Part shown: positions 1 to 64,000 of the stretch, piece by piece
Position numbering within the stretch: the stretch's first letter is position 1
Layout: each line of letters starts with the position of its first letter
DNA from: Candidatus Obscuribacteraceae bacterium
GTDB taxonomy: Bacteria; Cyanobacteriota; Vampirovibrionia; Obscuribacterales; Obscuribacteraceae
Reading direction: 5' to 3'
Assembly (NCBI GenBank): GCA_044226015.1
Contig: JBGAHS010000006.1
Coordinates: 256,001-320,000 of the forward strand
Length of the DNA stretch: 64,000 bases
Made by a program: the position numbers and the translations under genes
The notes under the pieces: model-generated
The model's database searches: none
What the model saw: the letters and a program-made list of their open reading frames with translations, nothing else
What the model was told of the DNA's origin: nothing

Positions 1-1
1 T

Positions 2-127
2 GGAGCTTGGATATACAATGTTGAGAGCAATGAAGAACTAGACAGACTGCTTGCAATGGCACCAGTCTACAATTACGCAAAATACAAAGTGTATCCGCTG
101 GCTGAGATGCCACCGACGCAAGACTAA
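2..127 (+). CDS. 3' end of a muconolactone delta-isomerase-like small protein (partial)
   Basis: Frame from nt 2 reads GAWIYNVESNEELDRLLAMAPVYNYAKYKVYPLAEMPPTQD*. This resembles the C-terminal 'VxSxEELxxLL...P.....V.PL' pattern of that family. Truncated by the window edge. Confidence 0.5.
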   Translation, partial: GAWIYNVESNEELDRLLAMAPVYNYAKYKVYPLAEMPPTQD

Positions 128-1180
128 TTAGCAAATTCGCGGAAGCTGTTCACCCGATAACATATCAACAATACGATTTCCACCGATTCTCGTTTTCATA
201 GTTACCCGCTGTTTATGGGATTCTACAACCTGCCCTATGATTGCGGCAGAGCCTTGAAACTTCTGGAGAATCTCTAAACATTCCTTTGATTTAGCAGGGG
301 AGACAATTAGCAAAAAACGTCCCTCACAAGCAACATAAAGTGGATCAAGCCCGAGAATTTCACATATGGCAGCAACTTGAGGGTCCACAGGAATAGCCTC
401 CTCTCGAATCTCGATTCCCACATTTGAACTCACTGAAATTTCGTTCAACACAGTTCCGAGCCCACCGCGCGTTATATCCCGCAGGGTTTTGACAGATTGG
501 GGTCCAACAGCTGCTAAGAGTGCTTCTACAGTGTGGTTTAACGGAGCACTATCACTGCTGATTGCAGCATCAAGATCGAGTCCTTCACGGCAGCTCATTA
601 TCGCCATGCCATGACGGCCGATGTCACCGCTAACCAGCAATACATCTCCAGGTTCTGCACGAGAGGCAGAGGGCACAGGATCAACCTCAACAACTCCTAT
701 TCCACTTGTGCTAATAAAAACCTTATCGCAAGCGTTTCTTTCAACGACTTTTGTGTCGGCAGCCATGAGCTTAACGCCTGCTGAAAGACACGCTCGTCCA
801 AAAGAAGCAACTATCTTCTCCAATTCCGTTAGTTCAAAACCTTCTTCCAAAATGAAGCTGGCAGAAATGTACATAGGCTTAGCACCGCGCATGGCGAGGT
901 CATTCACGGTGCCATGTACGGACAAAGAGCCAATGTCACCGCCAGGAAAGAAGATAGGTGATACTACAAACGCATCAGTGCTAAAAGCCAACTTGCCAGA
1001 CTGCATCTGGAATACCGCAGCATCATCGAGTTGAGCTGCAATATCCGCACCAAGTCTTGGCACGAAAAGCTCATTAACAAGCTTGGCTGTCATTCTGCCA
1101 CCACTTCCGTGTCCAAGTCTTATCACACCAGAGTGTCCGCTGTCAGGCAAAGGGCAGTCAAATGCAGGCTTCTCACTCAT
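128..1180 (-). CDS. hypE: Hydrogenase maturation carbamoyl dehydratase HypE
   Basis: HGSGG, STDAFVVSPIFFPGGDIG, VNDLAMRGA, DTKVV and RDITRGG motifs; C-terminal LPRIC. Confidence 0.97.
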   Translation of the reverse strand: MSEKPAFDCPLPDSGHSGVIRLGHGSGGRMTAKLVNELFVPRLGADIAAQLDDAAVFQMQSGKLAFSTDAFVVSPIFFPGGDIGSLSVHGTVNDLAMRGAKPMYISASFILEEGFELTELEKIVASFGRACLSAGVKLMAADTKVVERNACDKVFISTSGIGVVEVDPVPSASRAEPGDVLLVSGDIGRHGMAIMSCREGLDLDAAISSDSAPLNHTVEALLAAVGPQSVKTLRDITRGGLGTVLNEISVSSNVGIEIREEAIPVDPQVAAICEILGLDPLYVACEGRFLLIVSPAKSKECLEILQKFQGSAAIIGQVVESHKQRVTMKTRIGGNRIVDMLSGEQLPRIC

Positions 1181-1182
1181 GG

Positions 1183-2280
1183 CTAAACCTCAACCTCTAC
1201 CTTGCGAAACTTAAAATAATTCGCACAAGTGCCTTCGGAAGAAACCATTGTTGCTCCTTTCGGATTTTCAGGCGTGCATTGTTTTGCGAAAAGCGGACAA
1301 TCAGTAGGTTTTGAAATTCCTTTGAGAATTGAGCCGCTAATGCAATCGCTGGCATCATCAGTCGATTGCACATCGAGCTGGAAAAATTCCTCAGCATCAA
1401 AATTCCGATACTTCTGCGTCAAACGTAATCCACTTCGACCGATCTTGCCGAGCCCTCTCCATTCACGGTCAGAGACCTCGAATACCTGCTCGAGGACATT
1501 CATTGCCGTGCTGTTACCTTCTTCTTTAACCGCTCGAGAATATTGAATTTCAACTCGATGCTCACCGCTTTCCAGTTGTTTGACACAGCGGTAAATTGCA
1601 TCAAGAATGTCGACTGGTTCGAAACCAGCAATTACAATCGGAACCTTAAAGCGCTCAGCAATAGATTCATAGTCACGCGTTCCCACAATTGAGCACACAT
1701 GCCCAGGTCCAAGAAACGCCTCAATTCGATTGTCATCTTCTTGCAATATTGTTTCAAGAACAGCGGGTACAGTTACATGACTAGAGAAAAGGAAGTAATT
1801 CTTGAGCCCCAATGAACTAGCATGAAGCACAGACATGGCATTCGCTGGTGCTGTGGTCTCGAAGCCAATTGCGAAAAACACCACATTTTTGTTCGGGTTG
1901 TTTTTCGCTAATTCGACAGCTTCAAGTGGCGAATAAATTATTCGAACATCAGCGCCTTTTGCTCTACAAGTCAACAAATCAACGGTGCTACCGGGAACCC
2001 GCAGCATGTCTCCATAAGAGCAAAGGATAACGTTTTCCCTCTCCGCCATCAAAATAGCCTTATCAATTGCTGAGCATGGTGTCACACACACAGGACAACC
2101 TGGTCCATGCAATATGGTCAATTTTTCTGGCAGCAAGTCTTGAATTCCGTACTGAAGAATTGCATGGGTCTGTCCACCGCAAACTTCCATAATTCGCCAG
2201 GGTCGAGTGCAGTCCTCTTTTATTTTTGCCGCCAATTTCTGTGCCAGCTCAAGCTCTCTAAATTCGCTTACAAATTTCAT
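1183..2280 (-). CDS. hypD: Hydrogenase maturation protein HypD
   Basis: MEVCGGQT, GPGCPVCVT, GFETT, PGHV motifs and C-terminal MVSSEGTC. Confidence 0.97.
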   Translation of the reverse strand: MKFVSEFRELELAQKLAAKIKEDCTRPWRIMEVCGGQTHAILQYGIQDLLPEKLTILHGPGCPVCVTPCSAIDKAILMAERENVILCSYGDMLRVPGSTVDLLTCRAKGADVRIIYSPLEAVELAKNNPNKNVVFFAIGFETTAPANAMSVLHASSLGLKNYFLFSSHVTVPAVLETILQEDDNRIEAFLGPGHVCSIVGTRDYESIAERFKVPIVIAGFEPVDILDAIYRCVKQLESGEHRVEIQYSRAVKEEGNSTAMNVLEQVFEVSDREWRGLGKIGRSGLRLTQKYRNFDAEEFFQLDVQSTDDASDCISGSILKGISKPTDCPLFAKQCTPENPKGATMVSSEGTCANYFKFRKVEVEV

Positions 2281-2295
2281 TTCTGGCTCCTAAAT

Positions 2296-2532
2296 TCAAG
2301 ACAGTTCAGCAAGCTCTTCGTTAGTCAAAATACTGATGGCTCTCGCTGCCTCATCTGCATCGATTTTGCTAATCGCAAAACCCGCGTGAACAAGAACGAA
2401 GTCACCAGGTACGGCTTCCGGCACGTAAGTGAGACAGACGTTTTTCTTAAGTCCAGCAAAGCTAACTTTGCCCATCCGAAGCCCATCCGATTCAAATGTC
2501 GACATCAACTCACCAGGAATAGCTAAGCACAC
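2296..2532 (-). CDS. hypC: Hydrogenase chaperone HypC
   Basis: GTG start at 2532 gives MCLAIPG...GDFVLVHAGFAI; GAGGG SD upstream; lies between hypF and hypD. Confidence 0.95.
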   Translation of the reverse strand: MCLAIPGELMSTFESDGLRMGKVSFAGLKKNVCLTYVPEAVPGDFVLVHAGFAISKIDADEAARAISILTNEELAELS

Positions 2533-2542
2533 ACGCGAGCCC

Positions 2543-5152
2543 TCAATTATGCAAGTGACCACATTTTGCCAGAGCGACCATTGCCTGGCCAAGTGCAATT
2601 CCGCCATCGTTACTCGGAACCTTGCTGGAAAAATAAACCGACAACTCAGCTTCCCTGAAAAGGCGGCGCAAAAGTCGAATAAGGATACTGTTTTGACACA
2701 CGCCTCCACCGCAACATATTGTCGTAATTCCAGTTCTCTTTGCCAATTTTCTTACAGCCTTGAAAATTAGCTGAGCAACTGAGGCATGAAATTTTGCGCT
2801 AATTATCCGGACGTCCGTTCCTTTGAGCATATCTGCATTTACAGCCTGAAAAATTGAATATCCTGGTAGCAACAGTACTTCAGCATCACTTATCTCAGAT
2901 GGATAAGAGTCATACAAAAATCGGTCAAGAGAATTTACACCTGAATCAAAACAGAACTCTGCAAGTGCTTCCAATTCCGCAGCGGCCTGCCCTTCGTAGC
3001 TAGCACTATTACACACGTTCAGCAAAGCAGAAACTGCATCGAACAGTCGACCACAGCTTGAGGTCATGGGGCTATTGAACTTAGCGTCAATCTGTCGCCC
3101 CACCAGATCTACATTTTCCTTGCCGAACTCTGTTTGGATTCGCTTAACAAACGCATCAAATTCAGAATATTGCGCTGCCGTTTTGGCATAACTGAGGGCC
3201 ATTCTCCATGGATGGCGAATCGAACTTTCTCCGCCACTCATCGGCGTATTGGCAAAATGCCCCAGGCGCGAGAAATTATCATAGCTGACCTGCAGCAATT
3301 CACCACCCCACACAGTTCCATCAGATCCATAGCCTGTCCCATCAAGAGCTACACCGAGACAAGTTCCGGAGAGTCCATTTTCTGCCATTACGGCGGCTAT
3401 ATGTGCATGGTGGTGTTGAACCTGAATAAATTCAAGATTCATTTCAGCTGCGAAATTACTGGCAAATTGGGTTGATAAATAATCTGGATGAAGGTCAGCT
3501 GCCACTACTTGTGGTGACAGACCAAACAACTTCGAATAAGTTTTGATTGATTCCTTCAGAAAGACCTCAGAGTCAATGCTCTCGAGATCTCCGAGATGCT
3601 GACTGAGATAAGCCTTGTTGCCTCTAACGTAGCAGAATGCACTCTTCAAGAATGCTCCAAAAGCGAGTACCTCCTTGGTCGAGTTTACGCTCAGCGAAAT
3701 CAATTCAGTTGCATTGAACTTTGTGCTTTGTCTAATGTCGTTGACGATTTTCTTGCAGCTCTTACCCTGATCGCTGCATATGTCTATCGCCTTCTTCTCT
3801 TTGGTGCGAACTGCGGATTCATCCAACATTAGAGGCACTGGAGCCATACCGCGAGAGCGCCTTATCACAATAAGGGAATCGTCGATAGCCCTAACAACCG
3901 AGTCGTCATAGCGAGAACAAATAGCTCGGTTGTTGTCTAGGAATGCATCAGCGACATGACGCAATTTTTTGTATGCATCCTCAATACTTATGGTGATTGG
4001 CTCTTCCGAAATATTCGCACTGGTGCAAAGCAAAGGTTCGTTGAGTGCGCAGAGCATAATTTGCTGAACGGGTGTGCTTGGAAGCATAACCCCAATCTGC
4101 CCCAGCCCAGGAGCTATGCTTGGTGGGAAAAGAGTCGTTAAGCGAGGCTTCAACAATACTATTGGAGCGGCTGCAGACAACAACAACTGTCGTTCGGCTT
4201 CAGTTAAGTCAAAATAACTCTCGACCATAGGGAGGTCTTCCATGAGAACTGCAAAGGGTTTTCGAGGTCGCTGCTTCCTCTCCCTCAATAGTCTTATTAC
4301 TGGCTCATAGAGACGACACATCAGATGAAAACCTGCGAGTCCTTTCACGCAAACGATCTTGTTTGCTTTCAAGGCGCAAATGCTTTGCTGCATCGCGAGT
4401 TGATTCGATGAATCACCTATTGCGGGACGAGCCTGGCTAAAACTATCATCGTCAATAGGGCTGCCAGTTCCGTCTTGACCTTTAGCAGAGGCGCAAGCAG
4501 CAAAATCCCCGTTAGCAGATGAGGATCCACCAACTGCACAGGGGACGCCAGGCTCTTTGTCCTCATCACTCTCCCAGTAGGTAAGCGTGGGTCCGCAATT
4601 TGGACACGAGATTGCTTGTGCGTGAAATCTGCGATCGGCGGGGTTTTCGTATTCAGCTCTACACTGCTCACACATGTGAAAGTCTCGCATAGTTGTCCGT
4701 TGCCTGTCATATGGCAATTCTTCAATGATGGAGAAGCGTGGACCACAACTAGCACAGTTAATGAAGGGATACCCAAACCTTCGATTATTGGAGTCTCTAA
4801 GTTCATCCAGGCAATCAGCGCACATTGCAAAATCACCGGCAAATAAGTTTTCGCCAGTCGCTATGAAGTCGCTTTCTAAAATGTGAAATGCTGTCTCATC
4901 AACACAAGCTAACACACTGACTTCAAAACTGATGATTTGCGCCCCGCGAGGTGGCACACGCAACTTCTCTAAAAACTCATGCAAACCGGCGTCAGGACCC
5001 TGCGCTTCAATTTCAACAACGCCTTTTCTATTTCGTACAAATCCAGTAATTTGGCACGCCACGGCTAATCTGTAGACGAAAGGGCGAAATCCTACACCTT
5101 GTACTACACCAGAAATAGTTATGAGCAACCTCTTCAGCTCGACGCTCCTCAT
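2543..5152 (-). CDS. hypF: Carbamoyltransferase HypF
   Basis: GVVQGVGFRPFVY acylphosphatase domain, Zn fingers (CADC/CASC/CEQC/CPNC), YrdC-like TSAN, QHHHAH and DGGIALGQ. Start is ATG 5152 or TTG 5167. Confidence 0.97.
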   Translation of the reverse strand: MRSVELKRLLITISGVVQGVGFRPFVYRLAVACQITGFVRNRKGVVEIEAQGPDAGLHEFLEKLRVPPRGAQIISFEVSVLACVDETAFHILESDFIATGENLFAGDFAMCADCLDELRDSNNRRFGYPFINCASCGPRFSIIEELPYDRQRTTMRDFHMCEQCRAEYENPADRRFHAQAISCPNCGPTLTYWESDEDKEPGVPCAVGGSSSANGDFAACASAKGQDGTGSPIDDDSFSQARPAIGDSSNQLAMQQSICALKANKIVCVKGLAGFHLMCRLYEPVIRLLRERKQRPRKPFAVLMEDLPMVESYFDLTEAERQLLLSAAAPIVLLKPRLTTLFPPSIAPGLGQIGVMLPSTPVQQIMLCALNEPLLCTSANISEEPITISIEDAYKKLRHVADAFLDNNRAICSRYDDSVVRAIDDSLIVIRRSRGMAPVPLMLDESAVRTKEKKAIDICSDQGKSCKKIVNDIRQSTKFNATELISLSVNSTKEVLAFGAFLKSAFCYVRGNKAYLSQHLGDLESIDSEVFLKESIKTYSKLFGLSPQVVAADLHPDYLSTQFASNFAAEMNLEFIQVQHHHAHIAAVMAENGLSGTCLGVALDGTGYGSDGTVWGGELLQVSYDNFSRLGHFANTPMSGGESSIRHPWRMALSYAKTAAQYSEFDAFVKRIQTEFGKENVDLVGRQIDAKFNSPMTSSCGRLFDAVSALLNVCNSASYEGQAAAELEALAEFCFDSGVNSLDRFLYDSYPSEISDAEVLLLPGYSIFQAVNADMLKGTDVRIISAKFHASVAQLIFKAVRKLAKRTGITTICCGGGVCQNSILIRLLRRLFREAELSVYFSSKVPSNDGGIALGQAMVALAKCGHLHN

Positions 5153-5288
5153 ATCAACCGAATGCAAACCAGTTTACTACGATCGGACTAGCGAAGCATC
5201 CCTATGCTGGTTGAAAGAATTCAGCATAAGGGACGAGGCAAAAGGCAGTGGCTCCTGTCAATATATCAATGAAGACGGAGGTTCCATT

Positions 5289-5765
5289 ATGAAAGTCGTA
5301 GTTGCACTCGATGAGTCGCCATATTCAAAGCATATGCTTGACCTGATATGCAAGAGAAAATGGCATCCGGACACGGAATTCAAACTAGTGCATGTAATCG
5401 AACCGTTTTGCGACGAGGAATGGGCGGTAGATGCATGGACTAACATCAAACATGATGTGGTGCAACGCCGTCATAAAATGGCTGAACACCTGCTTACAGA
5501 AGCTCGCCACAAAATAATGGAACACATTCCAGAATCTATAGTTCACTTCGAAATTCGTGAAGGACGGCCGCATAGAGAAATAGTCCTAGCGGCAGCCGAT
5601 TGGGATGCTCATAAGGTTCTCATCGGTGCACACGGACGAGATGTTTGCCCGCATAACGCACTAGGAAGTGTATCCCGAAATGTCGCTGAACAAGCGCCAT
5701 GCGTTGTAGAGGTTGTGCGTGCGCACCATCACGCCGGCAAAGCGTTGACTCCATCGCAGCGCTAA
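5289..5765 (+). CDS. Universal stress protein (UspA family)
   Basis: MKVVVALDES start after GGAGG SD; IGAHGR...LGSVS motif. Confidence 0.9.
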   Translation: MKVVVALDESPYSKHMLDLICKRKWHPDTEFKLVHVIEPFCDEEWAVDAWTNIKHDVVQRRHKMAEHLLTEARHKIMEHIPESIVHFEIREGRPHREIVLAAADWDAHKVLIGAHGRDVCPHNALGSVSRNVAEQAPCVVEVVRAHHHAGKALTPSQR

Positions 5766-5784
5766 TTTGCGGAGGCTGAATTAT

Positions 5785-6276
5785 ATGAAAATACTGATCG
5801 CTATCGAAGACGAGTCTTTCGGCAACACCATTGTTGACTTCGTGATGGCTCATGAATGGCCTGAACAATCAGAGGCAGTTTTGCTACACGCAATCGAGCC
5901 AATCTACGTGCCAGCAATGGGTTGCTATCCTACCGATTATGTTGCCGACTACAATGAAGAATGCTCACGATCTGCAAAAAGCTTACTTTTGACACTGGGC
6001 ACTAAGCTTGCAAAAGCTCTTCCTACAATGAAAGTAAGTGAGGAATTGATGAGTGGCAACCCTCGCGATTGCATTCTTGACAAAGCCAAAGATTGGGATG
6101 CTGATCTCATCGTAGTCGGCTCGCACGGACGCTCCGGAATCGGAAAATTTGTTCTTGGAAGTGTTTCCACTAGTATTTTGTCCAGTGCAAAATGTACAGT
6201 GATGTTAGTAAGACCCGCTCAAGAAACAAAACACAAAGAAGACAAATCAAAGAAAGAGGCTTCAAGTATCGCGTAA
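5785..6276 (+). CDS. Universal stress protein (UspA family)
   Basis: MKILIAIED start after GGAGG SD; DLIVVGSHGRSGIGKFVLGSVS motif. Confidence 0.92.
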   Translation: MKILIAIEDESFGNTIVDFVMAHEWPEQSEAVLLHAIEPIYVPAMGCYPTDYVADYNEECSRSAKSLLLTLGTKLAKALPTMKVSEELMSGNPRDCILDKAKDWDADLIVVGSHGRSGIGKFVLGSVSTSILSSAKCTVMLVRPAQETKHKEDKSKKEASSIA

Positions 6277-6846
6277 ATGACGATCTCTTCTGGAAAAACT
6301 TTACCCCAGATTCAACTCAAGGCGGCTCCATGCAAGCACTTAGCTTCTGAAGCCGCCTCGGGTGTTGCATTAATCGCAATGGGGAACACGCTGCGAGGTG
6401 ATGATGGCATTGCTCAGCTTGTTTGCCGTTCGCTTGATACCAACCTGCTAGATCAAGTTTGCTATTTCGATATTGGTACGGCATCTGTCTATTTGCCGAA
6501 TTGCCTGTTAAAGCACTCAGCAGCGGTAATTGTTGATGCGGTAGCAATCGAGAGCCAGCAGGATGCTGGCGCTTCCCGGCACGGAAGCGTCCTTGTTGAA
6601 CTGCCAGAATTAATACGATCCAAAACACCAGCGGCTCTCAGATCATCACACGGAATCTCCTTTGTTGATGAACTAAAGCTTTTCTTTGAAGGCAAAAAAT
6701 TGCTTAAATCGCTCAACTTTTTCGGAATTTACTGCAAAGCACAAGATTGGCAACATTCTATTAGTCATGAATTAGAAAACAAGATCCCCACTCTGAAGAC
6801 AGAGCTGGAATTGCATTTGAACAAATTACTTGAGGAGCAAGAGTAA
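6277..6846 (+). CDS. Hydrogenase maturation endopeptidase (HycI/HybD family)
   Basis: MGNTLRGDDGIA, VIVDA and SSHG motifs; hyp gene context. Confidence 0.88.
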   Translation: MTISSGKTLPQIQLKAAPCKHLASEAASGVALIAMGNTLRGDDGIAQLVCRSLDTNLLDQVCYFDIGTASVYLPNCLLKHSAAVIVDAVAIESQQDAGASRHGSVLVELPELIRSKTPAALRSSHGISFVDELKLFFEGKKLLKSLNFFGIYCKAQDWQHSISHELENKIPTLKTELELHLNKLLEEQE

Positions 6847-6847
6847 T

Positions 6848-7201
6848 ATGCATGAGGCCAGTATTGCAGATTCAATTTTGAAACTCGCCGCCAATAAAAT
6901 GCGAGCAACGCCGAATACGGCATCTGTCAAAAGTGTTTCGGTCATTGTTGGCGAATTTCGAAATGTTGAAACGGAATCACTTCAATTCGCCTTCAATTCT
7001 CTAAAATCAATGTACGATGGTTTGTCTGACTGCGAACTGGAACTGGAATCAATCAGCTCCAGGGCTCTTTGCAGCAAAAACAAGCACTCTTACCACCCCT
7101 CATATGAAAACAAGTATTGCTGTGAAAAATGTGGTAGCGGCATTGGTAAAATCGTCTGCGGAGAAGAGCTGGAAGTTGTAAAAATCTGCTTGCTCTCATA
7201 G
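6848..7201 (+). CDS. hypA: Nickel metallochaperone HypA
   Basis: N-terminal MHE, VGE...SLQFAF, CEKCGS, GEEL. Confidence 0.92.
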   Translation: MHEASIADSILKLAANKMRATPNTASVKSVSVIVGEFRNVETESLQFAFNSLKSMYDGLSDCELELESISSRALCSKNKHSYHPSYENKYCCEKCGSGIGKIVCGEELEVVKICLLS

Positions 7202-7219
7202 CTCATGAGGATTTAAATT

Positions 7220-7924
7220 ATGCACGAAATTATTGACGAACATATGCTAGAACGCGTGATGTCCCAAAACGACGAGTTTGCGCAGCATAACCGCGAGCAT
7301 TTTGATGAGCAAAATACTTACGTTATTAATCTCATGAGCGCACCAGGCGCTGGCAAAACAACATTACTGGAAAACTCAGTGGCAAAGCTTAGCCAGGACT
7401 TCAGCCTTGCAGTAATCGAGGGCGACATGGTTGGCGAACTCGATGCCGAGCGATTAAGACGATACGCAACAAACGTGCATCAGATTTGTACGGGAAAGTC
7501 GTGCCACCTGGATGCTCTGATGGTCGGGAGATTGCTTCACAGTGCAAAAATACAGGCAGAACTACTCTTCATAGAAAACGTTGGAAATCTTGTCTGTCCA
7601 GCCGAGTTCAACTTAGGTGAACATAAAAGAGTGGTCCTTTTGTCAGTGACGGAGGGCGACGACAAGCCACTTAAGTATCCGATAATTTTCAGAAATTGCG
7701 ACGCCGTGATTTTCACAAAAACGGATCTTCTTCCCTACGTAAACTTCAACGTGGAGCATGCCAACAAGTATGTTCGTGATCTCAACGCTAATGCTCAGGT
7801 CTTTTGTGTGAGCGCAAAGACAGGCGAAGGGTTGGAAGATTGGGTCAACTGGGTGAAAAGAAACTATAGCGAGCACCGTAATGTTCTGCCAGCTTGCGAG
7901 CATTCGGGCGCCGGGCACCACTAA
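7220..7924 (+). CDS. hypB: Nickel-insertion GTPase HypB
   Basis: SAPGAGKTT, CHLDA, ENVGNLVCPA, EGDDKPLKYP, TKTD. Confidence 0.96.
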   Translation: MHEIIDEHMLERVMSQNDEFAQHNREHFDEQNTYVINLMSAPGAGKTTLLENSVAKLSQDFSLAVIEGDMVGELDAERLRRYATNVHQICTGKSCHLDALMVGRLLHSAKIQAELLFIENVGNLVCPAEFNLGEHKRVVLLSVTEGDDKPLKYPIIFRNCDAVIFTKTDLLPYVNFNVEHANKYVRDLNANAQVFCVSAKTGEGLEDWVNWVKRNYSEHRNVLPACEHSGAGHH

Positions 7925-8151
7925 TGTGCATTTCGTTTCCTGCCCAAATTCAAAAGATTGATGGCGCATTCGCGGACGTCTTGGTGCTAGGCACCCAAGC
8001 GCGAAAAGTATTCCTTGCATGCGAACCCGTAACTTCGGGTGCTTGGGTTCTGGTTAATGGTCAGCAAGCTATATGCAGTATTGACGAAACTGAGGCCAAG
8101 AATCTTATGAGCATACTGACAGAAGCATCGGACGTATCGCAGCCTAACTGA
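7924..8151 (+). CDS. Second, divergent HypC/HybG-family chaperone
   Basis: MCISFPAQI start overlaps the hypB stop (TAATG); WVLVNG where HypC has VLVHxG. Confidence 0.75.
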   Translation: MCISFPAQIQKIDGAFADVLVLGTQARKVFLACEPVTSGAWVLVNGQQAICSIDETEAKNLMSILTEASDVSQPN

Positions 8152-8163
8152 TTTTGCAGACTC

Positions 8164-8249
8164 CAGGGATCCCAACTCTGCAAGGGATCCCAATACTGCA
8201 TGGTTCCCAACACTCCAAGGATCCCAACAGTGCAGGGATCCCAACACGC
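8164..8249. repeat. Five tandem 17-18 bp repeats with a GGATCC-type palindromic core
   Basis: cagggatcccaactctg / caagggatcccaatactg / catggttcccaacactc / caaggatcccaacagtg / cagggatcccaacacgc. Confidence 0.9.
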
Positions 8250-8302
8250 CGTGGATATTCTGTAAGTAGTCCTTCTCTTCATTCGCGCGTTCGCGCGTAC
8301 AC

Positions 8303-9301
8303 TTAGTTGGAGAGCAACTCAGGTATGGACGACGAGCCTGGTTCAAGTTCCAGCATTACGTCTTCAGGTTTTCGCACTACACTGACAGAGCAGAGAGCGC
8401 GATTCACAATAGCCTGAGAAACACTACCCAGGAAGAATCTGTCCAGCCCAGAACGTCCGTGCGATCCCATAATAATCCAATCCACTCCGCGGGACTCTGC
8501 GATGTTCAGTAGCTCAACTTTCGGGTCTCCCGCAACGCGAATCTTTTCAACGTCAAGTGTGGGGAAGTGATCTTTGAGATGGAATTCTGACTCCTCCATC
8601 AGATTCTTGCTGATTTCTTCTTCCTCTTTTTCAAGCTCATCCATGTATTTTTGCGGAATTATAGAGCCGTAGTCATACATGGCAATTGGCGTTTTAACAC
8701 TGGTGAGGATTACTTTACCTGTATTGGCAAGAGAATGATGGTCCAGCATTCTTAGCTGCGCTGAAGAAAATTTCCTTTCATCGATTGCGAGCATAATAGT
8801 TTTCATCGGGATTGCAGTTTTCTCCAAAGCCTCGGCATGAGCTGCATCTAGCTCATCATCTTTTGCGAATCTAACTATTGTCACACTACATGGAGCCCTG
8901 TTAGCGACAGCTTGCGATACACTTCCAAGAAAGTAGCGATCGAGTCCAGACCTACCATGAGAGCCAAGAATTACATTATCAATGTTGTTCTTCTGAACCT
9001 CATGCAGAATTTCTGCAATCGGATTTCCACTACTCATGATTTTTACGATCTTGTTACGAGGCTGATAAAAAGCAATGTATTCGCTCAATTCGTCAAGCAA
9101 TGTTTCTGCTTGTTTGGTGTCAGCTTCAGCAAGGGAAGTCGACAGATGCGGCATCGCAAATCCGTAGTCTTGCAGAGCGAATGGCTTGACGACAGCCAGG
9201 AGATAGATGGTAGCGTCAACAGAGAGCTTATGCGAGGCGATGAATTTCAATTGAGCCTTCCCGAAAGCCTTATCTTCAACTGGTATAAGAATGTTCAACA
9301 T
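8303..9301 (-). CDS. Tandem two-domain universal stress protein
   Basis: Two GSHGRSGLDRxFLGSVS motifs; ATG at 9301 after GGAGG. Confidence 0.92.
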   Translation of the reverse strand: MLNILIPVEDKAFGKAQLKFIASHKLSVDATIYLLAVVKPFALQDYGFAMPHLSTSLAEADTKQAETLLDELSEYIAFYQPRNKIVKIMSSGNPIAEILHEVQKNNIDNVILGSHGRSGLDRYFLGSVSQAVANRAPCSVTIVRFAKDDELDAAHAEALEKTAIPMKTIMLAIDERKFSSAQLRMLDHHSLANTGKVILTSVKTPIAMYDYGSIIPQKYMDELEKEEEEISKNLMEESEFHLKDHFPTLDVEKIRVAGDPKVELLNIAESRGVDWIIMGSHGRSGLDRFFLGSVSQAIVNRALCSVSVVRKPEDVMLELEPGSSSIPELLSN

Positions 9302-9533
9302 ATAGACGCCTCCAATCTTCACCGTTAGTATTGCATCGACACAGGGGATGCACATCAGTCGAAGAATGTATCAACAATCGTTCATTCCGGTCGAGACTCA
9401 ACCCTAAGAATGAGTGACCAGGGAAAAGGATTCCAGACACTAGCTTTCGGGCGGTTCAAATTTTAGACCGAGAGGTCGATGTACTAACTGTCCAAATGGT
9501 GTGTAATGAACTAGACAATGAATCGAGAAGCAA

Positions 9534-10583
9534 ATGAGCACATTCAAAGTATTCCTAAAGAGTCAATTCCCCTTATTCTTAGAAGCGTTGAAAACACAGG
9601 GAACGGTCTACGCTCCTGTGAAAGTTTCAAAAGAATCCTATTCATTTAAGGCAGTGCAAAATGCCGACGAAATAGCATTTGAAGCGCTTCGAACAATTTT
9701 GCCGCCCAAGAAATTCTTTTATCCGCAAGAAGAGAAGGTATTCAGTTACAGTGGCGACAAAATCATCGAGCCAGTGGAGAAGACAGAGTACAAGGTAATC
9801 TTCGGCATTCACCCTTGCGACCTCGCAGGCCTAGATGTACTAGATAGCATACTCACCCACGAGCCTGCGGATCCTAAGTACATTGCAAAACGCCAGCAAT
9901 CGCTAATTGTTGGATTCTCTTGCTTGCCGGACAAACATTGTTTCTGCAAATCTATGGGAAACGGCTGCCCCGACAAAGGCTACGACATGTTTCTGACTGA
10001 GCTTTCGGAACACTACTATCTCGAAATCAAGACTTCTAAAGGACTCATCTTCGCTGAAAAAGTCAGTGATATCTTGCAGCCCGTTTCAGATCAAGATAAA
10101 GACGATTACAAACGCTTCTGGCAAGAACGCGATGGTATGTTTACGAACGGCTTTGTTCCAGACAATTTGACTTCTACCTTTGAGATGGAATGGGACAATC
10201 CGATCTGGGATGAATTGGGACAGCGTTGCCTCAGCTGTGGTAATTGCACTCCAGTTTGCCCTACATGCTATTGTTTCGACCTTGTCGATATTGCAAACCT
10301 GAACGGAACCGATGGCGACCGCGTCAGACAATGGGACAGCTGCCAATTTGTCGGTTTCGCGAAGGTGGCTGGCGACTATAATTTCCGACCCACACCAGTT
10401 GATCGTTTGAAATTCTGGTATCGCCACAAACTTCATGGCTTTGAAGATGCCTATGCTTTCCGCACCTGTGTTGGTTGCGGACGGTGCACAGTTTCTTGCC
10501 CATCAGGAATTGATGACATCGTTGGAGTGGTGAAAGCCCTGCAAGAAAGCAAGGAAAAGAAAGGGGTAAAGCATCATGAATAA
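9534..10583 (+). CDS. hydB: Group 3b [NiFe]-hydrogenase Fe-S (beta) subunit, AsrA/HydB-like
   Basis: CLSCGNCTPVCPTCYCF and CVGCGRCTVSCP clusters; first gene of a beta-gamma-delta-alpha run. Confidence 0.88.
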   Translation: MSTFKVFLKSQFPLFLEALKTQGTVYAPVKVSKESYSFKAVQNADEIAFEALRTILPPKKFFYPQEEKVFSYSGDKIIEPVEKTEYKVIFGIHPCDLAGLDVLDSILTHEPADPKYIAKRQQSLIVGFSCLPDKHCFCKSMGNGCPDKGYDMFLTELSEHYYLEIKTSKGLIFAEKVSDILQPVSDQDKDDYKRFWQERDGMFTNGFVPDNLTSTFEMEWDNPIWDELGQRCLSCGNCTPVCPTCYCFDLVDIANLNGTDGDRVRQWDSCQFVGFAKVAGDYNFRPTPVDRLKFWYRHKLHGFEDAYAFRTCVGCGRCTVSCPSGIDDIVGVVKALQESKEKKGVKHHE

Positions 10584-11427
10584 CATCGCAAATCCCTACA
10601 CACCGGTTCGCTGTGTCATACGAAAAATTGTACCGATGTCGCACGATAATTTTCTCTTCGAGTTCAAGATTCCAGAAGAAGCGAACCTAAATAGTCTGCC
10701 AGGTCAATTTTTCGAACTCTGGATTCCAGGGGTTGGAGAATGTCCAATATCTGTATGCTCGGGAAGAAACTCGCATACTATACAACTTACAGTTAGAAAA
10801 GTGGGTAGAGTAACAAGCGCTCTATTCGATATGAGCGAGGGTGATTGGGTTGGACTGAGGGGTCCTTACGGAGTCGGTTTCCCTGTCGAACGCTACAAAG
10901 GACACAATCTCTGCTTAATCGCCGGCGGGTTAGGTATCGCGCCCATTCGTTCGCTACTCGAATATGTGCTCGACAATCGCGAAGACTATGGCAAACTAAC
11001 ATTGATTTATGGCATGCGGCACTCAACCGATTTGTTGTTTCGTCAGGAAATGCTGCAGTTGATGCGACGTCGCGACATCGAAGTCTTCATCGCAGCCGAA
11101 GACGTCGAAGGTCCAGCTCTGCCACCAGTAGCGGTGCAGCTCGGAAGAGTCACGGACATGATCAGACTTTCGCAAGTTGACGAAAGCTACGAAATCGCGG
11201 TGTGTGGACCACCAGTCATGTACAAGTATGTAATTGAAGACCTGAAGAAGAAGAATGTCAGCACTGAAAGAATCTGGCTATCGCTAGAAAGACATATGAA
11301 GTGCGGCATAGGAAAATGCGGTCATTGCTTTATTGGAGGCAAACTCACATGTAAGGCTGGACCGGTGTTTCCTCTGACTGACCTGCAGTTGGCTTGCGAA
11401 GTTGTCGAATGCAAAGGAGAAAGATAA
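10576..11427 (+). CDS. hydG: Group 3b hydrogenase FAD/NAD(P)-binding (gamma) subunit
   Basis: PGQF, RGPYG, AGGLGIAP, CGPPVM and MKCGIGKCGHC [2Fe-2S] motif. Confidence 0.9.
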   Translation: MNNIANPYTPVRCVIRKIVPMSHDNFLFEFKIPEEANLNSLPGQFFELWIPGVGECPISVCSGRNSHTIQLTVRKVGRVTSALFDMSEGDWVGLRGPYGVGFPVERYKGHNLCLIAGGLGIAPIRSLLEYVLDNREDYGKLTLIYGMRHSTDLLFRQEMLQLMRRRDIEVFIAAEDVEGPALPPVAVQLGRVTDMIRLSQVDESYEIAVCGPPVMYKYVIEDLKKKNVSTERIWLSLERHMKCGIGKCGHCFIGGKLTCKAGPVFPLTDLQLACEVVECKGER

Positions 11428-12197
11428 TGCCTTGCAATCCACAAGTACTCCCATGTATTGCGGTAGAAAGTCTCACAGGATGCGCTGGCGAGTTGCTAGT
11501 GATTCTTGAGAATATGGACAAGCTCTTGCCCTTTGTACGTGTAGTTAGCTTTCCATTTGCCCAAAGTCATAATGAAAACCGTCCAGTAGACATCTCGTTC
11601 GTCGAAGGCAGCGTCAGCCAACCGCATGACCTTGAGAAGTTGAAGCGAATAAGAGCCAACTCTCGCTGGTTGGTTGCCGTGGGCAACTGCGCCGTCTGGG
11701 GATGCGTCCAGAAAGGAGCCTGCACCCATTGCAAAGCAGAGACCTTGATGCATTCTGTTTATGGTGAAGATTCGAAGATTGCCGTGATGGAAGCAACGCC
11801 GCTCGAAGAACACGTGCGGGTCGACGTCAAATTATCAGGCTGTCCGATTAACGCCACTCAGTTCCTTGCAATTACAGCAAACTTGTTGCGAGATCATCTG
11901 CCACTTATCACGCACAAACCAGTTTGCCTGGAATGCAAACTAAAAGAGAATCCATGTGTTTTAATTGAAGACAATCTTCCTTGCCTGGGTCCGGTGACTT
12001 CAGCTGGATGCGGTGCCTTGTGTCCGAGCGTGGGCGCGGCGTGCTATGGTTGCTGGGGTCCCTGCGAATCTCCACAAATGGATGCCATGGCGACAGTCTT
12101 AGAGGAAAAAGGCTATCATCTCGCCGAAGTAATGAGTCGATTGCACACATTTGGTGCACCAGAAGACATGTTCACACGAATGGTCAGGAAAAACTAA
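11427..12197 (+). CDS. hydD: Group 3b hydrogenase small (delta) subunit
   Basis: LTGCAGE, VEGSV, GNCA, SGCP, VCLEC, CLGPVT.AGC.ALCP, CYGCWG; ATG overlaps the upstream stop. Confidence 0.9.
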   Translation: MPCNPQVLPCIAVESLTGCAGELLVILENMDKLLPFVRVVSFPFAQSHNENRPVDISFVEGSVSQPHDLEKLKRIRANSRWLVAVGNCAVWGCVQKGACTHCKAETLMHSVYGEDSKIAVMEATPLEEHVRVDVKLSGCPINATQFLAITANLLRDHLPLITHKPVCLECKLKENPCVLIEDNLPCLGPVTSAGCGALCPSVGAACYGCWGPCESPQMDAMATVLEEKGYHLAEVMSRLHTFGAPEDMFTRMVRKN

Positions 12198-13510
12198 TGA
12201 GCGAGCAAGAGAAAAAAGTAATCGAAATTCCCGAGATTTCCCGAGTCGAAGGGCACTCCGCTGTGACTATTGACCTGGTTGATGGCAAAGTTTCAGAGGT
12301 GAAACTTGATGTCTTTGAAGGCACACGTTTTTTCGAAAAGATAGTGCTCGGGCACAAATATAGTGAGGTTATTCACATTACATCTCGCGTCTGCGCGATA
12401 TGTTCGACAGGGCATGTTATTGCGGCAGCGAACGCGGTCGAGAATGCTTTCGGAATAAAGCTATCAGAAAGAGCGTTGCTGCTCCGCGAATTAATGCATC
12501 TAGGCATGATCATCGAGTCCCACGCCACGCACATCTGCGCACTGGCTCTGCCAGACTTTGTGGGTGCTGGAACCCTATATGAATTAGCCTCTAAGCATGA
12601 AGCAGAATTCCAGATATGGACACAACTTCGTGCATTAGGAGCCGAGGTTCAAACTGTAGTTGGTGGGCGTCCATTCCATCCGGTCAATATTAAGGTCGGC
12701 GGATTCTCACGTTTTCCCGATGCAGCTGAGCTGAATGCACTTCTGCCAAAACTCGAAGAGGGCTTGCCTCTGGCAGAATCACTGGCTCACCTGCTTCTGA
12801 CCTTCAAGTTGCCCGTTGAGAAGACCGCGCCTGCAACTTTCGTAGCGCTGAAACCGCCTGGAGATATTTACGGTTATTTCGGAACCGAGGTTCAATCTAG
12901 CGATGATTGGAGCGCACCAATTAGCGAGTACAAGAAATACTTAAATGAAAAAGTGGTATCACATAGCCACGCCAAGCGTTCAATGATCAAAGACAAACCA
13001 ATAATGGTCGGTTCGCTTGCACGTCTTAGATTTTATGCCGATAGGTTGAAACCACGAGCGCGCGCAATTTATGTAAACACAGAAATTGCAAAAGGCAATT
13101 TCAACACCTTGCTCAACAATATTGCACAATCGATTGAGGTTGTCGAAGCCATTGAGCGAGCAAAAGAAGTTATTCAACTCATCGCGCAATCAAATGAGCA
13201 CGAGCATTCAGCGGAAGTAAAGATTCGCAGCACAGAAGGCGTGGGCGCCGTCGAGTGCCCGAGAGGAACGCTCTACCATTGCTACTCGTTTGATGAATCG
13301 GGAGCAGTCGTTGCAGCGGATATGATTACTCCTTCAGCACAAAATACGGCACGAATTGAACAAGACATAGCTTTCGTGGTCGACAACATTGGTCAACCAG
13401 AGGATGCGGTTCTTCAAGCAAGGTTAGAGACACTCGTTCGCGCCTACGACCCATGCAATACCTGCGCCACTCATATGGTCACAGTAAATCACAAAAGAAC
13501 ACAAGGATAA
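12197..13510 (+). CDS. hydA: Group 3b [NiFe]-hydrogenase large (alpha) subunit
   Basis: SRVEGH, L1 RVCAICSTGH, ECPRG, L2 RAYDPCNTCATH, plus a cleavable C-terminal extension. Confidence 0.95.
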   Translation: MSEQEKKVIEIPEISRVEGHSAVTIDLVDGKVSEVKLDVFEGTRFFEKIVLGHKYSEVIHITSRVCAICSTGHVIAAANAVENAFGIKLSERALLLRELMHLGMIIESHATHICALALPDFVGAGTLYELASKHEAEFQIWTQLRALGAEVQTVVGGRPFHPVNIKVGGFSRFPDAAELNALLPKLEEGLPLAESLAHLLLTFKLPVEKTAPATFVALKPPGDIYGYFGTEVQSSDDWSAPISEYKKYLNEKVVSHSHAKRSMIKDKPIMVGSLARLRFYADRLKPRARAIYVNTEIAKGNFNTLLNNIAQSIEVVEAIERAKEVIQLIAQSNEHEHSAEVKIRSTEGVGAVECPRGTLYHCYSFDESGAVVAADMITPSAQNTARIEQDIAFVVDNIGQPEDAVLQARLETLVRAYDPCNTCATHMVTVNHKRTQG

Positions 13511-13515
13511 GAGAG

Positions 13516-14832
13516 ATGAACACGCTTATGCGTTCCGATTGGTTGCAAGACTACAAATCTAAATTGTGTACAGCTGAAGAAGCTGTGCGCGTAATCAAAT
13601 CGGGAGATACCGTTTACATTCATTCGCACGCTGCATCTCCTGAACTACTCAAAGATGCGATGGTTAAGCGCGCTTCTGAATTGCGCGACGTGAAGATTCT
13701 TCATTTGATGACTCTGGGCAAGGCAGATTATGCAAAGCCTGAGTATCACGACAATTTTCGCATCAAGGCACTATTTATCGGTTCAAACATACGTAAAGCA
13801 GTCAACGAAGGACGAGCTGAATACATCCCAATATTCTTAAGCGAAATTCCTTATCTTATTGAATCAGGTGAGATGCCTGTTGATGTTTGCATGCTTCAGG
13901 TATCGCCACCAGATGCGCATGGGTATTGCAGCTATGGAGTCTCCGTAGATTGCTCAATTGCAGCACGAAAACGGGCGAAGATTGTAATTGCTCAGGTGAA
14001 TAAGAGGATGCCGCGCACTCTGGGACGCTCATTTGTCCATGTCAGCCGTCTGAATCACATTGTAGAAATGGACCAACCGTTGTTCGAGTTGCAAGCAGAA
14101 ATGCCTAGTGAAGACGAGTCTATCCTCGGTAAGTATGTTGCAGACCTCGTTGAGGATGAAGCCACAATTCAATTAGGAATTGGCACCATACCAAATGCAA
14201 TTCTGAAAGAACTCAAAAATAAAAAACGGTTAGGCGTTCACAGTGAAATGTTATCCGACGGCATTGTCGACCTCATTGATGCTGGAGTAATCACGAACGA
14301 GGCAAAGACGGTTTATCCAGGTAAAGTAGCGGTGAGCTTTGTTCTAGGCACGCAGAGGCTTTACGATTTCGTTGACAACAACCCACTCTTCGAATTTCAG
14401 CCATCTGACTTCATTAATGACCCTTTCACCATTTCTAGAAACCATAAGATGACTGCCATTAACTCAGCGCTTCAAGTGGACGTCACCGGACAGGTGGAAG
14501 CAGCGTCGATTGGCTCGTATTTGTACAGTGGTTTTGGAGGACAGGTCGACTTCATCAGAGGAGCAAGTCGGGCACGGCAGGGAAAAGCAATCATAGCGCT
14601 TCCTTCCACTGCCAAGAACGGCACTGTCTCACGAATTAAAGCCAGCCTTGTTCCTGGTGCAGGAGTAATCACAACAAGGGCTGATGTTCATTATGTTGTC
14701 ACCGAATATGGTGTCGCTCAGCTCTTCGGCAGAACACTTAAAGAGAGAGCCCGAGCAATGGTGGAAATAGCCCACCCTAAATTCAGAGAAAGTCTCGAAA
14801 AGGAAATCGCAGCATTCAAGTGGCTTCTTTAG
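13516..14832 (+). CDS. Acetyl-CoA hydrolase/transferase family (4-hydroxybutyrate CoA-transferase-like)
   Basis: VSPPDAHG, QLGIG, HSEM (catalytic Glu), SGFGGQVDFIRGA, VVTEYG, IAHPKFR. Confidence 0.92.
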   Translation: MNTLMRSDWLQDYKSKLCTAEEAVRVIKSGDTVYIHSHAASPELLKDAMVKRASELRDVKILHLMTLGKADYAKPEYHDNFRIKALFIGSNIRKAVNEGRAEYIPIFLSEIPYLIESGEMPVDVCMLQVSPPDAHGYCSYGVSVDCSIAARKRAKIVIAQVNKRMPRTLGRSFVHVSRLNHIVEMDQPLFELQAEMPSEDESILGKYVADLVEDEATIQLGIGTIPNAILKELKNKKRLGVHSEMLSDGIVDLIDAGVITNEAKTVYPGKVAVSFVLGTQRLYDFVDNNPLFEFQPSDFINDPFTISRNHKMTAINSALQVDVTGQVEAASIGSYLYSGFGGQVDFIRGASRARQGKAIIALPSTAKNGTVSRIKASLVPGAGVITTRADVHYVVTEYGVAQLFGRTLKERARAMVEIAHPKFRESLEKEIAAFKWLL

Positions 14833-14863
14833 CTGACAAGTAAATTTACTCTTGGCAAAATGG

Positions 14864-14897
14864 GACCATGATCTTACAAAAATGTGAGATCATGGTT
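14864..14897 (+). terminator. Hairpin downstream of the hydrogenase/CoA-transferase operon
   Basis: gaccatgatcttaca-aaaa-tgtgagatcatggtt; 15-bp stem with G-U pairs; weak U-tract. Confidence 0.55.
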
Positions 14898-14996
14898 CGG
14901 CTTTGTTTCATCTATTCGAGGCGAAGTAAGAGTTGGCGGCAGCTTAGCCGTCTCCTGCTTTCGCCACGTCGATCTAATGTTTGAAAGGCTTCACCA

Positions 14997-16622
14997 ATGT
15001 CACCATCAAAGAATTCCAGTTTACTACTGGCAATTTCCACAGTAATTGCACTAAGTTCCATCGTGCTATCAGCATCAGGGGCTGACAAGGAAGAAAGCGC
15101 AAGCTCAAGAAATAAGAAAGATGCAATAACTGAATTAGTGCTATCTGACGCAAAATCAATTCCACGCACACCTCTACAATTTTTGAAAAAGATCAAAGAT
15201 GCAGGGCTGAAGGTGAAATACCACATTGTTTCAAATGGTGGCATCCAAAACACTGAACGCGGTAGTTTCTCCTGCTTTGGCACAGTAAGCGGAAAACTGG
15301 GGAGCATCGAACTGGAAGATCAAGACTTCTCGTTTGGTATTTTTATAGAACCAGACAAAACCAAAGTACTCGAAGTACAAAACGACTTCGGCACCAAACT
15401 ATTGGTAGAGGTCATAGTTAAAGATTTCAATTCTGGTCAAAAGGACTTCTGGGAATTAATTGGCGAACCCGAAAAGAAAACGGCTAACTGGCATTTCAGA
15501 ACTAATACTGATGGTATATTCGCAGACACGGCTCGCTTGAATATGTGCGTTGAACCAAAGATGCCGGCGTCTCAGCTCTTCGGCAATGTATCTCGCTGCT
15601 CAGGCTGCCACACAAGCGGCGATATGGTCATGAAAGAATTAAATGGAGACCATAACGACTGGATGAAACCCGGTAAAGACAATGTCCAGGCAGCCATCGG
15701 AAATTTCAAGCTTGAAAGTGGAAGCGACGAAAATAGCACCAAGCAAGTCGCAAACATGATGTTTCATCAAGCACTTGAGCCTGAAGATTTAGCTGCAACT
15801 GTGCGAAAGAGTCTCAAATCAGCAGTAAGAGATGTTGCCTTCGCAAAAGCATCGCAGCTTTCAGACAAGCAGCGCCTTCGGAGCCTGCTTGCACCAATGG
15901 AAATGAATCTGGAGTCAGATAGTATTCCTTTTGCAACTCGAATACAGAAGGATGAAGCCATTGAAATACCATCAAAGTTTTTCGTGGACGAGAGAATCAC
16001 GGGGCATCAAGACCCAATTAAAGTTCCAGTAAAACTATATGCAAAGGTTCTAAATGAGTTAGGCTCAAGCTTTGCAGCTGATGAGACTAAAGGACTTTTG
16101 GAAACACAACATGCATTTCTCTTTCCTACGAGATCTGCAGCTGACGAAAACGCAATTGATGAGCTAATCAAGCAAGGAAAACTTGATCACGAAACGGAGA
16201 TTGCTTTATTGTCTGTCGATTGGACAACACCAATGTATTCGCGAAAGAGACAGGCTCTTATAGAGAAATTGCCAGACAAGATTGCAAATGCGACGACGCT
16301 TAAGCAAGCGCTCAAATCGGATTTAGCAAAATCAAGTCCTGCTGAAAAACAAAAGAGCGCTGCGATTCAATTCCTAAATCTCTGTCGTTCTAAGGCGTCT
16401 TCGCCTGAACACATCACAGCATGGGTTAAACTTGCAGCTCAGCGCAGGGTAGAGATTCAAGCGGCGCAAACATCCCAGAACAAGCGTGGCACTATCCTCG
16501 AAGGTGGACTAGGTCCTGGCGGATTCCGCAGAATTTTCCCGCAGTATAAGACACTCAATCCCAAACCTTACGAATTCACGCTTGACCCCAAAACCGCCCT
16601 GCTAAGCGCATCAGCAAAGTAA
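14997..16622 (+). CDS. Secreted protein with a single CxxCH motif (putative c-type cytochrome)
   Basis: Hydrophobic signal peptide; RCSGCHTSG. Confidence 0.6.
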   Translation: MSPSKNSSLLLAISTVIALSSIVLSASGADKEESASSRNKKDAITELVLSDAKSIPRTPLQFLKKIKDAGLKVKYHIVSNGGIQNTERGSFSCFGTVSGKLGSIELEDQDFSFGIFIEPDKTKVLEVQNDFGTKLLVEVIVKDFNSGQKDFWELIGEPEKKTANWHFRTNTDGIFADTARLNMCVEPKMPASQLFGNVSRCSGCHTSGDMVMKELNGDHNDWMKPGKDNVQAAIGNFKLESGSDENSTKQVANMMFHQALEPEDLAATVRKSLKSAVRDVAFAKASQLSDKQRLRSLLAPMEMNLESDSIPFATRIQKDEAIEIPSKFFVDERITGHQDPIKVPVKLYAKVLNELGSSFAADETKGLLETQHAFLFPTRSAADENAIDELIKQGKLDHETEIALLSVDWTTPMYSRKRQALIEKLPDKIANATTLKQALKSDLAKSSPAEKQKSAAIQFLNLCRSKASSPEHITAWVKLAAQRRVEIQAAQTSQNKRGTILEGGLGPGGFRRIFPQYKTLNPKPYEFTLDPKTALLSASAK

Positions 16623-16768
16623 GGTACCTGGACAAGATTGCACTGGAAGCAACTTACCGACCAGTTGCCTGGTGAAATCTACAGCAAAAACCATCTATTT
16701 AACAAAAACGTCCCGATTTTGAGGTATGTTGGAGTAATAGGAGCTAATTGGTCACTCTGGGGTTGCTT

Positions 16769-17419
16769 ATGAATCGTCCTCATCTTCGCAAAATCCTGAT
16801 TGCTGGAACAGCACTACTGCTGAGCGGAATGGCAGCGTCAAGCTGCTTTGCCCAGGAAGGGGAATCGGATTCCGACCGCGCCGCCAGAGAGGAAGAGGCT
16901 CGCAAGCTCATGGAACAGAGCCAGATGTCACTTCCAGAGCTGATGAAAGCTGGTATTGCGCCCGATATGCCGTTGCCAGAAAGCCCATCAGAAGAGGAGA
17001 AACAACGACAAATCGGTGATTCTCAGGGTGGAAGACCTAGTTTTGGACCAGGCAATTATCCTGAAAGACAACAATATCGCCCGCCTACGAGATTCGATGC
17101 AATGCAGCCACAACAGCGCCCACCAGCAGGAGCAGCCTCGCCAGCACCGGGAGAGAGCACGCCTGAAGCATTTGCAGGGAGACAGCAGCAGAATGGTCAA
17201 CAAAATGCGCAGAAAGCAGCCACCCCTCCGCCGGTAGTACCGCAAGAACAGCGTTCTGCATTTTCAGCAGTTCCTCCAGATGAAAACTCAGATGGAATTG
17301 TGCAATTTCCAATTCTTCCGCCAAAGTTCCGCGGAGCCTACTTAAAAGAAGAGGAGCCAGCGGCACCAGCACCATCTGCCCCGGCTGAACCGCAGCAGTC
17401 CGTTACTGAAGGCTTCTAA
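16769..17419 (+). CDS. Secreted Pro/Gln-rich hypothetical protein
   Basis: Signal peptide ending CFA-Q; low-complexity body. Confidence 0.7.
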   Translation: MNRPHLRKILIAGTALLLSGMAASSCFAQEGESDSDRAAREEEARKLMEQSQMSLPELMKAGIAPDMPLPESPSEEEKQRQIGDSQGGRPSFGPGNYPERQQYRPPTRFDAMQPQQRPPAGAASPAPGESTPEAFAGRQQQNGQQNAQKAATPPPVVPQEQRSAFSAVPPDENSDGIVQFPILPPKFRGAYLKEEEPAAPAPSAPAEPQQSVTEGF

Positions 17420-17461
17420 ATTCGCAAGAAAAATAGCAGCGAAAAGAGGCAATCTAGAAAA

Positions 17462-17629
17462 ATGCTAGTGAAACTGAGAAAGCACAATCCAGTTGCGTGC
17501 CTATTACTGCTCGTACTTGCTATTATTTCCTGCGCTATATTCCTGAATTCCAAGGAAGCCTTCCTTGCTGGATACACAAACCGATGGATTAACGATGGAA
17601 GTATGGACGGCTTCAAATCCTCGAATTGA
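17462..17629 (+). CDS. Small single-TM protein (55 aa), not in the ORF track
   Basis: MLVKLRKHNPVACLLLLVLAIISCAIFLNSKEAFLAGYTNRWINDGSMDGFKSSN*; AAGAGG upstream; fills the gap before a terminator. Confidence 0.45.
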   Translation: MLVKLRKHNPVACLLLLVLAIISCAIFLNSKEAFLAGYTNRWINDGSMDGFKSSN

Positions 17630-17661
17630 GATAAGTATTTGAAACGTGTAAGGGAATGCCT

Positions 17662-17696
17662 AAAAAAAGAGAGCACTCCCTTAGGAATGCTCTCTT
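17662..17696 (-). terminator. Intrinsic terminator after the esterase gene
   Basis: Minus strand AAGAGAGCATTCC-TAAG-GGAGTGCTCTCTT followed by a T run. Confidence 0.85.
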
Positions 17697-17715
17697 GATT
17701 GATGATTCTGAAAAA

Positions 17716-18447
17716 CTAGTTCCAGTCTTGCGAATCTGGTCCACCAATGTACATCAGAACTTGTTGATGCCACCATGGCCAATCATGCGCAAAACCGTCC
17801 CACTCACGATATGCGTGCCAAACACCTTTGTTCCAGAGTGATTGCGAGAACTGACGGTTCTCTTCGATAGCTGGGTCTTCCTTGCCTATCGAAATAATCA
17901 AATCCATATTCTTGATTTGATCGAGCTTGCCGTTGTCTTGCCCGCGAATAAATTCAAAAGGATTTCCCTGATAAATGGCTTCATCATCGTAACCGCCAGT
18001 CCACTGGCGAATGTCATAGATGCCGCTCATTGAAATGACGCGGTTGAAATGTTCAGGAAAGCGCAAGCCGATGCTAGCTGCATGGTAAGCACCCATACTG
18101 GCTCCCATAGCCATTGCAAAGCCATTATCATTCTTCGATTTCGAGAATGGAATCACTTCATTGATAACATAATCATGGTATTGCAAGTGTCGAACAGCCT
18201 TATCGTGTGGCGAAGCCCAACCGTTGTCCCAGCTCTCAGGGTCTACGCTATCGATACTGTAAATCTGAATCCAACCGTTGTTGATGTGACGCGAGAGTGT
18301 GTCGAACATGCCACGGTTTTCCCAGTCAAAATATCGTCCTGACTGTGTAGGAAACACAAATACTCTTGCACCAGCGTGCCCGAAAACCAGTAACTCCATA
18401 TCGCGATTGAGGTGGTTGCTATGCCACTTGTGGTATTCCCTATGCAT
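17716..18447 (-). CDS. Alpha/beta-hydrolase (putative esterase family)
   Basis: FGHAG..VFVFPT, GASMG nucleophile elbow, AHDWPWW. Confidence 0.88.
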   Translation of the reverse strand: MHREYHKWHSNHLNRDMELLVFGHAGARVFVFPTQSGRYFDWENRGMFDTLSRHINNGWIQIYSIDSVDPESWDNGWASPHDKAVRHLQYHDYVINEVIPFSKSKNDNGFAMAMGASMGAYHAASIGLRFPEHFNRVISMSGIYDIRQWTGGYDDEAIYQGNPFEFIRGQDNGKLDQIKNMDLIISIGKEDPAIEENRQFSQSLWNKGVWHAYREWDGFAHDWPWWHQQVLMYIGGPDSQDWN

Positions 18448-18813
18448 TATCTGTTCCTTTGTAGCCTACTTGGGACGAGTTGGAGATTGTACCATGCATG
18501 ATCAGAGCCCAATCCTAGTCAATAAGCCTGTATTGCAAACTTTTACGTTTAATCTCTGCCAAGCGACATCCACAAAGGGTCGACTGCTCGAAGTTTTGAC
18601 GCATCCTGGCTAAGCTTGCAGGATGTGTTTTAGAAGCAGGTTCCGCTTGGAATCACAGCCAACGGAGAAGATTTGCTGTAGAAAACTTCTAGGAGCATCG
18701 TCTTACAAACAAGGACAAGAGTATGAGTCTGCAATACGGAAAAAAGCGAGGTGGAAAGCTGCCAGGGAGTGCTCCTATCGCCGCAGGCAACTAAGAATAG
18801 TGAATGAGAATCG

Positions 18814-19974
18814 CTAATTTATGGAGTAATCAACCCACTGCGCTTCCGAAGCTTCTGGCACTTCAAGTTTGCTAAGCAACTTACCCAACACTCTCTCCGG
18901 CACCGTGCTTTCACGCTCGGCGTTTCGCCGAAACAATTCGCTAAAGGATTCTGGTTCAACATACACAATGCGAAATCGCGCTTTGTATGGTGCCATGAAT
19001 GAAATCAAAGTAGAGCGCAGAGAACTCGTGACGTTCGTTGCATTCCAAACGAAGTCGCTTCCGTTGCGCAAGTACTCCAGAGCCTTCTGTCGAGCTCTTG
19101 CGACGACAGCACCCTGCGAGTCTTCGGGGTCGATGTCTAATTCATCTCTGATTTCGTCGAGTGACACCACCGGTAATCCATGGCAGTTATCCTCGACCCA
19201 CGAGTCTTTTCCAGCCCCTGGCAGTCCAGACATTATTGTCACAATCAATCGCGAATCATCAAAAACATCGCGATCAGGAAGATTTGAATTGCTGTGAAAG
19301 TAATGAAATTTACTGTGCTCACTAGCAAACTCATAGGGCGATGAAGAGCATTTGTTCTCAGTACAAAATTCCTTGAACAGCTGCAATCGAGAATACAGAT
19401 CTTGCTTATCAGAACAATCACGTCCACCAATATCAGCTTCTGCAAGGACAGAGAGCCAATCTAAGCGAACAGACATACTTGCACGAATCACAGCTTTGAC
19501 GGGATCTTCCTTTTCGTAGAACCACATCGGAAGTCCGGAAAATCGGACTAATTTAGAAATTTGTTCTCTCAAACTGAACGGTGGGAAACTAAATTCATCT
19601 GATGTCCAAAGAATCTCACGCGCCATAGAAGTACCTATGCGTGTGTGCTTGAGAGATGTTATTTTGCCTTCGTGATCAATTTTCGTTGTGGCTGGCTTTG
19701 CAACATCGTGCAATAGCGCGGCAGCAAACACAACATTTCTAGGAGTTTCATCCAGCGATTGCCAGCTTTCAGAAGCAACAAGCGACTCGCATACGAGTTG
19801 CGTATGCTGAAACACATCACCTTCTGCATGGTGATGGGGATCTTGCAAGCAGCCTTTCATGGGCTTCATCCAAGAGCACTTTTCCAGCTTTTGCCACTGA
19901 ATTTTCTCGCCAGGTTTCGGACACAGACTAAAAGACCATTTATTTTGCATGGAACTATTATTCGAAGCGTTCAT
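18814..19974 (-). CDS. HD-domain phosphoesterase fused to a P-loop polynucleotide kinase (HD-Pnk-like)
   Basis: HAEGDVFQHT, ALLHDVAK and EADIGGR (HD); GLPGAGKD P-loop, SLDEIR (DxxR) and WNATN (kinase). Confidence 0.85.
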   Translation of the reverse strand: MNASNNSSMQNKWSFSLCPKPGEKIQWQKLEKCSWMKPMKGCLQDPHHHAEGDVFQHTQLVCESLVASESWQSLDETPRNVVFAAALLHDVAKPATTKIDHEGKITSLKHTRIGTSMAREILWTSDEFSFPPFSLREQISKLVRFSGLPMWFYEKEDPVKAVIRASMSVRLDWLSVLAEADIGGRDCSDKQDLYSRLQLFKEFCTENKCSSSPYEFASEHSKFHYFHSNSNLPDRDVFDDSRLIVTIMSGLPGAGKDSWVEDNCHGLPVVSLDEIRDELDIDPEDSQGAVVARARQKALEYLRNGSDFVWNATNVTSSLRSTLISFMAPYKARFRIVYVEPESFSELFRRNAERESTVPERVLGKLLSKLEVPEASEAQWVDYSIN

Positions 19975-19975
19975 C

Positions 19976-20755
19976 TCAAAATATGCTTGTCTCCGCGCTT
20001 AACTTATTGGGAATTATCGGTCTATCTAACCAATGAGATTCGGACTCGACAACAGTGCTTAAGAAGCTTTTTCGAACGAGTTTATAGCGCTCAATTACCG
20101 AACCATTTTCTTCAACCTTGATGTAGAGCCCTTCCATATCGAGGGAAGAATCAGTCTCTCTCAAAGCTATTTCCGACGACAATGAATGACTTTTGCAATA
20201 ACTCAGAAGATCATCCACGTGATTTGCCGAAATGAAACGAGACTTTCCCAGCAAGCTCAACAATGATTTGTGATCACTAAAAGCGCCTGTTGAAAGCACT
20301 TTCACAGAACGAACGCAGCTTCCTGCAAAAATCTTCTCTCTTCTTTCAGTAGATAGAAAGGTTCGGGTTTCGCGATCATAAACATCAAATTCTAGCCAAT
20401 AGTGCGGCAATTCATTGTAATAAACAGTGTGTTTAGCATACAGCCACTCACCGTATGCGATGAATCGACTACCAAGCAATTCCCTCAATTCATTCGCATG
20501 AGTGTTCGCCCACTGCTTGAACAGGTTGAAATGCTTCTCTCTCTCCCCTCCTGTAAGGAAGTGCCCACGACTCTGCAAGAAGAGAGTTCCATCTTGGTCA
20601 AAGCTTAGCGCAGAATTCGCACCATCCATTTTTTCCTCAACCACCAAATGGCGTCCCCTAATCTGTGAAAAAGGAACGCTATCGAGGTCTTCGTCGCCAG
20701 GCTGAAATCGCGAGCCCTGAATATGGTGAGTACGAGGGTACTTGATCAGCTGCAT
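19976..20755 (-). CDS. ATP-dependent RNA ligase family nucleotidyltransferase
   Basis: KYPRT, motif I EKMDG, SRG, YGEW, FDVYD, EGLYIK, YKLVR; no OB domain. Confidence 0.88.
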   Translation of the reverse strand: MQLIKYPRTHHIQGSRFQPGDEDLDSVPFSQIRGRHLVVEEKMDGANSALSFDQDGTLFLQSRGHFLTGGEREKHFNLFKQWANTHANELRELLGSRFIAYGEWLYAKHTVYYNELPHYWLEFDVYDRETRTFLSTERREKIFAGSCVRSVKVLSTGAFSDHKSLLSLLGKSRFISANHVDDLLSYCKSHSLSSEIALRETDSSLDMEGLYIKVEENGSVIERYKLVRKSFLSTVVESESHWLDRPIIPNKLSAETSIF

Positions 20756-20757
20756 AA

Positions 20758-21456
20758 CTATGGTGAGACGTACTTTGTTGCCACTGCAATGAGGTGGTTC
20801 AAAACGCCTTGAAATCGGGGCTTAGCGCCAGCGTCAGAAATCATCGTCTGCAGAGCTTTCTTATCTAACAAATGAATATGCTCAGGGTTATCATCTTCAG
20901 ATGATGGAACCGAAATAATGATGTTGCGGCGACTCACCCGCACGGCCTCTTTGATTGCTTTGGCTGGGTCTTTCATGTGCTCGAGAACTTCAAGCAACGT
21001 CACCACGTCGAAGGATTTATCAGGGAACGGAAGAGACCGGGCATCACCCTTGATGGCATCAAGTCTAACGATGCCGCCTTTATGAACAGCCAACATGTCG
21101 TCAACACGGTCTTCTCTCAAATCCATGCACGTTACATCTAACCTTTGAAATTCGGTCAAAAGCGGCCAGACGAAGACGCCTCTGCCGGAACCGATGTCCA
21201 ACAAATTGCTGGGAGCTAAGCCTTTCAAGACTCCAAGCACGCGTTGTACACGAGCTAACTCCATCGTACGCTTGAATTTGTGGAGTTTTAGCCCAGACTG
21301 AGTGCCCAAATTGAAGAGTGTATTGCGTTCAGCCGAACTGAGCATTGCTAACGGTTTGGAGAAGATTTCGGGATCTGCCTCATTAGTGCCGAGCTTGCCG
21401 CGAACAAATGCTGCCGCAAGTTCCATGTGATAACGATCTTCAAGTTGTGTTTCCAC
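20758..21456 (-). CDS. Class I SAM-dependent methyltransferase (Hen1-like motifs)
   Basis: LLDIGSGRG, GDARSLPFPDKSFDVV, EVLEH, ISVP...PEH. Confidence 0.88.
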   Translation of the reverse strand: METQLEDRYHMELAAAFVRGKLGTNEADPEIFSKPLAMLSSAERNTLFNLGTQSGLKLHKFKRTMELARVQRVLGVLKGLAPSNLLDIGSGRGVFVWPLLTEFQRLDVTCMDLREDRVDDMLAVHKGGIVRLDAIKGDARSLPFPDKSFDVVTLLEVLEHMKDPAKAIKEAVRVSRRNIIISVPSSEDDNPEHIHLLDKKALQTMISDAGAKPRFQGVLNHLIAVATKYVSP

Positions 21457-21634
21457 GTAACAAAATCCCTAGATGCCAACTGCTGCTTAAATGAATTGAA
21501 CACATTATCGGGCGCTTTGTGCTGCATACGGTCCCGAAATCATATATTATCTTTAATCTCCTTCGGCAGGCGCAGCCATGCATGAGTCCCAGGTTTCAAG
21601 ATAAATTGATGAAAGTTGATGAGAGGTATGCCCA

Positions 21635-23851
21635 GTGACTAGCCCAAGACCGCATCGAATTCGAGTCAGAAAACGAACACGACAGGTGGCACCTGGGGCT
21701 GAGGCGAATAGTGAGATCACTCCTTTGAGGTTGAATGATCCCGCTTTGTACATCAACAGAGAGTTGAGCCTTCTTGCATTTCAAAAAAGAGTCTTGGAAG
21801 AAGCACAGGATGAGACTAATCCGCTGCTTGAGCGCTTCAAATTTTTGTCAATTCTTGGCTCTAATCTCGACGAATTTTTCATGGTTCGCGTTGCTGGACT
21901 GAAGCGACAACTAGAATCTGGAGCGGTCCCAGCACTGCCAGATGGCATGACTCCCGCAGCGCAGCTCGCGTCCATCCGAACTGACGTTACAAATCTCTTG
22001 CATACATCTTATGCTTGCTTGTCGCAACAGTTGTGGCCGGCGTTAAAAGAAGAAGGCATACAAATACTACAGTACTCTGAGTTGAATGCTCGACAGAAAG
22101 CCAAAGCCAGAGAGTATTTCATCCACACTGTTTTTCCTGTGTTGACGCCACTTGCGTTCGACCCGGGCAGACCGTTTCCGCATATTTCGAACCTCAGTTT
22201 GAACCTGGCAGTATTAATCAAAGACCAGAGTGAGAATGAACGTTTTGCGCGAATCAAAATTCCTGATACTCTGCCGCAGTTAATTCCTCTGGACAAACTG
22301 ACTGCCGTTCCAAGTGGTGGCAAGCGTAATGATGCTGACAAAAAAGCGCGCTGTTTTGTTTGGCTGGAAGATTTGATTGCAGCCAATCTGCAAGACCTGT
22401 TTCCAGGTATGGAAATCATTGATGCACATCCTTTCCACATAACAAGAAACGCTGAACTCGCAATTCAAGAACTTGAGGCAGGCGACTTACTCGAAACAAC
22501 GGAAGAAGGACTCAGACAGCGAAGATTTGGTGACGTAGTTAGACTTAAGGTCAACTGCTCGATGCCAGTCAACATTCTGCAAATCCTAGTCAATAATCTG
22601 GAAATTGATCTCGACGATGTCTATCACGTCGAGGGAATGCTCAGCCTCAACAGATTGAGATACATCGGCAGCCTTGATCGCCCTGACCTGAAGTACACGC
22701 CATTTACGCCGCTTGTTCCAGGCAGCTTGTACTCGGAGAATCGCGAATTCGACATTTTCGCCTCAATTCGCCAACGCGATATTCTTTTGCATCATCCGTA
22801 CGATTCGTTCCAGCCGGTCATCGACTTTCTGCGCGCAGCGGCCCGTGACCCTGACGTGCTCGCAATAAAAATGACTCTGTATCGAGCTGGAAGAAACTCG
22901 CCAGTGGTAGAAGCTTTGCTCGACGCAATGGAAAATGAAAAGCAAGTTGCAGTACTGGTTGAGCTCAAAGCTCGGTTTGACGAAGAAAGTAATATTGAAT
23001 GGGCCAGAGCACTTGAAGCTGAAGGCGTCCACGTTGTTTATGGATTGCTGGGGCTGAAGGTACACTCGAAGATTGCACTTGTAGTACGAAGAGAGGGTGA
23101 TACCATTCGGCGTTATGTACATTTGGGCACAGGCAACTACAATCCGCTGACGTCGCACTTCTACACAGACATTGGCTTGTTTACTTGTGATGAAGAAATT
23201 GGTGCCGATGCAACAGACCTCTTCAATTATCTAACTGGCTATTCTGCAAAAACAGATTATCAAAAGTTGGCAATTGCACCAATCAATCTGCGCCAGCGCT
23301 TGGAAGCAATAATAAAGCGCGAAATAAGACATCAGCAACATGGTGAGCGAGGTCATCTCATCTTCAAGATGAATGCTCTGGTCGATCAAGAAATGATTGA
23401 AATGCTCTATGAAGCATCACGAGAAGGCGTGCAAATCGACTTGCTGGTTCGCGGAATATGTTGTTTGCGCCCCGGTATTCCAGGTGTCAGCGAGAACATC
23501 AGAGTTATTAGTGTTCTTGGAAGATTCCTCGAACACAGCCGCATCTATTACTGCCGAAATGGTGGCAAGGAAGAAATATACATGGGTAGTGCGGATATAA
23601 TGCCTCGAAATCTCAACAGAAGAGTCGAAGTCATTTATCCTCTGGAAGATCAGAAGCTTATCAGACAAGTTCGCGACGACATTCTACATACCTACCTTTC
23701 GGATCGCGTCAAAGCACGCGAAATGAAAGCAGATGGAAGCTATATTCGTATGGCAGCAAAACCATCCGAAAAGCGCATCAACGCACAGGCAGACTTTATT
23801 GCCCGGCGTTTAGCTGAGCAAGATAGTCGTCCAGAAAGAGCTGAGGATTAG
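21635..23851 (+). CDS. ppk1: Polyphosphate kinase 1
   Basis: NRELSLLAF, SNLDEFFMVRVA, LHHPY, LKARFDE, LKVHSK, GTGNYN, GRFLEHSR. Confidence 0.97.
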   Translation: MTSPRPHRIRVRKRTRQVAPGAEANSEITPLRLNDPALYINRELSLLAFQKRVLEEAQDETNPLLERFKFLSILGSNLDEFFMVRVAGLKRQLESGAVPALPDGMTPAAQLASIRTDVTNLLHTSYACLSQQLWPALKEEGIQILQYSELNARQKAKAREYFIHTVFPVLTPLAFDPGRPFPHISNLSLNLAVLIKDQSENERFARIKIPDTLPQLIPLDKLTAVPSGGKRNDADKKARCFVWLEDLIAANLQDLFPGMEIIDAHPFHITRNAELAIQELEAGDLLETTEEGLRQRRFGDVVRLKVNCSMPVNILQILVNNLEIDLDDVYHVEGMLSLNRLRYIGSLDRPDLKYTPFTPLVPGSLYSENREFDIFASIRQRDILLHHPYDSFQPVIDFLRAAARDPDVLAIKMTLYRAGRNSPVVEALLDAMENEKQVAVLVELKARFDEESNIEWARALEAEGVHVVYGLLGLKVHSKIALVVRREGDTIRRYVHLGTGNYNPLTSHFYTDIGLFTCDEEIGADATDLFNYLTGYSAKTDYQKLAIAPINLRQRLEAIIKREIRHQQHGERGHLIFKMNALVDQEMIEMLYEASREGVQIDLLVRGICCLRPGIPGVSENIRVISVLGRFLEHSRIYYCRNGGKEEIYMGSADIMPRNLNRRVEVIYPLEDQKLIRQVRDDILHTYLSDRVKAREMKADGSYIRMAAKPSEKRINAQADFIARRLAEQDSRPERAED

Positions 23852-23963
23852 TCAACTTTGCTCTAGTAATCAGAGTCCATACATTCACCATAGAGGCTTG
23901 TTTCATTCTGAAGCAAGCCTCTAGGAATTTGCATCCAAACCAATTGAGCTTACCTGACTCAGC

Positions 23964-24545
23964 TTATAATGTTTCAGATCGGAGAAATTCCTCATACGCT
24001 GGCGTCTTTTCTGTTTTGCAACCGCTCAAAGACTCAAGCGACTCTGTTCCTTGTGCGTTTTCGGCTTTGAGAAGTCCAGACCTCACACCAATTAATGTAT
24101 GCACATCGTTGAACAACGAACCATCCGATTTGGATAGTAGAAGCTCCTGCCGCAATTTGTCATAGCCTGACTTGTCTAAAACAAAGTTACTCTCGACGTC
24201 ACTCCACGCCTCTGCAGGTGGTGGCTCAAGTCCATTTTTGTGTTTCAGCAAACCGATTCTGTACAATGCAAAATTTCTTGTTTCGGAGATGATCTTCTTG
24301 CAAGCGTCATCCTTCACATATCCAAGTACATAGTCTGCCAGGGCTACTGTCACCCGGTCATTGGTAAGTGATTCAGCCATTCCAACTAACAGCTTTGCTG
24401 CACGATCATTTTTTGAATCCATCACTAGCGAATGGTACAGCAGTCTCAAGCAGCTACTTTCCATATCAGCTTGGGTCCATATTTCATTGGCAATTGTTGC
24501 TGCTTCATCGGCGTTCAAATCACCGATTGATTTGGTTTTGTTCAT
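23964..24545 (-). CDS. Hypothetical protein, candidate immunity protein
   Basis: 193-aa ORF starting 22 nt after the stop of the long 24568-26964 gene. Confidence 0.6.
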   Translation of the reverse strand: MNKTKSIGDLNADEAATIANEIWTQADMESSCLRLLYHSLVMDSKNDRAAKLLVGMAESLTNDRVTVALADYVLGYVKDDACKKIISETRNFALYRIGLLKHKNGLEPPPAEAWSDVESNFVLDKSGYDKLRQELLLSKSDGSLFNDVHTLIGVRSGLLKAENAQGTESLESLSGCKTEKTPAYEEFLRSETL

Positions 24546-24567
24546 CTCGTCTCCCGCTTAAAACAGT

Positions 24568-26964
24568 CTATCGCCCCTGATAATTTGGAATACCTTGCCC
24601 ATGAAACTTTGTTCTTAGAGATCTAATTGAGCTATCAATCACACGCTTCCAATTATCATAACCAAGTTTTTCAAGTTCTTTGCCAAAACGCCATAACTCA
24701 TACGCCATTACAGTAGGATCATGGTGTGTATCAGACGACGGCAAAGGCGTCTCTAGTATATTCAGTTTTGACTTAGTACTTATGGTTTTTCCGATAATTT
24801 CAGCGAGTTCATTTTCTCTTTGCAAATCAAGTATTTTGGCAGCCTCCAGCCTGGTAAGAGAGGGATTTGCCGCTCTAAGGCGCGAATTCAAGTTGTCACG
24901 TGTCACGTCATCGGCAACGCCTATAACCAGATGCTTGCGCTCAATTGGCACATTCTTATCAGGAAACTCTAAGCTTGAATTTGACACGCGTGAATCTACA
25001 AGTTTTCCGTTTCGCAAGCCCAATGTTTTTTCGGTTACATCTATGGGATACATTTCACCCGTACTCTTATTAACGAGCAGTACGTCGCAACCTGCCATAT
25101 CGGCAGCATTTTCACCAGGCATTGGAAGGGCAATCCAGTCTTTAGCTCGCTCAGGACTTACTCCATTAGCCTTCAAGGCTGCCTGGAAGTGGGGATTTTT
25201 GTCGAGTCCCTTATCGAAGAGGGACTTCAATGAATTGCTCACCTCTCGCTGTGTACCGCTGCCTGAACGAGTTTCGATTGAACGATCTAGCCCCCCACTG
25301 CTGCGTCCATCCCAGCCATACTGTTTTACCAGTTTCTCTTTCACAACATCGTATAACGTGTCTTCTGCAGCGTAGTACTTTTCCAGAAGCTTTTCTTCTT
25401 CAGTAGCGCGATGTGCGTCTGGCTTTAGCTCAATATTCTTAGCTTCAGACCTGAGTTTTTCCACTTCATTTCTCAAATCGCCCAGTTGTTTTTCGAACTT
25501 TTTCTCAACTCGTGCCAATGCCTCAGCCTGCTCGAAGTTTTTGACTTGCAGGTTCTTCCGCATGTCCAAAAGTTCTTTGTTCATCTGACTGAGACCTTCT
25601 AAATTCTCAAGTACAGGTGTTTTCGCAAGATTATCAACGTCTCCAGCGAGCTTCGAGAACGATATCTCAGGAACCCGTCCTCTAGCGGCACCACCTGTTG
25701 TCTTCAAAATCTTTGACTCAGCACCTTCCTTGGCCGACATGGCTAGGAAACCATCATTCGGAATTCCAGCAAACGCAAGCTTCCTTTGACCGCCTCCATT
25801 TGCAAGCACAGCTAAGGCGTCCCAACATTCATCTCCCAGGGTTTTGAGTGATTTTGCGACGGACGAGAAATTGATCTGCTTCAAACATGCTTCTGTTTCC
25901 TCTCGGATTGCTGTTCCAAGTGTTGAACCTTCAGGAAGTCCAACACCTCCAGTAGCCAGGGTAAACGCAGCTTTATAGCAATCGGGACCCAATATTGATT
26001 TGCTCTTGTCGGCAAAATTTAGGAGTTCCTCATTGCTGCAATTTTTTAGCTTATCGTTCATATAGGCTAATTTTGCATTTCTCTCTCTGTGCTCAGGCGA
26101 ATTGAGCTGATCGTTCGTTAAAAGAGTTATGCCCCCGACCAGCGCTGAAGCCAATATGGCAGGATGAGCCTTCTCCAAGATAGCACCAATTGCGGTGCCT
26201 GCAAGAAAATTGCTGCTACCTTCATGAACAGTTTGTGCCGTGTTCTTCGTAACTTGCTTGTGCGCTTCATCAGCAGCTCCAAACATAGGAGCGATTCCGA
26301 ATACAATTAGCTGTTTGCCAACTAGCCTGGCGTTGTCAGCGCCAATGAATTTACAAAGATCGGGACCAAGCAAGAGAGCCGAGGTTGCGGTCCCCATGTC
26401 TCCTTTGGCTATCTTGAGTGCTGCTATATTCTCTTTGCCAAACCTTTTTTCAGCACCGTCTATCAACGTGTTAGTGGCGGTATCGATTTTCGCCAGACGC
26501 TCTGCCTTCGAATTTTTCTGAGCAGCATCTTCAATTTGTCCGGTCTTCATATCGCCAGACTTATGTCCATCATGATTTATCAGTTCAGCTTTGACGTTTA
26601 GACTTACTTGGGGCAAAGTGCCACGCTCAGAAGACTGTTGCTTTGCCAGAGCTTGTGGTGAAACTTCCTTTTGCCGCTCAATCTTGATATTTGAATGCTT
26701 GTTATCAGAGTGAACTTGCGAATCAGCGCCTTTAGAGAAGAGTTCAGCCGCAGAAACGAACTTACCATGCTTATCACCAGCACCTGTGATGCCACTCTTT
26801 CCGCTTTCACGCTGATGCTTTCGTTGTTGCTTTACTTGTTCACTCAGATCTTTGAACCCAACCGTAGCTTCGGAACGCTCTTTCGACTCTAAGTTCACTC
26901 TATTGTGACTCTCAGCTTTAACTGACTGATGTTCTGCACACTTGTGATTGCCTTCGTTTAACAT
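24568..26964 (-). CDS. Large hypothetical protein with polymorphic-toxin-like architecture
   Basis: Low-complexity N-terminus, Gly/Ala hydrophobic helices, coiled coil, C-terminal ADMAGCDVLLVN...IDVTEK motif; start uncertain (26964 or 27021). Confidence 0.6.
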   Translation of the reverse strand: MLNEGNHKCAEHQSVKAESHNRVNLESKERSEATVGFKDLSEQVKQQRKHQRESGKSGITGAGDKHGKFVSAAELFSKGADSQVHSDNKHSNIKIERQKEVSPQALAKQQSSERGTLPQVSLNVKAELINHDGHKSGDMKTGQIEDAAQKNSKAERLAKIDTATNTLIDGAEKRFGKENIAALKIAKGDMGTATSALLLGPDLCKFIGADNARLVGKQLIVFGIAPMFGAADEAHKQVTKNTAQTVHEGSSNFLAGTAIGAILEKAHPAILASALVGGITLLTNDQLNSPEHRERNAKLAYMNDKLKNCSNEELLNFADKSKSILGPDCYKAAFTLATGGVGLPEGSTLGTAIREETEACLKQINFSSVAKSLKTLGDECWDALAVLANGGGQRKLAFAGIPNDGFLAMSAKEGAESKILKTTGGAARGRVPEISFSKLAGDVDNLAKTPVLENLEGLSQMNKELLDMRKNLQVKNFEQAEALARVEKKFEKQLGDLRNEVEKLRSEAKNIELKPDAHRATEEEKLLEKYYAAEDTLYDVVKEKLVKQYGWDGRSSGGLDRSIETRSGSGTQREVSNSLKSLFDKGLDKNPHFQAALKANGVSPERAKDWIALPMPGENAADMAGCDVLLVNKSTGEMYPIDVTEKTLGLRNGKLVDSRVSNSSLEFPDKNVPIERKHLVIGVADDVTRDNLNSRLRAANPSLTRLEAAKILDLQRENELAEIIGKTISTKSKLNILETPLPSSDTHHDPTVMAYELWRFGKELEKLGYDNWKRVIDSSIRSLRTKFHGQGIPNYQGR

Positions 26965-27159
26965 GGGTTCGTTACCACACTTGAGTAGACGCGAGATGCT
27001 CGAGCCAGGTGGAAGGAACAAATAAATGAACAGCGTCGCTGATCATCGTAACTGCAATCAATACTAGTAAGTCTTTGACCAGTAAATTGCTTCCACCAGT
27101 AAACGAATTATCGCGACCGAGTCTGAAATTTCCTTGAAAGTTAGAAAAAGGACGAAAAT

Positions 27160-27942
27160 TTAGTTCATCCAATCCATATCAGCGATGCGATCAGCCCTCT
27201 CCAGTGCTTGAGAAGCCTTTTCCTTAAACCCTTCGTCCACCAATCTCAGTCCCCGCACGGCAAGGGCACGAACAAAGGAATTGCCACTGCCTGCATCTTT
27301 GACATAAACCAAGTCTGCTTTGGACTCCTGTGGATACGGAGAAAATACACGCCAGAAGCCACAAAACGCACGCGTCTCGAGTTGTTTTGGTTTAGAAAAC
27401 GCAAGATCCATAAGGGTGGTCATAGGCAAATTTCCGCGCAAAAATTGCAACACGGGGTAAGGCCAATCTTTGTTTTTTATCTTGTTGTCGACCGCGTTTG
27501 CTAGAAATGCGTTCGCCTCTTCAAGGCTGCTCTGCTTCACTTTGAGCGCATACATGAAGTAAACACTGACGCAATCCCACTCATTAGAGTCGAGTGACTT
27601 TTGAAGGTCTTTCAGCGCTGCATCAAAATTACCATCTATCATGTATGCCAGTGCGCGGGTGCGCAGGATGATTCTGTCTTTTGGTCCAATCCCAATAGCT
27701 TTGTGCAAATCTTTGAAAGCCCGTTCGTCCTGTGACTGAAGCAGGTAAATTGTGGCTCTCGCGACAAGAGCAGATGCGCATTTCGGATTGCGCTTCAAAA
27801 TATTGTTGTAGACGCCCAAAGCAGCATCGATTTTGCCAGACTGTTCGTACAAATTTCCGAGAGCCAGAAGGACATTGTCGACGGGGTTTTCTTTGACTTT
27901 GTTTTTCTGGGCAATCGGCTCGGTAATAGTTTTTGGACTCAT
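27160..27942 (-). CDS. TPR protein (NlpI-like C-terminal helices)
   Basis: Repeated TPR units (LGNLY..G...A, A...RA..Y, R..AY...G....A); WPYPVLQFLRG. Confidence 0.8.
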   Translation of the reverse strand: MSPKTITEPIAQKNKVKENPVDNVLLALGNLYEQSGKIDAALGVYNNILKRNPKCASALVARATIYLLQSQDERAFKDLHKAIGIGPKDRIILRTRALAYMIDGNFDAALKDLQKSLDSNEWDCVSVYFMYALKVKQSSLEEANAFLANAVDNKIKNKDWPYPVLQFLRGNLPMTTLMDLAFSKPKQLETRAFCGFWRVFSPYPQESKADLVYVKDAGSGNSFVRALAVRGLRLVDEGFKEKASQALERADRIADMDWMN

Positions 27943-28361
27943 GACCCATACCTCGACGCGCCACTTCACATCCCTAATTTCATTATAGGTTCGAGTCCTG
28001 AATTCGTACAGAGAGGGTCCAGGGGGTCCAAATCGATGGAACAGTTACAACACAAGCACAAATGGCAAGATGGAGTGAAATCGCGGAATTTTCCCAAGTT
28101 GAATTTACAATCAAAAAAAATGCCCATGCACCTAAATAATTGAGCACAGGCTGTCGGCGAGCTATTTGTGAGCTAAGGGAATCTGACACTGCAGAGACCC
28201 ATTGCAAAATTTGAATTCTAGAACTTTGTTGGCTTAAGAGCCTATCTAGTAATACGGACGGGCATACAGAGCCGCAATCCGTTATTGAATTTTTCTGTGA
28301 CAGTAGAACAAGTTTGACTCTCAATCCAGAAACAGTAGTACCGCATCAGGACCAAGTAGAA

Positions 28362-28433
28362 CTAAACCAACTCGCGAACTACCAAACCGGTTGCCGCTGC
28401 TGCTGCCATTGCTGCCATCGCTAAAAGTAACAT
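28362..28433 (-). CDS. Small hydrophobic peptide (23 aa)
   Basis: MLLLAMAAMAAAAATGLVVRELV* with AGAGAGGAGA SD 7 nt upstream. Confidence 0.5.
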   Translation of the reverse strand: MLLLAMAAMAAAAATGLVVRELV

Positions 28434-28619
28434 CGAAAACTCTCCTCTCTACGTCTATGAAAAACTAGACGAAGAAGTTTCGGTTTTTATCCTGCAATTT
28501 CAGAAATTTAATGATACCGCCAGTGGTTGCCAAGTGATTCCGTACTTTTCAATCAGTTAGCAAGTCACCATCTGTGGTGCACATGTTGCGCAACGAAGTA
28601 TGCTTCGAAAGTGAGGGAT

Positions 28620-29840
28620 CTAACCGGAGAGTGCCTCACTTACTCTGGCAGCTCCCGAAAAGACGTCGCTCACTGAGGTTGAATCATCGAGCATCAGATC
28701 AACACGTTCCAAAATCTTCCCAAAAACTTCGCGTAAATTCCTCTGATTCTGTCCTGCAATTTGTGCCCACATCTCGGGCTGGCTCTTCATCAAGCGACTA
28801 AGCCCCATCAAGGCTCCGCCAGAAAGGCATAACAAGTCCCGATCACCTTGTTCAATCATTTCCTGCTCAATCAATTCTCCAAGCGCACTTGCAAAAAGTT
28901 GAATTGAATGACTGGTAAGTGCGACGGTGCGATCGTGCGCGGCAGCACTGGTAATGAATACTCTTAGATCAAGCTTGCCAAACCAGCTTTTCAATCTTGC
29001 AATTGAAATTTCAGATGACTTGCTTGTTGGAACCAGACAAATCGTCTTGCCGGCAACCGTAACTTCGTCAGAATTTTCAAATCCACGTTTTTCGGTTCCA
29101 AAGAATGGATGCGCGCCAATGAATTCAGCTCCGTTGAGCTCAAGATTCTCGGCTAGATTACAAATCTCAGTTTTTGTTGAACAGAGATCAATAACTAGTT
29201 GACCTGGGCTCAAGTGAGGTGCAAGCTGCTTCAACATACTAATACTCACATCCGGAGGGCATGCAAGCACTATGAGAGATGAATTAGCAATCGAGTGTTC
29301 TGTGATTTCGGCGGCACACTCATCAAATATTTTGCTTTCAATCAATCGCGAAAGAGTTTCTTTTTGATCAATAGCCGATATCGAAGTTCCAGGAAGAATA
29401 GACTTAACCTGGCGAGCAAAAGCCCCGCCAATCAGCCCTGTTCCGACAACACAAATACTAGGAAACAATCGTTCAGATCGCGTCTTGTTTTCCTCGCATG
29501 CATTTGCTAGCTGTTGGAAATCAGCACTCTCTTTCATGATCGATTTGAAAATCCTAAGAACAAATTCCTTGCTGCTTCTTTGCGAAAGAGCACGGGAAAC
29601 ATTTTCAAGCACTATTTGTTCTCTAGTTCCATCATGAACCTGCCGCCCCATCGCGGCTTTGGTCCTTCCTATCTCAAGGCTGAGATCAAAGCGTTTTGCA
29701 AGAAGCGCAATAATCTGTTCATCGAGCGTATCGATGCCCTCACGGAGAGCATCAATTCTATTCTGGTCAATATTTGCTGCAGAATTGCAGCCGTCTTCAA
29801 TTAATTGCCCCTGGCGGGGCCAGTTCTTCGACAAAGACAT
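28620..29840 (-). CDS. tyrA: Chorismate mutase (AroQ) - prephenate dehydrogenase fusion
   Basis: LREGIDTLDEQIIALLAKR...REQ CM domain; GTGLIGG, DLCSTK, HPFFG, HD..VA..SH PDH motifs. Confidence 0.9.
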   Translation of the reverse strand: MSLSKNWPRQGQLIEDGCNSAANIDQNRIDALREGIDTLDEQIIALLAKRFDLSLEIGRTKAAMGRQVHDGTREQIVLENVSRALSQRSSKEFVLRIFKSIMKESADFQQLANACEENKTRSERLFPSICVVGTGLIGGAFARQVKSILPGTSISAIDQKETLSRLIESKIFDECAAEITEHSIANSSLIVLACPPDVSISMLKQLAPHLSPGQLVIDLCSTKTEICNLAENLELNGAEFIGAHPFFGTEKRGFENSDEVTVAGKTICLVPTSKSSEISIARLKSWFGKLDLRVFITSAAAHDRTVALTSHSIQLFASALGELIEQEMIEQGDRDLLCLSGGALMGLSRLMKSQPEMWAQIAGQNQRNLREVFGKILERVDLMLDDSTSVSDVFSGAARVSEALSG

Positions 29841-29857
29841 TTCAAATTTCCCCTTCT

Positions 29858-30751
29858 TTATACGCAGGCTGCGCGATGATTGCGATCGATTCCAGGTGCG
29901 AAGCTTGTCTCGCGAACAACATGCACAGGAGCTTGCACTCTGCGTCCAACTGCGGCTGCGACCGGACGTAGGCTTTCAATGAGTTGAACCATTGCTTCAA
30001 GTGAAAGAGCTTGACGTGCATCAGATACTGATTTCTCTGGCTCGGGATGGCATTCGATCATCAGTCCATCAGCACCACACGCGACAGCGGCTCTGGAGAG
30101 GTCTGCAATCAATTCATGTTTTCCAGCGGCGTGGCTGGGGTCAACAATCACTGGAAGATGCGTTAGCTGCTTCAAAGCTACAACAGCGCCGAGGTCAAGA
30201 ACATTTCTAGTGAACGTATCGAAGCTTCTGATTCCGCGCTCACACAGAATAACCTGATGATTTCCGTGTGCCATAATGTATTCAGCAGCCATGATGAATT
30301 CTTCAATCGTCGCTGAAAGCCCACGCTTCAGTACAACAGGCTTGTTGCATTTGCCGACAGCCTTAAGGAGATCGAAATTCTGCATATTGCGGCTGCCTAT
30401 CTGCAGGACATCAGAATGATTGCAAACGTCTTCAATTTGTGACTCTGTCATCACTTCGGTAATTGTGGGAATCGCGAAGCGCTCAGTAATATCGGCGAGA
30501 ATCTTCAGTCCATCAAGACCCATTCCCTGGAAGGAGTATGGGGAAGTGCGAGGTTTGAAAGCGCCACCACGAATTGCTTGAACCGGACCATGCTTTAGAG
30601 TCTGGGCGACGAGGTCCATTTGTTCTTTGCTTTCGATTGTGCAAGGACCACCAACGATGAAGATATCAGTGCCTCCCACTTCGAAATTGCCGACCTTAAC
30701 GGTGCTCTTGACCATGCCTTCGTTCTTCAAAACTAATTTAGCGTCTTTCAT
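29858..30751 (-). CDS. aroF: DAHP synthase, type I-beta, with no N-terminal regulatory domain
   Basis: GPCTIES, GGAFKPRTSPY, QIGSRNMQN, LKRG, CERGI, DPSH; GGAGG SD. Confidence 0.95.
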   Translation of the reverse strand: MKDAKLVLKNEGMVKSTVKVGNFEVGGTDIFIVGGPCTIESKEQMDLVAQTLKHGPVQAIRGGAFKPRTSPYSFQGMGLDGLKILADITERFAIPTITEVMTESQIEDVCNHSDVLQIGSRNMQNFDLLKAVGKCNKPVVLKRGLSATIEEFIMAAEYIMAHGNHQVILCERGIRSFDTFTRNVLDLGAVVALKQLTHLPVIVDPSHAAGKHELIADLSRAAVACGADGLMIECHPEPEKSVSDARQALSLEAMVQLIESLRPVAAAVGRRVQAPVHVVRETSFAPGIDRNHRAACV

Positions 30752-30769
30752 TGTTCCTCCAGATGTATT

Positions 30770-30814
30770 AAAAGAAAAATCCCGAACCCTTCCATTTCTT
30801 GGGGGAGTTCGGGA
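30770..30814 (-). terminator. Attenuator terminator 2 (proximal to aroF)
   Basis: UCCCGAACUCCCCC-AAGAAAU-GGAAGGGUUCGGGA followed by UUUUUCUUUU. Confidence 0.88.
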
Positions 30815-30844
30815 CTTTGTAGTGGTGATTTGGACACGACTATG

Positions 30845-30898
30845 TCACCCGGGGCTCCCCCTGGTTGCGTAAACATAGCTGTAATACCAATTTCTCAC
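30845..30898 (-). CDS. Leader peptide 2 (MRNWYYSYVYATRGSPG)
   Basis: GTG start, AAAGG upstream, 1 Trp and 4 Tyr codons; its 3' end GGGGGAG..CGGG is complementary to the 5' arm of terminator 2. Confidence 0.85.
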   Translation of the reverse strand: MRNWYYSYVYATRGSPG

Positions 30899-30927
30899 TT
30901 TGCTCGACCTTTGATGAATTTGCCCTC

Positions 30928-30960
30928 AAAACGAAAAGACCGCAGAAACTATCTGCGGTC
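30928..30960 (-). terminator. Attenuator terminator 1
   Basis: Perfect 9-bp stem GACCGCAGA-UAGUU-UCUGCGGUC followed by UUUUCGUUUU. Confidence 0.9.
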
Positions 30961-30995
30961 CACCTTTGCTAATCTCGCTCGCGTCACTACGCGGC

Positions 30996-31046
30996 TCAGC
31001 TAAGGTGAACCTCCATTTGCCAGTAATAGTAGTACGCGCGTTTCAA
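30996..31046 (-). CDS. Leader peptide 1 (MKRAYYYYWQMEVHLS)
   Basis: TTG start 7 nt after AGGAG; four consecutive Tyr codons then Trp; its 3' end pairs with the segment overlapping terminator 1. Confidence 0.88.
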   Translation of the reverse strand: MKRAYYYYWQMEVHLS

Positions 31047-31071
31047 GGGAAAACTCCTAACAACTCCAGTC

Positions 31072-31100
31072 ATCCTATACCTAACTCCCTATGCCGTCAA
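31072..31100 (-). promoter_or_regulatory. Sigma70-type promoter of the leader-aroF-tyrA transcript
   Basis: TTGACG - 17 nt - TAGGAT, just upstream of the leader 1 SD. Confidence 0.7.
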
Positions 31101-31502
31101 CCCATTTGTTAACCTTACCTCAGTAATTGGGCTTTATGAGTGGTGGAACCACCATAAAGATAGGCATTCGCAGACTTCACATCAAATCAGTGCCGAGAAT
31201 CTTAGTTCTATATATTATTGAAGGGGTAGTCCTCGCCTTCAGTATCGCGCTCTCAGCCGATTGACTGATGCGCATAGGAGATTCGCGCGATCTCTGTGCT
31301 CCACTGGTGATCGAATACTGCACCAAATCAGCAGTACCAAAGAAATTTGAAAAAAAATGGAATTTTGCTGGAACATAGACTGGCACCGGGCGTCTCAGGT
31401 TACATGTTCTCCTAAAGTTCAATTATTTATTGTGTGTGGAACAGCAGGCTAACGCTTTGGTCCTGTTGCATATTTTTGGCAGCCTACGTCGGAGTTGACT
31501 CA

Positions 31503-32048
31503 ATGAAAAAACTATTTGGTGGCGCACTAGCTCTTTTATCAGCATTCGTAATGATCTCATCTGCAACACCAGCTCAAGCACAAGGGCTAGTGAACACTTT
31601 AAGAGGAATCGCAAGCGATCCATCTGTAGACAACTACTTGCGCACAAAATTCTCTGGCTATTCTAATTTAGCGCCTATCAATGGATACGTTGGCTACAAC
31701 AACGGATACTATCCTCCAGTAAATGGCTACAACAACGGTGGTCTTCTGAATTCCTTAGGCAATGGACTGCTCGGAAATAACTATTACAACAATGGCAATG
31801 TTCCATACAACGGTTATGGATACAACGGAAATTTGGACCCAACTCTGTATCCGACTTCGTACGGTAACACACTGAATGGCGCAGCGAATTGGAATGCTGG
31901 AAACAATTGGTCAGGTTCAAACGGAAATGGAAGGCACCACAAGCGCCACCATCATAGTTGCGGTGGACCAAACAACGGATTCTACTCCATGCAAAATGGA
32001 GCAGCACTTGGAGGCATTGGTTACAACCCATACACCCTGGGTCGCTAA
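31503..32048 (+). CDS. Secreted Asn/Gly/Tyr-rich protein
   Basis: MKK signal peptide ending AQA; N/G/Y low-complexity body with a His cluster. Confidence 0.8.
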   Translation: MKKLFGGALALLSAFVMISSATPAQAQGLVNTLRGIASDPSVDNYLRTKFSGYSNLAPINGYVGYNNGYYPPVNGYNNGGLLNSLGNGLLGNNYYNNGNVPYNGYGYNGNLDPTLYPTSYGNTLNGAANWNAGNNWSGSNGNGRHHKRHHHSCGGPNNGFYSMQNGAALGGIGYNPYTLGR

Positions 32049-32064
32049 TTGATGAGAGTGTGAA

Positions 32065-33009
32065 ATGAGAAGCAGACCGAACAAAGCAATTCTTCTTTCA
32101 GTGCTAAGCAGCCTTGCGTGCGCTCTACCAGCGCCTGCCCAGGGACTGATGGACACCTTAAAAGACATAGTCACTAACCCCGCGTTTTCGAATTACATTA
32201 GAGCGAAAGTCGCACCGGTAAGTTCAAACGGCTTCTACTCACAAAACTATCAAGCCCCCACCTTCACAGCTTCAACTCCCGCTGCTTTCGCTGGAACGCC
32301 ACCAGCGATGGCGGCCCCGGCACCAGCGAACACAACAGCATCTAGCGTAGGAATGACTCTAACAAAGCAACTGGCCCCCGCCGAACTGCTTCAGCTCAGT
32401 CAATACGACATCGATGTGCTTGTTGATGAATCTGGTTCGATGTCTACCCGCGATTGCCCTGATCCACTGATGACTGGCTCAAGCGTATCTCGATGGGACT
32501 GGTGCCGGGCTCAATCTTCTATTTTGACCCAGCAAACTGCGGGCGTAAGCGGAATTTCGCTAGTACCATTTTCAGACAAATTTACCCGTTATGAAAATGT
32601 ATCTCCGCAAGCAATCAACTCATTGTTTGCTTCTAACACTCCAGAAGGTTCAACGAATCTAGCTCTGGCTTTGAAACAAGAATTTGATCGCTATTTTCAG
32701 AGTCATAGTCAAGGTTTGAATCGACGACCATTGATGATTTCAGTTATATCTGATGGCGTTCCTGATAACAAAAGCGAAGTATATAATCTGATTCGCAATG
32801 CATCGATGCAAGTCGGACAAAACGAAATTTCAATCGCGTTCTTTTTGATTGGACAAGATCAAAAGGGAACAGAATTCGTTCGAGACTTACAGCGCAAGTT
32901 GCAGAAAGATGGAGTAAACACTATTTCAATTACGGAGCATTCCTTCGCCGAAGTAAATCAGGTCGGGCTGGCCAGAAGTCTAGTTTATTCGATGACCACG
33001 CATTCATAG
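32065..33009 (+). CDS. Secreted VWA-domain protein
   Basis: Signal peptide; MIDAS DESGSM, GST, ISDGVP. Confidence 0.85.
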   Translation: MRSRPNKAILLSVLSSLACALPAPAQGLMDTLKDIVTNPAFSNYIRAKVAPVSSNGFYSQNYQAPTFTASTPAAFAGTPPAMAAPAPANTTASSVGMTLTKQLAPAELLQLSQYDIDVLVDESGSMSTRDCPDPLMTGSSVSRWDWCRAQSSILTQQTAGVSGISLVPFSDKFTRYENVSPQAINSLFASNTPEGSTNLALALKQEFDRYFQSHSQGLNRRPLMISVISDGVPDNKSEVYNLIRNASMQVGQNEISIAFFLIGQDQKGTEFVRDLQRKLQKDGVNTISITEHSFAEVNQVGLARSLVYSMTTHS

Positions 33010-33031
33010 CTACTCTAGAAAGATCCACACC

Positions 33032-33535
33032 ATGCAAGATTGCAAAAACTCTACAAAGACACAACAAAATACGCTGCTGATTCTCGGACTATTTTTGTTT
33101 GAAACCTTCGCTATAGCATTTGTGTCTGGTCTCATCGTTAGTGCGAATCTCACAGATTGGTATCAGTACATAGAGAAGCCGTCGTTTACTCCACCATCGT
33201 GGGTATTTGGACCTGTATGGAGTTTTCTCTACACAAGCATGGCTTTCGCCGCATGGCGTGTTTGGAAACAGCGACATAGAAGACATGTGACCAATGCGCT
33301 GAGCTTTTATCAAATTCAGCTTGGACTGAACTTTCTCTGGACAGCCGTTTTCTTCGGCTTGCATGAACCAGGATTTGCATTTTTCAACATTCTCGCTCTG
33401 CAATTAGCCAATATCGCAACTGCTCATGAATTCGCAAAGATAGATAGACTGAGCGGCTATCTGTTTATTCCATATCTACTGTGGGTTTCATTTGCAGCAT
33501 TACTGAACTTCTTTGTTTGGTTGGCTAATTTCTGA
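33032..33535 (+). CDS. tspO: TspO/MBR family membrane protein
   Basis: WY...KPSFTPPSWVFGPVW, LNFLW..FFG, PYLLWVSFA. Confidence 0.93.
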   Translation: MQDCKNSTKTQQNTLLILGLFLFETFAIAFVSGLIVSANLTDWYQYIEKPSFTPPSWVFGPVWSFLYTSMAFAAWRVWKQRHRRHVTNALSFYQIQLGLNFLWTAVFFGLHEPGFAFFNILALQLANIATAHEFAKIDRLSGYLFIPYLLWVSFAALLNFFVWLANF

Positions 33536-33563
33536 GACTTAGACTTGCCGGGAAGCAAGAGAG

Positions 33564-33591
33564 AGGCGGCTCTGAAAAGGGCTGCCTTTTT
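33564..33591 (+). terminator. Intrinsic terminator after tspO
   Basis: aggcggctct-gaaa-agggctgcct followed by a T run. Confidence 0.8.
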
Positions 33592-33605
33592 CTATCTAGG
33601 CTTAG

Positions 33606-35252
33606 TCAGAGTGCTAACTTGCGATGTAGTCGAAGCCGCACTTTTGCCAAGTTTGATTCATGTGCCAATGAGTTCTCGTCGCCGACTTCACTGCTAACTC
33701 GAAAAATGCCGATATTGCCAACAGCTTTTTCAAGCCTGTAGCCTTGCTTCAATTTTTTGTCTAGTCCCTGTGTAAATTCGCTTTCAGCTGAAACAGTAGA
33801 GCGTAGTCTTGTCACCACATATATCGGTTTCCTGGCAAAAATTTCGTTTAGCTCTTGCTTTGCAGTTGAAGGTTCGGAATATAGCGATGCGAGCACTTCG
33901 GACTTATCCATATTTGTGGGATGAATGAACCGTGTGGGACTCTTTGCATTGGTTAGCCACAATCCAATATGGACAGCGTGAAAGTAGACATAGCGTCCCT
34001 CGACAGAGCGAGCTGCTAGATATTTAGCAACTTCGAGATCTTTATCTGTTTTCTTGCCGGTAATATACATGCATGCAGTTATGTAAGCCATCGGTACAGG
34101 CATGAGTGAAACAAAAAAAGCACACACAAGAATAAGAGTAGATAAGGACCTCTTCGACTGAGTCGTGAAGTGCTGAAATGCCGAAGCAGCCAAAGCTGCA
34201 GTGAAGGGCAGCAAAGCAATATAATAGCGTCTTGCGTGTATTACGCCCGGAACAAGCATAGTGACGAAACCACAGACAATGCATAACACCATTGCTATCA
34301 GGAACTCTCGTTCTTGCCTCTTGTCCGCAGTTAAAACCGGGGCTCTAAGAATTCTAATCACGTTGTAAAACGGCAGAGCCCAACACAAAATGAATGCTGC
34401 CGGATTAGCTGCTTTTATCTGCTGAAGCACTTCCGGAATTCGCTTGAAGAATTGTGCTCGCTGATAGGATGCGCTGGCAAGTGAGGCACTCAAGGACGAT
34501 TGCACAAGCAATTTAAAGTTACAGGTTATGCAATAGATGAGCAAAACAATCAATTGAGGCAATGCAACACCAGTAAATAGAGCTAAGGAACGCTTGCAAA
34601 TGCCTTTCCATCCAAATTCCTTCCATTTGAAGATCGCCATTAGAAGCGGCGCTAAAGCGAAAAATGCCAGGTTCGTTTTCAGCAGAGCGGCGAGACCAAT
34701 AACTAAACCCATCCTAAAGAAAATAATTGTGGTCCACTCAGCCGAGCAAGTCAGGAGAACCACAATTGCTAGCGGCACCAGTGCTATGTGTTCCAGCATT
34801 GTACAACCGGCACGATCGTCGGTTGTAGCAAATAGAATTAGCGAGATCGATGCTAATAAAGCGCTGAGCTTTCCAAATTTAAATCGGCAGGCAAAATTAA
34901 TTATTACCGCCGCTAGCCAAACACAGAGCGCACCTCCAATCCTGATGGATGCAATGGACTTTCCAAATAACAGAATAAAGAGTGCATATGGAAGACCTGC
35001 AGCAGGAGGCTTTAGCTCGGAATAGAAAGTTTGAGGGAGGTGACCGTTAAGTATGTCCTGTCCGAGGATTGTATAAGTGCTTTCGTGCCAGTGAATCACA
35101 GTTGGAACGAAGTAGGGCAACCGAATCACAATTGTTAGGAAGAACAAAATGACCGCATCACGGAAAAACAGCCTCTTTTCGCATTCGGCTTTTATAAGCG
35201 GAATGCAGTTTTGCATTGACGAAAAGGCGTTAAGAGCACTTGCTTTGTTCAT
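33606..35252 (-). CDS. GT-C fold membrane glycosyltransferase (ArnT/PMT-like)
   Basis: Multiple TM helices; HESTY...G.LP...ELKPP lumenal loop; LAALLK motif. Confidence 0.75.
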   Translation of the reverse strand: MNKASALNAFSSMQNCIPLIKAECEKRLFFRDAVILFFLTIVIRLPYFVPTVIHWHESTYTILGQDILNGHLPQTFYSELKPPAAGLPYALFILLFGKSIASIRIGGALCVWLAAVIINFACRFKFGKLSALLASISLILFATTDDRAGCTMLEHIALVPLAIVVLLTCSAEWTTIIFFRMGLVIGLAALLKTNLAFFALAPLLMAIFKWKEFGWKGICKRSLALFTGVALPQLIVLLIYCITCNFKLLVQSSLSASLASASYQRAQFFKRIPEVLQQIKAANPAAFILCWALPFYNVIRILRAPVLTADKRQEREFLIAMVLCIVCGFVTMLVPGVIHARRYYIALLPFTAALAASAFQHFTTQSKRSLSTLILVCAFFVSLMPVPMAYITACMYITGKKTDKDLEVAKYLAARSVEGRYVYFHAVHIGLWLTNAKSPTRFIHPTNMDKSEVLASLYSEPSTAKQELNEIFARKPIYVVTRLRSTVSAESEFTQGLDKKLKQGYRLEKAVGNIGIFRVSSEVGDENSLAHESNLAKVRLRLHRKLAL

Positions 35253-36382
35253 CGTGTCCTCAAGAAAGTGCTGACGTCCTTGATCCGCTGCCCAATGCCA
35301 GAGCGGTTGACATATCAGTCCAGCATACATTCACCACGGCTGACATTCTCATTGAGTCGAGATCCTAACTCATAAGCAAATGAATGCTACTGGTATTTTC
35401 ACGATTGCAAAGGTAATCTCATCACACCCGCAGGATTGCGAAGCTAGCACTATCGCAGATTGGTTCCGAACCGAGCTTGCTCATTTATCAAGCACACGTT
35501 GCCGACGTAGTCGGCAGTTAGCTTCAAAAACCCTGTCCCCGGTTGCTTTTCAAATTCTTTTCGAATCTCACACAGACGCGAACAATTTACACGAAAAACA
35601 AGAAAGCGAAAACCCACATAGTCCCGGGCTTAGAAGCATCACCCATTACTACTAAAGACAGTGAAGATACGCAGCTCGACAGTAAGGCGAATTCAAAGCC
35701 TGTATTCATGCAGCTTACAAGAATTCCACGTTACTACAGCAGGCAGTGTACTTACGCAATGATGAAGTATGGACCTCATACGTATAACTACTAAAGCGGC
35801 TTTTGCAAATATCACATACACAAAATACATTCTCATTAATTGCTCTCAGAAACTCGAATGCACTCAAAAGGCTGATAGACAGCGCATCTGCATCAGACTC
35901 GCAGACAAAAAGCAAACACAAAAGATATATCCACCCCAACGAGCATCTCATACAATCCCATATCTAAGAGGTTCTTCGCATATTTGCAGATATATCCACG
36001 AAGTTAAAATCGCAGCTTTCTTTTTCGATTTAATAAAACCGCTCACACATTTCGTCCTCTTAGCAACCCGATTTGATGCGGGTTTCGAGCAGCTATATAT
36101 TGCGAAGCTATAGCGCCTGTATGCATTCGGTCATCTTGCTAATCGTCTTAAGCACGGCTTATCATTGAGAGTAACAGAAATCAATTCAGCGCAAGTGCAA
36201 TTGAGCAGTTCTAACAGAGTGTCACAAAGACACCGTAGAAATGTGGTTAATCAAAGCGCACTGCTGCCGGAAAAGTCCCTCGACCTTTTCCTGGTTTCTC
36301 ACATCCTGGCATACGCAGCATCACCACTCCCTCAAACGAGGGATACCCCGCTGCACCCGTCCACACCTACAAGGAGGCACTC

Positions 36383-36721
36383 ATGAAAAGCGCAGCTGAA
36401 CTACAATCTCTGGCAAATCTCGCAGAAGAACGCGGTGACTATGCCAAAGCAGCGCGGCTACACAAAAAAGCCCTGGCAAAATTAGAACGTGAAGTCGGAA
36501 TTGATCAGCCAGAACTGATCGATTACCTCTTCAATGTTGGCATGATTTGCTGCGCGCTTGATGATAGACAAGCTGCTGAAGTTGCTTTCACCAGACAGCT
36601 CGACCTGCTTCTCCAGTTTTATCCAGAGCAACATGTCGATGTTATCGAGCTTCGCCAGATTCTAACTGACATTCACGACAGTGAAGAACTCGCAGTAAAG
36701 CCGCTCAAGATCACTGCGTAA
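36383..36721 (+). CDS. Small TPR protein
   Basis: AAGGAGG SD; LANLA..RGDY..A..L..KAL TPR pattern. Confidence 0.75.
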   Translation: MKSAAELQSLANLAEERGDYAKAARLHKKALAKLEREVGIDQPELIDYLFNVGMICCALDDRQAAEVAFTRQLDLLLQFYPEQHVDVIELRQILTDIHDSEELAVKPLKITA

Positions 36722-36822
36722 GCTCTGGCTGTTTATGGGTTTTGACCATTAAATCACCACACATTAATGGTCCGAACTTTCATTAAAGCAGTTAGCACTT
36801 GCATACTCCCAAACCAAACCTG

Positions 36823-36854
36823 AAATAACGCCTCGACACCGGGGCGTTATTTTT
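36823..36854 (+). terminator. Intrinsic (possibly bidirectional) terminator
   Basis: aaataacgcctcg-acac-cggggcgttattttt. Confidence 0.8.
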
Positions 36855-37032
36855 GTTGTAAAGCAGATAAATCTCATTTTCTTGCCTTTTCGTAGCAATT
36901 TTCATCATTCTTGAAAAGTATTGCGAACACTTGGCATTGAAGCTTGACGACTTCTGTCATTGAATGCGCTTAATCCCGAAATTTCCGCCGACGCTATAAT
37001 ACGAACTCTTTACAGGTATACGAGAGAAAGTC

Positions 37033-37584
37033 ATGAACAAACACTTGACTACATCCATTTCACTAGTTCTTGCAGCCAACATATGTGCTGCGATTCCCGC
37101 TATCGCTGAGTTCGAAGAAAACGATCGAGGCGTTTCAGCAGAATTGAAGATAATGGTTCCTCCAGAAGTTACCTACGCAGCAGCGAAAGCAAGTCGTGAA
37201 GAATCTGACGAAGGCTGCAAAATCATTTCAAGCACCCCAGCTGCTTGCGTAATCGAAGAACTTTTTGACGGTTTGCCAGTCATCGGTAATGCAAAATGCA
37301 CTTATCGAGAAAGCTATGAGCCTCTCAGAATCATATACAAGATGATCAGTTCGGACAAACTCAAAGCATTTGAGGGAGAGTGGACATTCACTCCAGCAGA
37401 TGATGGACAGAGCACGATAGTAAAGCTAAGAAGCTACATCGACACCGGATTAAAGATTCCGTTTGCCCGTAAACTAACCAATATGGGTACGAGTAGTGAA
37501 GTAAAACAGCATCTTGCCGAACTAAAAAAGTCAGCTGAAAATCGTTTCAAACGAATAGCGAAAGTAAGAAACCAGAGTACATGA
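37033..37584 (+). CDS. Secreted SRPBCC/START (polyketide cyclase-like) protein
   Basis: Signal peptide; FEGEWTF strand and C-terminal helix typical of SRPBCC. Confidence 0.7.
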   Translation: MNKHLTTSISLVLAANICAAIPAIAEFEENDRGVSAELKIMVPPEVTYAAAKASREESDEGCKIISSTPAACVIEELFDGLPVIGNAKCTYRESYEPLRIIYKMISSDKLKAFEGEWTFTPADDGQSTIVKLRSYIDTGLKIPFARKLTNMGTSSEVKQHLAELKKSAENRFKRIAKVRNQST

Positions 37585-38207
37585 GCCTGGGCAAGGTCAT
37601 TATAATCAACGGCGGCTCAAGCGCTGGGAAAACGAGCATGGCTCTCGAGTTTCAAGAGATTGAATCTGAGCCATATTTTTTGCTCGGCATCGATATGTTC
37701 TGGTTTTCGATGCCGCAAAAAGAGATCGATCTGGAACGCGTAACACCCCAGTACTACAGGTGGTGCCAGGAAAAGACTGAAGATGGGCTGGAGTATTTTC
37801 GCATTCTTCCAGAGCGCTTATTGAACGAGAGTATGCTTGCCCGATATACGTCAATGACTGCATATTTGGATCGGGGTCTTAATGTGATCGCCGACGAGGT
37901 ACTATGGTCTCAAGAATGGCTGCTGGAGTCACTTCGGGTATTTCATAACTATCAGACATACTATGTAGGCGTTTACTGTAGTGATGAAGAGCTCAGAAGA
38001 CGCGAAATTCAACGTGGCGATCGCTATTTAGGGTGGGCCAGAGGCTCTCAAATATACGCCCATAAAGACGCAATATATGACCTCAAGATTGATAATACAA
38101 CGTTGTCTCCACTGGATTGCGCAAAAATGATCAAGCAATTCGTTGATACAAATCCAAATCCCGAAGCGGCCCGGAAGATGCGAGAAAAATTTTCCAGTTG
38201 CATATAG
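37581..38207 (+). CDS. Chloramphenicol phosphotransferase-like P-loop kinase
   Basis: IINGGSSAGKTS, GLNVIAD, GVYC...RE..RGDR..G.A, YDL.ID. Confidence 0.85.
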   Translation: MSLGKVIIINGGSSAGKTSMALEFQEIESEPYFLLGIDMFWFSMPQKEIDLERVTPQYYRWCQEKTEDGLEYFRILPERLLNESMLARYTSMTAYLDRGLNVIADEVLWSQEWLLESLRVFHNYQTYYVGVYCSDEELRRREIQRGDRYLGWARGSQIYAHKDAIYDLKIDNTTLSPLDCAKMIKQFVDTNPNPEAARKMREKFSSCI

Positions 38208-38244
38208 TTGAATGTCTTTCAGTTTAGTTCTTCACTTACTGATT

Positions 38245-38290
38245 CAGTTCTGTGCTGCAGTTCTGTGCTTCAGTTCTGTGCTTCAATTCT
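38245..38290. repeat. 13-bp tandem repeat (cagttctgtgctt), about 3.5 copies
   Basis: cagttctgtgctg cagttctgtgctt cagttctgtgctt caattct, with degenerate copies back to about 38220. Confidence 0.8.
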
Positions 38291-38390
38291 TAAATTCTTC
38301 AATAAAACTCCTCTCAATAAAAAACTCAGACCGCAACTTTTTTTTGATCAGTGGGTAATTGAATTCGTACCCCCCCGGAGAAAGATAAAA

Positions 38391-39680
38391 ATGAGAAATG
38401 CAATTCTTGCATCAGCACTGTTGACGATTTTAGTCCCGACGTTTCTGGCTGAGTCTGCCGAAGCAAGAGGTTTTAAATACTCTGGAGCAAGAGGCACAGC
38501 ATCAGGCTTAAGCGGAAGTTGGAACGGCAAATCTGCAGGTGCCGGAGTAGGTAGCTTCTCAGGTCGCTACGGCGGGTCAGCAAAGGGCGCCGCTGCAGGC
38601 TTTTCTGGACAGCGCGGCGCCCTGGGAGGCGGTGCATTTTCAGGAAAAACACCCTATGGCGGAACCTACAAAGGCGGGGGCGCAGGATTTGTGACTCCGA
38701 ATGCCGCTGGAGGCGCGGGCGCCTTTGGAGGAACCACAGCAGCAGGCAGCCAGTATGCTGGAAATGGAGCTGGAATTTGGAAACGCGGCGTGGGCGGCGC
38801 CGAAGCAACAAATATGCATGTAAATGGTGCAAATGGATCAAGTTACAGTGGATACACGCGAGGCGCATACAATGCTCAAACAGGTCAGGGAACCTACAAC
38901 AGCGGAAAATCCGTAAACACGGCGCAGGGGCAGCAATACGGCTACAACCAAAATACAGAATTCACGAAGGGTTCAGGAGGCACAACCGACATCAATACAG
39001 CAAACAAGGGTTCCTATGAAGTAGATTGGCAAAAAGGGGAAAAACCAACAGTCACACAGACATCTGGAGGCACCTCTAGCACGGGAAGTGGATCAGGAAG
39101 CAGTGGATCCGGAAGCACAGCAAGCACAACGTATAGTTCATCTCAACCCGCTTCAAGCACGCCTTCCTCCTCGTCATCATCCGCGTACTACGCAGCACCT
39201 CAATCATCAAGCACGTACTATTATTCAAGCCAGCCCACGCAAAGTACACCATATTATCCAACGACCAGTACAGTCCCGGTTCCTGTCGTAGTGCCAGTGC
39301 CAGCTCCGGTGCCAGTCGCGGTTCCAACAACGGTAGCAGTTCCTATGCCAGTGTCACAGCAAGTGCCCTACTACTATCAAAGCCCGACGTCATCGAGTAC
39401 ATCTACTACATCGGAATCAAACACACCATCCGAAAGTATGCCTATGCAAAACCAAACGGTGAGCTCAACAGACACAAACACAAATTCAAATTCAAATACA
39501 AATAGCTCATCTACACAAACTGCCCAGACTCCCCCATCAGGTTCAACTTATGCAGCGGCCCCATACCCGGTAAGCCCCGCACAAATTCAAGCTGCAGCTA
39601 GACTGAGACAGGGATTTAGACAAGCAAAACAGAAGTTTCTTCTGCATCAAGCTACGAATGTACAAGCACAGCCACAATAA
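38391..39680 (+). CDS. Secreted Gly-rich / Ser-Thr-Pro-rich protein
   Basis: Signal peptide ending AEA; Gly-rich N-terminal half, S/T/P-rich C-terminal half. Confidence 0.8.
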   Translation: MRNAILASALLTILVPTFLAESAEARGFKYSGARGTASGLSGSWNGKSAGAGVGSFSGRYGGSAKGAAAGFSGQRGALGGGAFSGKTPYGGTYKGGGAGFVTPNAAGGAGAFGGTTAAGSQYAGNGAGIWKRGVGGAEATNMHVNGANGSSYSGYTRGAYNAQTGQGTYNSGKSVNTAQGQQYGYNQNTEFTKGSGGTTDINTANKGSYEVDWQKGEKPTVTQTSGGTSSTGSGSGSSGSGSTASTTYSSSQPASSTPSSSSSSAYYAAPQSSSTYYYSSQPTQSTPYYPTTSTVPVPVVVPVPAPVPVAVPTTVAVPMPVSQQVPYYYQSPTSSSTSTTSESNTPSESMPMQNQTVSSTDTNTNSNSNTNSSSTQTAQTPPSGSTYAAAPYPVSPAQIQAAARLRQGFRQAKQKFLLHQATNVQAQPQ

Positions 39681-39689
39681 CAAAATTGA

Positions 39690-39953
39690 TCAGACATCAT
39701 CAGCATCGAGCAATCCTATGGAATCAACAAGAAAAAGTAGGATTGCTCGATATCGTTCTGTAGCTTGCTCCGCCTCATCCATTCGACCTAGTTCTTCCAA
39801 CAAGTCTGCGTACTCCATTAAACAAATTCCCAATTCTGAACTATTCTCACCGAACATTTTCTCGGCCAACACCATCGCTTCTTTGAATAGCTCCTCAGAT
39901 TTCTTCTCCTTTGCGTGGAGAAGAACTACTGACCATGATCTTTCTTTGTCCAT
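39690..39953 (-). CDS. Small TPR protein
   Basis: A..LAEKMFG....LG.CL..YA.LL..LGR..EA pattern. Confidence 0.65.
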   Translation of the reverse strand: MDKERSWSVVLLHAKEKKSEELFKEAMVLAEKMFGENSSELGICLMEYADLLEELGRMDEAEQATERYRAILLFLVDSIGLLDADDV

Positions 39954-40177
39954 TGGAACACTCTCTTGCTGACGCAAAACCAGCAGCGAAGGCACAACAG
40001 TGACTCAATATTTTTTCTAATCGATCCCTCTATAACAAATCAATTAGGATTGGCAGCAGATGTCGATTTCGACAAACTGGGCCATCGAGTAGCACTAATA
40101 CACAACATGATCAACCGGACCATTACTTCCAGAATAGTGGAATTAATGACCTTTAGCAATCAACGAATACTAGACAC

Positions 40178-41413
40178 TCAGGATTTTTTCTTCTTCTCTG
40201 GCAATTTCAGTGCATCATCCAATTTCTGCAAAAGTTGAGAATCATCCATAACCCACTTACGCTGATCTTTTCGGGGCTGCTTCGCAAGCAATGCTGTCAC
40301 GACAAATTGTTTTTTCAACACAGAACTGCTGTTACTATTTTGCCTCAATTTAAGGGCCTCAGCAGCAATCTTTTTAGCGTCAGAGTCTTTGTGAGCGGCA
40401 AGCGCTGCTACATAAAGTAGAGATGCATCTTTTGGAAACGTATCGTATACGTCCTTCATCCCGCGACTGCGCATCGCATCCATTACCTTTTGCGAAAGTG
40501 CATCCATTTCTTTCAACTTAGTCATCGGGTTAGGATAGAGGTAAAGCAAATCACTCCATCTGTCAGCGTTCACCAGGGTGCGCTCTAAAAGAACACTTGC
40601 CTCTTTAAGCTTTGCAATTTCATCCGGCTTAGCTTTGATGCTATCAAACCAAACTAGAGTACTTCTCTGATCACGCAAAATATCATTCAGAGCCACGAAA
40701 TCGAAATATTTACCTTCCGCCAGAGCACTAGTCCTCAACGCTTCAAACTTCTCTTTTGCCGGAGCATAGGACCTGGATAGGCTTGTCATTTCATGAGCTA
40801 GAGAGCCTACTCGTTCAGTTTGAGCAGCAGGCATAGCGGTCGCTATGTTTTGCCAAAGCCAAACGTAATTTTCTAGCGCACCATCCTTACCATCTGGAAG
40901 GTTTGCCAGGGAATGTGCCAGCTTGAAGCGCGCCTTGACCTCCTCTTCACCGCCTTTTCCAGCAAAGCGCTCAACTTTATGTTTGAGAAGATCTATAGCT
41001 TTGTCACCCTTCTTGATTCCTTCGAACCACTCCATAATTTCGGTGGAGTTGAGATAGCCAACCTGTCGGTCAAATTCCTTTTCCATTTCTGGAGGAGTAA
41101 ACGCGACAACAGAAGGCATCGCAAGAATATGAAAAGCTGATGACTCTTGGGTGTTTTTATCAACATCAAGTTGAATTGCAACTGCGTTTTCATCAACCCA
41201 TTTTTTCACGCTTGCATTGTTCCATGTGTCCGCTTCCATTCTGTGGCAGGGTCCACACCAAGATGCCATAAAATCGATCAGAAGAACTTTGTTCTGCGCT
41301 TTAGCGGCAGCTTTTGCGTCAGCTAACGAAAGACCCTTAAATACATCAGAAGCAGCGAAACAAGATTGAAACGCTGAAAGCGCCAACGTAAAAGACAACA
41401 ATGTTTTTTTCAT
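40178..41413 (-). CDS. Secreted thioredoxin-family protein with helical C-terminus
   Basis: Signal peptide; DFMASWCGPC; MP cis-Pro loop. Confidence 0.85.
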   Translation of the reverse strand: MKKTLLSFTLALSAFQSCFAASDVFKGLSLADAKAAAKAQNKVLLIDFMASWCGPCHRMEADTWNNASVKKWVDENAVAIQLDVDKNTQESSAFHILAMPSVVAFTPPEMEKEFDRQVGYLNSTEIMEWFEGIKKGDKAIDLLKHKVERFAGKGGEEEVKARFKLAHSLANLPDGKDGALENYVWLWQNIATAMPAAQTERVGSLAHEMTSLSRSYAPAKEKFEALRTSALAEGKYFDFVALNDILRDQRSTLVWFDSIKAKPDEIAKLKEASVLLERTLVNADRWSDLLYLYPNPMTKLKEMDALSQKVMDAMRSRGMKDVYDTFPKDASLLYVAALAAHKDSDAKKIAAEALKLRQNSNSSSVLKKQFVVTALLAKQPRKDQRKWVMDDSQLLQKLDDALKLPEKKKKS

Positions 41414-41889
41414 TACCAATTCACTTTCGGAAGGATTATTCTGGCCAGTTCTTCTTGTTTTAAAGGATCAGGCTGTTGAAATGTGCCAGCAGAAATAGTC
41501 AACCAATTACAGCCTTTCAATACGTTGAGTTGAGCAGGACGTCTAGTTCTAAAGGCACTATATCCAAGACCAGGCACATCCTCACCCTGAAAAGCCTGTT
41601 TACTCGACTGGAAATTAGTTTGTGCTTCAGCCGGACTTCCAACATGACGAATTAGTAGCGCTATCGAAGGTCCATCTGAATAGTAATTCGAACGACTCGT
41701 CCAGTTAGGACCGCTTTCAGTGTCACCCTGATTTCCAGAACTTGCCTTAACAGGAACACCTAAAATCTTCTGAGCGATTTCGGGAGTCAGAAGATCAGCT
41801 GCTTTGCTGCGCCCCTCTTGAGCAAAACTTGCCTGCTGAGCCAGCAAACTCAAGAATGTCCCAAGGATTATCGCAGCAGTCTTTCTCAT
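41413..41889 (-). CDS. Secreted hypothetical protein
   Basis: MRKTAA signal peptide; stop overlaps the start of the thioredoxin gene. Confidence 0.7.
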   Translation of the reverse strand: MRKTAAIILGTFLSLLAQQASFAQEGRSKAADLLTPEIAQKILGVPVKASSGNQGDTESGPNWTSRSNYYSDGPSIALLIRHVGSPAEAQTNFQSSKQAFQGEDVPGLGYSAFRTRRPAQLNVLKGCNWLTISAGTFQQPDPLKQEELARIILPKVNW

Positions 41890-41974
41890 TTTGAATCTCC
41901 GGCAATGCACTAATGATATTCCTAAGGAAAGCCTGGTGCAAACCACAAGTAATTCTATCATTGAACCGAGATAT

Positions 41975-44584
41975 CTATTGCACGCCTTCTGGAGAGAGAA
42001 TAGCCATGTGGCAAGGCAGTTTTTCGGCCAAAATGCGCACGGTGTTACCCAGGTACAATCTTCGTGTTGGGCGAACGCGAGCAGCCAGGACAACCAGGTC
42101 AACATTCTGCTCTTTAACTACCCTTAGAATTTCATTTGCTGGGTCGGAAGCAACACTCACTATCGCGTCAGACTCAACACCAAAAGCATCTGCAAGAGCT
42201 GTAACTTGTTCAACAATTTCTCTTGCCGCAGCTTTACTTTCAGCAACGTCTTCCAACAAAGACTTATAGGAAATGTTCTTCTGTTCTTCGACACAAAGAG
42301 CGATAACCGTTGCACCGAAACTCTTAGCCAGTAAGACACCAAGTTCAGCTGCCTGACTATTTTGCGAGCGCCCCGTGGTTGGCAGCAAAATTCGTTTCAC
42401 GTCCCAATTGTCTTTCTTGCTAGACTCTCTAACTATCAACAAAGGGCAGGGGGCAGCTTGCGCGACTTCATCTATTGTAGGACCGAAAACAGAGTTCTCA
42501 GTTGGCATTCTTGTCGATTCCAAAACTATCAAATCATAATTCAATTTCGCTTCACTGGCGATTTCCTTGCTAGGGCTGTCTGATTGAATGGCACGATTTA
42601 TTAGTGTGACATTACCTTCCTTAGACCTTTCTAGAAGAGTTTTCGAAAGAAATTCCTCTTCTTTCATAGATGTTCCGTGAACTGCAAAAGCAGTGGCTTC
42701 AATCGCATGATGCTTACCTAAAGCTGATATTAGCCTGCCTGTCATATTCCTTTTGCTTTGTGCCTTAACTGGCAGTAGCAATCGATGAATGCGGTTTACA
42801 AAACTGTGAGCCTGTTTCTCTTCGCGTCCTAACCTATCGATTTCTTCTGCGCTTGTTTTAGTTTTCCCAAGGGAATACTTGAGCAAAAACGGCGCCATTC
42901 CTGTGCTTACAAGCGACATCAACACTATTACTGTGAACAAGTCGACTGTGAGAATTCCCAGAGAGAATCCGAGGATACCAACGATTAGTCCCATAGAACC
43001 ACGAGCATTAGTACCAAATCCGATACTAAGAGATTCCCACATATCCATCTTTAAACTCAACCCGCCAAGGTATGCTCCTAGAATTTTCGAGAAGCATGCC
43101 ACCACTGTTACTGCAACAGCAATAAGCAAAAGCTTAGGGTCACGCAAGAGCGTGAGATTAACATGCAAGCCAGCAGCAGCAAAAAACACAGGTGCGAAAA
43201 TACCCATCGTAACGGCTTCTAGAGGATGCAAAACCCTTTGTCCGACCAGCGGCGATTGAGCCAGCAAAACACCAATTGCAAAAGCTCCAAGAATTACGTG
43301 GACACCAATAAATTGAGTAATGGCTGAACTCAGAAGCAAACAGACTATAACAAGACTTATGGAAGCATAGTCAACGTGAGAACGATCTTGCGCCCAGCGA
43401 AAGAGATTAAAGATTAGTTTCTTACCAATCGTAGCGCCGAAAAGAGCAAAGGCTAACATGCCCAACGGCAACTTAAGCAATGCCATCGGACTGCCTCCGT
43501 GCGAGCCTCCTGCAATGGCCGCCACTACGGCAAGCAAAATGCAACCACCAAGATCTTGCACTAGCGCAGAGGCAAGAATTGCTTGTCCGATGTTTCTGCG
43601 CAAAAGCTTCATATCCATAAGAATTTTTGCGATTACGGTAATGGATGAAACTGAGAACACGGTTCCAATAAATGCACCCAGAACAAGGCGCTGATCGGGA
43701 AGAACAAGCATATCGACAGGCAAAGCAAAGGCAACTGCAAACCCACATAGAAGGGGCAGGACAATAGCCCCAACTGACGTAGCTATGGCAACCTTTCCCT
43801 GGGCTTTAATCAAACCGAGGTCTGTTTCAGTTCCTGTTAGCATCAACAAGAAAATGACACCAAGCCAGGAAACAATATCAATTAGATATTGCTGAGTAGA
43901 CTCGACGGGAAAGACAGATTCATATTGAGTCGGAAAAACTGCCCCAAAAACAGATGGTCCTAGAATGATGCCTGCTAGAAGCTGCCCAATTACAGCAGGC
44001 TGACCCAGCCTTGCCAGAATTTCTCCGCAAATAAGCGCTGAAGAAAGAAGAATTGAGACTTGAATCAAGAAAAGCATGATCTTCTCATCAGCAAGAGGTT
44101 TGCTCATGCTGTCGTTTTTGTTCGCAGAGCTTCCCTCTGTCTTTGTTGTTTTCTTATGAGATTGATATAGGGGTTTTAGTTGCGTAATGCGAGTGCGTAA
44201 AATCGCGGCCCATGCAGAAGCAAGTTCGTTTTGTGGGCGTCCAAAGATTTGAACATCCTTCTGTCCAAGTGAAACAATGACGTCGTCATCCAGCGCCACA
44301 GCTTGATTACCACCTGGCAAAGTCAAAACATCAATACGACTGGGGTCAGAAGCAGGGTCAAGTAGAATTTTCATAATACGCCGATTGATATCAGTCGCGC
44401 GCTCGGCTGCCGTTTCAGCATCAGAATCAGTGACCATGAAGGCATCTGACTTGCCGATTTTTACTTCTGCAAACTCATAAGAAGTCACAGCATTTGCCTG
44501 CGGCAAGCCCAAGCCAGAAAGAGGCGCGCCGAGAAGCAAAGCGATCAATACAACACCAATAATGTATTTAATTCGAGCAACCAC
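41975..44584 (-). CDS. Cation:proton antiporter (CPA2) with N-terminal exported domain and two C-terminal USP domains
   Basis: LGQPAVIG.LLAGI.LGPS, SITVIAKIL, LGAF..G, FFAAAG, NARG; USP-like RILLP..G domains. Confidence 0.9.
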   Translation of the reverse strand: MVARIKYIIGVVLIALLLGAPLSGLGLPQANAVTSYEFAEVKIGKSDAFMVTDSDAETAAERATDINRRIMKILLDPASDPSRIDVLTLPGGNQAVALDDDVIVSLGQKDVQIFGRPQNELASAWAAILRTRITQLKPLYQSHKKTTKTEGSSANKNDSMSKPLADEKIMLFLIQVSILLSSALICGEILARLGQPAVIGQLLAGIILGPSVFGAVFPTQYESVFPVESTQQYLIDIVSWLGVIFLLMLTGTETDLGLIKAQGKVAIATSVGAIVLPLLCGFAVAFALPVDMLVLPDQRLVLGAFIGTVFSVSSITVIAKILMDMKLLRRNIGQAILASALVQDLGGCILLAVVAAIAGGSHGGSPMALLKLPLGMLAFALFGATIGKKLIFNLFRWAQDRSHVDYASISLVIVCLLLSSAITQFIGVHVILGAFAIGVLLAQSPLVGQRVLHPLEAVTMGIFAPVFFAAAGLHVNLTLLRDPKLLLIAVAVTVVACFSKILGAYLGGLSLKMDMWESLSIGFGTNARGSMGLIVGILGFSLGILTVDLFTVIVLMSLVSTGMAPFLLKYSLGKTKTSAEEIDRLGREEKQAHSFVNRIHRLLLPVKAQSKRNMTGRLISALGKHHAIEATAFAVHGTSMKEEEFLSKTLLERSKEGNVTLINRAIQSDSPSKEIASEAKLNYDLIVLESTRMPTENSVFGPTIDEVAQAAPCPLLIVRESSKKDNWDVKRILLPTTGRSQNSQAAELGVLLAKSFGATVIALCVEEQKNISYKSLLEDVAESKAAAREIVEQVTALADAFGVESDAIVSVASDPANEILRVVKEQNVDLVVLAARVRPTRRLYLGNTVRILAEKLPCHMAILSPEGVQ

Positions 44585-44655
44585 AAAATCTACCTTGCAA
44601 ACGATGTAAATACATTACATCAACTTGCTCTCTTCTGTATCAGCTCGATTCAGTT

Positions 44656-47160
44656 TTATTCAAACCACGATTTTATCCATCGACCTGCACGAGATGCGTT
44701 GTTGCCAACAAATTTAGCTCCTTTTACGACTCCGTCCTTCGCCGCAAGAGCCGTATCTACCGCAAGATCTTTTGTCGCTAGAGCTGTATCAACAGCAAAA
44801 TCTTTCGCCACAATTGCGGCCTGCACTGTTACGTCCTTCACCTTGACTGCTGTATCAATAACGGCATCTTTGACATCAAGTGCAAACGCACCAGCTTCGG
44901 TGGCAACCGAAATAACTCCAAATCCGGCTCCTGTGAGCCCGCCATTTTCAGTACCTTGCCAGGCAGCCATCGAGCCTATTCGCATAAGCTCTTGCGTGCT
45001 CATTGCAAGTTGATTATTCTTGTCAAAACGCAATGCTAGAGGCATAGTCTTCTGTGCAATTGGGTTTTCCACAATACCGAACATGTACCAGTTGCCTTTT
45101 GAATCGTGAGCAGGTTTCATGTCAGCACCAAGTATGACACCAGCTTTCTTCAATAAATGATCTGTCTCAACGAGAACCTGTCGCTGTCCTGACTTATCAG
45201 AAGAGCTTACGGTAAGCGACTTCAGATGCGCCGAAACTTCCTTGCCAGGGTCAATTCCGAGATCCTTAACTATGCCGGGTAGCTGCACCGGCACACGAAC
45301 GCTGATACCTTCTATTTTCGAAAGACTGATACCATTTGCACCCTCTCGAGCGAGCTTCATCTTGATATTCTTGCCGGCGTCTAGAGCAATTCCACCAAAA
45401 TCATGCTGGGTCGCTCCATCTCTGGAAATCTGCAAAGCATCTCCCTGCTTAGAAATTGAACGTACATTTTTGACCATGTCTTTGACAGGTCCATCCACGG
45501 TTGTACCTGTCATTTGTTCGAGCAATTTCACATATTGACCGTCACCACCATTTACGGTGACTTTGAAGTCAGGTCCTGTTTCAGCCGTTTTATCATTTTT
45601 TGTGGGATTAAAAGTAAGCGACAGGTTCACTATCAGGTCTTTTTGCGCCACTGCGATGTCTAGAGTAAGCTGCCCGTTTACATCCACTATTGGCTTGAGA
45701 TTTTTGTCAACTTTTAGTTTTACCGTATCCAGAATAGAATCGGACTTGACCCTTAAAATCCGATTTCCATCTTTGTCGGCCTCACCCAACTCAATTTCCT
45801 TCAAATTTGCTTTGCAGGGTGACTGCATACCTAGCGATTTTGCGATTTCCTCCGGCACGGGCAGATTCAATGCAACGCCTTCAATCTGGCTGATCTTAAG
45901 AGCATTGCCATTTGCATCAAGCTTGCCTTTTACGGTTTCTGCAAGTTCGAGAGGAAGCCCTCCCAGATCGTGAGTGCTCACTTTGTCTCGCTTAACTTCG
46001 ATCACATCGTTTACTTTGCTTATCGATTTAATGCCATCAAGAGAGCCGTCGAGCGCAGTTTTCAAATCAACGCCAGCAATAGTTGCCGCGAGATCAGCAG
46101 GGTTAGTTTTTGGGTCTTTCACCCAATCGCGCATTTTATCTACAGCACGATTTACAATTTTGTCGGAATCAGAGGCGTCAAGTGAAATCCGCGATGTCGA
46201 CACATCAGGCATGAAAGATGCCCCCGCCTTTTTAAGAAAGGCGAACTTGTCTTTAGGGTCTGCTGGTGCAGCTACTGGTCTTGGAATATCGATGCGGAGA
46301 GAAGACTTGCCACTGTCATCATTCTCGATAGTGAAGCTGACTTCTTTGATATCGCCACCGATACCAAGCTTTTCCACAGCTATACCGTTTATGTTTTTCA
46401 AATGAATACATTTCGGATTTTTACTGTCAGGCACAACCTCAAAGCTCGGGTTGTTTACCTTTAAGTTGATAGACATCTTTCCTGACGGCCCATCAATTTG
46501 AATTGGTGTCTCAGTTTTACCTTCGAGACTGACCTTGCTGCCATCAACAGTACCAGATTTGATGCTACCCAAGAGTTTTCTGAAAGTTGCCTCAAGCGCG
46601 GCTCCGGGTATTGATTCAACAACCTTGCTAAAGTCACTTGACTCAATTCTCAATTGACCGGGCTTACTGCTAATGGAAAGGTCTTTCGGTAATGAACCTA
46701 TGGTTAAGAGTGCGCGATCGAGAGTTGTTCCCTTCTCGTGCTTATCTGCATACTCATCAGCTCGTTTCGTTTCACTTTCAACATATTGCTTAAGAGCTTT
46801 ATTTGCTTCGTCTTTTTTATCGTGACTGGTGTTGTCATTTTTCTCGGTTACACTGTCAGCGAAGGCTGCAGAAACTTTTATCGTACTACCTGCAGCTAGC
46901 ACGGTTGCCTGTATTTCAGGATTTTCAAACTTTTTTCGCTCTGTAGAAGCCTGCAAATTGCCTTCGGCGTGAAAAGAAACGGTTTGAGACTTTTCGCCTA
47001 CAGCCGATATCTCTAGTTGAGGCAAGCAAGGAATACTACTATCTCGGCTTGAAGCGGCAATCCGCTTAATCAATCCGAGCGCTTCCGTATTTCCTTCCCC
47101 AGATAACTTTTCAAAATTTTCTGAGTTTCTCTCAGAATTACTGCGCACGTCAAATTCCAT
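44656..47160 (-). CDS. Large hypothetical protein with a duplicated beta-rich domain and C-terminal 11-mer repeats
   Basis: 834-aa ORF; internal repeats visible by eye. Confidence 0.75.
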   Translation of the reverse strand: MEFDVRSNSERNSENFEKLSGEGNTEALGLIKRIAASSRDSSIPCLPQLEISAVGEKSQTVSFHAEGNLQASTERKKFENPEIQATVLAAGSTIKVSAAFADSVTEKNDNTSHDKKDEANKALKQYVESETKRADEYADKHEKGTTLDRALLTIGSLPKDLSISSKPGQLRIESSDFSKVVESIPGAALEATFRKLLGSIKSGTVDGSKVSLEGKTETPIQIDGPSGKMSINLKVNNPSFEVVPDSKNPKCIHLKNINGIAVEKLGIGGDIKEVSFTIENDDSGKSSLRIDIPRPVAAPADPKDKFAFLKKAGASFMPDVSTSRISLDASDSDKIVNRAVDKMRDWVKDPKTNPADLAATIAGVDLKTALDGSLDGIKSISKVNDVIEVKRDKVSTHDLGGLPLELAETVKGKLDANGNALKISQIEGVALNLPVPEEIAKSLGMQSPCKANLKEIELGEADKDGNRILRVKSDSILDTVKLKVDKNLKPIVDVNGQLTLDIAVAQKDLIVNLSLTFNPTKNDKTAETGPDFKVTVNGGDGQYVKLLEQMTGTTVDGPVKDMVKNVRSISKQGDALQISRDGATQHDFGGIALDAGKNIKMKLAREGANGISLSKIEGISVRVPVQLPGIVKDLGIDPGKEVSAHLKSLTVSSSDKSGQRQVLVETDHLLKKAGVILGADMKPAHDSKGNWYMFGIVENPIAQKTMPLALRFDKNNQLAMSTQELMRIGSMAAWQGTENGGLTGAGFGVISVATEAGAFALDVKDAVIDTAVKVKDVTVQAAIVAKDFAVDTALATKDLAVDTALAAKDGVVKGAKFVGNNASRAGRWIKSWFE

Positions 47161-47633
47161 TAGAATCACCAACTAAAAAGTGAGTTAGCGAGCCCTGGAA
47201 CCAACCGGACAATCAATGCCCTTTCCCAGACTTAATATATCCTCTCTAGATGACTTTTGGACAACATAAGAAAAATACTTGGGTATTACTTCGATTCTGC
47301 TGTTCGGCTTTGTCTCTCCCTGATATTGGGTTTCATCCACGCCGAAATTCAAAGAAAACGAATCAATAGTTTCGTAGTCGGTCTGGTAAATCCTGCGCTA
47401 GCCCCAACTTCCCTGTGATTCCCTCTAGATTCCGGTACAATCCTGAATGCGTTTAATGTGGCACCATTGGTGGTGTCTGAATCTCGACCGTGCTTTTTTT
47501 TTTGTAATTGCAGCTATCAAACAAAATTCCAGAGAGGAAATCAGCAAAGAAGGCAAAAATCTTTGTAAGGGTCGATGCTTGTTAAAGCAAAAAGGATGCT
47601 GTACCATACACAAGTACGTATCCGAAGTTTGAA

Positions 47634-50006
47634 ATGAAAACGATTCAGTTACCCGTACGAGATTTCGCATTGCCGGTTCCTCGCCGGGGAAGCATTGACG
47701 TCAACTCGGGTTATGGACTACTCAATCAGGGTCAGGAAATTCATGAGTATGTCCAGCAGATACGCAAGAAGGAAGATCCCTACTACCGGGCGGAAGTCAA
47801 AGTAAGCCACTCTTTCGAACATGAAAATTATAAGTTTCAAGTGTCGGGAAGAATTGATGGCATCTTTGATAAATTCCCTCTGCTCATTGAAGAAATTAAG
47901 TCAACGGTCAACGTACATCAACTAAAGGCGAAGTTGGAACTTACGCCTGACCATCCGTATATCTTGCAGGCTCAGACTTATGCATACCTGTACTACAAAC
48001 AACATGGATTGTTGCCCTCAGTCAGATTGCATTTGGTTTCAAGCACACAAAGGCAAGTTACTGAAAATCTTGATATTCCAGTTCAGCTAGATGTTTACGA
48101 GAAATGGCTTGAATTAAGGCTGGAAGAACTCGTAAAAGAAATGCAAGCCATTGAAGCCGACGTCATGCGACGCATCGACATACATTCCAAGATATTGTTT
48201 CCATTCAATGCACCAAGAACAGGGCAAATCGAACTTGTTGAGATGGTTGAGAAATCGATCAAAGAAAACAAATCGCTTTTTCTTCAAGCACCTACGGGGC
48301 TGGGCAAAACGATGGGAGTTATGTTTCCTGCTCTTAGAAATGCTCTATCGAGGGGGCAAAAACTTGTATACGTAACTCCAAAGAACAGCCAACACACAGT
48401 TGCAGAAGAAGCCGTCGAGCACTTGCAAAAACAGGGGCACGATCTCAGATCGATTACCGTCACAGCAAAGTCGAAAATTTGTTTCAAGCCTGAGCCAATC
48501 TGCACTCCAGAATATTGTGAGTACGCACGTTCTTACTATGAAAAGGTCTGGAAAAATGAACTCATTGACGTAATGGCAAAGAAGCCAAAACTAAATTTTG
48601 ATGTTTTTCAGGAACTTGGAAAAGAGTACGAGGTATGTCCATTTGAATTATCTGTGGATGCAATCGGAAGAGCAGACGTTTTCATCGGTGACTACAACTA
48701 CGTGTTTTCGCCGCGCTCTTTGCTGGGTCGCCTAACACAGTACAACGACCTTTTGAATGAGAAGCCTAATCTGGTAATTGACGAAGCGCACAATTTACCT
48801 GACCGTGCCTGCGACTACTACTCACCAGCACTACACGCAGTTACCTACGATGAAGCTTTTAATCGCTCAAGAATTTTGCCACCAAACCTGGCAATAGAAA
48901 CTCAAGCAATAGTAAGCAGCAGCCTCAATCTTATTAATAGCTCGCTGACAAAGCATCAGAAGGAAGCGAAGGTAGAAATTGATCCAGAACAATTCAAAAA
49001 CCTGGACAAGAAATGGAAAGAACTCATAGCAAATTACCTGCAGTCAGGACAGATGCTGGAGACAAAAGATCCAATAGTGCGAGCAGCCAATGAATGGTCC
49101 TCCTTTGCCGACGGAGTAGTTGTTGATTCCGATAATTTCTTCATTACAGCAAAGCAAACCCGTCTCGGAACAGAATTGAAGGTAACCTGTTGCGATGCTT
49201 CGTCGTTTCTTTCGACTGCTTATGAAAGTTTCCATAATACAGTGAGTTTTTCGGCAACATTGAAACCGTTCGACTATTACATGAAGCTCTCTGGTTTCCA
49301 AAGTTCAAATACAAACATTCATGAGTGTAGTTCGCCATTTCCAGCAGGCAATAGAAAGTTGCTTGTGATACCACAAGTGTCCACCAAATATAGTGACAGA
49401 GTAAAAAACTACGACAAAATAAGTGATGCTATCAAACGAATCGTGGTACTTCGACCTGGCAATTATTTTGCATTTTTTCCCAGCTTTGATTTCTTAAATG
49501 AGGTAGCAAATCGAACCAAACTGGAAGATTTTGAGATTCTTCTACAAAGGTCTGATATGAAAGGCGACGAAGTCAGGCAGTGGATAGAACGCCTGAAGAG
49601 CAACGACCCCACGAAAAAACCCGCATTGATTTTTGCAGTGCAAGGTGGAGTTTTTTCCGAAGGCATAGACTACCCTGGTGACTCACTCATTGGCGCATTG
49701 ATTATCGGACCTGCGTTGCCTAAATTTGATCTTGAACGCGAACTTCTTCGAGATTACTACGAAAAGCACTATAAGTCAGGTTTCGATTATGCCTACACCT
49801 ATCCGGCGATGAGTAGAGTCATTCAATCAGCAGGAAGAGTAATTCGCTCGGGAGAAGACCGAGGCATAATTGTTTTGATGGATCAGCGATTCACAATGAA
49901 GAGTTATGCGGAAGCAATGCCAAATGATTGGTTCAATAAATCAGTCAGAGAACTGGTGTCACAGAGCATTCTTAAAGATCTTAGCGAGTTCTGGCGTCAT
50001 GTTTAG
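47634..50006 (+). CDS. Fe-S DinG/Rad3-family DNA helicase with N-terminal PD-(D/E)xK nuclease domain
   Basis: GRIDG...EEIKS...QAQTY nuclease; QAPTGLGKT, four Fe-S Cys, DEAHN, SATL, FFPSF, EGID, QSAGRVIR. Confidence 0.9.
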   Translation: MKTIQLPVRDFALPVPRRGSIDVNSGYGLLNQGQEIHEYVQQIRKKEDPYYRAEVKVSHSFEHENYKFQVSGRIDGIFDKFPLLIEEIKSTVNVHQLKAKLELTPDHPYILQAQTYAYLYYKQHGLLPSVRLHLVSSTQRQVTENLDIPVQLDVYEKWLELRLEELVKEMQAIEADVMRRIDIHSKILFPFNAPRTGQIELVEMVEKSIKENKSLFLQAPTGLGKTMGVMFPALRNALSRGQKLVYVTPKNSQHTVAEEAVEHLQKQGHDLRSITVTAKSKICFKPEPICTPEYCEYARSYYEKVWKNELIDVMAKKPKLNFDVFQELGKEYEVCPFELSVDAIGRADVFIGDYNYVFSPRSLLGRLTQYNDLLNEKPNLVIDEAHNLPDRACDYYSPALHAVTYDEAFNRSRILPPNLAIETQAIVSSSLNLINSSLTKHQKEAKVEIDPEQFKNLDKKWKELIANYLQSGQMLETKDPIVRAANEWSSFADGVVVDSDNFFITAKQTRLGTELKVTCCDASSFLSTAYESFHNTVSFSATLKPFDYYMKLSGFQSSNTNIHECSSPFPAGNRKLLVIPQVSTKYSDRVKNYDKISDAIKRIVVLRPGNYFAFFPSFDFLNEVANRTKLEDFEILLQRSDMKGDEVRQWIERLKSNDPTKKPALIFAVQGGVFSEGIDYPGDSLIGALIIGPALPKFDLERELLRDYYEKHYKSGFDYAYTYPAMSRVIQSAGRVIRSGEDRGIIVLMDQRFTMKSYAEAMPNDWFNKSVRELVSQSILKDLSEFWRHV

Positions 50007-50020
50007 CAGGAGATGCTGAG

Positions 50021-51565
50021 ATGATATCCCGATTTCGCCACTCTCATGTTCTGCTGCGCTGGATCTTCCTGCGAATACTCTGCTTCTGTTTTCTTGCGGC
50101 ATTTATTTCGATTGGCGTTCAAATTACAGGACTCTATGGTGAGAATGGCATATTGCCAATTGCCTCAACGATAAAAGTGCTTGGATACAGGCTGGCTGAC
50201 GCTGCTTTCATAAACTATCCGAGCATATTCTTCGTAGACTCTCACGACAGCACGCTTCGGTCTGCCTGTTACCTGGGCATCATTGCATCTGCGTTTGGTT
50301 TTTGCGGAATTTTGACAGGTCCAATGATATTGCTTTGCTGGATCATCTATCTTTCTATTGCCAGCCTTGGACAGGAATTTATGGGGTTCCAGTGGGACTC
50401 ATTGCTTCTTGAAACTTCGTTGCTTGCGATGTGGTTCGCGCCATGGAAATTGAAGGAACTCCATCCCTGGTCTCGCGCATTTTTCTTGCAAGCAGAAGTT
50501 TCCTTCTTGTTTCTATGGTTGCTGCGTTTTCTCTGCTTCAAGCTAATGTTTCTTTCTGGTATGTGCAAACTAGCCAGTCATGACCCAAGCTGGTCAAACC
50601 TGAGTGCAATGAGCTACCACTACGAGAGCCAACCATTGCCTACGCCGCTGGCTTGGCTCAGCCAAAAACAGCCTTTACTTCTGGCACAATTAAGCACCCT
50701 TGGGGTTTTAGCAATTGAACTTGTCTTCCCCATTGCTCTCTGTACATTTTCCAGACCAGCCCGAATTATCGCTTCGTGTAGCTTTATTGCATTGATGCTA
50801 GCTATTATGCTAACTGGCAACTATGCGTTTTTCAATTTGCTCACAATAGCTTTAAGCCTCACCCTTCTCGACGACAGTTGCCTGCTAGACGTAACGCCTC
50901 GTTCATTCCGCCCGATGCTGAAGAGAAAGGCTATAGATTTGAAGCATATGTTCTGGAACTCAGCCGCATCAATTATACCGGGTGTGCTTATTGCGATAAC
51001 ATCATTCTCCTATGCGTGGATGATCCTAGACCGTGAAACGAACAGCTCATCTCTTCCATCTGCTCTAGAAATTCCCATCATGCTTACGCAACCACTTCGC
51101 AGCTTTAACAGCTATGGCTTATTTGCGGTGATGACCACGGACAGGAAGGAAATTATCATTGAGGGAAGCAATGATGAGAAGATTTGGCAGGTCTATGAGT
51201 TCAAGTATAAACCTGGCGATCTTCACCGCGCCCCACCAATAGTGGCACCACATCAACCAAGGCTTGACTGGCAAATGTGGTTTGCTTCCCTCGGAGCCGC
51301 AAATCAAAGCCCATGGTTTGAATTGTTTCTGAGAAAAATACTCGAAGGCTCACCCGATGTACTTGGGTTGTTGGATAGCAACCCGTTTCCACAGCGACCT
51401 CCAAAATTCATCAGAGCGAGAATCTATCTCTATCAGTTCAGCAGCATTGAGTCCCTCATTAAGCGAGGGGAGTGGTGGCAGAGAAAAGAACTAGGAATCT
51501 ACTTCCCATCATCATCACTAAGGGAACTGTCACCTGGGGACTTGAGCCCTAGCATTTTATTTTAG
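50021..51565 (+). CDS. Lipase maturation factor (LMF) family membrane protein
   Basis: GLYGENGILP, FQWDSLLLE, HYESQPLP, TGNYAFFN, YGLFA.MT, PHQPRLDWQMWF. Confidence 0.92.
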   Translation: MISRFRHSHVLLRWIFLRILCFCFLAAFISIGVQITGLYGENGILPIASTIKVLGYRLADAAFINYPSIFFVDSHDSTLRSACYLGIIASAFGFCGILTGPMILLCWIIYLSIASLGQEFMGFQWDSLLLETSLLAMWFAPWKLKELHPWSRAFFLQAEVSFLFLWLLRFLCFKLMFLSGMCKLASHDPSWSNLSAMSYHYESQPLPTPLAWLSQKQPLLLAQLSTLGVLAIELVFPIALCTFSRPARIIASCSFIALMLAIMLTGNYAFFNLLTIALSLTLLDDSCLLDVTPRSFRPMLKRKAIDLKHMFWNSAASIIPGVLIAITSFSYAWMILDRETNSSSLPSALEIPIMLTQPLRSFNSYGLFAVMTTDRKEIIIEGSNDEKIWQVYEFKYKPGDLHRAPPIVAPHQPRLDWQMWFASLGAANQSPWFELFLRKILEGSPDVLGLLDSNPFPQRPPKFIRARIYLYQFSSIESLIKRGEWWQRKELGIYFPSSSLRELSPGDLSPSILF

Positions 51566-51577
51566 GTTTAAAACGGT

Positions 51578-51608
51578 CAGAGGGTGATGCTGTTGGCACC
51601 ACCCTCTG
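51578..51608. terminator. Hairpin between convergent genes
   Basis: cagagggtgatgc...gcaccaccctctg. Confidence 0.65.
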
Positions 51609-51625
51609 TTCTACTACAACTTTAA

Positions 51626-52474
51626 TTATACTTGCCCTTGTGGAGCTCGTTGCTTGTCGTAAGCCGCCATGGCTTCATCCATCATCTTTTGACGATCTTC
51701 CTTCGAAATAGTGTAGAGTCTCTCACCAACTGTCAAGTTCAGATTTTCGTTGTTGAGGTGCCGAACACGCTTAGCCTCTTCAAGTATTTGCTTCGGCTTC
51801 CAATCAGGATGAGCGGCAGCTACCGTATCGTAATAGCCTTTCTTTGCCTCTACTGGTGGCAGGGTGTATTTTTCTTTGATGGCAGCTTCGACTTGTTTCT
51901 GGTAGTCAGCACGCGCCTTTTCTTCAGGTGTCTGGTCTTTGCCATTTGGCTCACCAGCCTTGTCCTTGGACGGGTCCTTCGATTTATCTTTGCCTGGATC
52001 TTTCGGTTTGTCTTTCGAAGGATCCTTTGGTTGATCCTTCGGAGGCTCGTTAGGCTTAGTATCAAGAAGTTTGTGGGGATCAACCATGTTCCACGATTTC
52101 GGCAACATGTGATCATTTATATGAGACCTGCCATCAATGTTCGCCTTCTGAAATCCGTGGGCGACCATCATGTCATTTAGACGAAAATAGATGTCGTCTT
52201 GCTTGTAGCTTTTCTTCCCTTCGGCTTTCAGGGTCGACTCTGCGACATCATATAAAGTTAGAGAACTCTGGCGATGTTTGCCAGGTTTGGCAGGGTCGCC
52301 GGGTTTAGACGGTCCCTGGTTATAGTCATACGGGTCCTGACCTGGCTGTGGTGCTGGGGATTGATCGCCCGCTTTACCAGGTTTTGTGGTGTTGTCTGCG
52401 CCCTGGTTAAATGAAAACCAGTCTATGGCAGACTGCTGTGGCGCAGCCTTGCCGGCATCCGTTGTCTTGTCCAT
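51626..52474 (-). CDS. Hypothetical protein with KDxx repeats and LysM-like segment(s)
   Basis: KDQPKDPSKDKPKDPGKDKSKDPSKDK; C-terminal YYDTV...LN...L.VGERL resembles LysM. Confidence 0.6.
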   Translation of the reverse strand: MDKTTDAGKAAPQQSAIDWFSFNQGADNTTKPGKAGDQSPAPQPGQDPYDYNQGPSKPGDPAKPGKHRQSSLTLYDVAESTLKAEGKKSYKQDDIYFRLNDMMVAHGFQKANIDGRSHINDHMLPKSWNMVDPHKLLDTKPNEPPKDQPKDPSKDKPKDPGKDKSKDPSKDKAGEPNGKDQTPEEKARADYQKQVEAAIKEKYTLPPVEAKKGYYDTVAAAHPDWKPKQILEEAKRVRHLNNENLNLTVGERLYTISKEDRQKMMDEAMAAYDKQRAPQGQV

Positions 52475-52784
52475 GTTTATCTCCAGCCATTGCCGTCTAA
52501 GGTTTCCCGATCCATTTCGACGTAATTTTGCCAATTAACCCTGAATGTATTTAAGCGATTTCGTCCATTTTTGGAAATGGGAGGAACACGCAAATATAAA
52601 ATTTCGGAATGTCCAAAAATGAAAATCGCCGTAAAGAAATACCACCACACGTTTTCCGGCAATACATGTCAAACCGAGATTTAATCTTCTGCTCAAGTTC
52701 AATCAATTCGAGCTACAAAAGCTCCGGCTAGAGCCTCGATTACGCCTCCAATAGGGTATCTTAGTATCAGTCGATGGTACAGCA

Positions 52785-54737
52785 ATGCAAGACCTTTACT
52801 CTGTAGAAATCAAAACCGTGGCTCAAAATACGTCCTGGCCATCACCGCAGGACTACAATGAGGCGATCCAAAATCCACAGTTTGCATTCGCCGATCTCGA
52901 ACTTAAGAACTCCGAGCCGGAACTCAATATAATTGGCATTCCCAAACCGGCATCAGGAAACTTTGCCTCCGTCTATCGTTTATTTTCGAATGATAGCGAA
53001 TGGGCCGTTCGTTGCTTTCTGCAACCAATGTCTGACCAACAACAAAGATATGAGGCACTTTCAAAAAAATTGAAAGAATGCAACTTGCCTTACATGTGTA
53101 GTTTCGAATATTTGAGCGAAGGCATTAGAGTCCACAAGAACTGGTTTCCAATCATAAAGATGGAATGGGTGAAGGGGAAATCACTTCTCGAATACATATC
53201 AGAACACATAAACAATTCCAGAAAACTTGAGGAACTTGCGAATTCCTTTGAGGAATTGATTACCTCTCTCGATGCCGCAGGCATCGCCCATGGTGACTTA
53301 CAACACGGGAATATTCTGGTTACAGATGAGGGGCAGATCAAGTTAGTTGACTATGATGGATGTTTCGTTCCAGCTTTGCGCGGTTGCAAAAGCAACGAAC
53401 TTGGTCACAGAAATTATCAGCATCCCAAAAGAGATGCAGAATACTTCAACGAGAAAATAGATCTATTCTCGGCTCAAATTATTCTTCTATCTCTTCGTGC
53501 TATTGCAAGCGAACCGTCTTTGTGGTCGAAACTGGACGGTGGAGACGAATGCCTTCTGTTTCGACGACTAGATTTGAGCAAACCAAATTTTTCAAAGACC
53601 TTCCATCTTCTGGAAATTCAACACGATGACTCTATAAAAGCGCTGGCAAAACAAGTTCGTTACGAGTTAGGGCAAGAACTCTCTGATCTCCCTGATTTTG
53701 GAACAATCAATTATAAGCAATCAGGTCTGGCACCATTAGAAACGATTCTTGTAAATACAACTGACGGTTCTGCTTCAGCAAAGTCTAGAGACAATCACGC
53801 TCATGTAATAGCTGGACGAAAAAGCAGAAAAAAAACTCTCGATGAAAGAACTTCGGCGATAGTAATCTTCGTGCTCATAGTACTTGGCGCCGCGGAATTC
53901 AGGGCATTGACCAATATTCTTTCCGACATGCTCAAAAAGAATATGTTCCGCTCAGTTGAATTCGACCCATACTTTGTTAGCAAAGAAAGAGTTTCAAGCC
54001 TTCTGCAAGCAACCGAGTTCAATCGCGCACAAGAAGAGGGTGTTGCCCCAACAGAAGATTCATTCTCTCTTTCTGACACACCCATAAAACTCTACAAAGA
54101 AGCAAAAGCGAATCACGAGAATCGTCCAGAATTAGCCGAAAAAAAATATCTACGCGCACTTGAGTTAGATGGGCATGCATCAAAATCAAATCTCAGCGCT
54201 GACCAACGCGCAGACGCACTTCAATTCATCGGTATGAACCGACTCAACAATCAAGATGAAAGTTCAACAGTTTACATTGAACAAGCTTACGAGATCCTCA
54301 ATGCAGATAGCAATTTCAGGGAAGCCAGTCGCTGCATTACTGAGTATGCCGATGCAATGGTGACATTACACAGGTATGAACAAGGATATTTACAAGCAAT
54401 TGTTGGGCTGGAGAATTCGAGCACTGTTGATACATACCGCCCATCGCTTTGTGACTCTGCTACAACAGCTGCTATTGGAACCTATGGCAACGACCCTTAC
54501 AATGCGCAGCTGAAACTCAAGAGAATCTGGAAGGCAATCTCAAAGTCCAAAGATCCCAACCTCGAACTGAGGTTTCTAGCGCAACTCGATGAGTTCGCCG
54601 AAGAGTTGCTATCAGGAAACAACCTCAAAGGGGCTTATGATATTTTCAACCTTATTGCCTCATTGGCACAATCTGACGATTTGCACGAGTTTAAAGTCAA
54701 TGCTCTAAACCGACTTGAGCAAATCTTCAAGAGATGA
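52785..54737 (+). CDS. Membrane-anchored Ser/Thr protein kinase-like protein
   Basis: GNFASVY, MEWVKG, HGDLQHGNIL, LVDYDG; central TM; helical C-terminus. Confidence 0.85.
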   Translation: MQDLYSVEIKTVAQNTSWPSPQDYNEAIQNPQFAFADLELKNSEPELNIIGIPKPASGNFASVYRLFSNDSEWAVRCFLQPMSDQQQRYEALSKKLKECNLPYMCSFEYLSEGIRVHKNWFPIIKMEWVKGKSLLEYISEHINNSRKLEELANSFEELITSLDAAGIAHGDLQHGNILVTDEGQIKLVDYDGCFVPALRGCKSNELGHRNYQHPKRDAEYFNEKIDLFSAQIILLSLRAIASEPSLWSKLDGGDECLLFRRLDLSKPNFSKTFHLLEIQHDDSIKALAKQVRYELGQELSDLPDFGTINYKQSGLAPLETILVNTTDGSASAKSRDNHAHVIAGRKSRKKTLDERTSAIVIFVLIVLGAAEFRALTNILSDMLKKNMFRSVEFDPYFVSKERVSSLLQATEFNRAQEEGVAPTEDSFSLSDTPIKLYKEAKANHENRPELAEKKYLRALELDGHASKSNLSADQRADALQFIGMNRLNNQDESSTVYIEQAYEILNADSNFREASRCITEYADAMVTLHRYEQGYLQAIVGLENSSTVDTYRPSLCDSATTAAIGTYGNDPYNAQLKLKRIWKAISKSKDPNLELRFLAQLDEFAEELLSGNNLKGAYDIFNLIASLAQSDDLHEFKVNALNRLEQIFKR

Positions 54738-54745
54738 GTCACTTA

Positions 54746-55465
54746 CTATTTTAAGCCCAAAAAACCCTTGATTTTACTTTCGAAGTCATCTCGCGAAGGT
54801 GCTCCAGAAATCTGATCAAGCATTTTGCCGCTATTATCTGTGAAAATGAATGTGGGATAGCCAGTAATACCGTATTTGGTTTTCAAAACTTCATTGGCTG
54901 CATCATCGCCATCAAGGGTTTGGAAGTCAGCTTTCTGCCGATAAGTATTTGAGATATCATCCCAATCGGGAGCGAATTTTTTACAAACGCCACACCAGCT
55001 CGTGGAGAATTCCAGCACCTTTAACTTGCCTGAAATCTTTGGCGCAACAGCAGCCCCCCTTGTAGGCGAGGAAGCTCTAGCAGCAGCGGTCAGAGATGGA
55101 CCCGACGAAGCTAATGTAGACAAGCTACTTGCGGACGAGGAATACGAACTTGGAAATTTACTCAATTGAATTAGCCCAGATTGAGCATACGAGCGCAAAG
55201 GGTCTCGTCCATTATTTGCGACCCACTCATACTGCTGCTTGGCCAGTGACATCTGGTTCATTCCCTGATAACACAGCGCCATGTAATATCTAGCATTTCC
55301 GTCTGCCGGCGATTTTGCGCTTAGTTCCTTGAATTTGCCCAGAGCAATTGCGAAGTGCTTAGCCTTGTATTCTTGCACTGCCTGGTCGAATTGCGATGGC
55401 AGCGCGAACGCAGCGCAATGACTAGCTCCATAAGCTAAAACGAAGGCTATGGTTGTTCTTTTCAT
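54746..55465 (-). CDS. Secreted TPR-thioredoxin protein
   Basis: Signal peptide, TPR unit, WCGVC, GYPT. Confidence 0.85.
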   Translation of the reverse strand: MKRTTIAFVLAYGASHCAAFALPSQFDQAVQEYKAKHFAIALGKFKELSAKSPADGNARYYMALCYQGMNQMSLAKQQYEWVANNGRDPLRSYAQSGLIQLSKFPSSYSSSASSLSTLASSGPSLTAAARASSPTRGAAVAPKISGKLKVLEFSTSWCGVCKKFAPDWDDISNTYRQKADFQTLDGDDAANEVLKTKYGITGYPTFIFTDNSGKMLDQISGAPSRDDFESKIKGFLGLK

Positions 55466-55663
55466 TTCAACTCCTGAGCATTACTACTACCAGATTATTC
55501 ATAATTGAGAATTCAGGCAAGTATATGAATGGCATATGTCGTGCAAATACTATTCTAATAAAGTCTAAAGCTCGCAGACACACGCCTTAGGCTTAGTTCA
55601 ATCCAAACAAAAAACCACGTGATATGATGCGCAACATCAAAACTTTAGTTGGAGGTCTATATC

Positions 55664-55936
55664 GTGAAAGCGACAACATCGAAACCAGCGGCTAGCAAAA
55701 CAGCTACGAAGGAAACAAAGAAAGCCGCGACCGAAACTAAGGCAACTCCGGTACTGAACGAAGCTAGTGTGACCATCATCACTAACGACAAACAGACTGT
55801 CGAAGCACCGTTTTTCGTCGACCACAATGTGATTGCTCAAACGGCTTACTTCCTCTGGCAAACCGAAGGGTGTCAAATGGGATTGGACGAAGAATATTGG
55901 CTTCGCGCTGAAGCTTCGTTGCAACCAAAAAAATAA
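55664..55936 (+). CDS. DUF2934-like small protein
   Basis: GGAGG SD and GTG start; IA..AY.LW..EG...G....W..AE motif after a K/A/T-rich N-terminus. Confidence 0.75.
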   Translation: MKATTSKPAASKTATKETKKAATETKATPVLNEASVTIITNDKQTVEAPFFVDHNVIAQTAYFLWQTEGCQMGLDEEYWLRAEASLQPKK

Positions 55937-55957
55937 GTTCAAAGTCCTATTTTTAGG

Positions 55958-55991
55958 AGGGCACGGTATTCTTCCGTGCCCTTTTCTTTTT
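55958..55991 (+). terminator. Intrinsic terminator
   Basis: agggcacgg-tattctt-ccgtgccct followed by a T-rich run. Confidence 0.85.
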
Positions 55992-56088
55992 CAAATTATG
56001 AAGAAATAGTTGGCTTCCAGCATAGCAGGGCAAAATCCAGTTACAAGGCTATATAGGACACCTTTGCGCAGTTGGCTGCGCTAAAAAC

Positions 56089-56679
56089 ATGCATAGAGTA
56101 TTCATTTCACAAGTTGGCTGCGACGCGCAATCTGGCAACGCAATCGTGATTTTGGAAGAGCCCCAAAGCGAAAAGCTCATTCCGATTTGGATTGGTGCGG
56201 CGGAAGCTGCAGCGATAAGTTTCGCATTGCAAGAAATCAAGACTGAACGTCCACTCACTCACCAGCTTTTGTTTGACACGATAGAAAAGCTCGACTTCGC
56301 AGTAGAGAAGGTGGAAATCACTGAGATCAAAAACAAAGCATTTTTTGCCAACCTCTACCTGGCTAAGAAACCAAATGAAGATACTGACGAGGACGTTGAG
56401 AGCCTTGAGTACACAATCATTGATTCCAGACCTTCTGATGCCATCGCGGTGGCTTTACTGAGCTCTGCGCCTATTTTCGTTGCAGATTCGGTTCTTGAGA
56501 GTGCCGGGCTGCCCAAGAGCGATGTGCGCACGCTAGGCACCGAGGAAGAGAAACCAAAGAAGAAACAAGCTCGAACGAAGCCCCAATCAGCTGAGGAAAT
56601 CGCCAAGGACAAAGCTTCATTCAAGGCATTTCTCGAAAACGTGAAAGCTTCGGATTTTCGACTTGACGACAGAAGATAG
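56089..56679 (+). CDS. Bifunctional nuclease family (DUF151) protein
   Basis: IPIWIG..EA.AI, RPLTH.L, DSRPSDAIA. Confidence 0.92.
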   Translation: MHRVFISQVGCDAQSGNAIVILEEPQSEKLIPIWIGAAEAAAISFALQEIKTERPLTHQLLFDTIEKLDFAVEKVEITEIKNKAFFANLYLAKKPNEDTDEDVESLEYTIIDSRPSDAIAVALLSSAPIFVADSVLESAGLPKSDVRTLGTEEEKPKKKQARTKPQSAEEIAKDKASFKAFLENVKASDFRLDDRR

Positions 56680-57408
56680 GGCGCCTTCCAGTGTTGTCTC
56701 AGATGGCATCCGACCGGACTGCGGTCACTGACTTTATCCACACACTTCTTGGGCTAGCTGCAGAATTCAGAACTGGGGAAGTCAGTAATTTAAAGAAATC
56801 TCGTTTTTTGAACATGTAAGGGTAGCCACGAGCAAAAGCTATCTATTAGACATACATTAACTCCCTCTTGAATATCTTTAAGCGGTACAGGTTATAGCTT
56901 TTCACTGATTTCGGAGAAGAATCAGCAATGAAAACAGGTTCAAGTGCCTGACATTTTTGATTTAAGAAAAGCGTGTGTCAAATGCTCAATTCTGTTCCTA
57001 ACAATTAATGCAAGATGAGCTTATTCTGGGGGACTTCACAAGCCTGATTCTCGCTGATAACATAGTATGCATATTCGGTGAGCGATTGAAGAAGCAATCA
57101 CTTCGAGCCGAGGGGCGATGTAGAAACAGCAGGAATGCGCATTCCGGGAACATCAGCAGCAGAGCCCGCTTTACGTGACGGATTGGCTGAAGCGTAGAGA
57201 AATATTGAGCCTCCAGCAAGAGGCAGCCAAGCAATAGCTAAGACACCATCGCGATTCAGTTCGGATGGTGTTTTTGTTTGTCCTCACTTTTTCCCCCCAC
57301 GGACAGACTGCGGCTAGAGAAAAAAGCAGCAATTGCTCGACATCTGATGCGGATCTCAACAGTTCGGTGAATTGCAACTACTTCCAACTGCCACTCGAGC
57401 CGTTTATC

Positions 57409-58293
57409 TCAGCATTGAATCAATTCGAAGTTAGAATCAGTGTCTACAGTCAAGATACAGTTGGCAAACTCGCATTCCAGGCGGTCTGGGAGATAGGTCC
57501 CACCGCGGGAATCATGGTAGTCCTCGATCTTAAACAAGGTCTCAATTACCCACTCATAAACTCGAATTTTGTCCGGCTGAGGAACTTTATTTAGTGCTTT
57601 TGCCAGTTGCCATTTCGCAACTCTAAACTTTTGACCGAATGGTTCCTCATACTCCATTCGAAGTTCTTTCATCCACTCTTGAATGATGCCACTGACAGGG
57701 CTTGGAGTTTCATATCCATAAGAATCGAGGAACTCACGGTCGTACCATGAAGTTCTTATTTCGGCACCGCTTCGATGCCTAATGAACCCATAGTCACCAT
57801 ATTTGGTTTGTATTCCTGGAAATATCTTGCGAAAGTTTGCATCTTCCATCAGCACGCTTGCAGCCCTGGTTTCAGCAGCTAGGCTCTGGCTGACCTCAAG
57901 CAGATCAGCTAGTGTCAGACACGATTCAGAACATATCAGGTCCGTCATTTCAACAAGATACTTTTCGGAAGGAAGGTGTTTCTTGAAAAAATTTGCATCA
58001 GGTACACATGAGTTCCAAACTGTAGAAACTTCCGCCTCAGCACCAAGCAACATGGCTCCAAAGTACATGCTCAAAGGTTCAATCAAATCATCTTTAGTCT
58101 CAAGATCAGATTCTTCTTCAAGCATCGACACTGTGATGACATCATCGGTAGCTAGAGCGCTGTAATTCCGCCTATTACCGAATATCTCTCTTTCATCAGT
58201 AATTCGTCCTCCGATGCAGATTGCCATGAAATCAACAAATAACATTAGAGGCAGTTTTGTTTTGACAACTAGTTTTTCAAATCTCTTATGCAC
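57409..58293 (-). CDS. Hypothetical protein
   Basis: 294-aa ORF with no recognised motif; start uncertain. Confidence 0.6.
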   Translation of the reverse strand: MHKRFEKLVVKTKLPLMLFVDFMAICIGGRITDEREIFGNRRNYSALATDDVITVSMLEEESDLETKDDLIEPLSMYFGAMLLGAEAEVSTVWNSCVPDANFFKKHLPSEKYLVEMTDLICSESCLTLADLLEVSQSLAAETRAASVLMEDANFRKIFPGIQTKYGDYGFIRHRSGAEIRTSWYDREFLDSYGYETPSPVSGIIQEWMKELRMEYEEPFGQKFRVAKWQLAKALNKVPQPDKIRVYEWVIETLFKIEDYHDSRGGTYLPDRLECEFANCILTVDTDSNFELIQC

Positions 58294-58367
58294 AAATTAT
58301 TTCCCATGACAGACTGGTAAAGAGCTGAAAAGCTATTATAGCTACTTACCCCTGCAGGAACATTCCG

Positions 58368-59822
58368 ATGAAAGACGAAAAATATGGACTTGGTGAAACT
58401 AGCTTTACTCAAGACCAGTTGGACGAATTGATGAGCCCTACCCTTGCAGAGGAAAGAGCCAGAAAGCGCAAGTTTGATGAAACGCTCATGGGCATCTTCA
58501 CTGGTGACAGCGAGGATTTTTCAGGACCTTACAAACTTCGAACTGTAGTTGAATCAGAATCATGGTTGATTCCGCTAACAGACGCTGGAAAACCTTTGAT
58601 TCTCAACGTAAAGAAAGGCGAACACGAGAAGCTTTTTGCAAGCATCTCAAAAAAAGACGGACGACGCACTGATAGGGAAGGCAACGGCGGACAGCTACTA
58701 CCGGTGCTACAAAACAAAATGGGAAACATAGAACATTATAAACAAGTCAACGGGAGAGAACTTGCAAGATCAATTCCAAAAGGAATTACTGGTCTATTGG
58801 TCGAGTGGACTGAACTGGAATCCAATTCACTGAGAGAACTGGACAAAGAACACTTTCACGAATTGAGCGCGTTAGCGGATGCTATCGAAATCGAAGATAA
58901 GCTGATGAATGAAATATTCGTAGATGTCGAAGCATTTAAGAAATACTCATTCCTGGTTATGTTATTTAAGAACAAGCTCTGGATGAATGACAATGTAGCG
59001 CAGATTGCCACCTATGAAGATAGCTACTACTTGAACGATAGTGAAGTAAGAGTTGAGCGAATGGATGGAAGTACGATCATCTCAAAAGTGCTTGCTGACT
59101 CAGATTATTGCGGCATAGTCGTTAACCCAGGTTATGAAGTCGGACGAAAAGGCGAGAACAAACGTGGTTTGCTCTTATCAATGCACCACATCAAGCGACT
59201 CGCCCGCAATGAAGTCGGTCCGTATAGAGTTAAGGAATACGTTACTCGTAGCCGCGAAGAATTTGAGCTCTGGTTGGAACAAACCTTTTTTCCAACTCCC
59301 TACGAAATAGTTGAAGAGAAAGATTCCTCAGGGAAAATATTCCTGCACGCAGTTTCGCATGCAGCAGAATCAAAATGGGAAAGCATTGAATTCCAAAATG
59401 CAAAAGAGAAGAATTACACTGAAACGCCAAAATTCGAGCTGAGATTAGCTCCGGGAAACCCAGATGAACTAGCAGCAGGAACAAGCTCAATCCTTTGTCC
59501 AGCATTATTGGCTCGCAGGCTATTCGTTATGCTTCCGCAAGAACGTCGGCGCGACTACAAATGGTTACCAGGCAAGTCATTCGGGCTCGGACGACTCTTA
59601 AGCGAGCAGGACATTACAAACTCAAAACTACGAGTACGATTGGCAAATGAAATACTAAAACTAATGCCAGCTGCTGCCGAATCCATTGAAAGAACTTCAA
59701 TGTTGACCGTAGATGGAGCGAGCTTTATGGCTTGGGGTAAAGACCTTCCCACAAGAACATGGATTGAAAGTGCTCGTGATCAGTCCAAGAAGTTTGATAA
59801 GAAACTCGTCATGGGTGTGTAA
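58368..59822 (+). CDS. Hypothetical protein
   Basis: 484-aa ORF with AGGA SD. Confidence 0.75.
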   Translation: MKDEKYGLGETSFTQDQLDELMSPTLAEERARKRKFDETLMGIFTGDSEDFSGPYKLRTVVESESWLIPLTDAGKPLILNVKKGEHEKLFASISKKDGRRTDREGNGGQLLPVLQNKMGNIEHYKQVNGRELARSIPKGITGLLVEWTELESNSLRELDKEHFHELSALADAIEIEDKLMNEIFVDVEAFKKYSFLVMLFKNKLWMNDNVAQIATYEDSYYLNDSEVRVERMDGSTIISKVLADSDYCGIVVNPGYEVGRKGENKRGLLLSMHHIKRLARNEVGPYRVKEYVTRSREEFELWLEQTFFPTPYEIVEEKDSSGKIFLHAVSHAAESKWESIEFQNAKEKNYTETPKFELRLAPGNPDELAAGTSSILCPALLARRLFVMLPQERRRDYKWLPGKSFGLGRLLSEQDITNSKLRVRLANEILKLMPAAAESIERTSMLTVDGASFMAWGKDLPTRTWIESARDQSKKFDKKLVMGV

Positions 59823-59882
59823 TCAGGCTTAATTAATGAGTTTTTGGGCATAGTGAATCTGGGGGATTAGAGGTTTTCGCAC

Positions 59883-61472
59883 TTGTCCGAAAAAGACGAG
59901 CCCAAAAGTAGCCCAGCACCCGAGCGTGTAGAAACCGCTCAGGATTCGTCGCGACAGCAAGCGCCAGACTTCCGCGCTGATGACTTATTGAAGCAACGAA
60001 ATGAGGTCATACCGAAGCCTTCAGAGCAGAGTAACCCAGTACAAGCCGATGGAAACGTCAAATTCAACAACATTTTCGATGCGACGGCAAAGAAAGATAG
60101 CAGGGAAGAGCCTGCAAGACAAGAACCAGCAAGACAAGAACCAGCAAGACAGGAGAGTTCGAAGTTTAAGGCGAACATTAACGCTGACAGACCAATCGAA
60201 TTAGGGTCTCTCATGGAAAGAGGACCAGGTCTGAGCAGCAGAGATGGTGAAAATGTCAAAGCCACTTCATTCAAAATCTCCGGAGACTTGAGCAAGATAG
60301 ATCCGAAAAAGCCAACAGTGGCATTTCTGGACGATGCCAGCGTTAAAGAAATAAGTCTCGACAAACAGCCCTTAGATCACGCACATGCCAGTGCACTGGC
60401 TGCACAAAAAGGCGGCTACAATGCGCTAGTTTTTGATGTGAGCAAGAGCAACTATGAAACTGCAGCCAATGCAATGTTGAAGTCCTACGGAGATGGCAAA
60501 GCGCCAGGGGCTGCTGCTAAGGCTATTGAAGCCGCCAGACAAGAACTACTGAAAGCAGGTGGTGATCCCATAGGGCTGGATCAATTTGCAGCAAAGAAAG
60601 ACATTATGGGTGCGGCGAAAGCGTTAGCTGCAGCTAGCAATGACTTTTCCAAACCGATATCAGAAGTAGCAGCTAAAGTGGAAAAGGGCGAATTGCCTCT
60701 TGGTCGAGGTGATGTTCTGAACGTCAGCATGGGCAAAGTTGCTGAATACGACAAAAGCGGAAAGGAAAAACCGGGCTCGGGAGACCCGACATTTGCCGAC
60801 CTGAGCAAGAAGATTGGATTTGAAGTGACACCACAAAATGTCAGAGAAAATACAGACAAGATATTGGACAGATTCAAAGACATCGCTAAAGATTCATCTG
60901 ACCCAGTCTGGCAGGCTCGAGCACAAGAGGCTCTACGCACAAACGCTGCAATTGACAGACTTCAAGCAACGGGTGTTGAGGTCGCACACGCAGCGAGTAA
61001 CGATGGCAACGATAGAATTGATATCAATTTCCTGAAGGCTAAGCACGAATTACAATCGGTGAATCCTGAAACCGGTCAACGAGACAAATTCTCAGGTGCT
61101 GGTAACCAATCCGTTGATGGCTCCGTTCCGATTTATAGAACCGATTCAAATCAGCGTGATGCCGTTTACTCAATGGCTGGCAAGGAATTTACTAACAAAG
61201 AACTCCAGGTTCTGAATGGTGATGTAGTAAACAGTTTGCCGCTCACTAAGCCAGGGATGATCAGCATGCCCGATAAGTTAGCTGGTACACCAGACGACTT
61301 AAAGCACCTCTATGACAAGGCAGTAGGACGTCCCGAGCCACCGACAAAAGTTGGCGCAAACGAACTCACCGCAGTTGCGGTTGGCAATTCTTTCAACAAC
61401 ATTCGCTTTCTTCAAGATCAACTAGCAAGGCTGCGCGCTCTCAAACAAGACAACGCAAATCTGCGCGGCTAA
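59883..61472 (+). CDS. Divergent subtilisin-like (S8) serine protease candidate
   Basis: VAFLD, DHA, VLNVSMG, VAHAASNDG and GNSF occur in S8 motif order. Confidence 0.55.
   Translation: MSEKDEPKSSPAPERVETAQDSSRQQAPDFRADDLLKQRNEVIPKPSEQSNPVQADGNVKFNNIFDATAKKDSREEPARQEPARQEPARQESSKFKANINADRPIELGSLMERGPGLSSRDGENVKATSFKISGDLSKIDPKKPTVAFLDDASVKEISLDKQPLDHAHASALAAQKGGYNALVFDVSKSNYETAANAMLKSYGDGKAPGAAAKAIEAARQELLKAGGDPIGLDQFAAKKDIMGAAKALAAASNDFSKPISEVAAKVEKGELPLGRGDVLNVSMGKVAEYDKSGKEKPGSGDPTFADLSKKIGFEVTPQNVRENTDKILDRFKDIAKDSSDPVWQARAQEALRTNAAIDRLQATGVEVAHAASNDGNDRIDINFLKAKHELQSVNPETGQRDKFSGAGNQSVDGSVPIYRTDSNQRDAVYSMAGKEFTNKELQVLNGDVVNSLPLTKPGMISMPDKLAGTPDDLKHLYDKAVGRPEPPTKVGANELTAVAVGNSFNNIRFLQDQLARLRALKQDNANLRG
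60105..60149 (+). repeat. In-frame 15-bp tandem repeat (xEPAR x3)
   Basis: gaagagcctgcaaga caagaaccagcaaga caagaaccagcaaga. Confidence 0.85.
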
Positions 61473-61478
61473 GGCTAA

Positions 61479-62069
61479 CTATTCTTTGAATGAACGCCAT
61501 AATCCAAGTTCTTTTCCATTGCTTGGATTGATGACCCATTCCCAGTCGTAAGCACCTTTTTCACCGCGATACTTATGACGAGACACAGCAAAATTACCTT
61601 TCCATTTCCCATTGGAAATTATTTCAAGACTGTTTCCATCAACAACATACTTCATTTTATGAGTTGAAAGATTCAAATCAATCACAGCACCTGATACAGC
61701 GAACGCACCGCAGAGAAAATACAGGTGCTTGCTGTCGGGAGAAAATTTGAGATCGGAGGCATCACCGATTTGCAAGTCTCCAAGAGTTTGTCCCGTTGCG
61801 CATTTGTCACCAGCTTTTACAAAAACCGTTTCTTTTTTGGTGGCAGTGTCGCCAATCCAAATCTCACTAGCTGGAACATCACCGGCACCAGTTGACACCA
61901 TTTGTGATGCACTTTTTGTATAAGCATAGAGTTTTTTGTCAGGCGAGAACACTCTTGAATTCTTGCTCTGTGCCAATGAAAACGGTGCTGAGCAAAGAGA
62001 GCCCAACACCGTTATGGAGGTCATCAGAAAAAGTAATCGGTTTTTATATTCGCTCAATTTCTTCACCAC
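61479..62069 (-). CDS. Secreted hypothetical protein with beta-propeller-like FSPD repeats
   Basis: Signal peptide; FSPDKK and FSPDSK motifs. Confidence 0.7.
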   Translation of the reverse strand: MVKKLSEYKNRLLFLMTSITVLGSLCSAPFSLAQSKNSRVFSPDKKLYAYTKSASQMVSTGAGDVPASEIWIGDTATKKETVFVKAGDKCATGQTLGDLQIGDASDLKFSPDSKHLYFLCGAFAVSGAVIDLNLSTHKMKYVVDGNSLEIISNGKWKGNFAVSRHKYRGEKGAYDWEWVINPSNGKELGLWRSFKE

Positions 62070-62101
62070 TCAACTTGAGAGAATATAATAGCAGTCAATC
62101 A

Positions 62102-62593
62102 TTACCAGTAACGAATAGTCCTGTTGAGTTTGTTCGAGAGCTTGTTCAATGATCTTGAGAGGCGATTGTTGTTGTTGTTGTTTCCGTAGCAATAACCATT
62201 GTTGTTGCGATTGTATATGCTGTTGTTATAGTTGTAATAAGGATTGTTGTAAGAACCGTTGGCAAGCAATCCGTTATATCCAGGAAGCAATCTGTTCAAA
62301 AATGGCACGTTGCTGATAGTTCCATTAGCGTACCCTGATGGTCCGTATGATCTACCAAATTGATCCTTATAAGGGTAGGCACCATTTTGAGCTTGCCATG
62401 CCGCTTCTGCCAGTGCTGCCTGATTCGCGTTTGAAACAACTTGGTTGTATTGCTGTTGTTGCTGTTGCTGCATGTACATTTGCATAGCCATCTGATTCAA
62501 TGCCTTGGAATTATCGCTGGCAAGAGCCGGAACGGCGCTCGCACCGCCTATGGTGATGGCTATAATTGCTGCGAAAATCGACTTGGTATTCAT
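62102..62593 (-). CDS. Secreted Asn/Gln/Tyr-rich protein
   Basis: GAGG SD; signal peptide ending ALA; polyQ and N/Y-rich tracts. Confidence 0.8.
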   Translation of the reverse strand: MNTKSIFAAIIAITIGGASAVPALASDNSKALNQMAMQMYMQQQQQQQYNQVVSNANQAALAEAAWQAQNGAYPYKDQFGRSYGPSGYANGTISNVPFLNRLLPGYNGLLANGSYNNPYYNYNNSIYNRNNNGYCYGNNNNNNRLSRSLNKLSNKLNRTIRYW

Positions 62594-62832
62594 TTTTTTT
62601 GTTCCACCTCATTCGGTACATGTTTAACTTGACGCCAGCTCAAGCCCAATGTTCCATACTCCAGTATGGTTTTCTGAAAATCATGTATTGACGGGCCTTT
62701 ACGACAGAAAAAGAGTCCGAATTTCACCCATTTGAGGTCTCGTTGTAGCCAAAAGACGATTTCGATCTTCAAAAGTTTTGACGGGAACCGCAAGAGGACC
62801 TTTGAGTCAAAACCAGAAAGGAGGATGAAAAT

Positions 62833-63027
62833 ATGAATCTGCAAGATTCGCCTGCCCCTGACTTAAAAGAAGAGCCTGCGAGCACAAGGTTCATTTTTCT
62901 GTCCATGCTTGGTCTTTTCCTCGCCACGCTTTTATGGATAATATTTCAGAGTGCTGACCCAAAGATTCAAAGCGCCATGCCGATAGACAACCCACCATTT
63001 TTGATGCAAGCGAACCGGAATGACTGA
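62833..63027 (+). CDS. Small single-TM protein
   Basis: GGAGGA SD; FIFLSMLGLFLATLLWIIF helix. Confidence 0.6.
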   Translation: MNLQDSPAPDLKEEPASTRFIFLSMLGLFLATLLWIIFQSADPKIQSAMPIDNPPFLMQANRND

Positions 63028-63109
63028 CAGGGAAATCAACCATAACAATTTTGTTGGGAACGACCTTCAATATTATGCGTCCCAACTTCACTTTCGCGAC
63101 GGGGGCAAC

Positions 63110-64000
63110 ATGTTAAAAAAGACTTTCGTCTATATTTCAGCATCTATGTTTCTATGCCCGGCGAGCGTGCTGGCACAAGAAAACACTTTGCCAGGCAATA
63201 AAGCAACTCCAACCGAAGGACGTTTTCATGCTAACTATCCTTCAAGCAACGATGGAAGCATGAGCTTACTGCGCCTGAACGAGAGTTCTGCTTTGGATGA
63301 TACTGACCACAGAAGTACTCCTGAATCGAAGTCAGAACAATTGCAAAACAAATTACCAGCTTCTGTTGTAGTCCAAACCAAGCGCAAGAAGGGAAAATTC
63401 AGCCCTTTTTCAGCACTATATCCGATATCACCCATAGAAGGATTGTTGAAGCCGGTCACTAAATTGCAAGAGCAATCACTAAAATTGCAGACTCAAATTG
63501 CGCAACTTACAAAACCCGTTTCCAGCTTGCCGCCGTCGTTGTTTTCATTGGAGAACCGAATAGCTGGTCTCAGCGAAGGCATGGCAGAAATTAAAAACAG
63601 CATGAAGAGCATTGACCAGACTCTACGTCCAATGCACGAGCATCTGGGAGGAGTAAACGAAGGGCTGAATCAAACTTACTCCAGATTAGATCAAGTGAAA
63701 ACAGAATTAGCATCTACCGAAAAGAATATAGTCTCAGTGCGAGAACAAATGGGACCTATTCATACAGAGCTAAAGAAAATCAGCACAGATCTCGCTAGCG
63801 TGCGTTCAAGCATGGCAGACATCAACAAGCCAATCAGAGAGCTACGTCAGCCGATAATGGAGTTGAAGGGACCTATCACGGAACTGAAAGACCCTATCAA
63901 GAATTTGCAAAAGCCTTTAGAGGAGATTCGGGGTCCGTTGAATCAACTCAAGTCTCCTTTATATGGACTAAATCAGCCACTCGGAAGCGTACATGAAAAG
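63110..64000 (+). CDS. Secreted coiled-coil protein with proline heptad repeats (partial; runs off the window)
   Basis: Open frame from ATG 63110 (MLKKTFVYISASMFLCPASVLAQ...) to the window end; absent from the track because no stop is reached. Confidence 0.8.
   Translation, partial: MLKKTFVYISASMFLCPASVLAQENTLPGNKATPTEGRFHANYPSSNDGSMSLLRLNESSALDDTDHRSTPESKSEQLQNKLPASVVVQTKRKKGKFSPFSALYPISPIEGLLKPVTKLQEQSLKLQTQIAQLTKPVSSLPPSLFSLENRIAGLSEGMAEIKNSMKSIDQTLRPMHEHLGGVNEGLNQTYSRLDQVKTELASTEKNIVSVREQMGPIHTELKKISTDLASVRSSMADINKPIRELRQPIMELKGPITELKDPIKNLQKPLEEIRGPLNQLKSPLYGLNQPLGSVHEK

What the first reader, a model, noticed from the sequence alone, without database searches (positions are those of the whole stretch)
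18814..21456. Methyltransferase + RNA ligase + HD-kinase operon: candidate heal-seal-protect RNA repair system with a non-canonical parts list
Seen: three co-directional genes separated by only 2 nt and 1 nt. They encode a SAM methyltransferase, a stand-alone ATP-dependent ligase (KxDG plus motifs III-V, no OB fold), and an HD domain fused to a P-loop kinase with the Pnk-type DxxR. Established: HD-Pnk enzymes heal 2',3'-phosphate and 5'-OH ends. Pnkp-Hen1 and Pnkp1-Rnl-Hen1 systems heal, 2'-O-methylate and religate ribotoxin-cut RNA, using metallophosphoesterase or HAD phosphatases. Inference: this is a third architecture with the same logic, built from an HD phosphoesterase, a separate ligase and a small methyltransferase. 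It could counter ribotoxins or phage/defence RNases.
Basis: partly seen in the sequence, partly recalled or inferred. Interest (0 to 1): 0.85.

Follow-up and report, generated by a model that had tools for sequence, protein, structure and literature searches.

The report
Methylating RNA break-repair gene trio
Three adjacent bacterial genes (a methyltransferase, an RNA-ligase-type enzyme and a phosphatase-kinase) travel together across many phyla and likely mend cut RNA and methyl-mark the mended spot against re-cutting; the ligase-kinase pair is already known, while the methyltransferase appears to be an unnamed short relative of the RNA-protecting enzyme Hen1.

Summary
Observation confirmed: three minus-strand ORFs (232, 259, 386 aa), 2 and 1 nt apart. 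The trio is conserved: 76 of 80 methyltransferase loci carry the ligase, 64 all three, in many phyla with variable flanks. The ligase + HD-Pnk pair is the core (43 of 45 ligase loci) and is already published (Runella; Deinococcus DR_B0100/DR_B0098, 25-27% identical). The methyltransferase is an accessory (36 of 53 ligase loci). It keeps Hen1's Arg + EhhEH constellation (0 of 49 unrelated methyltransferases), groups with Hen1 in two trees at moderate support, and is separately fused to T4 Rnl2-type RNA ligases (45 proteins). The ligase model's ten best structural matches are RNA ligases. Against: no Hen1 ligase-activating domain or distal arginine; Hen1 is not among the top fold matches; both characterised ligase relatives adenylate but mostly failed to ligate in vitro; the Deinococcus phenotype is radiation sensitivity; this HD domain has Ser for a usually conserved His. 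Verdict: new variant of a known kind, likely heal-methylate-seal RNA repair (0.6). The key 2016 review could not be read.

The parts
20758..21456 (-). Class I SAM methyltransferase, 232 aa, of a distinct unnamed family: about 55-residue helical N-terminal extension, basic HKFK motif, R69, D87-x-G-x-G-R-G, D112, E156-h-h-E159-H160, P184, D188-x-N190-P-E192-H193; predicted Hen1-like RNA 3'-end 2'-O-methyltransferase
   Evidence: invariants; model; alignment to Hen1; background; trees; Rnl2 fusions
19976..20755 (-). Stand-alone ATP-dependent ligase adenylation domain, 259 aa (PF09414), homologue of Deinococcus DR_B0100/LigB/DdrP; no OB fold, no Rnl2 C-terminal domain
   Evidence: ten best folds are RNA ligases or Rnl3-type; 24.5% over 257 columns to DR_B0100, shared C-terminal HW-x-x-x-P-x-x-PN
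18814..19974 (-). HD phosphoesterase + P-loop polynucleotide kinase fusion (HD-Pnk), 386 aa, homologue of DR_B0098; H57, H89-D90, K93, H110, D181, R185 kept; P-loop GLPGAGKD, D273-x-x-R276, WNATN, lid R354
   Evidence: 26.7% over 408 columns to DR_B0098
19537..19539 (-). Ser146 codon (TCC) at an HD-domain position that is His in 40 of 51 relatives and Ser in 10; may weaken or alter the phosphoesterase
21466..21470 (-). Shine-Dalgarno-like AGGGA, 9 nt before the GTG start of the methyltransferase
   Evidence: read from the sequence; function not tested

Best explanation
This is a conserved, patchily spread three-gene cassette that likely repairs nuclease-cut RNA: the HD-Pnk is predicted to strip the 2',3'-phosphate and phosphorylate the 5'-OH, the short Hen1-like methyltransferase would 2'-O-methylate the healed 3' end, and the ligase would then join the ends so that the junction resists re-cutting. 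Shown here: gene order and linkage, domain identities, conserved residues, homology to the Deinococcus LigB/HD-Pnk pair, and fusion of the same methyltransferase family to a second, unrelated RNA ligase family (Rnl2). From established work on relatives: HD-Pnk end healing and ligase self-adenylation. Inferred: RNA as substrate, the methylated atom, the order of steps, that sealing needs a partner because the ligase has neither an OB fold nor an Rnl2 C-domain, and a role against ribotoxins.
For: Linkage: 76 of 80 methyltransferase loci have the ligase, 64 of 80 all three; 66 and 60 of the 68 loci with at least 2.5 kb downstream; 3 of the 4 loci without it have a ligase match elsewhere in the genome and the fourth ends 64 nt after the gene; in a second sample 17 of 19 methyltransferase loci show the co-directional trio. 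No other neighbour is conserved. Ligase model: best matches NgrRnl (Z 17.2, rmsd 2.9, 191 aligned), T4 Rnl2 (15.4), REL1 (14.3), archaeal Rnl, Trl1, T4 Rnl1; first clear DNA ligase at rank 11, Z 11.6. Methyltransferase: aligns to Hen1 at R69, D87, D112, E156, E159, H160, P184 (3jwi/3jwg; hhalign 97.8%, E 9e-13); these are invariant in 60 of 60 except D112 (56 D, 4 E). PMC1397878 (passages) names the Arg and the first Glu of EhhEH as HEN1 features and says that Glu is rare in small-molecule methyltransferases. 0 of 49 unrelated class I methyltransferases have both; in the own genome the 2 of 19 motif-I ORFs with both are this gene and canonical Hen1. Sister to Hen1 in two trees (SH-aLRT 82; 92/77). 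45 of 84 proteins examined are Rnl2-type ligase + this methyltransferase in one chain, with the residues kept in 44-45 of 45; one such fusion lies next to a ligase/HD-Pnk pair (L250). Occasional neighbours are RNA-repair genes: RlaP in 3, Rnl2 in 2, MJ1316-2H-polymerase in 2, Hen1+Pnkp in 1 of 160 loci.
Against: Runella ligase adenylates but ligated none of the DNA or RNA substrates tested (PMC6097658); DR_B0100 likewise (PMC5397189), though one study reported DNA ligation with DR_B0098 and PprA, and the Deinococcus HD-Pnk mutant is radiation sensitive (PMC6300522). 17 of 53 close ligase loci lack the methyltransferase, as do the plasmid copies inspected. The methyltransferase scores 25 bits against a cut-off of 340 on the bacterial Hen1 model, matches only positions 259-397 of 462 and has no ligase-activating N-domain. 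The Hen1 alignment stops at residue 189: H193 as the fourth metal ligand is my inference, and the arginine of Hen1's R-H-x-D-H motif has no counterpart. Several small-molecule methyltransferases score as well as or better than Hen1 by sequence. Tree support is unstarred, long branches are present, and the careful mixture tree did not finish. hhEH alone is common (23 of 49), EhhEH occurs in 4 of 49, and the Arg could be scored in only 39 of 49. The window's HD domain has His-to-Ser at 146. The genome already has Hen1 and RtcB. The 80-locus sets are the best-scoring of 445 and 556 matches and lean to close relatives.
Confidence: 0.6

Rival explanations
1. The ligase + HD-Pnk core repairs RNA, but the methyltransferase modifies something other than the ribose at the break: a base, the ligase or kinase protein, or a small molecule.
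For: Best fold matches are small-molecule or uncharacterised methyltransferases (1xxl Z 21.3, rmsd 2.4, 164 aligned); best NCBIfam score is MftM, 80 bits, below its cut-off; Hen1's distal arginine and insertion are absent; the gene is optional.
Against: HEN1 itself is closest to small-molecule methyltransferases and had 1xxl and 1vl5 as best templates (PMC1397878); Arg + EhhEH in 0 of 49 background enzymes; fusion to Rnl2.
Confidence: 0.15
2. The cassette heals and seals DNA breaks after oxidative, radiation or desiccation damage, as proposed for the Deinococcus ligB operon, and the methyltransferase is a co-regulated accessory.
For: DR_B0098 loss gives radiation sensitivity; one report of DNA ligation by DR_B0100 with DR_B0098 and PprA (PMC6300522); Runella HD-Pnk is described as a DNA/RNA end-healing enzyme (title cited).
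Against: No OB fold; RNA ligases fill the first ten structural ranks; a Hen1-type enzyme needs a 2'-OH, which DNA lacks; Rnl2 fusion and RlaP neighbours; homology to Deinococcus is only 25-27%.
Confidence: 0.12
3. The cassette protects or marks broken RNA ends without rejoining them: kinase and ligase leave a 5'-adenylated end, the methyltransferase blocks the 3' end, and sealing is left to another ligase (Rnl2, RtcB, Pnkp) or does not occur.
For: Both characterised ligase relatives stop at enzyme-AMP in most assays; the ligase lacks any nucleic-acid-binding accessory domain; an Rnl2 gene is inserted in 2 loci and the Rnl2-methyltransferase fusion lies beside the pair in L250.
Against: All ligase motifs are invariant in 62 homologues; 158 of 160 loci have no Rnl2 nearby; Pnkp and Rnl ligases that are inactive alone are switched on by a partner (PMC4411300).
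Confidence: 0.1

Closest known systems
Runella slithyformis cluster Tpt1 / MTase-HIT / ligase / HD-Pnk (PMC6097658, introduction passages)
   Same: Ligase directly upstream of HD-Pnk, with a predicted SAM methyltransferase gene upstream of the ligase.
   Different: There the methyltransferase is fused to a HIT domain, paired with Tpt1 and 152 nt from the ligase; here it is a stand-alone 232-aa protein 2 nt from the ligase, with no Tpt1 or HIT as a regular partner. Runella sequences were not obtained, so whether its methyltransferase is of this family was not tested.
Deinococcus radiodurans ligB operon DR_B0100 / DR_B0099 (PARG) / DR_B0098 (HD-Pnk) (PMC6300522, PMC5397189 passages; locus L248)
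   Same: Homologous ligase (24.5% over 257 columns, E 9e-9) and HD-Pnk (26.7% over 408 columns, E 3e-18), same order.
   Different: PARG in place of a methyltransferase; DR_B0098 has the usual GKST P-loop and WDAT, this subfamily GKD and WNATN.
Bacterial Pnkp-Hen1 (TIGR04074 Hen1)
   Same: Same four predicted activities; methyltransferase core aligns at R, D, D, E, E, H, P.
   Different: HD instead of calcineurin-like phosphatase; separate ligase of another family (Pnkp-C/Hen1-N 4drf only Z 8.9); no Hen1 N-terminal ligase-activating domain; far below the family cut-off.
Pnkp1-Rnl-Hen1 of Capnocytophaga gingivalis (PMC4411300, parts 1-3 of 6 read)
   Same: Three separate proteins: end-healing enzyme, ligase, methyltransferase; repair there needs all three.
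   Different: HAD phosphatase, a 394-aa Rnl with insertion domain (4xrp Z 8.4), Hen1 with activating domain and encoded far from the other two; here one tight operon with an HD domain.
T4 Rnl2 family RNA ligases
   Same: Second-best fold match of the ligase (Z 15.4); Rnl2-type ligases occur fused to this methyltransferase family.
   Different: The window's ligase lacks the Rnl2 C-terminal domain and has KxDG, not KxHG, in motif I.

Membership tests
HD-Pnk (Runella/Deinococcus type) | N-terminal HD domain fused to C-terminal P-loop kinase | tested here: met
   Pfam HD + AAA_33; family profile hits both domains of DR_B0098, E 1.5e-52
HD-Pnk (Runella/Deinococcus type) | Encoded directly downstream of a PF09414 ligase | tested here: met
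   1-nt gap here; 43 of 45 ligase loci
HD-Pnk (Runella/Deinococcus type) | Full set of HD metal and phosphate ligands | tested here: inconclusive
   H57, H89, D90, K93, H110, D181, R185 present; position 146 is Ser (His in 40 of 51). That the matching His is essential in the Runella enzyme is recalled, not read.
HD-Pnk (Runella/Deinococcus type) | Pnk catalytic DxxR and P-loop lysine | tested here: met
   K256, D273, R276 in 51 of 51; P-loop variant GKD
HD-Pnk (Runella/Deinococcus type) | 2',3'-phosphoesterase and 5'-OH kinase activity | not testable with these tools
   needs biochemistry
DR_B0100/LigB-type short ATP-dependent ligase | Adenylation domain only, motifs I-V, N-terminal KYP and C-terminal HW..P..PN | tested here: met
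DR_B0100/LigB-type short ATP-dependent ligase | Strand-joining activity and substrate | not testable with these tools
   unresolved even for characterised relatives
Bacterial Hen1 (TIGR04074) | Score above the curated cut-off | tested here: not met
   25.2 bits against 340
Bacterial Hen1 (TIGR04074) | N-terminal ligase-activating domain | tested here: not met
   232 aa in all; match covers model positions 259-397 of 462 only
Bacterial Hen1 (TIGR04074) | Encoded with Pnkp | tested here: not met
   Hen1+Pnkp nearby in 1 of 160 loci; the genome's own Hen1 is on another contig
Hen1-type methyltransferase domain | Invariant Arg before motif I and EhhEH motif IV | tested here: met
   R69, E156, E159, H160 in 60 of 60 and aligned to Hen1
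Hen1-type methyltransferase domain | TPNxE(F/Y)N motif VI and distal R-H-x-D-H | tested here: inconclusive
   SVPSxxDxNPEH: Pro aligned, an invariant E-H follows, but the alignment ends at 189 and there is no Arg or insertion
Hen1-type methyltransferase domain | Closest structural neighbour is Hen1 | tested here: inconclusive
   generic class I fold, many near-tied rows
Hen1-type methyltransferase domain | Common clade with Hen1 | tested here: inconclusive
   sister groups in two trees, support 82 and 92/77, unstarred
Hen1-type methyltransferase domain | 2'-O-methylation of the 3'-terminal ribose | not testable with these tools
   needs biochemistry
Runella Tpt1/MTase-HIT cluster | Methyltransferase fused to HIT and linked to Tpt1 | tested here: not met
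   no HIT domain in the window protein; no Tpt1 among conserved neighbours

The most novel reading that the evidence does not exclude
The methyltransferase founds an unnamed sister family of Hen1 that plugs into at least two unrelated RNA ligase families (as a neighbour of LigB-type ligases and as a fusion to Rnl2), and in the trio it is the missing factor, as binding partner or through the 2'-O-methyl mark itself, that lets these orphan ligases seal RNA, giving a third, minimal route to repair with immunity.
Probability: 0.25. Interest if true: 0.8.

Novelty: new variant of a known kind. Interest (0 to 1): 0.58.

Why it matters
The LigB/HD-Pnk pair has an open problem: its ligases self-adenylate but have no agreed substrate or activity. 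A tightly linked Hen1-like methyltransferase points to RNA and gives a direct three-protein reconstitution test, as Hen1 did for Pnkp. If confirmed, repair with immunity would have been assembled a third time from different parts, in hundreds of species (445 matches among 185,579 species genomes). The single-chain Rnl2-methyltransferase fusion would be a compact methylate-and-ligate enzyme of possible use in RNA labelling.

Tried and rejected
Hen1 is not among the 50 rows of either VIA search or the Foldseek rows shown; this is not an exclusion. No solved relative of the ligase by sequence (best E 0.01). No PADLOC model for ligase or HD-Pnk; the methyltransferase only hits a generic domain of mad2. 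No methyltransferase relative in viral contigs and none over 80% of the length in plasmids. Promoter/terminator scan: 1 and 1 found against 4.1 and 3.3 expected, nothing usable. No RNA holder listed. ESM Atlas gives only generic methyltransferase clusters. A fourth regular partner was rejected: Cys-phosphatase 5 of 81 loci; RlaP 3, NADAR/ARG 4, Rnl2 2 of 160. The methyltransferase-ligase fusions P0275-P0277, P0210 and the methyltransferase-kinase P0280 were not used as evidence, since most look like frameshift or deletion products. The careful mixture-model tree on 76 rows did not finish in three runs; the 34-row tree left out 11 of the longest background rows and 14 more at random. GC of the region (0.46-0.47) equals the window's, so no sign of recent transfer. 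Literature searches found no description of this trio or of the Rnl2 fusion. Burroughs and Aravind 2016, Munir and Shuman 2017 (37) and Jain and Shuman 2011 (53) are not held and were not read; the 2016 review may well list this cassette, and Supplementary Fig. S2 of PMC12776372 (operons with 5'-phosphate ligases) was not seen.
Full report
Observation. The three ORFs are there as described: 21456..20758, 20755..19976 and 19974..18814 on the minus strand, 2 and 1 nt apart. Pfam gives a class I methyltransferase, RNA_ligase PF09414, and HD + AAA_33. Each is single-copy in the 8.2-Mb genome G000. The flanks (polyphosphate kinase divergent upstream, an esterase downstream) are not shared with relatives. 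The nearest relatives by score lie in Candidatus Obscuribacterales assemblies.

Conservation. A 42-sequence alignment of the methyltransferase found 445 relatives in the species-genome collection; the best 80 were kept. They come from Chloroflexota, Acidobacteriota, Planctomycetota, Bacteroidota, Myxococcota, Bacillota, cyanobacteria and others, by record title. 76 of 80 carry the ligase and 64 of 80 all three genes; with at least 2.5 kb downstream the counts are 66 and 60 of 68. Of the four without a ligase, three have a ligase match elsewhere in the genome (one of them partial, at a contig end) and one ends 64 nt after the gene. In a second sample (class of G906) 17 of 19 methyltransferase loci show the co-directional trio, one is an Rnl2 fusion beside the ligase/HD-Pnk pair, and one repeats L070. 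Conversely, among the best 80 of 556 ligase matches in metagenomes, HD-Pnk is present in 43 of 45 loci with enough downstream DNA and the methyltransferase in 36 of 53 with enough upstream DNA. So ligase + HD-Pnk is the core and the methyltransferase a frequent, nearly dedicated accessory. The cassette is patchy: ligase in 3 of 201 genomes of the own class, 8 of 401 in the phylum of G201, of which 7 are distant, methyltransferase in 3 of 401 in the phylum of G907. The pair without methyltransferase occurs on plasmids. Patchy spread with variable flanks suggests lateral movement (inference).

The ligase. All nucleotidyltransferase motifs are invariant or nearly so in 62 homologues. The model (pLDDT 95) is one adenylation domain. 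Its first ten structural matches are RNA ligases or Rnl3-type proteins (NgrRnl Z 17.2, T4 Rnl2 15.4, REL1 14.3; rank 8 is an Aquifex protein labelled putative DNA ligase); clear DNA ligases begin at Z 11.6, and the ligases of the two Hen1 systems score 8.9 and 8.4. It is a homologue of Deinococcus DR_B0100 (24.5% over 257 columns, shared ends). DR_B0100 and the Runella ligase form enzyme-AMP but did not join DNA or RNA in most tests (PMC5397189, one passage; PMC6097658, introduction passages); one study reported DNA ligation with DR_B0098 and PprA (PMC6300522, passages). In Pnkp-Hen1 the ligase is off until Hen1 binds, and Pnkp1-Rnl-Hen1 repairs only with all three proteins (PMC4411300, parts 1-3 of 6). 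That this ligase also needs a partner is my inference.

The HD-Pnk. It is homologous to DR_B0098 (26.7% over 408 columns). H57, K93, H110, D181, R185, K256, D273, R276 are invariant in 51 rows; H89 and D90 in 50. Two features stand out. The subfamily has GKD in the P-loop and Asn at Walker B where DR_B0098 has GKST and WDAT, possibly a swap of the Mg ligand (inference). The window's copy and 9 other rows have Ser at a position that is His in 40 of 51; my recollection, from no call, is that the matching His is essential in the Runella enzyme, so this copy's phosphoesterase may be weak or altered.

The methyltransferase. It forms a tight family (52% mean identity; 265 representatives at E up to 1e-30). 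The model (pLDDT 94) is a class I fold with a helical N-terminal extension. Fold searches return many near-tied small-molecule and uncharacterised methyltransferases and do not single out Hen1; the top two, 1xxl and 1vl5, are those that PMC1397878 found as best HEN1 templates (passages). By sequence profile, Clostridium Hen1 structures rank 4 and 5 of 26 and give the longest matched stretch, 65-189. R69, D87, D112, E156, E159, H160 and P184 align with Hen1's Arg, SAM-binding Asp pair, EhhEH and TPN proline. They hold in distant members too (R69 130 of 138 aligned rows, E156 133 of 143, H160 135 of 143, H193 116 of 126). None of 49 unrelated class I methyltransferases has both the Arg and EhhEH (4 have EhhEH, 6 the Arg, 39 could be scored for the Arg). 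Two trees place the family as sister to Hen1 with moderate, unstarred support. It is not a member of the bacterial Hen1 family: 25 bits against 340, no activating domain, no R-H-x-D-H; the invariant N-P-E-H may supply the distal His (inference).

Independent link to RNA. Searches for longer forms showed the same methyltransferase fused behind a T4 Rnl2-type ligase (RNA_ligase + T4_Rnl2_C). Of 84 proteins returned for one such fusion, 52 have the methyltransferase domain and 45 also the ligase motif I in front, with the predicted catalytic residues kept in 44-45 of 45. They range from 49 to 89% identity to the query, and the few source names are Myxococcota, so this may be a single fusion event. 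It ties the family to a second, unrelated RNA ligase family, which is the strongest argument for an RNA end as substrate. Occasional neighbours point the same way (RlaP, Rnl2, MJ1316-2H-polymerase, Hen1+Pnkp) but are rare.

Mechanism. Most likely (0.6): a transesterifying RNase leaves 2',3'-cyclic phosphate and 5'-OH; HD-Pnk converts these to 2',3'-diol and 5'-phosphate (known for relatives); the methyltransferase methylates the 2'-OH (inferred); the ligase, helped by a partner, seals (inferred); the junction resists re-cutting (known for Hen1 systems). Rivals: another methyl acceptor (0.15), DNA repair (0.12), end protection without sealing (0.1). The genome also has canonical Hen1 and RtcB, so the cassette is an additional route, perhaps for other substrates.

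Novelty. The ligase/HD-Pnk pair is published, and a methyltransferase-bearing cluster was noted in Runella. Ten literature searches found no account of this trio, of this methyltransferase family or of its Rnl2 fusion. Passages of PMC7824862, PMC9503650, PMC8220740 and PMC12776372 (part 1 of 5 and passages) did not mention it. The main review of RNA repair systems (Burroughs and Aravind 2016) is not held and may list it. Four earlier notes of this scan describe the same cassette in other genomes; a look-up with the fusion protein returned none. I class it as a new variant of a known kind, interest 0.58.

Noticed in passing
P0278, P0154 and relatives; L250:1-1050: Family of about 540-580-aa proteins that fuse a T4 Rnl2-type RNA ligase to this methyltransferase (45 of 84 proteins examined); in L250 it lies convergent with a ligase/HD-Pnk pair.
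   Followed up: partly
L071:7998-14998: The trio is followed directly by canonical Hen1, two RlaP genes and Pnkp: two methylating repair systems in one cluster.
   Followed up: partly
L058:9667-12576 and L051: An Rnl2-type ligase is inserted between ligase and HD-Pnk, and a small phosphatase-like ORF follows, in two Chloroflexaceae loci.
   Followed up: partly
L094:6082-8772, L118: Ligase + HD-Pnk followed by a long MJ1316 / EEP / 2H / poly(A)-polymerase-like fusion; in L094 the methyltransferase is absent.
   Followed up: no
L136, L143, L144, L097: NADAR, Macro, ADP-ribosylglycohydrolase and cytidylyltransferase-like genes beside the trio, echoing PARG in the Deinococcus operon.
   Followed up: no
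window 18814-19974: The HD-Pnk subfamily has GKD in the P-loop and Asn at Walker B (47 and 50 of 51), unlike DR_B0098; 10 of 51 have His-to-Ser in the HD domain.
   Followed up: partly
G000:C11:169060-170436; C11:876859-877995; C1:643595-644623: The same genome encodes a canonical bacterial Hen1 and two RtcB genes.
   Followed up: no
window 24568-27021 (-) and 23964-24545 (-): An 817-aa ORF and a 193-aa ORF directly behind it, both without Pfam match; the arrangement could be a secreted nuclease-type protein with its immunity gene, untested.
   Followed up: no
window 9534-13510 (+): Four-gene NiFe hydrogenase (sulfhydrogenase-like) operon followed by an acetyl-CoA hydrolase/transferase.
   Followed up: no

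Follow-up and report, generated by a model that had tools for sequence, protein, structure and literature searches.

We found that the aroF-tyrA operon of this Candidatus Obscuribacteraceae bacterium is very probably governed by two ribosome-mediated transcription attenuators in series, tuned to tyrosine in this copy of the genes. The stretch of DNA analysed (the window, 64,000 nucleotides, whose positions are used below) has on its minus strand one promoter, followed by two different modules, each consisting of a leader ORF and a terminator, and then by aroF and tyrA. Each module likely senses charged tRNA-Tyr through the translating ribosome. With tyrosine in short supply, ribosomes would stall in both leaders and RNA polymerase would pass both terminators; with tyrosine plentiful, transcription would end at terminator 1 or terminator 2.

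The promoter is of the sigma-70 type (31072..31100, minus strand) and is made of TTGACG at 31100-31095, a 17-nt spacer and TAGGAT at 31077-31072; transcription would start near 31066. A ribosome binding site recognized by its sequence, AGGAG (31054..31058, minus strand), precedes leader ORF 1 (30996..31046, minus strand), which has 16 codons, starts with TTG at 31046, has a stop codon ending at 30996 and codes for the peptide MKRAYYYYWQMEVHLS. Its frame, start position and aromatic run are conserved, and its control codons are Tyr5-Tyr8 together with Trp9. The end of leader 1 is also the 5' strand of antiterminator 1 (31002..31011, minus strand), as seen from pairing and covariation. It pairs with bases that run into terminator 1: the 3' strand of antiterminator 1 (30957..30966, minus strand) shares 5 nt with the base of that terminator (30928..30961, minus strand), whose stem at 30961-30937 has a folding energy of -17.4 kcal/mol in the window and whose U-tract extends to 30928.

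The second module starts with leader ORF 2 (30845..30898, minus strand), a conserved ORF of 17 codons with GTG at 30898, a stop codon ending at 30845 and the peptide MRNWYYSYVYATRGSPG. The control codons are Trp4, Tyr5, Tyr6, Tyr8 and Tyr10. Thus, both leaders have non-ATG starts (TTG and GTG), and the ribosome binding site of leader 2 is weak. A protector hairpin (1:2) is predicted at 30832..30889 of the minus strand, where the control codons (30889-30866) pair with 30851-30832. The end of leader 2 makes the 5' strand of antiterminator 2 (30848..30861, minus strand; partner 30814-30802) and pairs with the entire 5' arm of terminator 2. This terminator (30770..30817, minus strand) has a stem at about 30817-30777 with an energy of -21.8 kcal/mol in the window and a U-tract extending to 30770; a simple terminator scan detects terminator 1 and misses terminator 2 due to its long loop. 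Downstream, aroF (29858..30751, minus strand; ATG at 30751, ribosome binding site GGAGG at 30760-30756) codes for a class I-beta DAHP synthase of 297 aa, and 17 nt after it comes tyrA (28620..29840, minus strand), a chorismate mutase-prephenate dehydrogenase fusion. The positions that an earlier, sequence-only reading had assigned to the promoter, both leaders and both terminators on the minus strand were all borne out.

Elsewhere in the window, divergent genes at 31434-33009 of the plus strand code for a Gly/Asn/Tyr-rich protein of 204 aa and a protein of 314 aa, with no Pfam match; at loci of the same genus the gene in this position matches a VWA domain. A poplar-1 RNA (RF03041) was found at 57102-57241 of the plus strand with a score of 137 bits.

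Could such an arrangement appear by chance? We defined an aromatic mini-ORF as one of 9-40 codons with at least 5 aromatic codons in 7. Among 20,000 random 330-nt stretches of the same genome, 95 had at least one such ORF and none had two. Genome-wide (8.19 Mb), an aromatic mini-ORF followed by a terminator was observed in six cases, and these include both leaders of the window as well as leader 1 of an aroF paralog. The folding of the leader region in the window was stronger than that of its shuffled versions, with z = -5.1. Searches against Rfam, including the Trp, Phe, His, Leu and Thr leaders, T-boxes and riboswitches, gave no match at gathering score in the leader; at E up to 10 the only match was a chance snoRNA hit outside it. 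RNA models of the modules, searched across this genome, found no copies besides the two aroF loci. The similarity between the two modules of the window is also not significant (197 of 1000 shuffles scored equally high), in agreement with the original claim that they are unrelated and do not stem from a recent duplication; we therefore rejected a recent copying of one window module from the other. The module 2 model does give weak cross-matches on module 1, and the two may have an ancient common origin.

The alternative pairings in module 1 were analysed in an alignment of 60 rows (61 loci minus one truncated). For antiterminator 1, 97% of the cells were paired and 8 of the 11 pairs showed two-sided change, a result reached by none of 500 shuffles and far above the slid controls. 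While 33 of the 60 rows come from a pattern that contains both antiterminator arms, the 27 rows found by protein search show the same pair types. For terminator 1, 96.5% of the cells were paired, with two-sided change at 6 of 10 pairs. In all these counts, as well as in those for module 2, kinship inflates the covariation, the related loci not being independent.

For module 2, the antiterminator duplex was assessed in 51 distinct loci, with 8 loci without module 2 left out. The mean energy of a locus's own duplex was -17.8 kcal/mol, compared to -14.6 +/- 0.36 kcal/mol for permuted partners (0 of 5000 permutations reached it). In an alignment of 42 of the 54 rows, from which 12 divergent or near-duplicate rows had been dropped, antiterminator 2 had 25 two-sided cells compared to 13.7 in shuffles, and terminator 2 showed two-sided change at 8 of 10 pairs. 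By an ungapped count, 81% of antiterminator 2 was paired, and the number of two-sided pairs was reached by 148 of 500 shuffles, partly because the clade of the window pairs with a bulge. Terminator 2 passed the hairpin and U-tract test in 39 of the 51 distinct loci; three of the failures look like miscalls, while the others, among them the locus of this genome's Phe paralog, have no clear U-tract. The protector hairpin of module 2 has an energy of -13.8 kcal/mol in the window and -9.8 to -17.4 kcal/mol in the window's clade. Across 45 loci, the mean for own partners (-8.8 kcal/mol) was better than that for permuted partners (-7.4 +/- 0.31 kcal/mol) in 5000 of 5000 permutations, and the hairpin is weak in many loci outside the window's clade.

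To relate these structures to translation, we used a model in which a ribosome shields the RNA as far as 10 nt beyond the A-site codon, with the RNA folded up to the 3' arm of the terminator. In the window, antiterminator 1 is predicted to be complete with the A site at codons 5-8 and to lose its outer pairs at Trp9. Antiterminator 2 is predicted to hold at codons 2-8, to be weaker at codon 10 and to be gone at the stop codon. Across loci, stalling at the first aromatic codons is predicted to allow antiterminator 1 in 56 of 58 loci and antiterminator 2 in 43 of 45 (excluding duplicates and 7 divergent rows), compared to 0 of 58 and 0 of 45 with the ribosome at the stop codon, an outcome that is partly a consequence of the assumed footprint. 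In the folding of the window at equilibrium, both terminators win whatever the position of the ribosome. Because the terminators are the more stable structures from the moment the 3' arm has been made, the switch would have to be kinetic.

Without a ribosome, folding alone lets antiterminator 1 form in 56 of 58 loci; thus, no protector is predicted for module 1. In module 2 without a ribosome, the antiterminator still beats the protector at equilibrium in 38 of 45 loci. We propose that a ribosome held at the Tyr codons would let the antiterminator form before the 3' arm of the terminator is made, and that a ribosome at the stop codon would block the antiterminator so that the terminator folds; both steps are predicted by folding. 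Module 1 would be a three-segment switch, predicted to be leaky when untranslated, and module 2 a switch with a protector hairpin; module 2 would therefore likely cut the leak of module 1. The earlier proposal of two independent starvation checkpoints keeps its two modules and loses their equivalence, given the protector hairpin in module 2 and none predicted in module 1. Passing two modules could give a multiplied, sharper response.

We observed this arrangement well beyond a single genome. A protein search over 41 genomes and 7 paralog regions gave 27 short-form aroF loci and 10 long-type loci. A terminator of the module 1 type was present upstream in all 27 short-form loci, and a second aromatic leader in 25 of them, including a locus with module 1 twice (L018), one with no second hairpin (L014) and one with a different, Trp-rich module (L036). 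At the long-type loci the module was absent in 10 of 10. The module 1 pattern, searched in GTDB genomes, gave 52 matches, 43 of them at most 800 nt upstream of aroF. A second aromatic leader accompanied 42 of these 43, even though the pattern had not required one; 11 pattern-found loci duplicate those of the protein-search set. The matches fell mainly in Obscuribacterales/Melainabacteria and in oxygenic cyanobacteria, among them Stenomitos, Leptolyngbya, Oculatella and Lyngbya isolates; some of the matched MAGs are labelled as other phyla, and these labels are probably wrong. Seven matches (L038, L056, L057, L060, L077, L084 and L086) were discarded as chance occurrences in other genes, without an aromatic leader. 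One locus (L045) has module 1 without aroF, and another (L061) is cut off by the end of its contig.

A covariance model of module 1 matched 61 of 83 genomes of the family and 26 of 151 sampled genomes of the phylum, with no match in 57 genomes of the small-genome family f6. This model added 25 further loci from the phylum, 22 of which had module 2 at more than 40 bits; among these further loci, L118 is single, and L105 and L127 look broken. Besides L118, single modules were observed at L015, L016, L073 and one locus in L143. Two modules are thus not obligatory. In five cyanobacterial genomes, aroF stands alone, without tyrA. The L018 locus (G008:C6), where module 1 occurs twice in series before aroF-aroQ with no module 2, is by its sequence a tandem rebuilt by duplication.

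The control codons vary in a way that follows the downstream genes. In the window's genus, the leaders of five aroF-tyrA copies contain 33 Tyr, 10 Trp and 7 Phe codons, while those of five paralogs that have chorismate mutase or P-II downstream contain 44 Phe, 4 Tyr and 0 Trp codons. The paralog in this genome (contig C10, 286102-284940, minus strand; L034) has two Phe-rich leaders, with chorismate mutase and P-II downstream, and its second hairpin has no U-tract. In quick trees, the Tyr set and the Phe set of the window's genus each form a clade. In another genus, g35, one copy has 37 Tyr and 2 Phe codons and the other 43 Phe and 11 Trp codons; of the five Tyr copies, two have a full tyrA after them and three have chorismate mutase alone. 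In the tree, the two Tyr-rich clades may represent one event or two. The proposed course is that, after gene duplication, the control codons would have been retuned, to Tyr in the aroF-tyrA copy and to Phe in the paralog.

Mixed leaders also occur. They were found at the aroF-tyrA loci L007, L009, L011 and L147, and sixteen named cyanobacterial loci mix Tyr, Phe and Trp codons, which fits the role of the enzyme as the first in the common pathway. Extra short aroF copies at L035 (G012:C1), L036 (G009:C31) and L145 have diverged leaders containing Trp codons and are possibly a Trp-tuned third type. For the window leaders, on the other hand, sensing of Trp is doubtful, as each has only one Trp codon and a stall at Trp9 is predicted to cover outer pairs of the antiterminator.

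Of the three DAHP synthase copies in the genome, only the one on contig C3, which has no leader, matches the ferredoxin-like regulatory domain PF18152. The product of the window's aroF has no such N-terminal domain. Given a DAHP synthase without its usual feedback domain, attenuation likely takes over the feedback control.

With respect to the setting in which such control would operate, Rho was not found in the genome (92% complete). Among 193 crudely called terminators only 19 were situated at most 12 nt from a stop codon. Short distances of this kind serve as a proxy for uncoupled transcription in the published account (PMC7858274). Since few terminators are close to stop codons, coupling of transcription and translation is plausible. 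A LeuA_dimer domain was not found in the genome.

The proposal of two serial attenuators has to be weighed against other explanations. That one module alone regulates, with the other one weak, decaying or constitutive and hence no joint control, appears unlikely to us. It would agree with the existence of single-module loci, with the missing U-tract of terminator 2 in several relatives and with the weak ribosome binding site of leader 2. However, both modules have been kept, with covarying stems, from Obscuribacterales to oxygenic cyanobacteria, and in the paralogs the two leaders have changed their codons in concert, to Tyr or to Phe. The doubling of module 1 at L018, where module 2 is absent, points in the same direction, and terminator 2 of the window is strong and U-rich. 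The nascent peptides could also be the sensors themselves, acting through conserved C-termini and not through tRNA shortage. Nascent-peptide arrest is the mode of action of TnaC and SecM, with RAGP as the SecM arrest motif, and the C-terminal residues of the leaders are well conserved (EVHL in one, RGSPG in the other, with RAGPG in two loci). Yet, the same nucleotides are read in another frame or lie past the stop codon in L019, L035, L121, L139 and L141 for module 1 and in L013, L017, L021 and L054 for module 2. Moreover, 59 of 60 rows have T at the third position of the Val codon, and this base changes only together with its pairing partner. Because the motif is read in other frames and the synonymous site is fixed by pairing, the constraint would be on the RNA and not on the peptide; we rejected sensing at the peptide level as highly improbable.

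An equally slim chance is given to readings in which leader and operon are disconnected, with module 1 making a separate small transcript and an aroF promoter located between the modules, or in which an RNA-binding protein reads the leader and the ORFs are untranslated. The non-ATG start codons could be taken in their favor. As for separate transcripts, 53 of 58 loci have the promoter pattern ahead of leader 1, compared to 0 of 58 with it in the spacers between the modules; the internal promoter that the sequence-only reading had set down as evidence against itself was sought and is absent in all 58 loci. As for a binding protein, ATG, GTG and TTG starts interchange in the same frame, the synonymous positions of the Tyr and Phe codons are variable, and no Rfam family matches. 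The comparison of aroF upstream regions proposed with the original reading has been run and showed conserved leaders and covarying stems. Conservation, covariation and promoter position together strongly support its central claim of two ribosome-dependent attenuators on one transcript.

Related leaders were observed elsewhere. Upstream of trpE in this genome (contig C7, 767287-767126, minus strand; L090) there is a single Trp-rich leader with a terminator whose stem resembles terminator 1. Upstream of the argJ operon (contig C1, 405558-405389, minus strand; L154), an Arg-rich leader, an antiterminator and a terminator are found. In a comparison of L148-L159, the argJ terminator and its competing strand were seen in 10 of 11 loci of the family, with an Arg-rich ORF in 7 of these; the elements were absent in L153 and in 4 loci of other families. 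This leader is a candidate arginine attenuator, judging from these comparisons. L143 (G066:C2) has module 1 as a single copy in two places 7.5 kb apart: one copy precedes aroF, and the other, whose leader has Trp-Trp, precedes trpE, here split in two frames, and trpG.

In two genomes of one genus, among 107 genomes, module 1 and its promoter stand directly before a tRNA array (L139, G051:C4, 229-986, plus strand; L141, G052:C4, 2853-2117, minus strand). The array at L139 codes for tRNAs for Phe, Gln, Gln, Glu, His and Glu. In a different reading frame, the leader gives MFLIQEQQFHTRFA or MFFQEQQFHMRFA, which abounds in the amino acids served by the array's tRNAs (Gln, Glu, Phe and His). A search of metagenome contigs for this tRNA-array leader did not find it. 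At L142 (G022:C20, about 2860-2520, minus strand), a Tyr-only tandem resembling that of the window precedes a cluster of PvcA/DIT1, TauD and FAD monooxygenase genes, with no aroF. The enzymes of this cluster would consume tyrosine, which leaves an induction on tyrosine shortage unexplained; the arrangement is possibly a rearrangement.

A broader reading, which we offer tentatively as possible rather than probable, would join several of these points. The two modules would make a mixed-logic AND gate, where module 1 would open on a stall or with no ribosome and module 2 only on a loaded ribosome stalled at the control codons. The pair would replace the lost feedback domain, and module 1 would be a portable cassette whose codons are rewritten per target: to Tyr or Phe in front of the aroF paralogs, to Trp in front of trpE, and to Gln, Glu, Phe and His where it precedes an array of exactly those tRNA genes.

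Among known systems, the classical trp-type attenuator has a four-segment layout. The classical leader attenuators of enterobacteria are trpL, pheL and hisL (PMC11802643, PMC3641672). As these are described there, the present modules share with them a control-codon leader, an antiterminator and an intrinsic terminator, and module 2 also a protector hairpin; in contrast, the enterobacterial leaders are single modules, while here there are two, with Tyr as the main control codon, no protector predicted in module 1 and no Rfam match. The aroR-aroF leader of Corynebacterium glutamicum is a single Phe-Tyr-Phe leader that responds to Phe and not to Tyr (PMC11802643, on Neshat et al. 2014). It is similar in placing an aromatic-codon leader before a DAHP synthase gene and in using ribosome stalling; it differs, in a comparison by description and not by sequence, from the two modules and the Tyr codons of the window. 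For Shewanella, aroF is listed with a proposed Tyr-tRNA attenuator, credited to a 1980 paper on E. coli (PMC2659441).

A tandem of leader ORFs was already known. The sequence-only reading knew of no described tandem leader-peptide attenuator; in Salmonella mgtCBR, however, the attenuators mgtM and mgtP stand in tandem, in what was called a singular example (Lee and Groisman 2012, PMC3641672). There, mgtM senses ATP and mgtP proline tRNA, and the two effects are independent and additive (PMC3641672). In both systems each leader has two short ORFs, each of which controls which of the alternative RNA structures forms and whether elongation proceeds into the operon. In its published description, mgtCBR has two different signals, no intrinsic terminators and a virulence/Mg2+ operon, whereas the aroF modules share their amino-acid codons, both end in U-tailed hairpins and precede a biosynthetic operon. 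A two-leader system of translational control is known for ermA, and comparative surveys of attenuators were reportedly made by Vitreschak in 2004 and by the Lyubetsky group. Tandem riboswitches (Bacillus TPP-TPP, SAM-AdoCbl) have been credited with an output that is more digital or combinatorial (PMC2258182). These are likewise two complete switches in series, but they bind metabolites directly, as the source presents them, while here the predicted sensor is the translating ribosome. In the literature covered, largely outside subscription journals, we found no biosynthetic operon preceded by a pair of serial leader attenuators for amino acids and no such attenuation in cyanobacteria, and mgtCBR was the only tandem leader-ORF case identified.

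Tunable amino-acid sensors of this kind could serve in strains producing aromatic compounds. In E. coli, isoenzyme-specific control is exerted by allostery and repressors. That a single genome has both Tyr and Phe paralogs suggests that changing a small number of leader codons can rebuild control of this kind. If the AND gate is true, the pair of modules would tell a shortage of a specific aminoacyl-tRNA from a general failure of translation. The presence of the tandem in cultured cyanobacteria makes the gain from a second checkpoint, be it a lower leak, a wider range or a multiplied or additive response, directly testable. For the phylum, the finding would extend classical ribosome-mediated attenuation, in a doubled form and with Tyr as the main control codon, to Cyanobacteriota.
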